From: Chlorokybus atmophyticus
Taxonomy: Eukaryota; Plantae; Mesostigma and Chlorokybus algae
Length of the DNA stretch: 64,000 nucleotides
Reading direction: 5' to 3'
Assembly (NCBI GenBank): GCA_009103225.1
Contig: RHPI01000560.1
Coordinates: 231,465 to 295,464 of the forward strand
Made by a program: the position numbers and the translations under genes. The notes below the pieces were generated by a model. That model was not told where the DNA came from. It searched no databases and saw nothing but the letters and a program-made list of their open reading frames with translations. Below, one piece after another: positions 1-64,000 of this stretch (within the stretch, counting starts at the first letter, position 1; each line of letters starts with the position of its first letter).

Positions 1-1250
1 ACATAGTGCTTGAGCACAATTGACAACTTGCGAAAGGGCGCATTGAGCTGTACATGCTTGCCCACACAGTCATGCATCAAAAAGTCGGAGTCAACAGGCA
101 CACCCATATTATCGTCCCATACAGCAACATCACATGCGAAGGGAAGGGTGTACATAACCAATAAAGACATCAACACAATGTTGGTAGCTTGCAGAGCCTT
201 GCTGCTAGTCGAGCAGCTCTCCACCCCGTCATCATATGCAATGGGTTTGTCATTAGCGGGGTTGGGGCAGGTGACCACTCGATGACCCTTCTCCCCGCAC
301 TTAAGACCATTTGGCCTTACAGCAAGCACCCTTCAGCTCCGGGCTGACCTATAAAAGGTTGTTGGTGCGCTTCTTATTGGCAGGTTGAAAGGGTTGCTTG
401 CCCTTGCTGTCTAGGCAACCGCGCTTGCGATTGTTGCCTCTGCCATTGCCATTGCCACTAGCAACTGTGGTGGTTGTCAATGAGGGCTGGCAGCTGTTCA
501 CAAGAGTCAGCTTCTTGGCCTGGTTGATAATGCGCTAGCTGTTATCATGCTGCACAGTCGTGCGCATCATTACATCATAATAAGAATGCGTGAAGGATTC
601 AAGGCCTTGAAGGTCAACTGCTTCCGCGTATCCTCTGGCAGAGCAGCCCAGCACTTGTCCATCTTCTCCGCATTAAAGCGGCATGTAAGGGCCGATCTCG
701 CCACATATTGACTCGATAAAGACAGCTTGTCTGAGATAGTAATGTCCTCCACTGACTGCCCGGGCTTGACTATTAAGCGCCTGAGCTTGTTATGTGCTCT
801 CGGCAATGGATTTACACCCCCATAGGCCTGCAACATAGTACTCTCAAACACATCCAGGCTCGTGACATCTTTGCCAGCGGCCTCTAGGCGTGGACAAGCC
901 CCTTCCCACATGCGTGCAGCACTATCCCGCAAGTAGGGTGCCAACTGCGTGGGCCTCATGCCTTGGCAAAACCTCAGCAGCACTCAACACACGCCTGCAT
1001 TCAGATAACCAATTACGCATAGCAACATCAAGATCCTTGCCTTTTCCCTCATAAGCGCCTGAAGAACTCAAGGCGTGGTATCATCTTGTGAGCATTGCTC
1101 AACTTAGCAAGCTGCTGCTCATGCTGTTCTTTCATGGTTGTGTTGGCAGCAAACATGGCCTGCACTTGCTTTTAAAGATAAACTACTTGAGCTGCTAGCG
1201 GGTTGGCAGCATGTCCATCAGCCAGAACCATTCTGAAGCTTTTTTGATGT
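1..1250 (-). mobile_element. Decayed LTR-retrotransposon-like gag region (gag, degenerate CCHC knuckle, downstream domain), truncated by the window edge
   Basis: The minus-strand ORF 570..983 and broken frames to about 1200 give a gag-like sequence (YEGKGKDLDVAMRNWLSECRR...PYLRDSAARMWE...FESTMLQAYGGVNP). It is followed by a basic/Gly-Asn linker and GLKCGEKGHRVVTCP at about 265-312, a CX2CX4HX4C knuckle with the first Cys lost. Several stops and frameshifts; no introns. Confidence 0.7.
3..140 (-). pseudogene. Dam-like DNA N6-adenine methyltransferase domain fragment within the retroelement
   Basis: In frame after the knuckle: FACDVAVWDDNMG...DSDFLMHDCVGKHVQLNAPFRKLSIVLKHY. NAPF resembles the NPPF/DPPY catalytic motif IV, preceded by F-x-x-D and D-F-L-x-x-D blocks as in phage/retroelement Dam-type MTases. 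Truncated at the window start. Confidence 0.5.
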
Positions 1251-3948
1251 GCACAAGCACGCAATGAGTGTGAATGCAATGATCACACCTCTCAACACTG
1301 CTACGTGTGTATGCAACAATGATGCACACAATGAGATGCCAAAGACAGCATGAAATACAGCCCGCACCTGATATGCAAGTGTGCACGCAGCTAGAACAAC
1401 AAACTAGCATGCAATCTCAGCCAGCAACACTGGTATAAAGCAAATGCAAGCAAAGAATGCAATGCATATGCCAGCAACAGATGTGCAAGCTAATGCACAA
1501 GCATGTAAGGCTTTGAACACTGCGCCGATACCAATGTCACGTTGACCTCTCAACTTACCTGCTGCGAGCGTCACAAACTTTTGCACAAGTCGTTCAACTT
1601 ACTGCACACCTTGCAACAAGCAACACCCCCACAAGGATTGGATGGGGAGAGCACCCTTCAACAGCTTCAGCCAGGTACCCCACACACAAGTAGCTTTGCA
1701 AGGCCAGTAACGGATTGCCACCACAAGGTGGTGTCATCACTTTATACTATCTGCTGCTTTTCGACCTGGCACATAGGATGTCTGAGTCCAGCGAGACCTC
1801 GCCACGTATGCGCTAACGTGTCAGCACAGGCTGACTGTAATCACCCTCAGACACATTAACATGGGCACTCTTGCCTTAGCGACTATGCGCTTGACAATGA
1901 ACAGTCCTGTTTTTACTGGTACAATGTCATGTGTACTACAGGAGTAGCTGCTATGTCCTTATGCATTAACACGTACACATACGCTCTAACTTCATAAACA
2001 CATATGCCAAGTGCTACACACACCATGACTACACAGAGAGAGAGAGTCCTTATTTTGTCCTTCTTAATACCACATTGATTAGAAATTGAGAGTAGCATAA
2101 GCCAGTTCTTTGGACGTGACAGCGCCTCACCTTATCACGCATCATCTGCATGCATGCCCATGTAATCAGAGAGTATGCACATTGCTGTTACTGTGTAGTG
2201 TTATTTATATAAATACAAGTTGGATGTGTAGCACGGTTGAAGACCTTAATACGACAATCATGTAAAGTTTACATGTATCATAAGCATAAAACATGGTATT
2301 TGAAGTAATTTGGATTGCAGGGTATTTTGAGCGCCACAGCATATTATTTTTACTTCGATGGTAGTGTAGGAACGCTGTCAACGCCTCCAAATTTCACACC
2401 ACATGAAGTGTGGACTTACAATACATGTGTTTCATGGTAGCTCTATTCTTCCAATTTGATCATGGTTTACCAAGCTGTCGCGGGCGCTCTCATGCCGGCT
2501 GATGTGCCGCGAACAAATTACATTCGTTTCGTACCGCCCTACAACTTAGCATAGTCAAGGCACAGTCATGTCAATGCACATGCATACTGCTATTTTAACT
2601 TGGTGTTTCTTATTAACACCGTAAAGACAGATATATCGCTCATGCCAGTTGCCTTTGGATTTGCGCATGTGGTAGTCGTGTTATCTGTAAAGTGCAGGTA
2701 GCCAACCGTAAACACTTCGGTGCACAATATTTAACAATGGCCGCAGTGTCAAGTTGCCCTGCAGCAGCTTTTTGTGGCTCGTGTGTAGGTGTGGTGTTAT
2801 TATCTTTGCTCCTGTTTTGCTCTGCTGCACATACTATTATGATGCAGAGAAAATGCAAAGCATATAAGCCATATTCGTTATATCAACAGAAGATAGGTGT
2901 GGTGCTACTAGCTTTGTTGCTTCGTTGCTCTGCTATATTTGCTGCTGTGGGGACTGAAGTACATCAAAGCATAGCTACATTCACATCAGCTACAGGTAAT
3001 ATGTATAGGATAGGCATGGCAATGATCCGAGCATGCATGGGTGTGCAAATGCATTCGCATGGTTGCGCATGTGCATTGGGTAGGCAGCTATGCATGCTAG
3101 CAACTCATTGCATGCAATGCATTGTATAATGTTTACACAGCATTCGCACCATTGCAATCATGCTTACCAGAATTGTAGCATGCAGCCACCATCATCATAC
3201 CACCTTCATTCCCGCTAGGCTATGTGCTGGTTCTACCATTACCATCCTAGCATGAACCTCTCAAGTTCCCACAGCCACCATACCTACCACATGGCCGGCA
3301 CTGTCAGCTTGTGAGGAACAGCCTGTTGAATGGAATGGAATGAAGGTGATATGATGCTACCATAGCCACAAACTTCGTGGGCCCCACGCACCTCTATGCC
3401 ACATGCAGGACCACCTAGATCATTCTACCCACCACTTCCCCTACCGCCTCCATGTCAGTGCATGCATGCACGGCAGTGCTAGTCACCTGCACAGCGGCTG
3501 CCCGGTGACATGCCGCTCATTACCATTCACCATGCAATGCACAAGTTTACGACACAGGACACTGGAATGACATCCAACATCTGCATCAAATTGTCGACAC
3601 TCTGCACAGGCACGCACATACAACCAGCAACAGCTAAGGAGAATGAGGGTTACCTACACGAACCATCACACGAACCGTCATACACACCTACGCGAGCATG
3701 CTTAAATGCCTGCTTCTGCAGTACACTACAATTATATCAACTCAATAACAGCCTTGACTACGCCTAAACAACATTGCGCAATGTCCCCAGTAATTGAAGG
3801 AATGTTCCCAACACTACAATGTGGATGAGCAGCAGCCCCCGACTCAAGGGACGTGTGCAAGGGTCGGAGGCGCCAGAAAAGAACAGCCTTGGAGGCGCAC
3901 ACGCTTGTGGGAAGCCTTGCACGTATCAGGATGCAACTTGAGGAGCAC

Positions 3949-4839
3949 TTAACGCCCAGCAGCCCCATCATCTTGGACACGCACAAGCATTCCAGGGTTT
4001 GGCATCATGTGACGAGATGCTGCAGCCTCGATTGCACATGTATCTGCGTGGATATAACGCTGCTTCTCTGCGAAGCCACTTGGGGGGCAGGAAGCCCAGG
4101 GCGACTGGACGAAGGCATTGAGATAGCTCTGCTTCTCCAAGTGCACAGCGTATCTCTCATACTCTTCAGGGTCGACCGTCAACCGAAAGTCCATGCGGAA
4201 AAGGAACTCCAGCTCTAGTCTGTTCATCTCTGCTGTCGTGACACCACCAACTTTGGCGTAGTAGGCGTTGTTGTAATACCTGCAGCACCAAATACTGTTA
4301 AGTTCGTTGCGCATGCAAGTGATATTACTTCTGCTATACAATCAGAGGACTCAGGCACTACCTACTCGATGGAAGATTCAAACCGTGATGCAATTGCAAG
4401 GCTACCACGTCATCAGTGATGCGCATGCAAGTGATATTGGCACTTACGCATCATCAAGGAACTTGGCAGCAATCATGACTGCGGCGATAATGAGACGGTG
4501 GACGTTGAGAGAGGTCAGAGGCATGGAAGCATGGCGGGTGGCCAGGCGGTCGATGTAACAGTACGCCACAATGAAGCAGGAAGGGCTGCAGTTGGCGTAC
4601 TTGAATATCCGCTCCAGGTAGGAGTGCACACCAATGACGGGCGGCCGAAGCCCATGGAACACAGTCAGCTTGCTGTATGCCATGCCTGGGTAGACGCCGC
4701 CAGCGCAGCGCTCGTTGCGCGCGACAGCACGCTCCAGCACGGACGCCACCGCAGCCAACACCCGAGGCTTCGTCTCCTCCGTGCAACCAGCCATGGTGCC
4801 CAGCGCACCCGCTCCGGGCAATGTCAATATGCCCACCAT
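3949..4839 (-). CDS. CYCU: U-type (P-type/PHO80-like) cyclin, 2 exons: 4839(or 4794)..4448 and 4279..3949
   Basis: PRVLAAVASVLERAVARNE...VFHGLRPP...YLERIFKYANCSPSCFIVAYCYIDRL...NVHRL...AAKFLDDA|YYNNAYYAKVGG...EMNRLELEFLFRMDFRL. GT-AG intron 4447..4280 joins the exons in frame. Confidence 0.95.
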
Positions 4840-5111
4840 CCCTCCAGCGCCCAACCAACCACCCCGCCCAGCCCTTACGCCTCCCGCCCCACCCGAGAGT
4901 TGTTGTCGGGCATCTCCGACCGACCGCCGCCCCCTCGCCGCCTCACACGGAGGCGGCCCGAGGCCTCTGCAACTTCACCAACAGCCCCACCCGCCCAACC
5001 ACCCGCACGCCACCACCACCACCGCCGCCTACGCCGCCTTCTCGTCCTTCGCCTCGGCCGCCGCTTGCAAAACCCTAAGCTGCCACGCCTCCAATTCCCG
5101 CGCCCATAAGT

Positions 5112-5350
5112 TAACCGCTGGCGCCCTTTTTGTTTTTCGCTCCTCCAACGATGCGCTCATTCTGCGCTTTTCTCGGTTACATAACCGCCGTTGATCTTTG
5201 TCCTTTAACCGGCGCGCGTGGCACTGAGCGTGCTTTAACCGCCCGCTGAGGCAGCCAACACGGGTCGAAATCTAACCAAATCTCGCTGAAAGCGGTTACC
5301 GCGTGTGCACAGCGTTTCATGGTTTAAAGCGCCATTTATCTGCACCGTTG
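5112..5350. promoter_or_regulatory. Cluster of TAACCG/CGGTTA (CNGTTR, MYB-type) motifs upstream of the cyclin
   Basis: TAACCG at 5112, 5182, 5206 and 5236; CGGTTA at 5174 and 5293; CCGTTG at 5188 and 5345. Confidence 0.4.
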
Positions 5351-5869
5351 GGCCTTGAATTAATATCGCGGCCGCCGCCGCTGGCTTGGCGCACAGCTGT
5401 CAGCACCGAGCCTCGGCCGGCTGTCGCCGGTCACGTTGCAGCACGACAGTTCTAGGCCTACGTAGGATAATTGTTGACCGCCGTAGTGACGCAGGTCGGC
5501 GTCATCGGCGTGACGGCGACCGGCAGCAACGGTCATCAGCCGTTGCAGTCGGTCTAAAAGCGCAAAAGATCATCGGGTGCATGTGCGAAACCGGCGAGAC
5601 ACAGCGACGGCCGGATAAGCTCATTCAACCGGCACAGCCGGACAAAGAAGGAATGCTGCCGATAATAACAGTGTTTGCTTGCAATGTCAGGCCGAAGTGT
5701 ACCGGTCGACACCCCTTCCCAACAGCTGCCCCACAACGGCACTCCGGCTGCCCTGAAGTGCCCTGAAGTGCCCGCTAACAGTGTCCACGCTGGAAAGGCG
5801 ATAAGTTCAAACGTGCGAGCGTGACGTGGAACTTCAGGAACGATGACGCAAACAGACGGCACCAGCAGT

Positions 5870-7500
5870 TATGGCACAACCATCTTAGTAATTAGTTATT
5901 GTACACACATTATGTAATATATATATTTATGGTTATCATACTCAATCAATAATAAACTCTATTATACTCCCATATGTATCTTACATACTTTTTATACAGT
6001 GCAATGGATGCATAAGATCATTGGAGCATTGTAATTCATTTTAAGACACATTATGATGTGAAAACTTCCCCATTAAATATATATAATATATACTATTATC
6101 GCATGTAAATAACGGTTATTCACAACGTATGATGCATGGCAACAAGTGCTGTGGTTATATATGCTTGTACTAAACGTGTTCTTTTGTATATTACACCAAC
6201 AATAATTTTGTTAATTGCAACGATGCAGAGTAAGCATTCGACAATATCTGCTTCATGTTTCAAATTTACCTTTTTGCCATCTTGCATATGTGCAACTTGC
6301 AGTTTATCCGAGTGCATGCAATGGCGGTTAAAATCAATTATGTTAAAGAGCAGCAATGTACCAATGTATACGTACTTGAAAACTATAATATACGTGCCAC
6401 ATTAAGACAGTATTCATTATAAATGTCGCATGTATGTAATATGCAATATATGGAATACTCAGCAATATGTGTGCACTCAACAATATAAGGTAAATCGGAA
6501 AAATGAAGGTTTCTATGAATTGTGCTTAAGTTGACACTCGTATTATATAAGTTTGAAACGATATACTGTGGTTTTTATGCCACGCAAGACCATAATTGTT
6601 TGCAGCTTCATAACCAAAGTGTTAAATATTACTTTTGCAACTGCATGCTCCAGATTGTGCCTAGCTAAGTGTATAGAGCAGCAGACTAGCCATTAATGAC
6701 TTGCGATGAATGTACAATCATGTACTCGAAAAAAGTTGCTGCTACATGGCATTGGCTCATTGTGCCATAATGAGTGCATGCACCGGTGTGGCCCACATCA
6801 ACGCACTCACATGCATATAGTATGCAACCGAATAGTCATACATTGTACATCTTTTAAACATGAGGGCATATTATTGATACTATACCCATGGCATAAAGCT
6901 TTTGAATGTGGCGAAGCACCAAACATGAATACATATAAGGCCTTTAACAATATGTTTCGAATGACCAATCGTCCTAACAAGAGAGTTTAAAAGTATGTAG
7001 TCTTTATGTACAAAAGAAAGTCCTTGATGCCATGCACATCATCCACCCGAGAGGAGAATACTTTCTGCCGCTATATTAGGCTTAAAAGTGTTCAATGGGG
7101 CGCTTGTTATGAGATTGTGTCATATTGCTCAAAGTACAAAGCTCAACAATGTTGTGTTTAGGTTGAATTGGAGCCTTTTTTCGAGGATTTTGCATGAAGG
7201 AAAACGCCTCATTCTGGACTGTGCTTATTGAGCGCATATAAAGGAATATCACGTTTAGCACGCTTGCTGTATCATACCATTACCGTATGTATCATAAGAA
7301 GTTGCTGTTCAACTTGCATGGACAAGCTGTTATGATTGATTTATCGGATCAATATAGGAAGTGATGGCATCACTTTCTATACAGTTGACCAAAAGTTTTG
7401 TTGCAAACACGGTGTTGTACTTTGTTTTGTGTGATGTGTATATATGATACAAGAGGTTATTAATTATCATAATTGTCGCTAGCAGCATTTGTGCCATGGA
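5870..7500. other. AT-rich island with no recognisable gene
   Basis: Abrupt shift from the GC-rich cyclin upstream region to AT-rich, CpG-poor sequence with only short ORFs. Confidence 0.6.
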
Positions 7501-8362
7501 TTATTGCACGAATTGCCCAATACTACAACGCCAACCTACATGCATGAGCGGAATCAGCGTGTACAAGTAGTATATGCAGTGTACTGCAATATCAAAAATT
7601 GTACCTATACCAAGCTTGAGATCAACCTCTACAGCGAGGGCATTATGCCGCGCACATCAATAAATCAAGTTACGTTTGCGCCAACATTATTAGACTGCGG
7701 CCTTACTTTACTTGATCCTAGTCGCGCATGTGGCGTGTGTTTAATACGTGTGCACTGTTGTTGAAGCCGTGGCCTCTGTCATGCCCATAATACTTACTCT
7801 CATGATGTGGTTGGTGATAGCTAAGTGAACAATTGGCCCCCAAATTGAGTAAGTCTGCAATTGGTTGCCGTTTGCACACTGCTTGCTTGCTAAATGTGGC
7901 CCCGGGGAAACTCTTGAGCTTGCTTGAAAGCGCAGCTCTACAGTTGGTTACGTGTTGCTTGTCCCATCAGCAAGAACCTCATGCATCGCATGTAACCACA
8001 ACTTGCCTACATTGCAACCATTACGCCAGCCTGAAGTCGCCCCAACTTGTGTTAGCTAAATATTTACTCATGACCTAACAATTCCGTAAAGCAAGGATGA
8101 CTATCCAGGCCATTGTTCAAAATATGCAAAGGGGAACTCGCACGTGTGCACTTGTGTTGTCTTTGCTTTATGGGCATGTGTTGCTAGGCGGTAAGCCAAG
8201 TGTGGTATCCCAAGCCACACTTGGAGCAGGTCGCACCATATGATAGCAGGACACAACCTCTACGAGGTGTTATGAGCACTAATGGTAAGCCACTAGGTGA
8301 CATCATACAAGACCACCTGACTACGATGTTGACGGCAGTGCACGCTTCACAATGCTCCATAG

Positions 8363-10852
8363 TTACACCACTCTCAGCAGGTTGTTCTCATGCCCGTTGT
8401 TGCTGACAACTTCCCTACGTGGATCAGCAACCCAGTTGCCATCCACAATGAACTTCGTCTGCAGCGGTAGTCCAGCACAATTTTCAGGCCCCAAAGCATT
8501 AAGAGCGGTACAAACCAAGAGTGTTTGAAGTAAAACGTGCATAGAGATAAACCACCATGCAAAGGCTGGGTTGCGTTGCTGCAAGTGGCAAACAGCCTGA
8601 AACAGTCGATGTATCAGCAACATACCTCATAGCAGCCTGGGTACAAACGCAGTTCTGCAACAAAGAGCCTCTCTCCGCGCGCACCACTTGCAGAATGGTC
8701 AGGTTCCAGCTCAATGTAATGTGTCCAGCCATCAAAGGCACCCGAGAGCAGCACTTGGTTCGCAACACCCCACCATTCAACGCGCACCTGAGCAGAACAC
8801 GGTGACGTGGCAGTTTATTTATTTTAAAGACAGCGGATATGGTGCTCTTCAGTATCCCAGGCATGACATTGCATCGTCTACCGCTTACCTTCCTTAATTG
8901 AGAAAGCGCAGCTTCTGCTGCGGACAAGCGAGCGTCTTGCTCTTGCAACTGACGCCGTGCAGCTGACAATTCAGCGACAGCGTTTGCCCGAAACTTGTTG
9001 AGTGAACCCTGTCAGTCGGTAAAACACATAGGTTAAACCCCAAAATCTCCCCAACACGATACTGACAATGTTGATGCTGCTCAACTCTGGACATAGTACC
9101 TGAGCTTGCTGCAATGCTGTTCTCAATGCTCCCAGCTCTGCCTCACGGGCTGCAAGAATGTCATTTACGCGCGCAATCTCCTGCTGCATTGTGCCGTTGT
9201 CGCCCCAAAGACTTTGGTCTCCCTGCTTTTCCATGCAATTATGACTTTGGACTATTCACTGTAGCACACGTTACTGCAAACGAATACTCACATGCTGCAT
9301 GACCTGCGCTGTGCTTGAGGCTACTACTACTGCTGTCTGCTGCTCCTCTTCACCAACCTTCTCCCCTCGCCGCCTTCTCTCCAACAACCTGATCAAACCA
9401 CCACTGGTCATATGCGATGAATCCCAATGAGAATGCACATGCATATGATAGTGTGAATGAAGCAAAAAGTGCACAACATGTCAACATAGCTGCGCTGCAT
9501 CAACCTGCGGAGCTGTTGCCCTTTCATTGCAGCTGTGTTGTCAGTCTCTTCAACCGGCGCGTCAAACACGAAGCCCTGTTCCCGCGCGTGAAGCTCCTAC
9601 CAACACCATGACAAAGAGGAGTTGATACATTGGATGAGTCACATGGGAACATGACAACTCACCTGCTCTCGCATCTGCTTTAGTCGCTGCTGAAGGCTAT
9701 CCGTTGATGTGTCCCTCTCTTCATCCCAAGGTTGTGGGCTTGACCCAGTCAACTCTTCATCTTGGTCGCCAATGCAAGGTGGCATGGCCAAGCTTGAGCT
9801 TACTGGCGGCCAATCAGAGTCATCCCAGCTGGGCGCAGCAGCTGTTGATGCGTAGTCTGCACTTGATGTTGTGCGCCCGTTGCCAGAAGAATCACGGTCG
9901 GGAAGCACCTGAGGTTGCGTCGCATCTGCAGCCAGCATGGCATTATCAATGATTTGTTACATGCATTGTGCATTGGAAGGGAACAGTAGGCTGCTACAAC
10001 CTGCTGCTGGATTCGAGCCGCCAGCATTCAACCCTCTGCCTGTGCGCACAAATAGAGCAGCTCGTTCTTGAAGAGACAGTACTGGATTGCTGTCATTTGT
10101 TTTGGAATCGTCCTGACTGTTCAGCGCAGCGTCTCATATTTCAGCGGGCTCGTGAACATGCAAATGCAGAAACCAATACAGTGCAATGGTCTCGATGACA
10201 ATAAAAACAAGGGTAAACGCTGAGGTTGCCCTGCACTTGTTGCTGATGGACAGTATCACAAAGCATTGCACAACGAGATCTAAGCGCTCACTTTCTGGGA
10301 GAAGGTCCTGAAGGGTTTTGCGCCTGGCACAGCACCAAACGACTGCTCCTGGCTGTGATGCTGGGCGTCCTGCGTGCAACTCCACCATCAATGTGGCATG
10401 CATGGCTCAGGATTCAAGTGGCGTACCGCACAATCAGCTCACACTGCAGCACAAATGTAGCATGCAAGGTCTAGTGTTGTGCCGTGCATAAATCCTAGGA
10501 AGGTCTGATTGCACAGTACAGCATGGCTTGCATGCGCAAGTGCAACCACTGAAGATAAAACAGTACAGCGGATGCTTCAAACATGCAACATTTTGCAAAT
10601 TGCATACGTAAGAGCAATAAAAACCAACAGACATGCAGAAGCAATGTACCTGTTGCCTGCTCGCATTGAGCCCAGGCCATGCTCACGGAGGCTCGCAGCA
10701 GCAGGCAGCGGCGGCAGCGAGCACGCCTGCTGCTGCTGGGCGGCAACAACCCGAGCAGAAAAGTACTGCTGATGCAATGCAGCTGACGCTGAGCTCGCCG
10801 CGCTCCTCCCTGACGCCCCGGCCACCGCCGCCGCCGGCCCAACCGCCGCCAT
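8363..10852 (-). CDS. PTST1: PROTEIN TARGETING TO STARCH 1-like (transit peptide, coiled coil, C-terminal CBM48), multi-exon
   Basis: Spliced C-terminus VRVEWWGVANQVLLSGAFDGWTHYIEL...LRLYPGCYE|TKFIVDGNWVADP...GHENNLLRVV* is a CBM48/AMPK-beta-type domain. Coiled-coil exons MQQEIARVNDILAAREAELGALR and QLQEQDARLSAAEAALSQLRK. Ala/Ser-rich N-terminus from ATG 10852. Internal exon boundaries are approximate. Confidence 0.75.
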
Positions 10853-11160
10853 GCCCGCCCCGGCCACGCATATGCCACTGACAAGCTTAGTTGGCGCCTC
10901 CCGCAAAAGCCAATCGATCGCGATCCGCTGACTGACCGCGAATTGGCGGCCTTTCCGACCCGGCTCGAGTGCGATGGATCACTTTTGATGAGACAGCAAT
11001 GCATTGCGTGGAACTGCCGTGCATTAGACGTCTGTTACGTCGCTTTGGTTGTTGCTGCGGGCAGCGTTGCCGTCCTGATTGGTGTCGCAGTCGTCGTCGG
11101 CGGCGTAGCGGTCAGCTAGCTTAGGTCTCGAGGTGGGAAGGAGAGAGAGCTCCTATCTCC

Positions 11161-12720
11161 ATGAGCGCAGCTGTGGTTTCCTGTTCCACGTCGTCGTTCG
11201 CGGCGGCGGCGACCTCTTCTGCTGCTGGGTTGAGAGCAGGTGACCGTCGCTGTGGTTGTGGTGGTCATGGTCCTTGTCTTTGTCCTTGTCATCTTTGCGT
11301 GGAAATGCGTTTGACTCTGCGTGTGCCTTTCTTGCAGGAGGAAGACGCAAGCAGGCTTCTTCGCCTCTGCTGCCGTCGCCGGAGCGCACGCTGCCTTTGC
11401 GTCTGGCTTCTTGCCGCGGACGTAGCAGAAGCAGTCAGCTTGGCATGGCGTCCGCACCAGCCACTGAGCAGCAGCTGAGTGTGATCAAAGCCGCTGTTGC
11501 AAACGACAACAAGAAGCGAGCGAAGGACACCGACACTGTGGTGAGACTTTATTGCACGGACACGCGCGCACATGCACACTCACACACATGCACACACACG
11601 CACGCACACACACACACACACGCGAGCACATGCACATGCACACAATCGCAAGGGTTGTGGGGTTGCTTAAAGAGCAGTATTCATCCAATTACAGCATTTG
11701 CGTCTGTGGCAGGCTGTGAGCAGTTTCTTGGCAGTGTCGCTCGATGCCGGTAGCTTGCAATGTTGGCATTATCGGCAAGTTGCATGCATGCGATTGACGG
11801 CGGTTCAGGCTTGCACATATGAAGGTTAACAAGAAAGCCTTCGAGTATACCAAATATTGCATGCTTGGTGCTGTGACAGTACTCCCAGTTACTACGCAGC
11901 TTTGTGATGTAAGCTCACCTGTTTGCCCTAGAATGTGCGGCACAGTGCAGTGCTTGCATTCTGCAGCTGTGACTGTCATTTTGCATCCGTGAAACCAATT
12001 CTTTTGCGGCCAGGCCATTCACTACATTGGCAAGCTGGCTACAGGCCATGTGTTCGCATCAACGAGGAAAACGATTCAGTCTGCTGCGACCAACGATCGC
12101 TGCTTTGTGTTCAGGCTGAGTGACGAGTATGTCATAAAGGTAAGCGTGCAAGAACCGCAATGCTCCTTGTTTGAATGACAAAACTGTTGTAAACAACACA
12201 TGTTGTGTGTTACTCACACCTGCATGTCTCAGAGTGGCATCAGTCATGTGCTTTGAGGCACAGATCTGTGCTCTGCGCTTGGGGTGCACCTCAACTTGTG
12301 ATGTTGTTTGGTTCCAGGATCCTATGATGAAGCAGTTCAACTCGCATGTGCTTGGCATGGCGGTCGGTGACAAAGTGCAGTTCACTGTGCCGAAGAGCGA
12401 GTCCTACCCGTATGACAGGTCATTGCTGCTTGAGCTCCCGCACTCAAAGCTCACAGAGCATCTCAAGGTTGGGGACTTTGCTTCGCTACCAACAGGTACC
12501 TTGTGGTACATCTAATTGGTATTACGATCCGAAGGCGCGTATGCGAGTGCTTTTGGGGCAACCCACACACTTACAGCGCACATTGGGTGCAGGGCGTAAC
12601 ATGAGAGTTGCTCGCGTAACCGACAAAACAGTGATACTTGATGGCAACAATCCTTTGGCTGGAAAGGAGCTCCACTTTGATGTGGAGCTGATTTCCATTC
12701 AGGAGGGTTTGATAGAGTAA
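11161..12720 (+). CDS. Plastid-targeted SlyD/SlpA-type FKBP peptidyl-prolyl isomerase; exons 11161-11239, 11338-11540, 12014-12139, 12318-12495, 12593-12720
   Basis: The joined frame reads transit-like MSAAVVSCSTSS...RLASCR, then V|AIHYIGKLATGHVFAST...FVFRL...|...GMAVGDKVQFTV...LLLELPHSKL...VGD...|GRNMRVARVTDKTVILDGNNPLAGKELHFDVELISI. This is an FKBP fold with an insert-in-flap segment and the SlyD-type D-x-N-x-PLAG motif. Confidence 0.85.
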
Positions 12721-13012
12721 ATAATGTGCACGTAAGCAGCGCTTGCTGTGTCAAGTGCACCTTATTGCGCAGCGCTAGTGACTTACATTGTAGTTGAAAA
12801 CCGGTCTGCAGGTCTACAGTGCGCATGGCTGACTGTTGCTGGTTGATATGCTTTCAATTGCCTACTCACAATATGTTCTGTGTTGGTATGCAATGCGCTC
12901 GCAAAAGCTGTTGTTGCCCTTGTCGTGGTGTACAGAATATGCAATGCGGGGTTGAGACATGCACGACACATGCAACCATCACAATGGCACAAACTGTATC
13001 ATCCATAACACC

Positions 13013-14554
13013 ACCACCGGGCTATATATACAGGTTTTCAGGTACGAGGTGCCTCTTGCATCTTTTGTACACTAAGGTGCTGTTTCTCCAAGCTCATGCA
13101 AAATTATTCAAGGCATGCACACATCAATGGCGGAACTGTACACAAGATGCGGAGTGCCATGGCCCACATTGAATGTGCTGGCATGCAATGGCCCACAATG
13201 AAACACCACGAGACTCCCTTGTACTGTACTTGTGGGCTTGCTTAGTGACGAGTCTGCACTGCAGGCCACTTGTGCATGGTGCCTGTGGTGTTGGATGCAA
13301 GGCAATGCATCCAACCCAACCCTGCAGTCACGCAGTTTACTACTTGGGTATTGCGAGCATATGAATACATCAGCCCATGTGGGCAGGTAATTGACACTAT
13401 TACGCATTTAGTTAATAGGATGTGCCATGCGCAAATATGCATAAAGTTTATATCATAGGGCAAAGAAGCAGTCCAAATGCACAACAAGCAGCAAGCAAAC
13501 TAGGCACAAAGCTACAAACACTATTTCAACAACATCGTCACACCAAGCTACGTATTGTCATCCCTGCCTACACTGCACAAGCATACTCACACGCATGCCA
13601 GCGGCATGCAACAAAGACAGGCAAGAGCAACACTTCAATTCTCACTAGGGCTTCACAACTATGTGCACCACATGCACTATGTGCTCTAGACGGGGCGGGG
13701 CAGTAGGATGCAGTGACAAGCAGCAATCGAGAACCAACCAACCAACCAATCAACCTGAGCACACATGCACATGCGTAAGGTAGAAACCCAGGAGAGCGGC
13801 GCAGGAGCAACAGCAATAACAAGGCGTGAGGGTGCAGGGTGGGAAGGCGAGTGTGCTGTGCGTGGCTGTGCAAATGGGTTGCAACACCGCCACTGCTGCT
13901 TGTCCCGAGTCCTTGCTTGGGCAGCCGCTGCAGGTGACTCGCCCCACGGAGGAGGCGGACGTTACAATAGCAGGGACGATTGCTAGCACATGTTAGGGGG
14001 CCATGAGTAGCCTGATTGCTGTCCTTGCTGCCGTGCATGTAGTTGGTGGCTAGGTACGGACATGATGTACGTTGTGCTCGCGTTTTTGTTAATGCCAATG
14101 GTGTTTGATGGGGCAGCATGCATGTATAGGCTTTCCGGTGGTTCTGATACAATTGAGCTCAACCCCCCCTCCCCCCCCCCCACACACACAACACACACGT
14201 AGGCAGCAGCAAAGCATTAGTAAGGCATTGGCAAGGGCATGGTGAGCTATGTGCTTGCAGCTAAGTGCACGAGCGGGGTGAGGGCGTGGGGCAGAGCAGC
14301 AAGCATCAAGCAGGGTACAACTTAGCCGAGCTGAGCAACAAGCGCTCAAGGTTAGGCAGGTGTTGTGGTAGAGGGGGGGGTAGAGCAGGCCGCAGCAAGG
14401 TAGGGCAGCAGCAGCAGGCAACGGGTTGGCGAGAAGGGCGGGGATGCTGTGCTGTGCTGTCCGTGAATGGCAAAGTTGTATGTGTATAATTGGGAGGTCT
14501 AGAATAGTGCTAGTGCATTACGTATAAACTAGCACTGTGTAACAGCCCGGTGGT
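13013..14554. mobile_element. Putative non-autonomous element bounded by inverted 11-mers ACCACCGGGCT...AGCCCGGTGGT
   Basis: Exact inverted copies at 13013-13023 and 14544-14554. The interior is non-coding and low-complexity, and shares GAGTCACCTGCAGCGGCTGCCC (13919-13940, minus strand) with 3481-3503. No target-site duplication seen. Confidence 0.4.
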
Positions 14555-15107
14555 CGTGTGTAAGAGATAGTATGCTAGATTATTGGTGTATATGAACATG
14601 CTTGCATGTTGGTTGGTCTGCAACTGTGTGCGTCATGCATGCCTATAACTGCCACGCGCATATCCTGTGCGCTGCTTATGTGCTGCAGGTATGACTCAAT
14701 TTGTGCATGCTTGTATGACTAATGGGATTGGGAAGTTGGCCACCCCGTGGTTTGAAGGGTGTATGGTATGCTGCTGTTCGATGGCATGTCAGCATGGTTG
14801 GTGAGTGGCCTTGCGTACATGTGATGCTGCATCCCATATACACGAAATTCCCATAGCATTAATTAAACACCGCTGGCAAGCCAGCAAGCTAGCTAGCAGA
14901 TCGAACATGCACATCAACTGCCATGGAAACTGGTCTGCGGGACATGCGGGCCAAACTGGAAGCATTTTACATTTACACAATAGATACATCACAAGGGGAC
15001 TGGCCTTACACAATGGCAACTACAGTCCGTTGGCTACCACAGCCAATCACTTATTTACACCACACTAATATCAGGTAACACAAGTTGACCAATGCACACA
15101 GGTTGTC

Positions 15108-17084
15108 TCAGGATGCGCGCCGCACTCTGCGTCCTTGAGGACGAGATCGCCTGCACCTGCGGGTGCGCAAAGGATCCAGCCTGCGAGGCCGCCTGCTGCC
15201 GGATACTCGCAGCGACGCTGGCTGTGAAGGACGGACGCGGAAGCTCAATGCAAGCTTGACCGCTAAATGGTCTGAAGGCAACAACGGCTGCTGCTTCACT
15301 GCCTCATAATCCTTCTCACTTCCTCCGCTGGCTGACGGGACGGGCAGCAGAGCGGACAGGAAAAAGAGGGACAACAGGCAGTGAACACGCTGGGTGGGTT
15401 GAGGTGGCGTAGACTCCGACTGCAGGGAGCCTGCATAGCGTAACAGGGCAAGGAGGACATACTATAAGTGTCCTGGGGGAGCGCTCATACAAGGAATAAT
15501 CCAAGGCTAGCAGCTAGACTTATGCAAGGTGTAGATCGCAGCTAGTTTCTGTACAATAGTCAGGGATGATGATATATCACAAGAACAGGAGTAGTGAACC
15601 TCTCAGCCAAAACGCTGGCCAGGTCGCCGCTCAGGAGCGAAATAAAAAACAGCTCCCAGCAAAGAGTGCTGATGGCTAGCGATGTCGCCTGGCTATCGCT
15701 GTATATCTCGCCGAGGACGGAGCTGCTGCGCTCGTCCAGACATTGTTGAAGGGTCAGGGCAGTCAGCATGTTCTATGAATGAGAACAGCTGCCAGCGCCT
15801 GACAGAAATGTTATGACAGAAGATGCATCCAGGGCATTGACGCAGCATTGAGCTCCCGGCCATGGCAGGCAACGGCAGCCGCAACACCTTCCGGCTCAGC
15901 AGGCTCAGCGAGCCGTGTGAAAATTTCGGCCAGCGTCTCAGCATGCGTCACAGACCGAGAGGACAGCGGCTTACCACGCGTGAGCGCTGCAGGCTCCGCC
16001 ACCACACCCCCATTGTTGCCTTTGGTGGTGCCGTTAGGGGATGGGCTTGAGGATGTTGAGGCCGCTGCCGTGCGATACCGTTTCAGCTCCTCAAGGAGTG
16101 CCTGCTTTTCCAGGTTCCTGTACACAACATGCTTGGTTGGTACGTGCTGACAGAATTGACTGCAACAAACCACTCAGAACACTTGCTCCAAAATTTGAGA
16201 CACAAGCATGCATCACATGCCAGTACCTTAAGCCCAGATGATAGTTCAGGTGCTGGTTGGCTCGTTCCAACTCTTGCACCTTCACTTGGAGCTGCGCGAA
16301 GACGCTCTTCTTGCGCTCCCTTGACAGAGAAGCAGACTCGCGGTTGCGGATCAAGCTGCAACATCAGTCCAATCAGTTTGCATGGCCAGACCCATGACGA
16401 TTCTCAAACGCAATGTAACATTGTGCTGCGCAATTGCGACGTTAGCCAACTGCAGCAAATAACCAATGAGCAGGAAGCCTTGCCAAAGCAAACAGCAGCA
16501 CACGCAAATACCACGTACCGCTTCTGGCGTTTCATCGCTTCGTCATCCAGCCCCTCATCAACTGAAGGTGCTGGCGAGGCGGGCACTATTGGTTGAGGCG
16601 CAACAGGCATTGAGGCAGGGTCACGCAGAGCCAATGGACGCTTGCGCTGCTGCGGGGTTGGAGGAGGGGCAAGCAGCAAGGGTTGCGTGCCCAACTGCAC
16701 TGGAGCTGCGGCTGCTGCGGCTGCTGCGGCTGGAGCCGGTGCTGGTGCCAGTTTAGGCATGAATTGGTGTTCCCATTGTGGCATACTGCTGGTGGCGACG
16801 TCGTCGGCGACATGCTCCACGTCAAGCTTGGCCGGGACCTTTAGGGCAGAAGATACCTCCGGCGACTCAGCGCTGGAAGTTTTGGGTTCATCGCAGCTGG
16901 CGAGGCCGGGCACGGGCCCGTCAAACAGAAGCTCCAGGAAGTTGTCCTCCACGGCAGCCTCCTCGTCCACCTTCAGCGCAGGCGGTACCCCAAGGTCGCC
17001 TGCCGCCGCGCTGCTCAGGAAAGCAATCTCATCAATGAAGTCCATGTCCAGGTCGCCCAACACACCCAGATCCTCCACCGCCAT
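15108..17084 (-). CDS. bZIP60: bZIP60/XBP1/HAC1-like ER-stress transcription factor; exons 17084-16519, 16355-16227, 16117-15975, 3' exons uncertain
   Basis: Acidic N-terminus; basic region KRQKR|LIRNRESASLSRERKK; leucine zipper; EPAAL box; downstream hydrophobic segments (TSLAISTLCWELFFISLL and VHCLLSLFFLSALL); terminal RRCRRSRP resembling the land-plant bZIP60 C-terminus. The ORF-track start at 17180 is GTG; the first ATG is at 17084. Confidence 0.75.
15978..15999 (-). promoter_or_regulatory. IRE1-type cleavage stem-loop (7-nt loop CUG|CAGC)
   Basis: The minus strand reads GCG-GAGC-[CTGCAGC]-GCTC-A-CGC: a 7-bp stem with one bulge around the CNG|CAG loop consensus, at the EPA codons. Confidence 0.7.
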
Positions 17085-17363
17085 GTGGCTGCTACCGCCT
17101 TCCTCCACAATGACTAGTGTTGAGTCGCCGCCGCCGCCTACGGCTGCCGCCGCCGCCGCCGTTGCCCACAAGGGCGACACTGCTACTGCTTGCGATGCAA
17201 ACCTCCAGACTCACATCCCTCAAACGCAGCTGCACTAACTGAGTTGCGCCAACCGTACCCGGACTGTACCAGCTGAACCAGCGGATCCGGCGGTTTGAAA
17301 CCCCCGGTTCTGATTTTCAACGCTGGCAAAATCAATCCAGACAACAAGGACCGAGCTCAATCC

Positions 17364-17381
17364 GTACGTCACGTGACGTAC
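17364..17381. promoter_or_regulatory. Perfect 18-bp palindrome containing CACGTG and TGACGT bZIP sites
   Basis: GTACGTCAC|GTGACGTAC, about 280 bp upstream of the bZIP ATG. Confidence 0.6.
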
Positions 17382-17494
17382 AGTGTACAATGCACGCCAC
17401 GGTTAGGGTACAGTACATCTGCAGTACACTCAGCGTGTACACCGCAAGGCATTGTGCCCGGCCTGCTGACTGGCAACTAACGCGGCGGCAGTGG

Positions 17495-17513
17495 CCAATG
17501 AGGTGCGTACACG
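17495..17513 (+). promoter_or_regulatory. ER-stress response element, plant ERSE-I consensus CCAAT-N10-CACG
   Basis: CCAAT-GAGGTGCGTA-CACG is an exact match; a second CCAAT lies at 17522. Confidence 0.65.
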
Positions 17514-17749
17514 AGCGGTGGCCAATAGCAATGCGCCAGCTGCTGCTGCCACTCACTGCACCGAACCCGCCAAATTTCTACGCGAGGTGGATTGTAGGTA
17601 CATGGCAGCCTACAATCTGTAGGTGTAGGAGACAGGTAGGCCCTTCACATTGTGCCGTGCTTGATGACTCTGATAGCCCCCCCCCGCCTTCCTTGTGTGA
17701 AAGGTTGTTGATTGTTGTGACACTGTGGCGCCCCTTCGACATTTGAATA

Positions 17750-18720
17750 TATGGTCAACCTTTACCTCTGACAAGAACACTACATGACATCTTGAGGTTT
17801 ACTCAACGTAGAGGCATCAAGGAAGTAGCAATTGGACATTGCAAAGCGATTATAAGGGTTTAAAACGTGCCCAAAGTCCATTAATGTGTATAATCTTATG
17901 ATATGTGCATTGTATTGATCTAGCAGATAAGAAGGTCATCAACACGTCAACGTGACTGTTGTCAACCACTGTAACGCGATGTTAGGCCGACGTGCAATTG
18001 TTCATGACATTGTTAACAACAACCAATAGTAGGTTTGCAGCATGTTAACAATAGCCGTTCAACTTGCAACAATGCATAATCGTAAATGATTGTATCAACA
18101 ATGTATAATTGTAAATGCTTGCACATTCAAGCACGCACATATATGCGGTTTATAAATGATTACACTACTATGATAATAGCACAACGTCTTGCATCATGAC
18201 ACCTGTGACAAGAATGTAACTTTATGCTGCAAACTTGTAAATTATAACGTGTAGACATACAATTTATTGACGAATGACTATGTATATCACCGTTTAAGTA
18301 TGAGCTCTCTGGTCTTATGCCATACACAATTGGCATTTGCAAGGATGCATCACGTTTGCAAGCCCAATCAATGCGATTGACAATACATGGCGCATGCTGC
18401 ACCATTGCAACAAACTCATTCGCATGTAATCTAATTACAAATATTGCTAATTACAAGTAATAATCGCGCTCGACACCAACCAACTTTTCTAACCAAGCAT
18501 GCACCGCTTGAATCTTTGTTGATGCGACATGAGAACATCACATTTCCTATGTGCATACTATGTGCATACTATTAGAGACAAGACTGCTTTTATAACTATT
18601 GACTTGTGTTACCCGCATGTTAGCTTGGATGACTAGATGCACAAACATATTACATACAACTAGATAAGTACAATGGTTGCTATGTTCGGACAGAGCAATA
18701 GCGACACCTATCAGGACATC
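17750..18720. other. Second AT-rich non-coding island
   Basis: AT-rich and CpG-poor. Contains an imperfect 29-bp tandem duplication (about 18068-18125) whose copies differ mostly by C/T transitions. Confidence 0.55.
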
Positions 18721-18731
18721 AACGACCACTT

Positions 18732-20550
18732 TCAGGCGAGCAGGCCGTTGCGGTAGTCGCTGAATGCCTGCGCCACCTCTGAGTTGGTATTCATGACAAA
18801 TGGCCCTTTCTGCACAACGGGTTCCTTGATGGGTTTGCCTGCAAAGAACACACAGCGCAGGTCTTCACTGCCATCACTCGCAATGGCGAACCTGTCTTCC
18901 CGCCCAGCATCACTTCCACTTGGGTTCAACACGACAACATCATCGCATGCCACGGTCTCGCCGTTGATAGCGCCCTTGCCAGCAAACACATATGCAATAG
19001 CATTGTGCGTTGACGGGATATTGAAGTCTAGTTGGCTGCCTGCTGCCACGCGTGCATCAAACGCAATGGTGTTATCAATGTACGTCTTGGTGCTGGACTG
19101 CACCCCACCAATGCGTCCTGCCCAAACATGAGCTTTGGCGAGGCCCCCGTCGCTCTCAATCACTGGCATGTCCTTGTTACGAATGTCCTTTGAAACAGAC
19201 AGCGCACATTCTGAGCAACAACACACATGCGCGTAATGTCATGAAGTCCCACCGTTGCATGCATCACAATGCAGCTGGCATTCGTGCCACAAAAACACCT
19301 TGGTAGAGGTGACTAATACGCGCACACGTCCAATTGTTGCGGTACCTGGTAGCGAGGCTGGCACATTTTGTGCTCGCGAGGCAGGTTGAGCCACAGCTGC
19401 ATGGAGTGTGCGACAGCGGGTCCATGAGGGTGTTCTGCATGCACAATGCCCTGTCCACAGGTGTGTGAGGCCAGTCAGCATTGATACTCACTGCTTGCGC
19501 TAATGTTGTTGCGTGATTCATTGCAACTGCCTGCCTTTCCAGCTGTCATCCACTGGATGTCTCCTGCCTGCATGGCAAGCGCAGCAGCAAGCACACCGTT
19601 AGCACTTGCCATGTGCCCGCACATAACCAACTGAAGCATTCAACCCGCTGACCTCCAGGACGCCCTGGTTGCCTCTTGAGTCTTTGTGCTTGCAAGTTCC
19701 GTCAACGACAAAAGTTACGGTCTCAAACCCGCGATGCGGGTGGGAGTCAAATCCTGAACCATTTGGATTGCCCTCCTGCATCCAGTCTTCCGCCATCATC
19801 AAGAATGGGTCGTACAGCTCCCAGTTGCCCTGGAGTCAGTAAAAACCAGTTGTCAGCATGAGTGTGCACAAGCAACAGGCCCAGACACCAGTCACGCCAA
19901 GAACAGAGCTTAGGACAGCAATCTCAACATGCAAATCCTGTCCTGCCAAAACAGTGCTGGACACTCGCATCGCGAACAGCAAGCAGCAGGTATATGCCCA
20001 TCCGACCGTTTGCACCGGCAGTCAGCTGTGCAAAGGTCGCATTTCTAGCTACTGGCTGCTAGTCTGTAAATGTCAGCTGGCTTGATTGGCGATGACTGAT
20101 ATTACCGGAGACAATAAATGCAGCTGTTACTACCGCATTCATGGATGCCAGAAAGAGGACTCAATCGCAGTTTGCAGTGGCTCTCACGCATGGCCAAGGT
20201 ACATTACAAGTTGTGGGGTTTTCTTGTAAAACACTGCATGCCAGCCACAGACGCGACAAGCGCACGATTGTCATCAGCATGCAGCAAGCAGCCACTCTTA
20301 CCGGAAACAGCACGATGTTTTTCTTGAAGGCCTGCCCATTGGCCTCATCAATCTGCATAACCTTGAACTTCTTCGTCACCGCGCGGTTGTGTGAAGGAGC
20401 GGCGGCGGTGGTTGCCATTGCAAGGCGTAACTTGCTGCTGTACCTGTGCGCCTGTCTCCCAGCAGCAGGCAAAGGAGAAGAGGAGCGTCCAAGCCGCAGC
20501 CTCGCAAGAGAAGAAGCAGCTGAAGCAGGCGGCAAAACCAACTTCAGCAT
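18732..20550 (-). CDS. Pirin-family (bicupin) protein with N-terminal organelle transit peptide
   Basis: YDPFLMMAED...GFDSHPHRGFETVT...KHKDSRGNQGVL|AGDIQWMTAGK|GIVHAE...MQLWLNLP...PRYQ|...FFAGKPIKEPVVQKGPFVMNT. One intron (19534..19451) has a GC donor. Confidence 0.95.
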
Positions 20551-20910
20551 TCGGGCCTGCAGCACAGCAAGCAGCCGACTGCTTGCAATAAACGCAACGA
20601 CAGCAGCACACAAGTAATTTGCCTCCGCGCACGCCCCTCAAAACAGCAGCTCTGGCAGGACGCCACGCAGCCTGAAGCAAGCTGCTATTTATATTCTCTG
20701 TGCTTCAACGACCAGCCAGGCAGCTGACTACTGCCTTGAATGGAAATTCCACGGATTCCTCGGAAGATCCCCCAAAACCACCGACACTACCAAGTGCTTT
20801 AACGCAATACCGGTACAAAATGATTGCAATCAGTGAGCAGCATAAGTTTTCGAGGTTTGAGGGTGAAGTAACGCTTCAAAGTTCTACGGCTGTATTGCAT
20901 GCTGGCAGCC

Positions 20911-22611
20911 ATGGCAGCGGCGGCGGTGCCGATCAGCGGCGGCGCCGCCTCGGTGGCGTTGTCGGTGTCCGTGTGGCGGCCGCTTTGCTTGCCGAGACGA
21001 CCGTCTGCTTCTGTGCCTTGCAGGTGTCTTGCATCTCGGAAGGGCCAAGCTTATGCTTGGCGCAGTGCCTCAGGTTAGCCTGGCCCTGGTGCAGATTGAT
21101 GCAAATGTCGATGGGTTGTATTTGAGTGAGTTTATATATTGAGCACATGACGAGTAGCCAAGCATGCGAGAACATTGTGCCTTACCCTCTTACTTCGTGC
21201 TGTTGTTGTTGCTTCCATTGCACATGCTGCTGCACAGTAATGAGATTTGCCGTGGCTTCCGGAAAGTGCATTGCTCGTGAGATTTTCACCAATTACGCTC
21301 GTGACTCTGTTAGTGTGCTGCATTGGCTTTGACGGAAGTGAGTTTGGACAATGCTTGCAGCAATGACGACCGGCGCACGTTCTGGCAGCAAACAGATTCT
21401 GTTACTAGATGTAATGAGCACTCTTGTCCGAGACCCGTTTTACGAAGACATGCCACGATTTTTGCGGTGCGTAAGTCAGATTGGGTTGCTGAAGACCATG
21501 CCACACACTGATCATGTGTACTGACTGCAAAAGCAATGCAGATTATCTTTCAAAGAACTCCTAGCTGCCAAACATCCGACAGCTTGGATAGAGTTTGAGA
21601 AGGGACACATTGACGAGGTAGGCAAGTGCTGGTTCTTGCACTGCTTGACGCGCAACCACAAGTCATGACGATTAGCCAAAGCTCATAGCAGTCACATCTG
21701 CTGTTCCAGGTCCATGCAAGCTGATCATGTGAGCGTGTGGGTCAGGCAAGAATGTTCGCAATGTTTTTCAAAGATGGTCGCGAGTTTGACAGCCAAGGTG
21801 AGCCTGCATATGTACATGTAGCAAACAGCAATGCTGTTGAGCGTTCTGGTTGAAGTTTGCATGTTGTCACGGCAGTTCTAACTCACTTTGATACACTCAG
21901 GGTTAAAGGACTGCATGCGCGCGGGGTACAGATGGTTAGATGGCTGCGAAAGCATATTGCAGCAGCTCAAACGACAGGACTGCAACATGCATGCTTTCTC
22001 CAACTACCCAGTATGGTGAGTTGCTCATGCTAGCATACTTGACAAATACTTCACCTCTCTTGTTGCATGTTCAGGTCCAAAACTCGTGCATAATCTGAGC
22101 AGGTACATGATGATTGAGGAGAAACTGCAGCTCTCTCAGTATCTTCCATGGTCTTTTGTTTCTTGCCACATAGGTCAGTAGCAGCTCCAATGACCTGCTG
22201 TTGGCTTGTCTGATTTTCGGCTGATATCATGTATGGTGCACATGTCATAGGCTATCGTAAGCCGGAGCGCAACGTGTTTCAGTACATCATCAACAAGCTC
22301 GGGGTGCATCCGGAGGATTGCTGCCTTGTTGATGACAGGTGAGCAGGTTGGATGTGCAACGACACTCTACAGACAACAGGGATTGCATCATCAAGCTTGC
22401 TGTAAAGACAATACGGTGATGTTTTCCAAAACTGATTGGAAACATTCGCGTGTTGCTAAGTCGCCTATGCATTGGCAGTGTCAGGAATACAGACGCAGCA
22501 CGAGATTTCGGCATGCGCGCCATCCAGTTCCAGGATGCCAACCAGCTGGCTCTGGACTTGCAAAAGGAGGGATTCCTCGCAGAGGCAGTTGGCACTGAGC
22601 ATAGAGGATAG
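20911..22611 (+). CDS. FHY1: Chloroplast HAD-family FMN hydrolase (AtcpFHy1-like)
   Basis: Exons give QILLLDVMSTLVRDPFYEDMPRF, KHPTAWIEFEKG, GLKDCMRAGY...HAFSNYPVW|YMMIEEKLQLSQYLPWSFVSC, GYRKPE...LGVHPEDCCLVDDR and N..AARDFGMRAIQF. First-exon splicing is uncertain. Confidence 0.9.
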
Positions 22612-22813
22612 AACTTGCACTTGTAGCCCACAGGTTACACCTGTCCAGCGCAGGGTTCTGATGCCTGAATGCATTATACACTTGATCGCAGTGTTGCATT
22701 GTAGCAAGGATGACTGCATATGACATGGCGTGCACGTCTGTGTGCACCTGTCCACAGCCTGCAGCGTAAACATTTACTGCTTTGACCCTCGCCTTCAGTC
22801 TGACCGACTAGTG

Positions 22814-25310
22814 TCAGCTGGTCTCAGGCTTGACACGGCTTTGCAATGCTTGCAGATTGGAAGGCCCACCCCACAGCGACGCAAACACGTGGTGTTCCTG
22901 ATCAGCCATCATGTAATTAGAAGATTTCCACGAGCACAGGAACATTACATAAGCTGGTGGCAACTCCAATCACACCGCCTCATGACATGTCAAATTATGC
23001 TTTACACCTCTGTACCATGCACAACGGCCCTGTGGGCAGGTGAACGCATATGCCTGCTTGCACGGCTAACCGGGTAGTAGGGGTAGAGTAGTGGGTGAGG
23101 TAGTGAATGAACCGGTGGTTGACAACAGTGTGGTTGGTATGCGTTGTGTCTCTGCATGCTGCTGACTGTGCATGTCACCATGCATGTGCATTGCCGTTTC
23201 GCATTGTTTGTACATTGTGCCAAGCACAGCTACTGCCAATGTTGGGTACCTGCCACACTCAGGTTTAATGGCTGACATGTGTGGGCGACAATGTGCGTTG
23301 GGGGACTCTATCCCAAAAGCAACGCACCTCATCCAACCCGGTGCTCATCGACACGCGGTCCGCCCAACCCGACACCACCGCTTTGCACCCCACAACGGCA
23401 TCAAGAGGATGGTGCAAAATTGGCCTGAAGGCAAGTATCACTGAGCAAACGATACAGATGGTGTTCACATCAAGGGCAAATGCTGAAGAGACACACTCAG
23501 TACTCTCTCGCGCACACACGCACGTACACACACATTACCGCGCAAAGTCGAGTGCTGCTTGCAAAACAGTGCTGCCCCGTGGCGCCACATGATCAGCAAA
23601 CCCCAGCTCCATTGCAGACACTGTGGCCAAAACACATTGCTTGCGAACCATGACAACAACAAAAAATGTCGTATAGTGCGCCGTACATACCTGATTTGAG
23701 TGGGCGCGCCACGCAAAGAAGCTGCAATGCGGCACTCCGGCCCACCAGCTGAACCAAGCGCCCGCCACCACCCCAGCCAGGCTATCGCCATTCAAAATCA
23801 ATCACTGAAGTCGTGTGCATGATGTGATGTGATGAGCATGATACGAGCTATATGCGGGACTCCGCCGAGGAGTTTATCGGCTGGTTGGCAGCTATGGCAC
23901 ACTTACTGTGAGGCCCATTCTGGCGTGGACGAATTGCACCCTTGCATCTTCAGACATCACCCGGAAGTCACACGCAGTCCTGTCATTGCATTGTCATATC
24001 AAACGAGTGCTCTCCCGCTACTACACTCAACGCGCTCGCTGCGTACGTGAGTTCTGCGCCTCCGCCAATGGCATGCCCTTCGATGGCGGCCACGGAGACC
24101 ATGTTGAGGCTCCGTAGACGGTTCAGCTGCAACGTCATGAACGCACCCATGCGCTCCCCCGCCTGACATGTTGGTATGTGTGCAAGCGCTTGCGTACACG
24201 TGAGACACCACCTTGACCAAAACATGTCAGTCTCACTTGCTTGTCGCCGCTCTTCAGCAACGCTGTCGCTAAACGCAAGTCCAGCCCTGAACAGAATGTC
24301 CCCTTCACCCCCGCCACCACCACCACCTACATGCACGTGCACTTGCAGTCATACCTTTCTCTGTGTGCGTGCTTGCATGTACGTGTGCGCTTGAGTCTGT
24401 GTGTGCGACTATGTATGTGTACCTGAGTGCATTGTTGTTTTTAAGCATGCGCAATAGCGTCACACATACCGATGTTGATGTTTGTTGTGTGAGGTGGTCG
24501 ATGGCGTCTGCAAGCTCGGCCATCATCTTGCCAGAGAGCGAATTCTTGCGGGCAGGATTACTGAGAGTCATGATTGACACTTCTGAAGCTGTTGGTTGCG
24601 GCTGGGAGGAAGAGGTTGGAAGCAATAGTGGGAATGGAGGGGACAAGGTCACTGTGCCATCATCGAGTGACGAGGAACGGAAAGCAGAGCGGAGCCACTC
24701 TCGCACCTGTGTGTTGCAGAGACTCGCGTGTCATGTATGCGCATGTGGCTCACATACACGGATACACGGATGTTGGGCACCAAACGCTGTACCTGCGCTG
24801 ACTACAATGCAATGCAAACATGCTGCATTTCACAAGCGTCACAGGCGCTCAGCTGCACTGGAGCACAACCAAAACTGGACACAGTATGTGCAGCGGCACT
24901 ACGCTGGCTGCAAGCACGCGCAGTGTATGGTTAAGTGCAAACCAAGCATGTCACGTGCATGTGGTTGTTGGCCGCAAGCAAGTAAACAAGCAAGCAAGCA
25001 ACTAGCAACTAGCAACTAGCAAATAAGCACGTAAGCAGGCAAGGCAGTCAGCATTTAATGCAGCAACCAAGGAGCAAGCAAGGAGTCATGTAAAGCAGTC
25101 CTGCCTCATGATCTCATGCTTCATCAACACAGTACGCTGGCTTAGTACCTGCAGCTGTTGCTGGGGGTCGGCGGCGAGGGCGGCGAGGGCGGACGGTGGT
25201 GACGACGTCGACCTGCTCGGCGTTGTCGGCAGCGACTCCATCGTCCGCACTCTGATCCCCCACCTGGCCGCCGCCGCCGACGCAGCTGGCAGGCGCCTGA
25301 GCAACGCCAT
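22814..25310 (-). CDS. ECHDC1: Crotonase-fold enzyme most like ethylmalonyl-CoA decarboxylase, with mitochondrial-type presequence
   Basis: [23 protein letters not shown] presequence; MTLSNPARKNSLSGKMM, FCSGLDL, VSVAAIEGHAIGGGAELT, GWGGGGRLVQLVGRSAAL; C-terminal FASLWGGPSN matches the ECHDC1-type WGGP tail. Confidence 0.75.
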
Positions 25311-27818
25311 GGCAGCGACAGCGGCGGCGACGGACTTCCTGGCCAGGGCGCGCCTGTGGGAAGGAGAGGGCGGCGACGTCAATGAGGATGTCTCCGCCCT
25401 GGACGCCGCCCGCCGCGGGAGCCTGGGCGCCCTCGTCCATGAAGACTGGCCGCCTGGGCGAGAAGCAAGGCTGCTTGCGGAAGCTCAGGTGCTGTGGGGT
25501 GTCGGCGTGCATGTGGGTATGGGCTTGGGTGTGGGTGTACTTGTAGGCCTCAGTGGTATTGGCCTAGTTTCTATCCTAGTTGCATTGCTCTTGGGCAGGC
25601 GTTGGACGCCAGGGTTGCAGCAGGCGACGTGGCGACCCTGCCTCTCCTGGGGTGGGTGGTCGGCGTTAAGGACCTTGTCCATGTAGCCGGCATGCCCACC
25701 AGAGCCGGCAGCAGCATACCGCCGGAAGACCTGGCAGGTGACACAAAGCATGCAATGCACAAACAAAAGCATGCATGCTACAAAAGCGAGTTAGTGCATG
25801 CTTGAAGCAGCTTCCACGGTCGGTCCTTGATTTCGTGCATGTGCACCGTTCAGCTTGTCGTTGTAGTGAAGGAGTCAGCTACTGATAAGCAAGCTTGGCC
25901 ACTTCACTGAACGCACAGCAGTATACAACAGTGTGATTGCCTGCGCATGCACGACAGCATAGGAGGGGCTAAGTGCTCACGAAGCCATCTGCCACTGTCA
26001 TCAGAAGCACTTTCTCATTGAACAGCTTGTTGTTGGAAAAGAGTAACACGCAGTGTTCATTCGTCCTGCCTTTGCAGTGGAATAAGAAGGGTGTCAACGT
26101 TAATATGGCCAGTGCAGGTCCGGAGGCACAGGTAGTCACCAGACTGCGTGCAGCGGGAGCCTTGTTGGTGAAGTGTGCAACGACCGAGCTAGGCCATTTT
26201 GCGCCCGTGCCAGGGGCTCGCAACCCGCGTGCGCCAGGCCGCACGCCTGGCGGCAGCAGCTGCGGGCCCGCTGCCGCCGTCGCCGCAGGCCTCTGCCGTG
26301 CAGCCGTTGGCACACAGACTGTCGGGTCCGTGTCGCGCCCTGCTGCCTACTGCGCTGTCGTGGGGTTCAAACCCACCCAAGGGCGCATACCCACCTCTGG
26401 GCTCGTTCCGGTGAGTGGGACATGCCGTGTTGGTGGTCGTTGGGTACTAGGGCTGATGGTCGTGTTGCTAACTCACAGCTGGCGCCTAGTTTGGACCATG
26501 TGGGTCTCCTTGCAAGGAACGTGGATGACCTCACCCAGGCTTGCGCTGCTGTTGGTATCAATGCACACGAGGTGGAAGCTGCTGATTGTGGGGAAGGTCA
26601 GTGACGATGGGTGCCATGCACACAAGCACGCATATGCACACATGCGCGCCTGGCTGCACCTACACACGCATGCAGGTAGGCACGCTTTTTCTGTTACAGT
26701 CACGCACAGCGATGTTGACATGCACCTATTTATAGCAGGGTATCCAGTGCTTGGGATCCCTTGCGAGTACTACCTATCGCACTGTGAGCCGGAGGCCCTC
26801 ACCCACTTTCATGCGACTCTGCACACACTTCAGGGCCAAGGGTGCAGTTTGTTTCCAGCTTTAGTCACTGCCTCAAGGTCGCAATGATATTTGCCGCTGA
26901 ATAACAGTTGTCTCCAATCCCAGGTGGACCATCTGCCCTACATCCATCTTGCAAGACTTTGATGAAGTGCAGCGGTGAGACCAGCTGTCTATTGCGTGTG
27001 CTTATGCTGCTTAGGCTTTGTGAGTGTTCTTGCCTGCGAGCTATGGATCATGCAATAGCACCAGCTGTGCCCGTAGTGACGACTGTTGACACGGTTTATC
27101 TGTGCAGACGGCATCGGGTGATACACTACGGCGAGTTTGCTCAAGAACAGCGCGAGCTCTTCCCGCGACATGGGCAGACTTACCGCATGCAGGTGCACAC
27201 TTTGGCTCATGCAAAAGTTGAGAATATATAACAATGACTGCTCTACTAATGGTCTGTTTCAGTGAACCACAGACGGCGGAGGTGATCAGGGAAGGCCAAA
27301 ACTTGCTTAGGCAAGAAGGCGTGTTGCAACGAGCACGAGAGGCGCGGGTGTCTTGGATGCAAGAGTTGGACAAAGCCTTCAAGGGCGATGGAAGTGAGGG
27401 TGCGACATATGATATGCTCATTGCGCCTGCCGCCACGGGACCTCCACCCAAGGGCTTTGGTATGTTCCCATTGAGTATGACTTCATCACTTGAATTGATG
27501 CACTGTTGCATAACCGCTGCCGTGCCTCAGAGGCGACAGGAAGCCCCATCATGGCCCTCCCATGGACGCACTCGGGGCTGCCCACCATTACGCTGCCTTC
27601 AGGGGTGATTGTTGACAACAACCAGGTATATGTGCTCCTTGGCTTTTTGCAAGTGGGTGAGTTGAGTGAAGAGTGTTTCTTTGCAGGAGTTGCCGGTAGC
27701 CATGACGTTGGTTGGACGGCGTGGAGGGGATGAGGCGTTGCTACGGGCAGCTGCGGCTGTTGAAGGCTGCCTCAAAGCGCGTGTGCCGGAGCCCACTTTA
27801 GGTTGCCTGCATTCATAA
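25309..27818 (+). CDS. Amidase-signature family enzyme (bacterial-type GTQTxGS subfamily), multi-exon
   Basis: [12 protein letters not shown] (catalytic Lys), TRAGS, NP...[16 protein letters not shown]...[71 protein letters not shown]; stop at 27816-27818. Confidence 0.9.
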
Positions 27819-28796
27819 CAAGCGATGCGGCAGTGATTGCATTTAATGAGAACTGCAGTAAGTCTTGATTGCTGGTGGTAGGCAGTCCGGTAAATATGAT
27901 TGAAAGCACAGTAATGAGCTGCTAATTCGGGCGAAGGATAGGGTATAGCACAGGGGCCAACAAGCAACAATAGCAACTATTAGCAACGCGACAACAATAA
28001 AGGCAATAAATACACCACAACAAGCAACACACAGCTAGCTAGCTACACTAAGGGGGCTGCTACCTATGTGCGTGCAAGCAGTAGGCAGTGGAGCAGGCAG
28101 TGGCAGTTAGGATAGATCTGCCAAACTACCTGCACAAGGTAGGGGGACAAATGATATGTAACAATGCAATATGGCGAATGGTTTGCAGTACAAGAGTGCT
28201 GCAGTGTACCAGTGAGTGGCCCGTCGCGACACAGAAGACACAATGGCTGCGATTGCTAGTCATATGCAGCGTTGCTGGCATATCCAGGCATTATTACCTA
28301 CGTTTGTTGTGCCTTCAATCTGTGCGACCACGCGGCTGTGTAAACCACGCTGCCTGATTACGACCAAGCAACTAGCTTTTCCTGCCCTCGTATCCATAGT
28401 AGCTTTCTACCGGTGTCACAGAAGACACAGATGCTGCCATTGCGCAAGGCACATCCATTGCCGGCCACCGCATGCAGTTACAAAAGGTTAAATCCTCACA
28501 TAATCGCTCACAACTTCAACACATCAACACCCCGCATGTTGTGTACACTTGTGTACACTGCAATATCACCATATAACCCAGTGAAGACGTAAAGCAACTC
28601 ACAGTCAACAATTGCTGTGCATCTGCGAGCCATAATGCGCAACACATTAAGAAACATAGTTTGTGCATGAGTGGTCGGCCAACGGCATTTGCCCGCCACA
28701 CAACTTACTGCCACGTGCAAGAGATGGCATTACACATGCTTGCAACTTGCAAGGGAATTACACCCCAACAGATGTCTCCGAACCATGTGCGAGCTT

Positions 28797-28845
28797 CACA
28801 ACATTGAGCGGGTCAGCACAACATTGAGCGGGTCAGCACAACATT
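28797..28845 (+). repeat. Perfect 20-bp tandem duplication
   Basis: CACAACATTGAGCGGGTCAG x2 followed by CACAACATT. Confidence 0.9.
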
Positions 28846-29332
28846 TTTATTGGAAGTCTTATTGCCGATATATCAACCGACCCGGTCATTTGCTAATCAA
28901 TGCAACCTGTTGACACGAAAGCCGCAGCATGTACCAACGAAACAAGCAGTTTGTTACCTAGTATTTTGACTTCACTGACAACTCGTAATGTTGTTACTCA
29001 ATCCTCTCTCTACTCAACTGACTGCATACTGCCACTGGGAGACCGTCGCTCGCTACTCCCTAAATGCGTCAATTCGATCAACTGCTTTCCGTTCTGACGA
29101 TCTGCGTCAATATTGCTTCAATGCCGCAAATTGCTCTGGACAAACGTCTTTCGACCCTCGCTGACAGGGTCGGCTGGAATCGCCAATATTACACGCCAAC
29201 AAACACGCAACAGCCAATCACAATCTGCTCCTGCAGCTAGTGCTGACAAAAATGTCGCTTACTCGCAGCAATTCCGCTGCTCAACCTGCATCTGTAATGT
29301 AGCTACACCTGGACCCTACCTTGTATGCCATT

Positions 29333-31487
29333 CTACTTTGAAAGTGACCGCATAAACCGTTGCAGTGAAGCCAGCATTCCCATAGCCTCAGCAGCAGCAG
29401 ATGGTGTTTCATTGCGCTCAGCGGCGTCCGCCTCAAGGATGATGTTCTGCAGCACAAGCACGCAATGAAGCCCCTTGGTAATGACTCGCCCCAGCACGCA
29501 CATGTTAAGAAAGACTCACCTCCAGCGCATCGCCACTAGGTCTGAAGTCACGCTCGGCAACCAGCTTGTACCGACCCTCCAGCTCAGGGTCCTCCAGAAA
29601 CACTTGCCATGGCCTGCGTTGTAGGCAAAGCAACACGTTGACCTTGCACGCAGTCCTTGGCATGCATAAACACAATTCAGGAACACACAGTGGTGCACTG
29701 TACTTACAGCGGATATTTCCGAAACACGCTGCCACCTCCCGGCAATGGCCGCAGTGAGTAGGCTACTGCGAATGTGCTGCCAGTACACATGTTACCGATC
29801 GATATTAGTGTGACCTGTTCGGCTGCTAGGACATGAGACGGCAAGCACAACACAACACAACTTACTTCAGAAAGGAGTCTCGCATGCGCCTGACATTGAG
29901 ACCTATTCCGACGTCACCGCTTTGTAGCGCTGGATTCCACATGATTAAAGGCCGAGGCTGGAACGCGTGATACATACAACGTCAGCCAATGCCAACACAG
30001 TGGAAACCTGATGCACGCTATACTGCCTCAGCATGTCAAGAAAATGCTGCATACATTGCCACCCTCTTCATCGGCAAGAAGCGTGCCAATTGCAGTGACT
30101 TGCTTCAACATCTGGTAGTCTGGCGCAAGCAGAACAACCACCTTGTCGCTCTCGCTAATAGGCTGGCGATCTGTCAAACTGCAACCAACTTCAATGCAAA
30201 CTGCAGAAAGACACTCATCCTATACCGCATGATATAACTGTCAACTGGCATGCTACACGCTCACGCACACCTTGCTATTGAGAACGTGGCGTCCGTCCAC
30301 AAACTCTTCAGCCATGCTGCAGCCCCAACATCAGGCAGAACAGCCTTAAGATTCTGTCAGGCACACATAAAACATTGCTTACGTTTGGACAATAGCGCAT
30401 GCAATGAGCAAGCAGGTAGCTGCAAGCAGTGATTGCAACAGCCCAGACTAAGCGCAGCACCTGTCCTATGTCCAGGTTCGCTTGCAATGCATCCATGAAC
30501 CGTCGCATCAAGTTGTAGATACGCTGTTGATCACCTTCTTCTGCTCTGTTCTCCAGCTCAGGTATCAACAACTCGACCTGCACCACGCCAATGCGCATTC
30601 AACAACTGCGATGCCATACATGCTCATGAGCAAAGCATGAGCCATGCTGTATTCAAGAGTCAACAAACCGTACCACTACTCGCTGTCCACCAGCGTCCAT
30701 CACATCTATACACGATCTGCCTGCCGTTTCCACGGCATCTTCTAGCGAGTCGGGAAGTATACTGCAGCACAACCATTGGGCAAGATGAGCACAAACACGT
30801 TAAGTGGAATGTGTGACGTGCCAGCAAGTGCGCCCTCCAGCAACCTGAAGAGCAGACGCACCTGTCAGCCCGATCTTCCAGCTGAGGTAGAGCGCCATTC
30901 GTGCCGGATGTGCTTGCCTCTTGCGACGAAGCACATGCGACAAGAGCTGTGCGTGCATGCGATGCTTTGCCCCTCTGCGAGAGCGCCCTAACCTGGGTAG
31001 GTGATCAGCTGTGAGAAGGCAGAAGGCAACAAGCAGGAATAATTGCTTCACATGCTCAACGTGAAACATGCAAGCTAGGTGCATCACGTCAGCGAAAAAG
31101 TACCTCAAATAAGCCACCTACCATACACTCAAGACACAAGACGACATGACGCTCAACCAGGAACAACTTGAATTTGTAACACTGTGATACAAGCGTAATG
31201 CACAAGAGTGCGAAGCGAGAGCATACCGCAAGCAGTCATTGCATTCTATCGCTCCCAGACATTAATTGCAGTTGGATTGCAAGAAAAGATTGTTGGAGAA
31301 ATGGCGGTACATGTTGAATTACGTACATGCATGCAAGCTGCCCACGTGCCCCAAACCCTAGCCTGACCTGTTGAGGAGAGCGGTGAGCCACTCTCAGCAA
31401 CGCTCGCACAGACGCCCTGGGGCGCAATGCGGCAGCATGCGGACTCCGCACCGCAACCGCAGCGCTCAATGACAGCGCAAGCGCCAT
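29333..31487 (-). CDS. Chloroplast DUF1995-domain protein (At5g27560-like)
   Basis: Transit peptide MALALSLSAAVAVRS; ILPDSLEDAVE, VELLIPEL, KAVLPDVGAAAWLKSLWTDATF, LAPDYQML, PLIMWNP...DVGIGLNVRRMR, WQVFLEDPELEGRYKLVAE...RP, LQRFMRSLSK*. Confidence 0.85.
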
Positions 31488-31630
31488 GTCTCTCCCACTG
31501 TTACACCACCAATCCACCCCGCCCACCCCGCCCACCTCCACCTCCAATCCTGCCGCTCAGCAGCCTGCCAGGATTAGGGTTTGGGACGCCTTGAAGGGAG
31601 CCTGTGACCCGTTTGGAGCGAACCACCCCA

Positions 31631-31747
31631 CACTGATTCACCAGTTTCAGTGAACGAATCAAACACGTGCAACGATCGATCCAGCATTGAAACCAGTCAG
31701 TGAGAGTTTCGCACCAATTCAAGCTGTTCACTGTCAGTGAATCAGTG
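31631..31747. repeat. Inverted repeat (11 bp + 8 bp arms with an internal loop) in the bidirectional intergenic region
   Basis: CACTGATTCAC (31631-41) pairs with GTGAATCAGTG (31737-47); CAGTGAAC (31648-55) pairs with GTTCACTG (31726-33). Confidence 0.7.
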
Positions 31748-32152
31748 CTGCCCTTCTGCTGCAACCAATGAGGTTGAACTCGAAGTCGCAGCAGGTTGTT
31801 AGCATCATCATCAGTCGGTCACATCAATTCGATAAACCACGCGCCTTTGCAAAGCGAAATTGTTCCTTTGCATGCCGCTGCTCTCCCGCAGCAACTAACC
31901 CATGAACCGGTTCAGATTGTAAGTTCTACCGGCCAGCGACGTGAGCGACGACGTACAAATATCGTTCTAACTATACATTGTACTGACTGTACGTGTAGCC
32001 TGGCTGAGAAAAAACGGTACGCGGGGGAGTTGATGTCAACGGGTACTTGCTGAGCGCTACGCTGCGCTGCGCTGCGCTGCCGTGCGGCGGCATTGGCGAC
32101 GTGGGCGGCGGCATCTTACTGCTTGGTGGGGCGGTGGTAGGCAAGGTGCACC

Positions 32153-35100
32153 ATGGCGTGTGCCATAGGCTCCGTTGCTGCGGGGTTGAAGCTGAACAGC
32201 TTGGCTCCCACTTCTGGGTTGAGGTGACCGTTGAGCTGCCGCTGCCGCTCCTGCTATGCTATGGTTGACGTGTTGTGCCTGAGCAGCAACTGTCATTGCC
32301 AGCTGGCTGCTTCGATTCGCATGTTGCTGTCGTGTGTTTTGGTTGGCTATGGTAAAGTCGTAGTTGATTGATATAGTATAACGTGGGGGGCAATTTGACA
32401 GCTGTCCTTTCATTGCTCGCCCGCCCTTTCGTTCCTTCCGAGTTCACCTGAACATGTGGCGATCAAAGCAGTGTCATGCTTGTTGCACTAGAATGCGACA
32501 TGCATGGAGGCTACCTGTGTCGCAAGCTTTGTGCAGTGAGGGCAGGTTGCCAATCCGGTGAGTCATTACGCAGCGTGCAAAATGCACTCTGTCATGTTAT
32601 CAATCCAACACATACTGTAACTTTGTCATAGCCAACTCAAAGTAACGGTTGTCACTAGCGTTTTGTCATGTTTGGTTGCATCACCCGTCAACCGCAAGTA
32701 CAATGAACAGTCGCAACAGGCTGGACCATTAAAATGCGTCCTCTGTTGCTTCGTCAGTTAACTCGCACATGCGCGAAGACATACATACATACTATGCAGA
32801 ATATGTTATCACAATTATACACAAGTCCCCNNNNNNNNCCCCCCCCCCCCCCCCCCCCCCTCTCTCAGATGAGCGCAATGTCAAGTGACCTCCAGTCGTT
32901 CTTGCGTTGGAGAATAAGCTCAGAATGCTTCTCCATTTCCATGCAGGCCTGCACAACAAGCCAGGCTTGCAAGGGCTGGGAGCTTGGGTGTCTCGTCTGC
33001 GCCAAGCACGTTGAGGCTCGGAGCTGGCCGCCGGTGTCACAGGATACGCACTGCCTGCTCCGCGTCCAAGGATGCGAAAGCCGCTCTGGATGATGCCGGC
33101 GATGCAGGCAAGCGCGCCTTGCGCGATGCGGAGAACGCTGTTGATGGAGCTGGCGATGCAGGCAAGCGCGTACTGCAAGATGCGGAGGATGCTGTTGAGG
33201 GTGCCAGGAAGACGGGCAAAGACTTCATTGACGACACAAAAGTCACGGCGCAGAAAACAGTGGCTACTGCGGTGAGGAATTGCTAGGTGCAGCTTTGACA
33301 GATGTGTTGTAGGTGTAGGTTGATAGCGCTATGAAAATGACCTCACCACTTGCGACACGCAGGTGCAAACCCCAGTGTACTCCAAGGAGTTTCTGAACTC
33401 CCGGATCGTCACATTCGCTGGCATCTTTATTGGGTAGGCGTTAAGTATAACATTGGCGACGCACCTGAGGATAGTGTCCACACCTCGTTCAGCTTACAAA
33501 AGTTTAGAGTACTTTACACGCATCCTGACCACCTCTTGTTGTGCAGCTATGGCAGCTACTACCTCACACGCAACAGCCTGACATTTGTTGCACCAGTTAT
33601 GATGAACGATCCTGCTCTTGGTCTGAGCCTTGCGCAAGTTGGAGGCCTGACATCCATCATGCCAGTGGCGTATGGTATCTCCAAGTTCCTGAGCGGTGTG
33701 CTCGGATCACGCACATCACCTGTTCAATTGCTAGCAGGTGCGCTACCGCTACCATTGAAGCCTGTTTCTGCTTCTTATACCACACACATAAGTATCGCAC
33801 AGCACATGCACGAGCATGCATCGTTATCATCTTGGTTGTTGCAGGTGGGCTTATGGCCACTGCAGTTGTGAACATTGCCTTTGGGTTCGGCTCCGCCTAC
33901 CTTTGGTTCTGCACCCTGTGGGCAGCCAACGGTGTTCTTCAGGTCTGGTGTGGTCAATGGAGTTCAGTGCTCATGAAACAAGCAAACTATCTGCTGCTTG
34001 CAAGTACAAACCAGCAGTTCTATCCGTGCAGGGCTTGGGAGCGCCTGCGTGTGCTCGCCTCCTCACCTCCTGGTTTGCCAGCAAAGAAAGAGGCACGTAT
34101 TGGGGCTTCTGGACTGCCTCAAACAATGTCGGTGGTTTTGCAGCTCCTCTGCTGGCTGGTTACGCCGCCAAGCACTATGGCTGGAGGTAAACATGGCTTG
34201 TAGATCATTTCTGGGCTGCGCATGGTCTACACTAGCAGGCAGCCTTTGGGTTTGAGTTGGTGGGTGGTTTGAGGGGCGAGTAACTGTTAGCACCGCTGGT
34301 GCAGTTGCAACAGACAATTGTGCTCATAGTACTATGCCACAACAATTGTGCGAACCCTGCATCAGTACGTAAGGTTGCTTGTGCTTTGTGCAGATGGGGT
34401 ATGTATGCCCCTGGACTGGTAGGCATAGTGGTGGGACTATTGCTGCTGACTGCAATGAAGGACAGCCCAGAGAGTCAAGGTTTCGCCCCTGTTGAGCAAG
34501 CAGCAAAGAAGGCAGTAGCCGGTGAGGCGCGGCTCTAACCATGACCAATGTTCCCTGCATGCTGTTTGTGCGTGAGTGCAGCAATGCAATACCAAGCCAT
34601 ATTGTACCGCTTTGATACTCACCTGCGATGGTGTTTAGCTGCAACTGGTGCCAAGCCTCCGTCCATGATGGAGTCCTTGCGAGAAGAAGTGTTGAAGAAT
34701 AAGTATGTTTGGCTGTTTGCCATCACGTACTTCTTTGTGTATGTGGTGCGCCAGGGAGTCACCTCCTGGTTCATCTTTTACTTGCTGAAGGTGAGTGGTT
34801 GCATATATTTCCATCCACTCTGAGTTAACGGTGTGTAACACCAATGGCCAATGTGTAACAGGCCAAGGGTGTAACAGATGCCGCTACAGCTGCAGTGCGT
34901 GTTTCCGGGCTGGAGTTGGGTGGACTTGTAGGCAGCTTGTCAGCAGGCAAGGAACACCCTTCAACAGGATGCTAGTTGCATTCACATTCACAGAATGTGT
35001 TAGCATCATGGGGCTTTGGCTTTGAGACTTACTCTTCGTTTGCATTGTACCTCAGGCAAGCTGTCTGACTATCTCATCTCCAAGAACACAAGCGGCAAGG

Positions 35101-35811
35101 ATGGCAATGTAGGACTGCGTGTCAAGGTATGTTTATTGCGTACGTGTAACATGTGCTGAGATGTTCCATTCAGCTGACAGCTGAACGTGTGTATGTCTGT
35201 TTATGCAGGTGGTCATGGCGTACTCCGCTTTGACAGCAGCATTCCTGTTCCTCTTCTCCATCTGCCCCAATGTGTCCTGGATGCAGTGGCTGAATGTGAC
35301 TGCAGTGGGCTTTGCCCTGTATGGCCCACAGATGCTCATTGGGCTGGCTGGCGCTGAGTGCGTGTCCAGGAATGCTGTCGGCGCGTGCCAAGGCTTCCTG
35401 GGATGGATTTCCTACTTGGGTACGAATTGTATTGAAACAAAGCTGCTCAACTGTTGTATCAAATGTACCCGCCATGCAACCTTCAATTGAGTTTGGCTTG
35501 CACGCCTCCTGTCTCTCCATGTGTCAAATTGCAAGTGAACGAAGGGTGTCTTGTGAACAACAAACCTAGGTCTAAGTGCTGGGGTTGGACATTTGTTTCT
35601 GTTTGGTTGACTGAAGCACTTGATTGATGTGTGGTCCTTGTGTACAGGTGCTGCGAATGCAGGAGCACCGCTTGCCATGGTTGTTCAGAAGTATGGCTGG
35701 GGAGTGTACTTCACAACACTCATCAGTGCCTGTGTCATCTGCTTGGTGCTGCTGCTCCCTATGATGAACCTCAAGAGCTATGTACAACAAGAAGCAGCGA
35801 AGACTGCTTGA
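32153..35811 (+). CDS. uhpC: Plastid-targeted UhpC/GlpT-family MFS sugar-phosphate transporter; exon 1 32153-32223, exon 2 from 32947
   Basis: Transit peptide MACAIGSVAAGLKLNSLAPTSGLR|PAQQARL...; GIFIG|YGSYYLTRNSL; YGISKFLSG; GLGAPACARLLTSWFASKERGTYWGFWTASNNVGG; HYGWR|WGM; KDSPESQG; YVVRQGVTSW; YGPQMLIGLAGAE...AVGACQGFLGWISYLG|AANAGAPL. Confidence 0.93.
32827..32860. other. Assembly gap (8 N) inside a poly-C run, in UhpC intron 1
   Basis: N at 32831-32838 flanked by C runs. Confidence 0.95.
33088..33205 (+). repeat. 54-nt (18-aa) in-frame tandem repeat in the UhpC N-terminal region
   Basis: DDAGDAGKRALRDAENAV / DGAGDAGKRVLQDAEDAV / EGA... Confidence 0.85.
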
Positions 35812-36525
35812 ACCCCATGCACCAAACCCCACACAGGGTACATGTAACCAGTCTCATGCACTTATTCATATGGTAGTTGGGTCTGCCAGTCTGTACTTTT
35901 GTAATTACTTTATTTTGTATGGTTTTGTGACACCATGTTGCAGTACTGCGGTTTGCATGTGCAAACCTGTGCAAACCTCTGTGTCCAGACATGTTTTCCA
36001 TCGGCTCAGCAAGACTTGCTGCATCTGACAAATACCAACTAACGCTCTCAACAAGGTTGAGTCGCATGTTCACCATGGTGTCAGTTTCTTTGACCACATT
36101 TCCAGCAATGCTGATAGGTCCATGTACTGCCTGAAGTACAAAGTATAGGCTGCGGGTGGCTCAGACACCCTTCCTGTTGATTGAGTTGGTGTATTGCACT
36201 GCTGCCTGTCGTGTAATATGTGTGGTACACAAATGCGATGCAGGATTGTATTAGACGTTGGGAACTTGCCACTGTGGAAACCCATGCAGTATATCATATA
36301 CCACTCACAAATACTCCGTATGCATGTGTACATAGCATAGATGCAGTATAAACATGCTCTGCACCAGAATTGAAACCACTTGCAAAACGTGTGAGGTGGT
36401 GATCAGAAATCCTGGCAACGCAGCCAACGCACAACTTGTTCTCAACCAGTGTTTGCCCTTAAGCATTGGCCCGCACAAACAAACCTCAGCAACAAAAGCA
36501 GATTCTGTAGCATTTATAGGGATGG

Positions 36526-39500
36526 TCAAACCATCAGGTCCAACTTGGCATTCAACTCATCATGCGAGATCAGCCCAATGACCTTACGGTCTTCGTCATT
36601 GTACTCAATGCCAACAAGGTTAGCAATCTGAGTGTACGCTTCCGAGATGTTGGACTTGATTGGTCGCAACAAGATCGCGCGTGTGGAGGGCGAGGTGAGA
36701 TACAATCGCAACCGCGCCATGACTCCAGGCAGAGTCTCCAAAGCCTCGCGCACCTGTGCACGCGCATCAGCATATGTCCACTACACACTTCACAACTCCC
36801 AGCCTTGACACACGCTGTGCACAAGCAGGCTTGCAGTATACTTAAGGTTGTGACTTGGCTGGGTTATGGGTACATGACAAGGCAAGCAACAATGAAAATG
36901 TACAATAACTATAAACACTGGCATACATTCAAAGGGCTCAGCAGCCAGTAGATGGAAAGGACACCTACTCAGCATGCTCATGCATGCATGGTCACACATA
37001 CCTTGTCAATCATCTCTTTCAACCGCTCAGGTGAAGCGAATGCCTGCTCCCTGAGCGGTTGCGAAGAGTGCCCACTTGACAGCTTGACCGCAGTCACTTT
37101 GGTGATAAACGACAGCATGGGCTCAATGATGAGCTTTGTCATGGACATGATGAACGCCTCGCATGTGGCTTTGAGAGCCTTTTCCAAGTCCTTCTTGGAA
37201 TCCATCATGCTCTCTGTCACGCGTGGAGCTCCTTGAGCCATGAAGTTAAAAAAAGATGTTTCACCCCGCATGATTCGTCTCAGATGATCGCGCATGTGCG
37301 AGAAGTCCAGATCGCGGTACGTGACGGCAAAGTCAATGTCAAATGGCGCAATCTGCTCTCTCAATATCAAAAGATGCTTAATCAGGAACAGCTGACCGTC
37401 CATCGTGCCCGCTTTGCGCATTATCAGCCTGCTCGCAAGCTGTATTGAACTCGAACACAATGTCACAGCCTCTTGCGCGAAATCCGTAAAGATGCCCACA
37501 TCTACTGTGCGGTACAGTTTCGACAAACAGGAGAGCGTGCGCTCCAGTGGCGGGTACCAACCCGCATACATATCCCGACTGTAATCCTCCACGCTGCCAC
37601 TTGTTTCAGCTGTTCCTGCAGCCTGCAAGAAAATATCACTGTTGTTTAGACGGGTGCGAGAATGTGGGTGTCTTAACTGCTGCATGTTGCCATACCAAAG
37701 TTGACATTGCCACTCCAAACAAAACAGACAACATTGCATACCGCAGCGATGCGCTCAAGCTTGGCAGGGTAATCAAGGTCGTCTGGGGTGGGCGTATAGG
37801 TCGCAACCTCATCGCGCATGAATGTCTGCGCACGGAATATCAAGCGCTCTTGCACGTCCGCATTGATGCGTTCAACTGTTGGTCGCAGCCCTGCAACTGC
37901 CTCTCCTCTCCTGCACAAGCACAGTGTCAAGCTATCTGGACCCATCACAGTTGTTTGGGAATGATGCTCTCAGAGCCAAAATGCTGCACAGCTGCTTTCT
38001 ATGTAGTATGCTGGCTTGGTGCTCATCGGCCAGGCACGCTTGCATGTGTACCTTCCAAGGTGTTCTTCGAGAACCTCCCCACGCAGGATTTCTACAAGCT
38101 CACAAAGCAAGTCGAGGTCCTGTTCGTGGACGAAAAGGGGCCGCAACGCATCATACAGGACTGTGCAAAGGGGATCTAGCAGAGGTGCAAGAGGATTCGG
38201 GCCCGTTGTCACAGAGGTGGAGGCAGAAGAGGATGGGAAAAAGTGTTCAAACAGCTGGTGCTCAAGCTGGCAGACCTGCAAAGTGTTACACAAGTCGGGT
38301 CAACTTCACATGCCCTCCTCGGTGTATCAATGTTGAAACAGTACTATGATGGGTTCACCTGCATCAAGTAGGCGCAACCGGAACGAGTCAGGGTGGCAAC
38401 TGGCTGTGCTGCAGCGTAGGCGGCGATACGTTCTTGCACGGTGGCAGCCACCAACGCAAGGCGCTCCGAGCAGTAAAGGGCGTGACAGTCGGTGAGCAGC
38501 TGTGCATATTCTTTCCCTGCAGTGGAGATACTCATCAACATATAAAGCATGCTAGAATAAAACAAATTACAGACGAACTTGCGCCTCAATCTCAGCTACT
38601 CCCTACCGCAACGTTAGCATTGAAAGGATTGTGCCAACCTCAGGGTGCTGCTTTGTGCCCATTGTGGACATACTACTACTGCTGCATGCTTTAAACATGG
38701 GCATGGACACATATCCTATGTTTGTAACACACTGCACAGCACACCATGACAAGGCATCATGCAACTCACTGGATCCTCTCGCCTCCATCTCTTCCATAAG
38801 GCCTTTGAGCTCGGGTGCAGCAGCGCGGAAACGCACGTAAAGCAGGGAAGTCTCCGCACCTTCCATCACACCGGTTGCACCACTCTCACGCACGGCAGCT
38901 TGTACCTGCACATTTTGCAAGAGTAAGCAGCAGTTGCACAGAGGTCAACGGAGGTGGATCTAGATTAGATTCTAGACTGAAGCAGTACCAGTGTAGCAAG
39001 TTTTGAATGTTATGAATGGTACATGCAGTCACAGTGATGAGATGCCATATCTGAGTGATGCTATGCTTACCTGGGCTGAGGCGTAGCGGAGCACTGACAG
39101 GACATGTGTTCGCACAAGGCCAAGAGCGCGAGCCTGCAGCTGCTTAAACTTGACCAGATAGGTGCTTGAATCTGCATATTGAGGGTTGCTCGAGACATAC
39201 CTGCACACACCATCAGAGAGCTTCATTGGAAAGAAGCGCATCTTGAGCAAGTTTTATATCACTTGCTGTTGATGCTTGCAAGATGCGCGCAACACACCAA
39301 GCTCAATGAGAAGCATGTGTGCATACGTACGCAATGCATTCGTCAAGGCGCCTGACCAGTGGCAGAAAGTGTCCACTTTGGACAGAGATGCCCCCAGAGG
39401 CATGAAACTGCGTGGAGACTTTCTCCAGCTCATCAAAGTAGTTGAGCTTGGTCCGCAGAGCATCCGCAAATGCTGCCAATCTCTCTTTCTCCTGCAGATA

Positions 39501-40754
39501 TGCAGGCACACACATAATGCTGCATCAGCTTGTCATTGCGTATGAGACTCATGCATGCAAGCATGCATGCCATACATGAGTGTGCTGTTGCAACCCAGCA
39601 GTGCAGTTTAACTGGTGCCATACCTGTACAAGCTGCTCGCATGCATCGGATAGAGCACGTGTTTTGGTCGCGACAGCTCTATGCTGAGCTTGCAAGTCTT
39701 CAAAAAGCTGCAACGTTTCATCGACCTGCGACCACCCGAGTACGAGACATGATGCTTACTGGTCAGTTTGCAGCAGCGTACATGCCATGCAGCAGTTGAA
39801 ACATTACGTACCAGTGAGATTATTGAGTCAAACGTGCGCAGATGGTTTAGCAGCTCCTCTGCATAATGCTGGTACTTCTCTTCCATCTCGGAATTCATGG
39901 CTGCCTCCAGCTCCGCATGCCATTTGTAAAACTGCCAGCAGTATAGATGCTGAGGTGCTGGGTTGCGGACTTGCATGCATGTCAGTTTGTGTGTACACGC
40001 ACCTGATGACTGTTTTGCAACGACAGCTGGGATGGGGGCAAGAATTGGTGCGCTTTCTCGTCACTGCTTGGTGTGGGTGGCTGCTGATCCTGACTTCCAC
40101 TCTCAAGCTGTCGTGAAGCAGACAAGTGTATCAACAGACCGCTCTAAGAAAGCTGCTACAAGTCTGTTGTCCAAACGTTTCCCAGTAGCTAACTGATTTC
40201 AATCGTGGTGACTTTGTTTACGGGAAGAAAGGAGGTCAGTATGTGAGCAAACTTACATGTTGTGGGAGGGGTCGCTCGCCCACATAATCTGCGACCAAGC
40301 TCACAGCTTGCAACTGCTCATCCGTTAAAGGTGCGTTCTGTACAACAGGTACATAATGAGACGTGATGAGTTGCATGCGCAAGCCATAATTGCATCGCAA
40401 GACGTAACCTGGTAAAAAGGCACAACATGGCGATTGACTTAATGAAGAGCCAGCTCTAGTGCTCGTTCCTTCAATTAACACGTGCCAGCATGGAATACAA
40501 TGCAACCCCAAGGTTGAATACTACACTGTGCATGCGCACATTTGCTTAACGTCAGGATGCGCAAGATAATTGCATTCCATGCAACAGCACAATTCAATTT
40601 GATGCTGTAAGTAGTTGCATTGGTATGACAGCCTGTGCTTGACAACTATCTCCCCGATCTCCAGTCGTACCTGCTCCCAGGTGTGCACGAAGCTGTACCC
40701 CCTTGAAACAGCAGCCCTCCCCGCAAGCGGCGGCGGTGCCGCCGCCGCCGCCAT
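36526..40754 (-). CDS. COG3: Conserved oligomeric Golgi complex subunit 3 (Sec34), multi-exon
   Basis: [139 protein letters not shown]. Confidence 0.97.
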
Positions 40755-41054
40755 GACCCACCAGCAGGCCGCCAACGACAACAACCTCACCGCAGCCAGG
40801 CCAAAGCCCAGCCCTAATTTTCAAACGATTAACTGGCAAGTCCACCGCCGTCAACAGTCAAGCAGCTTGCATTTCCCCCTGCTCATTTCAACCGTGACGT
40901 TCCCGTGCCGTTAAACAAGCTAGGCACATGCACACACACAAGTCTTTGTCATTGTGCCTGGCTAAGCTTTGGTGTGCCCTGCTTGTCGCTGGCGGGCGGG
41001 GCGGCGGGGTGACTGGGAGGGTGAAGCGGAGGCGCAACAGATGTAGGGACGCTC

Positions 41055-44000
41055 ATGGCGGGGATAGTGACAGCGGTGGGTCCGCCTAGGACAGTGGCCA
41101 CGAGGGCGAGCTCTGCGAGAAAGCAGAGCAGCAATGGCGGCATGCAGCCTGTGGCGGCAGCTGCAGGATGGCAGAGCGCAGCTCAAGGCAAGCAGCAAGT
41201 AGTGGACCTGACGGACGTCATGCCTCCACCGCCGCCAGTGACGCTGCGTGTGCCACGGGTAAGTTTAAGCGAGCGGTGCCTCCAGCTCGCAGCAGCCTGT
41301 GTTCGCCGGTGTGACTGCGGGTGCATGTACAAGACAATGCAGGCAATTTCAAGCTGCCAAGTGCTTGCTAACGTCCAGCAAACCTTTCCGTCACATTGTG
41401 CAAGAATGTGAAGAAGCCAAAGACAGGATACTGCTTGAACTTGTGCACTTCTTGCACAATGCATGTTGCATCGACTTATGCGTAAAACCAAAAAGTGTCT
41501 GCAGCGTAGCGTTGAACCTTACATTGAGACAAGAAACCTACGTCAACCTAAGTCATGAACTGTGACTTTGTCAGTCACTACCCCTTGTAGACTGTGAGAG
41601 CTCGCATCAGGTTGCACCAGGCAATGCAAGCTTCGGCTTCATGTCCTTCCCAATGCAACCTTTTGGAAACAGCATAAGTTCAGACTGCTGCTTAGTTTGC
41701 TCTCCACCAACGGAGGCCACTTTGTATTGCATGCATCACCGACACGAGCTTCACAACACTTCCGTTATCATCCAGACGTACAGTTGCACAGATGCATTGG
41801 CGCTCAGCGTTGTGTGTTGGAACCATGCGTGTGTGAGTTGGGTTCTGTACGCTGACTCATCCACGAAGGTTGCTATGGCAGCTTCAAGCCTGTGTGTGCG
41901 CATTGTTTCAAGTCTTTTAGCTGTGATTTGTTTCTGTATATAGCGATCGTCTATTGGTGGCGACTGTGGGGCAGGCAAAAGCCCCATATCTCAGAGCCCT
42001 GGAGCCTCTCCCTTTCCACAGATGTCCAGGCAGCTTTGCGTGCAGCAGAAGTCTTGCATGTTCGACGATTGAGGGGTTTGCTGTTGCAGACAAACGGTGC
42101 AGCTGGCATGCACATGGCAACGCCAGCCAAGCGCAAACTCCCAATAGAACAAGACCTTGCTGCGGACGACCGCGCGGCTGCTCCCACGCCGAGCAGCTGG
42201 TAGAACACACAACATGCAAGCACAACATGCATCTTGTGGCGCACATGCACTCAGCTAACATGCCTGTGTGCAGCCAATGCACGTGCAGGTGCTATGCCTG
42301 GCACGGCAAGTATGCCGCCTGCTCAGCCTGGAACATCCAAATGGCGTTTATCCCAAGAGATGAGCTGCTAGATCTCCAAGTCAAGTGTAGGTGAGTACAA
42401 GGTGTGTCACATGTGTGAAAGAGCTTGTCGCATCAGCGTTGCAAGTTTACTGCAGTCCCGAATCTGAATGATCTGCAGCGAAGCTGTGAGCGTTTTTGCG
42501 CATGCTGTGGCTGGCAGCATCGCAAAGAGGCGAAACACAAGTGGATATCAGTTATTCCAGGTAAGTGTTTTTGCTACTGATGTAGTGGTCGTGAGTAAAA
42601 CACTAGTTAATAGTATGCGTATCCTCTGCAGATTGCCGGAGCACGCGTAGGTCCCGATGGGCAGACTTGCATTGCTACTCCAACAGGTTCATGGGTGAGT
42701 GTTGGATTGCCATGCCGGAATCTGTGGCTGTATCCACAAATCCAATTTGTCAGGTTCCTATTACGGAAACTTCCGCACAAGCTGTGTCCGCTGAAGAACT
42801 GGCCATGCTTCGGCATGAGATCGCAGATGGCAGGCATCCCTTGCTAAAGCTGGTATGGTTACCGCTATGTGTGCATGGTTGCTGTGCTTTGCCTGTCTGA
42901 TCCTGCTGCTCTGGCTGCTAACTTGGACTTGCAGAAAACCATGACGGACTCCAGAGCTGCACGAACGCGCTACAAAGATGAGAAACTTCACAAGGTCGAG
43001 TTGATGCAAGGGAGGTTGGCTTTGATGCTCTGTTATTGAAAGTGTTTGTATTGACAGGAGAATCTTCGCAAACTGCTCGCGAGCGCTAACAAGCAAGAAC
43101 AGTTTGGCAACGACAAAAAGGTTGGCCACATACCTTTTACGACAATAACTCCATGCAGCACTGCCAAGCTACTAGTGCAAGTCTGTCACAGTTGTCTCGT
43201 GCCATTGCACACGCAGCAAGTGCCTTGCATCCCAGCATGCCATACTTGCACCATTCTGATGCGTGAGTTATCTGTCTTATCTGTCTTTACCTCGTGGCAG
43301 GCTCAGGAGTTGTTGCACGAGTACCGAATGATAACGGACCGGGGGCTGTTTGAACGCGTCCCTCCTGAGCTGCAGGCTTTGGAAGACATGCCACCTTTTC
43401 AAGCCACACAGGATGTGCTTGGAGCACAGGATCAACCAGGGCCAGCTGGTTGCAACCTTACAGGTGGTGACACCTCTGATCAGATGGGGCAACCAAGTCC
43501 CAGTGCTGTGCGGACGGGTGGTGGCTGGGGGACAAACAAGCCCGCAACAGCTTGGGGGGCAAAGCCAGCAAGCAATGCAGACACAACAGGCAATGCCGAG
43601 GTGCCAGCAACGAAGAGCGGGTGGGGTGCAATCACCAATAATGCAAGCAGTGCGGAGGTGCCAGCAGCCAAAAGTGGATGGGGAACAGCCAACAAAGGAA
43701 GTGGTTGGGGAGGTGCAGGCACTCCAGGTAGGGGCACATAGGGTGCTGCCCATTGCACTAGTATTGCACTGATATTGCTGAATCTGGGAGTGAACACCAC
43801 AGTAGAGAAATGGTTTCCGCAGTTAAGGGATCCGGATGGGGCGCGCAGCAAACAGGCACTGCCGAGACGCCAACAACCAAGAGCGGGTGGGGTACAACCA
43901 ACAATGGCGGTTGGGGAGGCGCAGGCAGTTCAGGTAGGGGCACATGGAATGCTGTCGTTGCTGCTAGTATTGCTGCATCTGGGAGTACGCACGCAGTGAC

Positions 44001-46439
44001 AAGACTGTTTGTGCAGTAAAGGATTTCAGACGGGGTACGCAGCAAACAGGCACATGGGGCGCTTCCAATAATGGCAACGCGAGAGGTGGCTCTGAGAGCC
44101 TCTGCCAAACTGGAGCGAATACAACACCTCTTGGGCAACGCAAGCCTTCAGGTGCAGCTGTAATGCATGCATCACAACAGTTGTGTTACTCTCACTCCTA
44201 ACACCTTTTACACCTGTGACATGTCACCAGATAACGCTGTGTGCATGCTCCTTGAAGTTTTATGGTTCTGATGTGTTCAGGCGGAGATGCTGGCCCTAGC
44301 ACTTGCTTCAAGTGCAACCAGGAAGGGCATATATCTAAGGACTGCCCTTCAAGTGCAGACGGAGGCTCCGGCACATGCTTCAAGTGCAACGAACCAGGCC
44401 ATACATCTCGTGATTGCCCGCATGCAGACGTTGTCTGCCGCAGATGCAAACAGGAAGGGCACAAAGGCAACGAGTGCCCTAACCAGACCGGACCCACCTG
44501 CTACAACTGTCAGGTCAGGCAGCAACATGTTAGAACTGCTGTCACCGTGCCAACACAAGTTCAGCTAAGTCGTTTAGAACATGTGCATGTTGCGACTCAA
44601 CTGCTGCTAGCTGATGGTCTTGGTATGGTCAGGAAACTGGGCATGTGTCTAAAGACTGCACGCAACCAAAGGCAGGACGACCCTGCTACAATTGTCAGGT
44701 CAGGCAACCTGTTATTGTTGCACTCACCTACAAAAGTTCAGCTTGGTCACAACATATGCATTCTGTAATCTGCCTGCTGCTAGCTGATGGTCTTGGTGTA
44801 TGCAGGAAACTGGACATGTGTCCAAAGATTGCTCGCAACCAAGGCGCGGAACAACGTGCTACAACTGTCAGGTCAAGCAACCTATTACATTTGCATTTGA
44901 TGCTGGAACCATGCCTACACAAGTTCATTTACAACATCACACGACTGCTAGCTGATGGTCTTGCTATATGCAGGAAAGTGGGCATATGACAAAGGATTGC
45001 ACGCAACCACGGGCCGGGCCAACCTGTTTCAATTGTCAGGTCGTGTCATCGTTGTATTCACCATCCCAACAAGAGTTCGGGTCTAAATTGTGCATTGTAA
45101 CTTGTCTGCCGCCAGCTGATGGTCTTGCTATCCGCAGGAAGTTGGTCATTTGTCCAAAGGCTGCACGCAACCAAAGAGAAAACGTCAAAACACTGGTGTG
45201 GCACTGCGCTGATACCCGCGTTGCAATGGCATCGTTGTTGCATGCTGCTACCGCACTCAGTGCATCAGTGACCACACAACCAATGCCTGTTGTTCGCAGA
45301 CGCTTCCAGCGGCTGGGACAAAAACCTAACAAACAATGGTGATGCCTGCAACTTCCAGCCTGTATGGGGTCAAGCAACCAACGGACGCAGTTCAGGTTGG
45401 TGCAGCAGCGTTGCCAGTAAACAGCTGTCGCCCAGTGTTGCATGTGCAGTTGCTGCATCTCAGCCAGTGGCAAGTCTTGTTGCTGTGGCTCCGTGACATG
45501 CGAACATCTATCATTGTCTTTGCAGCAGGTACTACTGGCTGGGGAGGCGGGCAGTGGTCTAAAGCACAACCCGGTGAAGGAGCCAGCAAAGGCCCGACAA
45601 AGGGTTGGGGCTCATTCAGTAATAAACCAAACGCTGGTGAAACAGGTGAAGCAGCTCCCACTGCTGGCACAAGCAATGGCTGGGCGCGACCGAAATGGGG
45701 GCAGAGCAAAGCCAGTACAGACTCTGCTGGACAGATCGGCAGCGGTTGGGGTGCCATCAGCAAAGGCGGTACGTCTAATGAAGGAAACGATGATACGGGA
45801 AACAGTGGCAACAAGCAGGAGCCTTCTGCTCCAGCACAACCCGACGGAGGCCCGAGAAAGGGTTGGGGCTCACTTAGCAATGACGCAAATATCGGTCCAA
45901 TTGGTGGACCCACTGATGAAACAAGCAATGGCTGGGCGCGACCCAAATGGGGGCAAGGCAAACCCAGCAAAGACTCTGCTGGACACAACCGCAGCGGATG
46001 GGATGCCATCCGCAAAGGTGATGCACAGTCCAACAAAGAAAACAGTGGTTCTGGGAACAGCAACAAGCAGGAGCATTCTGCTCCTGGATCGGACAGCACT
46101 GAGGTTGTCAGCATAACACAAACTGAAGTCTGCGATACTGGTTGCAAAAGCAACGGGAACAGCACACCAAAGCCTAATGCATCTGATCGCGGATGGGGTG
46201 CTGGAGGCGAGGACAACTCTTCCGTGCCTGCGGATGACACTGGCGAAGCTGGCGCTGATCTGGCACAACCCGAGCAGGATAACGATGCACTTGACACCCC
46301 GCAACAGGATCAAAGGGACACGCATAGCGCTGGTTGCGAACAGAATGCCAATGGTTGGAGCAAACCAGCTGCGAGTGGATGGGGTGCTGGAAAGAGCAAT
46401 GGTTGGGGCAACAAGGCCTCAGGAGGTGGCTGGAAGTAA
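41055..46439 (+). CDS. NERD-like Plus3-domain protein with WG/GW repeat regions and a 7x CCHC zinc-knuckle array; 5' exon structure uncertain
   Basis: Spliced exons 42288-43400 read YAACSAWNIQMAFIPRDELLDL...FAHAVAGSIAKRR...YQLFQ|IAG...WVPITETSAQAVSAEELAMLRHEIADGRHPLL...ENLRKLL, matching the plant Plus3 domain and following helices. Then WG-rich exons (43300-44151), seven CX2CX4HX4C knuckles (44300-45160) and a WG-rich last exon to the stop at 46437-46439. Confidence 0.8.
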
Positions 46440-47185
46440 GCAGGCACATAACGTTGGAATGATGCACTCTTGCGTAATTGGCGATAACAGTCCTCCTGCT
46501 GCCCAGCTGGGTGAGCCATGGTCTTGGCTTCTTCCGGGCGCTTCTTCGTATGCAACTGATCAACCAAAGCTGCATCCAGACTGAGAACTCTCCGAAATGA
46601 AGGCGTGCACGGCATAGTGCGAGCTGACTGACGGGGCGCGGAGGCGGCCCCAGTCTCAGCATATCAACACATATATGTATATACTTAGCACCGTTGATGG
46701 TTGTTTGCAGAGTGCCTTGATGTATAACACATGAGCCTGCTGTACAGTTAGACAGATTACCGTCCGTGCATGTTCAACCCTAACACGTGCTGGTGTTGTT
46801 GGTGCCCTGCGGGCAGGTTTGTGCTATCTCTTGCATGCGCGGGGTGGGGGTGGGGGGGGTCATATAATTTATCTGTGTATATAAAGCTCCAAAATTGTTG
46901 TGTTGGCATGCTAGTTGGCCAGGGCAATGACCGTTTGCAACATAACACACTGCCAAGCACGACTAACCCCAGCACATGTGGGCAGGTGATGGCAACTAAC
47001 ATGTGTGCATGCATGTCTAACGGGTTAGGCAAGATAGTGGTAGTGCCGTAATGTAGAATGTAGTGTACAAAAGATGCAAGGCGGGTTTCATGCATGCAAG
47101 GCACACCGCATTCATCACATACATTGCCGTTTCGCATTGTATGTACATGCAGCCAGTACATCACCCACACACTCTAGCATACAAC

Positions 47186-47724
47186 ACCACCGGGCTACAT
47201 GCTAACCTACTGCCACTAAGTACGTCACCAACTATTCACCTACCCCATTAGACTTGCATGCATGGTAAGTCAAAACGGTTGTTACCTGCACGCATGTGCA
47301 GCTAGTTAGTATTTCATCATCTTTGTGCGGCAGCCAGCAGCAGCAGCAGTACGAGCAGCCGACGGCCTCCCCCTCCCCCTCTCCCGTTCCTTCACCCTGT
47401 GTATAAACCCGGTAGTTGTACGCTGGCAGTGTAAACAAGGGGTATGGTACTTACGCCAACATGCATAGGGTATGAGTCATTTTTGCAAGAATGCAAGCAA
47501 GCATGCAAGGTGTGCGGAGAATGTGCTTGGCATGCATAATCACCAGCAAACACAGCTCATCACACAACCAACATGTGTTGGCTGTGTGAAGCGCGTGATT
47601 GCTGCTGCATGTGACTGCTACACCTGCAGCCCGTGCTGCAGGTGCATACACCATATGCATACTGGCTTGAACTTACAGGGTAGGGGGTAGGGCGTTAGGC
47701 ATACGTAGCAAGCAGCCCGGTGGT
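47186..47724. mobile_element. Second putative element bounded by the same inverted 11-mers
   Basis: ACCACCGGGCT at 47186-47196 and AGCCCGGTGGT at 47714-47724, with GGTAG-rich subterminal sequence on both sides; non-coding interior. Confidence 0.4.
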
Positions 47725-48760
47725 ATAAAGTGTTGGCAGGTCATTGCATAGGTTGAGTGCTGGTGTGGTGCATGACATTGCATGTGAGTGACACCTTGCA
47801 TGGGCTATGTAGCATACTTTCTCTTATACCCATGCATGTGCTAGCATAGGCAGAATACTAGCATATGCCTTGTGTACGACAGTTGTAGATGAACAACGGT
47901 ACCACCGCATGTACCAGCTAGCGCCACAACAACAAAGCTTGTACAAACGCTTGTGCACACATACCGCAGAGACCAAAAGTTACACATCATAAGAAGTTTT
48001 GGGTATTCTGCATTGCACTGTTTACGAGAGAAGCGCGCAACCTCCGTCAGAGTTTGCCATATTCAGGTACAGGCCAGAGCCCTTAAGTTCATAATTCAAC
48101 CAGTTGCGCATGTTGCACATTGCAATGAAGCATCATTAAATAATAGTGATAATAGGTGGGGTGCCAAGGTGTGGGATATGTTCAACAAGGGCAGTGCAGG
48201 TTAGCCAGTACAACCAAAACTACCAAGTGTGCCCCTGTCAGCGGCACTGGAGGACAGCAAGCGGTTGCAGCTATTGCATAGCAAGCACTGCACCTGCATG
48301 CAGTTGCCAGCCAGTTGGCAACCGCCAACGACAGGGGCGGAGAGCCACTAGGCCTCTGTATGTGCCTGGTGACAGGCGATAGCGCTCAGGGCTTCCTAAC
48401 AATGCGCCCGGTTCCGTCTCAAAAGCGAACCATGATGTTGGTCCCTTTGACTGCAGTACTGCACACGGCCCTGGTGGCCCTGCAAATGCCAGCAACAAAT
48501 CTTGGCATGACAAGCCACCTGTACTGGACAAGCAACCCGATTAACTACTACAGGAAGCGGAGCCTGCTATGAATAATGATACAGTGCTTTCAGCAGTAAA
48601 CCTGCAAGCGGCAATACCAGACTGTAAGGTTTTAACCATTCGTAGCCCAGACTATCTACAGGAAGTGTGAACAATGCTTGTTTGCAATGTTGAAAGTGGT
48701 GGGGACTCCGTCAACTGCTGGTGCGCTGGATCAACCCTGACAGCAGTGTCTTGCCTGTGA

Positions 48761-52824
<4,064 letters not shown>

Positions 52825-54214
52825 TCTGGCTCGCTACAAGCACTACAGCTTGGCCTGCTGCTTAATGCACCCAACCTCCCACGTCCCAGTCGATCCAGAC
52901 TCCACCACAGCTGCTCCCCCCGGGCCTAGCGCTCAGACCAACGCCGCCGCCGACGCCCACGACGACGACGCCAGCGGCGGGCAAAGCATGCACTGGCTCA
53001 CACGGCACAGCGCGGGACGGCCTCTGGCTTTTGGTTTTGCATTTTTTTGGGTTTTTCGCTTCCTTGCGTTGCCAACGGTTTGCTCGGACGTGTCGCCCGC
53101 ACAGGCGACTCGCCTGCGGTGTCGTGGTTTTCAGGAAACTCATCTGGAAGAGGTACAGGCTACAGGCTACTCACTGTACTCACTGTACTAGGCCTGTAGA
53201 TTCCACAGGCACCTAGTACTCCCTTTGTGTTGTGTTCTCGTGTTTGGGTTGTGTTGGGCCAACACAGCCCAAAACCACTGTTGGCGAACTCACTTAAGCC
53301 GAACTTATCAAAGTTTGACACACTCGGAACTCGTTGCAAGCACGCAAGCAGCACTGCTTGCTTGCTTGCTGCGGCATGCATGTGTTAGCAAGCAGCGAGG
53401 CTGGCTTGTTGAGCTGCTGGACGGCGGTGGCGGCAGCAGGGGCGGCGGTGGTGGTGGTGGCCACAGTGTCGTAGGTAGCAGCGCAGATTGTTTGCCCGCA
53501 GTCTGCTGGCGAGGGCCTTGTGTTCTTGTGCGGATGGCGGGGGCGTCATTGCTGGGGTTGCAGCGCAGTCTGGCTGAGTGTGGTGTGGCATGCCTGCCCT
53601 ATATGCAGGCAAAGACGGGGTTGATGTTGCCACCTGGAAACTCGCTCACCAACCACACAAGCTGACGTGGTGGCAAGAGCAAGCGAGCTGTCAGTTCGTC
53701 TGCTGAGGTGCGTGTCATGCATGAGTCAAATGCCAGTACAAGATGCCGTCGTCACGCGAAACTAGGGTGTCACATCATTGCTGTTGTCAACACTGCATAT
53801 AACCCACAGTCCTGAATGTAGTACTTCTGAGTTGAGCTTACGGACCCCTTGCCTCGTCAGGAAGTTTATGCAAACAGGCTTGCGTGCCGCCGGGAAGAAG
53901 GTAACTGACGCACAGCCATCAAGTTCTAATGCACCGCTCGTGCTGCACGCATGTGTTGTGGTCTCTTGTTGAGACTTGTGTGTATTGAAGAAGTAAACAG
54001 CTAGAGTTGGTGATATTGAAACGGACAGCATGGCATAGTGCCACTGCACTATGCCATGCTGTCCGTTAAGCAACCCACTGCAAACATGCCCCCAACCGCA
54101 TGAAGTAGCATTGCAGTCGCGGGTTTCCAGCAGTATAGCCCCCAACAGTAGGCAAATGGCGCTCTGGACAGTAAGCATGCTGATCGCTACTCTGTGTGTT
54201 CTCAGGTGATCATC

Positions 54215-56682
54215 ATGGACACTGTGTTTCGGTCACGCATCCCGAAGCTGCTGCTGCTTGGACTGGCCATGGTCCTGCTGTATGCGTTGCTTGCTTACTC
54301 CAGAGTAGCCACCACTTGCATGCTCCAGCCATCATTACCGGATGTGCCAGTTGTTGCTCTGCAGGTAAATGCGGTTGCTTTTGTATACAGGCATGTGCAC
54401 AAGTGTTGCATGTGCTTACTTTCGTGCGTGTGTGCGTGCGTTGTACCAGACTACCACTGAGGTGTGAGTTTTGTTACATGCAGGGTGTTGTTATAGAGCA
54501 TGCTGCAGCAGCTGCGCTCACTGCGCGTGTGTACGCTGTCCCGCCCATGACTCTCGATGATGTGTATGCTGCCATGGGTGACCACATTTACGTCAACGTG
54601 GCAACATGGGGTTTTCGCCTGCTTGCCCTGAACCTGAGAGCCAGCATGCTGCGCATCGGCATCACAAACCTGTGCTTCTTTACCGTGGACACGCCCATGT
54701 TTGACCTGTTGGCGTCTCTGCGTGACGGGCCGGTGTGCGTGATCCATGCCACAAAGGTGACATATCAGCATGCCTTACATATCAGCATGCGTTGTACTGT
54801 GAAATTGCTAGATTGGGTTTCAATTGTGACTGAAATGGCAGGTGTTTGGGTATGCGCACAGCAATGCTCATGACAGGCCATTGTCCTTTCGCGGTGGTGA
54901 TTGGGATGAGCTGCAGCTGCTCAAGTATGCGCCCATTCGTGAAGGTTTGCGACGGGGGATGTCAGTGACCTTCACGGACAATGACATTGTGGTGTTGAAA
55001 GACACGCGCCCCGTGTTTGATCAGCACTTCTCCGCGTGCCCTATCACAGTGTACTGCTGCCATAATGTTGGGTAAGCTCACGCATGCGAAGCAGTCGTGA
55101 GCTTACCCAAGTAGTGAGCTTACTTGGTAAGCTCACGACTGTCAAGTGGAAGTATAACGTCGATGCTCATCCATAGTGTTGTATGTGCCATTAGCAGCGG
55201 CCACTTGCATCAGGCATGACCTGCTTGAGAAATTTTGCACATGATGTTGTAACCAACGTTCCTTTGTTTACAGCTACATGCACTTCCAAGCGCGCTACGC
55301 AAATGAAACCATCGAGTTTCTTGACAAGTTTACGAGCAGAATACGCGCCAACTTGGCAGACCCTCAGGTGAATTGCGGGCATGGGTTGGGGCTTGCGGTG
55401 TGCGCGTGCCTGTGTGTAGTGTTGACAGTTGTTTGCACCAAACAGGCGGAGCGCCTGTTCAACCAAGACACCTTTGTTTCAATGGCGCGAGACGCCGACA
55501 TGTACTGCGAAGCAGACGCATGGCTGGGCGAAGGCGACGGATGCCATCGCTGGAGGTTCATGCAGCCCCAGTCTGAGCGGCATTACGTGTTCCATGCTCA
55601 GGTACTTCTCTCTTCCTACCAGTATCAGACACAGAACTTGCCCAATACGCTATTATGCATGTGAGCATGAGTGGGATAGAACCAGCAAGCACCAGCAGCA
55701 GTCTGCGCTTGAATGCTTATGCCGAAATGTAAAACACATTACTTTACCAAGCTTTTCTTCCCTTTCGTTGGGTGTGTGTTTTGTATGCGCATATCAGTAT
55801 GTGTAAATTAGTATTTGCATGTCAGTTTCTCTATCGAGTCCTGTGTTTAAAAAGTGTTTATCTCACACCAGCTGCTGGCAGTGTGTTTCGGGAACAGCTT
55901 ACTACTTGAAGATCGCTCTTCTTCAGTCGTTACACTGCTGGTTTCTGCCGCGTCCACTAGGCGAGCAATACTTAACGTACGCCAACCCCGCTTTGCTAGA
56001 CGACAGCTTGCCTGCCGAGTTCGAAGTGTCCGCCTTTGCGCGCGCAATTGGCCTCGCCATTGCGCTTAACCGCACCCTCATCGCGCCGCACATGCGCTGC
56101 GTGTTGACGGGAAAGGGCTACCGCGGCCGTCACGTGACAGCAAGGGTTGATCACCATTATTTTCAGTTTGCTGCAGATGGGCACTGCCCTTTAGTGACAT
56201 ATTCGGGCCTCGCAAGCTACAAGGAGTTGATTACAAACCATATCATGAGCGCCACGATGGCGCATACGGGATCCATGCCGCAAGCCTTCGCTGAATGCAT
56301 TCATGGTGTTGGGGAGCAGATAGTACCTCTGCGTGGGTCTGCTGTACTCACAGACCCGCAGTACATGAACATGTTTGATGTGAGCTCCACGCCATGGCTG
56401 AGCGTGACATCCAATGGCAGTGAATTGAGAGTTGTTGGCGACAGCAATGCGCAACTGATAGCCGAGCAGCGTGTGACACACGCCGACTTGGCGTCCGCCT
56501 CGTGCCTGTGTGCTGAGCAGCTTTTGCAGCTGTTTCATGAGTATCAAAGCGTAATGTTGATGCGCATCAACGGGTGTTTGCCTTCTGTCTTCTGCGGCTT
56601 CACAGCAGGCAGCGACAAGGACGTTCGGTACAAGTCAGCGCTGTCAACACTGGCATTGAGCAAGTACTACAGCGCGTGTTGA
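54215..56682 (+). CDS. Nucleotide-diphospho-sugar transferase (GT77-like), type II membrane protein with XEG113-like C-terminal region
   Basis: N-terminal signal anchor (KLLLLGLAMVLLYALLAYS); YVNVATWGFRLLALNLRASM..IGITNLCFFTVD; LLKY..I...LRRGMSVTFTDNDIV (DxD motif); FNQDTF; C-terminal AIGLAIALNRTLIAPHMRC. Confidence 0.7.
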
Positions 56683-58119
56683 TAACACAAAGCTCTGGTC
56701 TGATCACTAGCAGCTTCCCAACAGAGTCCATGTCTGCAGCGAGGTGAGTGAAATCGCTGCATCTGCAGCACTTCCTGCCTGCCATATTGTGGTAGTGTAG
56801 ATATTTACTGCAGCGGTTCGCTGGTTACTTTGGCCTTACCTATCGTGACTTATGCAGGCCTGTCCCTGAAGGGTATGCACCTTGTGTGTTGCGCAACCGC
56901 CTATGTCAAGCTGCTGTTGCGGAGTATCATTGTGCAGTTGCAAGCACGGTCGTCCCCGGTTACAAAGAGTAATTTTGTTGCATGCAGTGTGGCTGCCCTC
57001 TCAGGCATGCTTGCTTGGTAATGCAGAGCATATGTTCTCCATCAGCGCAGTATCGCCCTGTTGCTGTAAGGAGGTGGGGTTCAAGAGGGCCAATCTGTAT
57101 TGTTGTCGTGGTCAGTAGCATATGAAGAGCGGGGCATGCTTCTAAACAAAGGTGTTGCGTTCCAGGTGATCATTCCAAGCACAGTCCAGGCGTAGCAACC
57201 GGACATTGGCTCGCAGCGTTTCCGGCGGCGGATTGCCTGAGAGCATGTCATCCGGCTGCATGCATCAAGGCTTGGTCTGTCTACTTTATATGCAAAGAGT
57301 AAGCTGGAACGCGTGTTGTGCTTGCCCTCACGCTGCAAATAGGCATGCACAAGCATGCTGCTTTTGTGTTCGATCACATCGTTGCTTCAACGCGATGGCA
57401 TGCGGTGACTTTGAATAAAGTTTTGGTCTGGTTGCTCTCGTGCCATGCTCACCAGTTAGTCGAAAAAGCAATACCACAAGTTGGTTGACTTTGATGCAAT
57501 GGAGCTCGGCTGATGTTTCCACTCTACCTCATTGAAACCCGCTTGGTCTTCATGTCAGTGACTCAGTGTATTGACGCTCTCTTATACCATGAGTACACTG
57601 AACAAGGTCCATTGCTCCGGCGTACAGTTGCCAGGTGAATGCATGTGCGGTGCATGTGGTGTGGATTAGGTGAAGGCTCCCGGGTGTAATAATTGTGTTG
57701 GCTTGTTCTTGTATGGGATGTGTTTGCACATGCTGTTTGGCATGCTGTGAGTGATGTCATGCATGTCTAAAACTACTGGCAGCATATCTTTCACACTGAG
57801 CACGTGTGACTTGAGATGACTATGATGTATACCCTATGCAACAGGGGGGAGGTAGGAGTAGCAGGGCTAGAGTAGAGGGTAGAGTGAGCCCGGTGGTCAT
57901 ACATGCACCATTCAGGTGCGTGTGGTTTGCTGCATGTGATGCATGGCGTTGAAATGCATGTTTATAACAGCCTCGCGATTATCTTGTACAGATCACAGGT
58001 CTGTGGCTGGTTTAGTGGGTTGATTTTACAAAGCTTACATCTTTCCCTCTTGCATTGAATGGTATGAAGGGTTGTGTGTGCAACCATCACAGCAAATTTC
58101 CACAACACGTGTTTGTCTA

Positions 58120-60469
58120 CTACTCGCGGCGAGCATACGCCTGCTGCAGTTGCAGGATGAGCTTCTCCTGGCGCTCTATACGCGCCTGCTGCTCCCGGCA
58201 CTTCACCTGCAGATCACTAATCACTTCATCCTTCCTACTGGTAGCACTATTACTACTACTATCGTTCCCAACGGCCCTTTTCTCTTTCCCTGCCTCCATA
58301 CCACCAACACTTCCAACAGTCCCACTCTGCTGCTCTCTCCTGCCCACGCCAGCGCTCTCGCTCTGTTGCTGTTGTTGCTGTTGTTGTGTCTGTGGTTGTG
58401 ATAGCTGTTGTTGTTGTTGTTGGCGCCGTGCAAGCTCCGCGCGAAGGGCCGCAATGAGGCGGTCGTCGTTGCCGGCCTTCTCCAGCACCACCTCAACCTT
58501 TTCCCTTAAGCTCCTCACCTGTGACGCAGTCAAGTCAGGGAGTCGATCACACCTACCTGCTAAACACAAACTATTCCTGCAACGGTTCAATTGCGTTGCA
58601 TGAGTGACATACTGAGAGTTTGCCTGCATGATACAATCACGAGGCAGTACATCCACACACATACAAACCCGCGCACACGTCTGCCCTCAAGTACACGCAG
58701 AACTGCACGCGCACACCTATGTCCCCACCTCGTTCTCCAGGAGCATCTTGCGTGTGTTGGCCGCCTCCGCTCGGCTTCTCGCGGCCGCTGCCTCCGCGCG
58801 CGCTTCCGCCAGCTCGGTCAGAGCGCGTTCCATCTCCTTGCGCCTCTCGCGCGCATTATTGTTGTTGGCGCTGGTGTTGGTGTTGTCAATACTGGAAAGG
58901 CTGCCGGTAATGCTGTCGCCTACTGCGCCGTCCGGCTGCATCGCTGCTGCGGATGCTGCCTCGGCCGACCTCAACTTGGCCTTCAGCTCCCTCACCTTCT
59001 CCTGAAGCAAGGTAATACACACACGTTGTACATCAGCTGCACGCCCTCATCGATACAACAACAACAGCAGCACATGCCGCACGCACGCACACAAGTAACT
59101 CTGTATAGCATTGTGCGCCGTCAAACATGAACAGCATATGTGTGCGTACGCGCGCTTGTGTGCATGTGCGCACATTCCATCCCCCCAACATAGTTACACC
59201 AATCAGATGTTGCTAAATCGCTACATGCTACAACTTTCACCTTGAGTACAAGTATCTGCTGTGCGCGCCCGCGCCATCCGCCATCATCCGCGGACGACGT
59301 GGACGCAACGCAAGCATCGATGTCGGTGAGCCCCGTCTCGCGCATGAGAGCGGAGCGCAGCTGCTGGCACTCTGCCTTCGCAGCCCTCTCCATATCCCTC
59401 ATCTGAGATGTTAATGAACCATTCACTGAAGTGAATCAACCTCTATCTGTATACTAGATGGTTGATGTTTTTGATAATCTCTTGCTTACTTGGTTGTACT
59501 TTTCTTTCCATTTTTCGAGTGATTCCGTTGCGGCTGGTGTTGGTGTCACATCGGCGGGGGGTTTTCGGGTGCTGCTTTTGGCACTGTTGTTGTTGGTAGT
59601 GGTGGTGTTGGTGTTGTTGGTGGTGGTGGTGGATTGGAGAAGCGCGGCAGTCTCTTTCGCTTGCTTGAGTTCTGTCTGCAGCTTGGAAGCGCGCGTGCGC
59701 TCCCTCTCCACAGAAACAGTCAACGCCCTCGCCTGTGACATGAGTACACTTATCATGCACAACAACAATGACGACAACAACAACAACAACAGCAACAGCA
59801 GCATGCCTTCTTGGATAGCTGGATGATTTTGGCGTCGCGCGGGTCGGGGGAGACGCCGATGTTGTTGGCCGCGTCGATGATGGCCCTGCCAAAATGGCAT
59901 CTCTTCCAAGTTCAGCCAGGGAACATAGATGACAAAGAGTGTAAATGACAACCACTTGCGCGGCAATGGAGTCTTCTTATGCACGCTGTTTTTGCAGTAG
60001 GACATTGCATTATACATTGATGCATACACGTTCTCTGGTTGCTGATCAAGAACTTGCGCACAAACACGCGCACGCATGCACGCACGCACGCACGCGCATA
60101 CGCGCGTACGCGCACGCGCACACGCACACGCACACGCACACGCACACGCACACGCACACGCACACATGGACAAAAAACATGCACGCAACTGGAGTGCAGA
60201 GTTTTCTTCATCGCGCTGAGCCAGCATAAACGCCAGCGACGCGCTCTTCTCTCGCAACTCACGCAACTGTTTGGGAGAAGCAAGATGCCCAATAAGTCAA
60301 ACAGATCACTCAATCAAAGGTCATATCAACCAACCCATGAGCGAATACATTGACACACGATCAACAGGGCGTCACACTATGCAGCCGTACGCACCTGCCA
60401 GCTGGCGTCGGCGGCGGCGTTGCTGTTGGTATTATCGTTGCTGACAGCATCCAGTGGTTCGCGCATCAT
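58120..60469 (-). CDS. CCDC13: Coiled-coil protein similar to centriolar-satellite protein CCDC13; ends uncertain
   Basis: ECQQLRSALMRETG...WRGRAQQILVLK and SLREKVEVVLEKAGNDDRLIAALRAEL match CCDC13 blocks (WRGRAQQILVL; EKGRHDDELIDAL). Confidence 0.75.
60065..60165 (+). repeat. Intronic (CACACG)n/(CACG)n microsatellite
   Basis: Direct inspection. Other simple repeats: (CA)n at about 11570-11640 and (GA)n at about 63095-63124. Confidence 0.9.
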
Positions 60470-61055
60470 CGGGTCCTGCAAGCAAATAAAGGTGCTGGGA
60501 AAAAGGGAGGAAAAAAGTGGACTCACCATCAGTTCCAACGTCAATCTCGCTTGCTATGTCAGTTGCTATTTTCTTGACGATCGGTACTGACTGGGGTCGT
60601 GCGACATCATCAACTGTACAGTTCATACCCTTCGTTTGCTCACTACAAACTACTATTGCGTTGGAGCCTTGTGTATTTACCGTGCTCTACTACTGTGACA
60701 TTCCATTGCTGCAGCAATGGAGACTGATATGCGGATCAACCACTGAACGCGGAATTTTACAGAGAGAGGGGCACACCTCATCGCTGCTGTCAAAATCCTC
60801 CATTGCAGCAGAGTCCCAATCCCACCAACGCCTCTGCTCTCTCCTTGGCCTGGGCCAGCCCGCCTGGCCGGGGGGGGCCTAACAGTCTGCACTGAGTTCT
60901 AATCGCCAGTATACCGCTGCTGCCCTCCGCAGCGCGATATCAACGCGTTTGTTGCATGCGTTTGTTGATGGGGTACCGTGTATCATCAAGGCAGCCAAGT
61001 CGAGTTAAACATTGAGACAGTTTTGAGGTTGAATGCAGTTAGCCTGACCGGGGCC

Positions 61056-61951
61056 ATGCGGGCGGCGGCGGCGGCGGTGGTGAGGAGGGCGGCGGCGGTG
61101 CTGGCTGCTGGAGGCAGAGAGGGGGTGGCTTCGACATCTGGTACAGCGCAGAGTTGCCTGGCCACCTCTTTGCAGCAGCAGCAGCAGCAGCAGCAGCAGC
61201 TGGGGTCTCTTTCTGGGCTTGCCAGCGGGCCAGGGCGATTGGGGTTTCACAGCTCTGCGCTTCTGCTGGCTGCTCCAAAACGCAAGGTTGGGGCATGCAT
61301 TTGTCGACAATTGCTGGTTGTAAATAACTGCATCTTGAAACAAATCTACAGGCAAATTGGAGTTGGTAGCGTATAAAAGTACTACTAGCTAATTTCGGTC
61401 GTTGTTGCAGTATGCTGGTGAGAGTCATTGCGTTTGAGTGAGCACGCTGAAGTCTACTCGGCGTTTTGCACATTCACTTGTAAACTCAACCGATCAACCA
61501 AACGTCGGCGTTGAACGTTTCTGTCTGGTCGTATATGTTCGCACATAAGTTCTCATTCTCATGCTCGGTTGCTGGAGCAGTCATATGCAATGCACGCAGC
61601 AGGCACACGGTCTGCTGTATGCATGCGTCCACTTGGCTCACATCAATCGAATAAACATCATGGCATGCTGCAGGTGACTCCGTCGCGAAAGAAGATCCGC
61701 AATGGCCCGAAGGGCATAGACTTTATCCCACTAGCAATGCAGTGCAGGTACATGATCATTGAGTATGCAAACCCACCACACTAGCTGCATCGTGCATATG
61801 CCAGCCTTGATGTGTTGTGTTCTTGGCAAGCAGTGTGTGCGGGCGTGCAAGGCTGCCTCACATAGTATGCGACCCGGCTTCATGCCGGTGGCGGCTGATG
61901 AAGTATGACTACGCTGAAGCATTGCAGAGAAAAGATGGAGTGGCTGCATAG
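61056..61951 (+). CDS. MRPL32: Mitochondrial ribosomal protein bL32m, 3 exons
   Basis: Presequence MRAAAAAVVRRAAAVL; LLAAPKRK|VTPSRKKIRNGPK...MQC|SVCGRARLPHIVC zinc-ribbon motif; stop at 61949-61951. Confidence 0.9.
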
Positions 61952-63093
61952 GGTGAGACTTGTGGCCTCAGGAGGAGGTGCATTTCATACCTGCCAGTTG
62001 AAGAGAAAGCTTAATTGTCAAGTACTGCTCCTTTGTGCGCTGCCAGAACTCTGGTCAGTCTGCAATGAACAGACAGATTCATGTGAGCGGTTGAAATGTT
62101 GTCGTCAGCAAACGACAGTCACGCTGTTCGCGCCCTACGCGTAGGTCACACGCTGCGTGTGGCTGGATTGCGTAGTTCGGCAAGGGAGTGTCTGCAGGGT
62201 TGATCAATTGAAGCGAGAAGGAGCGCGGTGGTATTGCATAGCGCCGACAATGGTTTCGTATGCACAGGCTAGCTGTTGACCCTAGGTCAACACAACCATG
62301 ATGATCGCGTGCGCTGGATGTGCGCATTGCGCTGTTTCACCCATGGTGTTTGCACAATGGCTTTGTTTCTTACAGTGAAGGAGGCCAGCTTGACAATTTG
62401 CATATCTGAATTCTGAAAATATGTACATGAACCAGCTGCTAATCTTACAGAAACTCATACCAACTCGCCCAGCCATCGTTTACTATGATGAGTTGTGAAG
62501 GTTGATTGCGATGCATGTAATTCACATTGTCCGCACACCATGCATGTAGGCACAGCACCATACCCCTCATATACACTTCTGGATGCACTGTCAGCAGAGA
62601 TATGGTGCTGGCTCAAAAGTTACATCTTGACAAGGCCGCACCTGTTGAAGTCCGTTGCAGCAAAGATATGTTACTATGAGCGCATTAGTCCAATGTTTTG
62701 CTACATCACGCGCGCGTGCATATGCTCATGCACAATCGTCAATCAGACATAATCATCACAGGCAGGGCCCCACTTGCTAACAAGGTCGGTGCAGCCTCGC
62801 TGGATGGACTCGGATAGCGGATGCGGCCCATCGCCAGAGGTAGTACTGCAATGTGTGGCCGTATGGTAGTTTACTGCAGCGGTAGCCTGCATGCACTTTA
62901 ATTGCAACTGATGTGCGCTCGAAACATTAAGTGCTACAGCGCAATGATATTCTGCCCTCTAACCCGCATCGCTGCGAGTTGCTGCATCAGTGCAGCATAC
63001 ACCGAATTGGATACGCATGCAACTGTGATTAATGAAACTGAGCAGGTATGGGACAATGTCAGCATGCCTAGGGCTGGCCGCAAATGGTGGTGC

Positions 63094-63124
<31 letters not shown>

Positions 63125-63195
63125 CGCATCAATGTACATTCAAGCTCACAAGTGCAGTGCAAGGTCACCAGCCACGGGTAGGCTTGATACATTCA

Positions 63196-64000
63196 TTAGC
63201 TTTGTAACAGTGTTTGAACAGGTCCGAGCTGTCTGCGACTGCTCAGCATGCTCATCAACTTGAGCGCATCGACCCACGCGTCCATGCGTTCATCCAAGTC
63301 AGCAACGAAGTACTGGGGGCCAAGCACCGTTGAGACACAGAACGCCGAGCCGGCGGGAAGACTCAAATCTCCAAACGGTTCAACCGCAATGATGTCCAAC
63401 AAGGGAATTGTTGCTTGATCTGCGTCAAAAGCGCCGCTGCTGTCCACCTGAGGCCAAACAATAACCACAATCAGAGCATTGCAGCATTGGAGGATACTGG
63501 AGGATACTCTAATCCGCAACATATGGCCACCTCATGCACATTCGCTTACCAATGCATCTTTTGGTGGCCGAGCCTCGCGGAATGATTCGTGATCCAACAC
63601 GAGCCATTTTCGTCGCCAGTGCTCATGCGTGAGGATGCCATCGAGTGGTTGGGCCAGCAGAAAGCCTGCCTTGATATAAGGCAGTGGCAGCTGCGACCAA
63701 GCAACCTGTTAGCATGGACTGTGCACAAACAACCAAGATACACGCAGACCTCATCCTTGTCTGCATGTGCGACTGGCAGCATATGCAACCCTGGCTGTCG
63801 CATGTAACATGCACTTGGTACAAGCAAGACAAGCACTTACCAATGGACGCACGAGGCCCAAGGCGCCAGTATACACTGTGTGCGCTGGCTTCAAAGCGTA
63901 AGCAACGCAAATATACAGGGCTGCAATGCTGTGCAGCTCAGCAGCAGTCAGATTGCTGAAACTGCCTCGTCTCATCTCCTCTGCGCGTCCGTACACCACA
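63196..64000 (-). CDS. PH-domain protein, partial (5' end beyond the window; may have further 3' exons toward about 62100)
   Basis: Exons AGFLLAQP...HWRRKWLVLD...| and IPLLDIIAVE...FCVSTVLGPQYFVAD...MDAWVDAL show the start and end motifs of a PH domain. Confidence 0.7.

Follow-up and report, generated by a model that had tools for sequence, protein, structure and literature searches.

A single expressed gene of the streptophyte alga Chlorokybus atmophyticus encodes a candidate Argonaute-hook protein with seven CCHC zinc knuckles and a putative Plus3-like domain

Gene structure, transcript, and annotation

The locus lies on contig RHPI01000560.1 of the Chlorokybus atmophyticus assembly GCA_009103225.1, within the 64,000-nt window that we analyzed (positions 231,465-295,464, forward strand) and to whose positions all coordinates below refer. 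It is a single expressed nuclear gene with a modular product of 989 aa (CDS 41055-46439, + strand; Table 1). A spliced contig of 3388 nt from run X1 comprises 18 exons, has 0 mismatches relative to the window, and is identical in length to the gene model (42 + 2970 + 376 = 3388 nt); in an independent study, X2, assembly confirmed the 3' half of the model. The 2970-nt ORF continues uninterrupted over 17 precisely spliced introns, all of them GT..AG, and the ATG at 41055 and the TAA at 46439, between which the first-pass annotation had placed the gene, are the exact CDS limits of the spliced transcript. The 5' UTR contains an in-frame TGA (41022-41024) and a one-codon uORF (ATG TAG, 41041-41046).

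The Plus3 candidate had originally been obtained by joining six small exons, and precisely these occur in the transcript as exons 3 to 8 (117, 82, 63, 99, 60, and 63 nt). The peptides quoted at the time, YAAC, WNIQMAFIPR, YQLFQIAG, and ITETSAQAVSAEE, are each present in the 989-aa product, with YQLFQIAG straddling the joint of exons 4 and 5. Since the X1 contig carries the Plus3-like and the GW/CCHC exons in the same mRNA, the objection that they belong to separate transcripts fails.

In the public annotation, the gene is represented by two fragments, Chrsp127S01882 (119 aa) and Chrsp127S01883 (427 aa, partly out of frame); as the 989-aa protein is missed there, it was out of reach for AGO-hook surveys that start from proteomes. 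Our database queries were the individual exons and the spliced domain (105-110 aa). Against 1.84 billion representatives, exon 18, which encodes the GW tail, retrieved a misframed model, P0001, as its sole match and no other relative; a profile of exon 9 and P0001 matched P0001 only, and the exon junction pattern was absent from metagenome contigs. The segment encoded by exon 1 is rich in Ala and Pro, and the domain search found none in it.

Table 1. Features of the Chlorokybus gene, in positions of the 64,000-nt window
Feature	Position	Strand	Source and remarks
5' UTR to contig limit	41013..41054	+	X1 contig
Exon 1, coding part, aa 1-68	41055..41258	+	Transcript
Intron 1, 831 nt, longest	41259..42089	+	Transcript; holds the proposed "SWIB remnants"
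Exon 2, aa 69-105	42090..42199	+	Transcript; basic AKRKLP patch
Plus3-like domain (putative), aa 117-225	42308..42852	+	Exons 3-6
Exon 3	42274..42390	+	Transcript; part of Plus3-like domain
Exon 4	42479..42560	+	Transcript; part of Plus3-like domain
Exon 5	42632..42694	+	Transcript; part of Plus3-like domain
Exon 6	42754..42852	+	Transcript; part of Plus3-like domain
Helical extension, aa 226 to ~290	42935..43372	+	Exons 7, 8, and start of exon 9
Exon 7	42935..42994	+	Transcript; part of helical extension
Exon 8	43058..43120	+	Transcript; part of helical extension
Exon 9	43301..43727	+	Transcript; end of helical extension, then GW/WG region I
GW/WG region I, aa 342-459	43526..44057	+	Exons 9-11; 9 W, all adjoining G
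Exon 10	43823..43933	+	Transcript; GW/WG region I
Exon 11	44017..44151	+	Transcript; GW/WG region I
Exon 12	44281..44513	+	Transcript; CCHC knuckles
Seven CCHC zinc knuckles, aa 499-643	44304..45164	+	Exons 12-16
Exon 13	44633..44698	+	Transcript; CCHC knuckles
Exon 14	44806..44871	+	Transcript; CCHC knuckles
Exon 15	44974..45039	+	Transcript; CCHC knuckles
Exon 16	45138..45195	+	Transcript; CCHC knuckles
Exon 17	45300..45395	+	Transcript; GW/WG region II
GW/WG region II, aa 659-988	45314..46436	+	Exons 17-18; 17 W, 16 adjoining G
Exon 18	45526..46439	+	Transcript; GW/WG region II
3' UTR to contig limit	46440..46815	+	X1 contig

GW/WG regions and CCHC zinc knuckles

Analysis of the composition of the product revealed that 26 of its 30 tryptophans adjoin a glycine, 25 of them in two regions (9 in aa 342-459 and 16 in aa 659-988) and 1 at aa 39, in keeping with the earlier count of about 24 WG/GW motifs. 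This excess of W next to G has a binomial tail of ~6e-12, and the observed GW/WG count was matched in 0 of 5000 within-region shuffles. Both regions, which flank the zinc knuckle array (aa 499-643) as had been described, are disordered, polar, and Gly/Ser/Asn rich, with a hydrophobic fraction of 0.05-0.07. Many GW/WG tryptophans in disordered, polar sequence of low hydrophobicity make up the composition of an Argonaute hook, which, as judged from the sequence, is supported for both regions, and these are predicted to bind Argonaute. The AGO-hook criterion of Cermak et al. is at least three motifs with a Wsearch score of at least 6. Exons 9 and 10 end in duplicated sequence that extends into the introns behind them (97/125 nt identical), and within region II aa 708-788 recur as aa 794-872 (52/82 identical).

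The seven CCHC knuckles of the first-pass annotation were recovered as seven exact C-x2-C-x4-H-x4-C patterns, spaced by 20-24 aa and with the ligands C, C, H, and C kept in all of them. Together with the Pfam match of exon 12 to zf-CCHC (PF00098; E 1.5e-22, 79 bits), this supports the knuckles as genuine. The array is without any W and is followed by a KRKR patch at aa 647-650. Exons 13-16, each taken with the intron before it, repeat a ~170-nt unit in tandem; Tandem Repeats Finder detected no exon-intron duplication of the gene. The nearest solved chains are those of Air2 (the best match), retroviral nucleocapsids, and TUT7, all of them RNA binders, and the Chlorokybus array may likewise bind RNA.

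These features could also be accommodated by a protein that is not an Argonaute partner but a multi-knuckle nucleic acid chaperone of the CNBP/Air2 type, with Gly/Trp-rich tails that serve condensates or other protein contacts. CNBP, like the Chlorokybus protein, has seven CCHC knuckles, and the W motifs of GW182 recruit CCR4-NOT too. Consistent with such a chaperone are the tandem arrangement of seven knuckles at 20-24-aa spacing, the TRAMP subunit Air2 as the best solved match, and the intrinsic disorder of the GW regions, alternative roles of AGO hooks having been noted by Cermak et al. However, the 25 tryptophans of the two regions occur almost only as GW/WG in polar, Gly/Ser/Asn-rich sequence, the defining AGO-hook signature, whereas the knuckle array itself is free of W. 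CNBP and Air2 are without GW regions and without a Plus3-like domain, and the shared tandem classical CCHC knuckles are a likeness generic to knuckles. We consider the chaperone quite unlikely.

The Plus3-like domain and the search for NERD/ZMP-type partners

The small globular domain formed by aa 117-225 and the helical extension that follows is most probably a highly divergent Plus3 that belongs to the plant NERD/ZMP (ZC3H19/44) type; the Plus3 identity of aa 117-225 is probable but unproven. In Smith-Waterman comparisons, real plant Plus3 fragments always aligned with aa 117/118-174 (z 3.3-8.6), and the C-terminal half of plant Plus3 aligned with aa 193-218 (z 4.8). An HMM of the plant subfamily (ZC3H19/44) gave 7.8 bits (E 1.3e-4 for a single target) in two colinear pieces, a score reached by 0 of 5000 shuffles, and the similarity runs colinearly through three blocks that characterize the plant family. 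The profile consists of trimmed, closely related angiosperm fragments only, fetched with a bait that is 86% identical to the real sequences and was itself excluded; a word-index search and a metagenome scan for more diverse Plus3 sequences returned angiosperm sequences only, with no bryophyte or charophyte bridge. Over the full domain, MAFFT alignment with plant Plus3 gave 20-35% identity, and the helical extension aligns weakly with the conserved region downstream of Plus3 in NERD/ZMP proteins of plants. The phase-0 intron that follows L225 has the same column and phase as the plant intron after ...RLTV, a coincidence whose chance we estimate at ~0.04; it is one of three plant intron positions within the domain, the other two not being common to the Chlorokybus gene. 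In an alignment that is itself weak, R133 corresponds to R366 of human RTF1 and to an invariant plant Arg, and K160 corresponds to the R of the FVRI motif, with R161 and R162 next to it (the RTF1 stretch compared is 100% identical to PDB 3U1U). The RTF1 Plus3 surface binds the phospho-SPT5 CTR, ssDNA, and RNA via a patch that includes R366, and the Chlorokybus domain may bind SPT5.

More general searches did not retrieve this relationship. Pfam returned no family at E≤10 for the spliced aa 121-225 or for P0107, the gathering score of Plus-3 (PF03126) being 27 bits and the score of the plant control P0063 being 87.9 bits; with single exons of 21-38 aa, Pfam is uninformative. A phmmer search of the PDB with the domain found no Plus3, and hhalign of the domain against the plant profile gave an E of 0.018 and a probability of 2.6%. 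The single-sequence AlphaFold model had a pLDDT of 38 and Foldseek matches that were noise, and for exons 3 and 6 the look-alikes from the ESM Atlas were noise as well. When the plant rows were supplied as an alignment, the pLDDT was 79.8 and the best 15 PDB matches were all RTF1 Plus3 (TM 0.66), a result that is circular because it is driven by that alignment. Six-frame decoy peptides from the 64-kb window scored 6.1-8.1 bits with the plant HMM and had similar Smith-Waterman scores; with a window-level E of only ~0.3, the match is significant only because the region had been named beforehand. Thus, what stands of the Plus3 domain claimed in the first-pass annotation is a weak identification, drawn from low-scoring colinear similarity to plant sequences, one intron position, and one Arg residue, with Pfam and all single-sequence tests negative.

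As every general Plus3 test was negative and window decoys scored about as high as the domain, the N-terminal fold might be unrelated and lineage specific and its likeness to Plus3 might be due to chance. The protein would then be a GW182/CnjB-like Argonaute partner without Plus3, scaffolding AGO and RNA in the cytoplasm or the nucleus. There is precedent in Tetrahymena, where two GW-repeat proteins, CnjB and Wag1, bind Twi1p, an Argonaute, and function together with nascent transcripts. They share GW repeats with the Chlorokybus protein, but they come from an unrelated ciliate and are without a Plus3-like domain. CnjB also carries CCHC knuckles. We regard a protein without Plus3 as rather unlikely in view of the colinearity over the three signature blocks, the shuffling result, the common intron position and phase, and the retention of the key Arg, and the region matches no other family (Pfam, E≤10).

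The first-pass annotation had tentatively placed SWIB-like remnants, ELVHFLHN (~41431-41460) and DVQAAL (42021-42038), upstream of the Plus3 candidate. Both lie inside intron 1 and are absent from the transcript; they had no Pfam match at E≤10 and, against a profile built from authentic plant SWIB domains, did not exceed the six-frame window background. Two further look-alikes, PYIETRNLRQPK at 41517-41552 and a 20-aa peptide in intron 2, were rejected as evidence, since colinear pairs did not outrank other pairs from the window. SWIB remnants are therefore not supported. The transcript has no SWIB/MDM2 domain upstream of the Plus3-like domain, and no PHD finger or GYF was matched by Pfam in exons 1, 2, 3, and 9, exon 7 having been scanned only within P0107. 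A decayed or chimeric locus, in which a NERD/ZMP-like gene lost its SWIB domain, was fused to retroelement Gag knuckles, and is transcribed without a selected function, would be consistent with weak SWIB-like peptides in introns 1 and 2 and with knuckle exons that are young tandem duplicates. It is, however, highly improbable for a gene with an ORF open over all of its precisely spliced introns, a defined start and stop, assembly in two independent studies, and knuckle ligands kept in all copies, and Pfam found no other retroelement domains.

Predicted role and evolutionary context

We slightly favor the view that the protein is a modular scaffold, with a disordered N terminus, a Plus3-like domain, GW/WG region I, seven knuckles, and a longer GW/WG region II. 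As is the case for other proteins with AGO hooks, its tryptophans would insert into the W-binding pockets that the Chlorokybus Argonautes offer; the zinc knuckles would hold single-stranded RNA, and the Plus3-like domain would carry the assembly to the transcribing polymerase or its nascent RNA. The protein could thereby enrich complexes of AGO and small RNA at transcripts that Pol II is still synthesizing. We offer such AGO tethering to transcription as a reasonable hypothesis, not as a finding.

A close comparison is with NERD (At2g16485, ZC3H19) and the ZMP-like family (PHD - SWIB/MDM2 - Plus-3 - GYF). Arabidopsis NERD has Plus3 and GW in one protein, and the Chlorokybus protein combines a Plus3-like domain that resembles the plant subfamily with a putative GW Argonaute hook in the same streptophyte lineage and has, at the domain end, one phase-0 intron whose position coincides with that of a plant intron. 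It differs in that PHD, SWIB, GYF, and CCCH were not detected, with seven CCHC knuckles and two GW regions present instead, and in that the similarity of its domain is too weak for Pfam. Cermak et al. assign the origin of NERD to a much later point, the ancestor shared by Zygnematophyceae and land plants. The likeness to RTF1 (Plus3 domain, PDB 3U1U and 4L1U) consists of the alignment-guided superposition and the alignment of R133 with the contact residue R366, but there is no detectable sequence similarity by itself, the β-hairpin region is shorter, and the HMD and the Paf1C-binding region are absent. As in plant SPT6L, NRPE1, and SPT5L, a long disordered GW/WG platform is joined to a transcription machinery module, here the putative Plus3-like domain; the structured partner domain is a different one, and the Chlorokybus protein adds a knuckle array of RNA-binding type. 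The gene may be a relative or a rearranged form of the NERD/ZMP family that is specific to this lineage and lacks PHD, SWIB, and GYF, and in which a knuckle array was gained and then expanded by tandem exon-plus-intron duplication.

Chlorokybus is an early-diverging alga at the base of the streptophytes. In agreement with the earlier remark that the lineage may lack Pol IV/V, published reports describe no NRPD1 or NRPE1 in Chlorokybus, and one paper also reports no DRM; the alga has two AGOs of algal type, and its SPT6L carries an AGO hook. The architecture had been put forward as undescribed, and our full-text literature search likewise found no description of Plus3, GW, and CCHC together in one protein. 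The protein is a candidate for linking small-RNA silencing to transcription where the lineage lacks Pol IV/V. It is conceivable, though unlikely on present evidence, that in the earliest-diverging streptophytes the combination of a Plus3-type module that reads the elongating Pol II complex with an AGO hook and RNA-binding knuckles predates Pol IV/V and DRM and that small-RNA-guided cotranscriptional silencing on Pol II is ancestral. If so, NERD-type and RdDM pathways would have grown later from Pol II silencing via SPT5 and nascent RNA. The gene would give Chlorokybus a second, much larger AGO-hook protein, with knuckles and possibly a NERD/ZMP-type Plus3; its exon coordinates make the protein directly testable, and it would bear on how the plant lineage first came to couple small RNAs with transcription.

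Gene structure and expression

The gene was modeled by manual splicing at GT..AG sites, and contigs of public sequencing runs were then aligned to window positions 40900 to 46800. A single 3,388-nt contig from one run (X1) matches the window with 0 mismatches and lacks 17 GT..AG introns. The alignment lists 15 of the 17 exon joints directly; the other two follow from a length match, because the 42-nt 5' UTR, 2,970-nt CDS, and 376-nt 3' UTR add up exactly to the contig. Identical joints across the 3' half of the gene are found in a 2,254-nt contig from a separate study (X2). The RNA type of both runs is itself a guess, but a contig without the 17 introns must derive from spliced RNA. The 989-aa ORF is complete, since the ATG at 41055 is preceded by an in-frame TGA at 41022. 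As one spliced contig spans all exons, a single transcript carries both the Plus3-like and the GW/CCHC exons, as the first-pass annotation had supposed. The anatomy and expression of the gene are the parts that have been demonstrated. A decaying chimera is an unlikely explanation of this architecture, because the ORF is intact across all 17 introns. The 5' UTR also carries a minimal uORF, an ATG and then a TAG, 9 nt upstream of the start codon.

Public annotation breaks the gene into two faulty fragments. Chrsp127S01883 (EukProt/JGI, Chlorokybus atmophyticus; 427 aa) begins within exon 12 but out of frame, omits exon 16, misreads the knuckle exons, and contains none of the knuckles. The adjoining Chrsp127S01882 (119 aa) covers only exons 4 to 7, with a false start within intron 3 and a 3' end formed by read-through into intron 7. 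Protein database searches found no annotated model with exons 1 to 3 or 8 to 11.

Features of the gene and of its surroundings in the window
Feature	Positions	Strand	Source
CDS	41055-46439	+	
Exon 1	41013-41258	+	X1 contig
Exon 2	42090-42199	+	X1 contig
Exon 3	42274-42390	+	X1 contig
Exon 4	42479-42560	+	X1 contig
Exon 5	42632-42694	+	X1 contig
Exon 6	42754-42852	+	X1 contig
Exon 7	42935-42994	+	X1 contig
Exon 8	43058-43120	+	X1 contig
Exon 9	43301-43727	+	X1 contig
Exon 10	43823-43933	+	X1 contig
Exon 11	44017-44151	+	X1 contig
Exon 12	44281-44513	+	X1 contig
Exon 13	44633-44698	+	X1 contig
Exon 14	44806-44871	+	X1 contig
Exon 15	44974-45039	+	X1 contig
Exon 16	45138-45195	+	X1 contig
Exon 17	45300-45395	+	X1 contig
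Exon 18	45526 onward	+	X1 contig
uORF	41041-41046		
SWIB resemblance PYIETRNLRQPK	41517-41552		
SWIB resemblance upstream of exon 3	42218-42283		
Cys-rich stretch	42274-42325		
Mutually homologous introns 12-15	44514-45195		
Chrsp127S01882	42468-43039		Public annotation
Chrsp127S01883	44423-46439		Public annotation
Highest-scoring Plus3 decoy frame	10137-10406	-	

GW/WG regions and zinc knuckles

The product contains 30 tryptophans, 26 of which adjoin a glycine (binomial tail of 6e-12, given 14% Gly). Two regions hold 25 of these, nine in region I (aa 342 to 459) and 16 in region II (aa 659 to 988), and none of 5,000 shuffles within each region attained the observed GW/WG count. In both, Gly, Ser, Thr, Asn, and Ala are abundant and hydrophobic residues make up only 5 to 7%, a composition that together with GW/WG is the published AGO-hook signature. 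Between them lie seven exact C-x2-C-x4-H-x4-C knuckles spaced 20 to 24 aa apart, and exon 12 matches Pfam zf-CCHC (E = 1.5e-22); the flanked knuckle array read from the sequence by the first-pass annotation is thus borne out. The closest solved chains to the knuckles are Air2, retroviral nucleocapsids, and TUT7. A rival reading of these segments is a knuckle chaperone with low-complexity tails.

Both segments bear internal duplications. In region II, aa 708 to 788 repeat as aa 794 to 872 (52/82 identical), and exons 9 and 10 share duplicated ends that take in the following introns (97/125 nt identical). A unit of ~170 nt, made up of an exon and its preceding intron, recurs in tandem as exons 13 to 16 (mean column identity of 74%). 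The mutually homologous introns 12 to 15 share a near-invariant stretch, GCTAGCTGATGGTCTTG, ending ~10 nt before the acceptor; a branch point with its pyrimidine tract, duplicated together with each knuckle exon, is the probable explanation. No homologue of the C-terminal GW tail was detectable on comparing exon 18 with 1.84 billion representative proteins, where the only match was Chrsp127S01883 itself.

The Plus3-like domain

The spliced Plus3-like peptide has no reference sequence because the domain is encoded by tiny exons; our query was the spliced aa 121 to 225 (105 aa), checked against a scripted splice. It retrieved no Pfam family at E ≤ 10, nor did the single exon pieces retrieve anything in Pfam, and a phmmer search of PDB did not find Plus3. 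Single-sequence AlphaFold gave a pLDDT of 38, and Foldseek on that model returned only noise. Chrsp127S01882 likewise had no Pfam match, and a plant Plus3 control scored 87.9 bits in the same test.

The comparison set consisted of 138 real angiosperm ZC3H19/44 (NERD/ZMP family) fragments, most of the longer ones with PF03126. In Smith-Waterman alignments of aa 100 to 270, the N-terminal half always fell on aa 117/118 to 174 (z of 3.3 to 8.6; 400 shuffles) and one C-terminal fragment on aa 193 to 218 (z of 4.8), with decoys matching or beating the real protein in some comparisons. A plant profile of 189 positions, built after trimming of retained-intron junk, scored 7.8 bits (E = 1.3e-4 for a single target) in two colinear pieces, positions 2 to 46 on aa 117 to 165 and 91 to 171 on aa 193 to 273; 0/5,000 shuffles scored as high (maximum of 6.2), and the reversed sequence scored -0.2. 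Six-frame decoy peptides of the window reach 6.1 to 8.1 bits, the E value at window level is ~0.3, and hhalign gives E = 0.018 with a probability of 2.6%. The significance of the match depends entirely on the region having been specified beforehand, by a reader that picked it for that very resemblance. The highest decoy is a 90-aa open frame (6.1 to 8.1 bits), whose score is probably due to chance.

End-to-end MAFFT alignment with the plant fragments gave 20 to 35% identity, with matches at the family signature positions YAA, NI, the first-helix Arg, GS..+R, Y.L.Q..G, S.Q..S.EE, and LR..I..G. R133 aligns with human R366, which RTF1 Plus3 work found to be required for phospho-SPT5 and nucleic-acid binding. 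The phase-0 intron after L225 coincides in column and phase with the plant intron after RLTV; the other two of the three plant introns do not coincide. The plant introns (after VQVV(G), phase 1; SNQEFTE, phase 0; RLTV, phase 0) come from metagenome contigs (L003-L021) that bear ZC3H19-type Plus3 exons and resemble host-plant DNA. AlphaFold supplied with the plant rows gave a pLDDT of 79.8 and a pTM of 0.72, and the 15 best PDB matches of that model were all RTF1 Plus3 (TM of 0.66), a circular result because the alignment dictates the fold. Weighing colinearity, the shared intron, the arginine, and the NERD precedent against the decoys, hhalign, and this circularity, we consider it reasonably probable that aa 117 to 225 are homologous to Plus3. 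The Plus3 domain originally proposed has in its favor a weak colinear match to the plant profile, one shared intron position, and one aligned arginine, and Pfam, PDB phmmer, and single-sequence AlphaFold are silent on it; an Argonaute partner devoid of any Plus3 is the rival reading. Immediately N terminal to the domain is a Cys-rich stretch (aa 105 to 121; C-x-C-x-C-x-C ... H ... C) with no family match, which could be a small metal-binding element.

The tentative SWIB-like remnants of the first-pass annotation, ELVHFLHN and DVQAAL, are not supported: both lie within intron 1 and are absent from the mRNA, and the ORFs holding them have no Pfam match. Scoring all six-frame peptides of the window with a profile built on nine genuine plant SWIB domains (maximum of 6.3 bits) picked out two intronic resemblances in the gene, PYIETRNLRQPK (4.1 bits) and a 20-aa stretch just upstream of exon 3 (5.1 bits), both inside the window background. 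Colinear SWIB-like pairs in the gene rank no higher than pairs elsewhere in the window.

Relationship to known AGO-hook proteins

Published surveys report no NRPD1/NRPE1 in Chlorokybus, a point that the first-pass annotation had raised. Cermak et al. (2024) found Chlorokybus and Mesostigma to be without NRPD1/E1 and DRM, with an SPT6L bearing an AGO hook already present, and placed the origin of NERD in the ancestor of Zygnematophyceae and land plants. A second survey, which did not find NRPD1/E1 in streptophyte algae, lists two algal-type AGOs, an algal-type DCL, and an RDR-like gene for Chlorokybus. The gene models of the two Chlorokybus AGOs are Chrsp23S03751 and Chrsp6S07414. The ancestral architecture of the NERD/ZMP family, according to the ZMP paper, is zinc finger, SWIB, Plus-3, and GYF, with a Plus-3 that may touch the transcription bubble; in RTF1/Prf1, Plus3 has overlapping surfaces for phospho-SPT5, ssDNA, and RNA. 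The GW proteins Wag1 and CnjB are partners of an Argonaute in a ciliate. A full-text literature search found no described architecture uniting Plus3, GW repeats, and zinc knuckles, in agreement with the first reading of this gene as unrecognized.

The gene falls among the AGO-hook proteins, of which NERD is the nearest known, and is not a new category. The best-supported reading of its product is a modular scaffold, in which the GW tryptophans would recruit Argonautes, the CCHC knuckles would hold single-stranded RNA, and the probable divergent Plus3 domain would link the scaffold to the transcribing polymerase or nascent nucleic acid. Two basic patches, AKRKLP and KRKR, are a hint that such a protein is imported into the nucleus.
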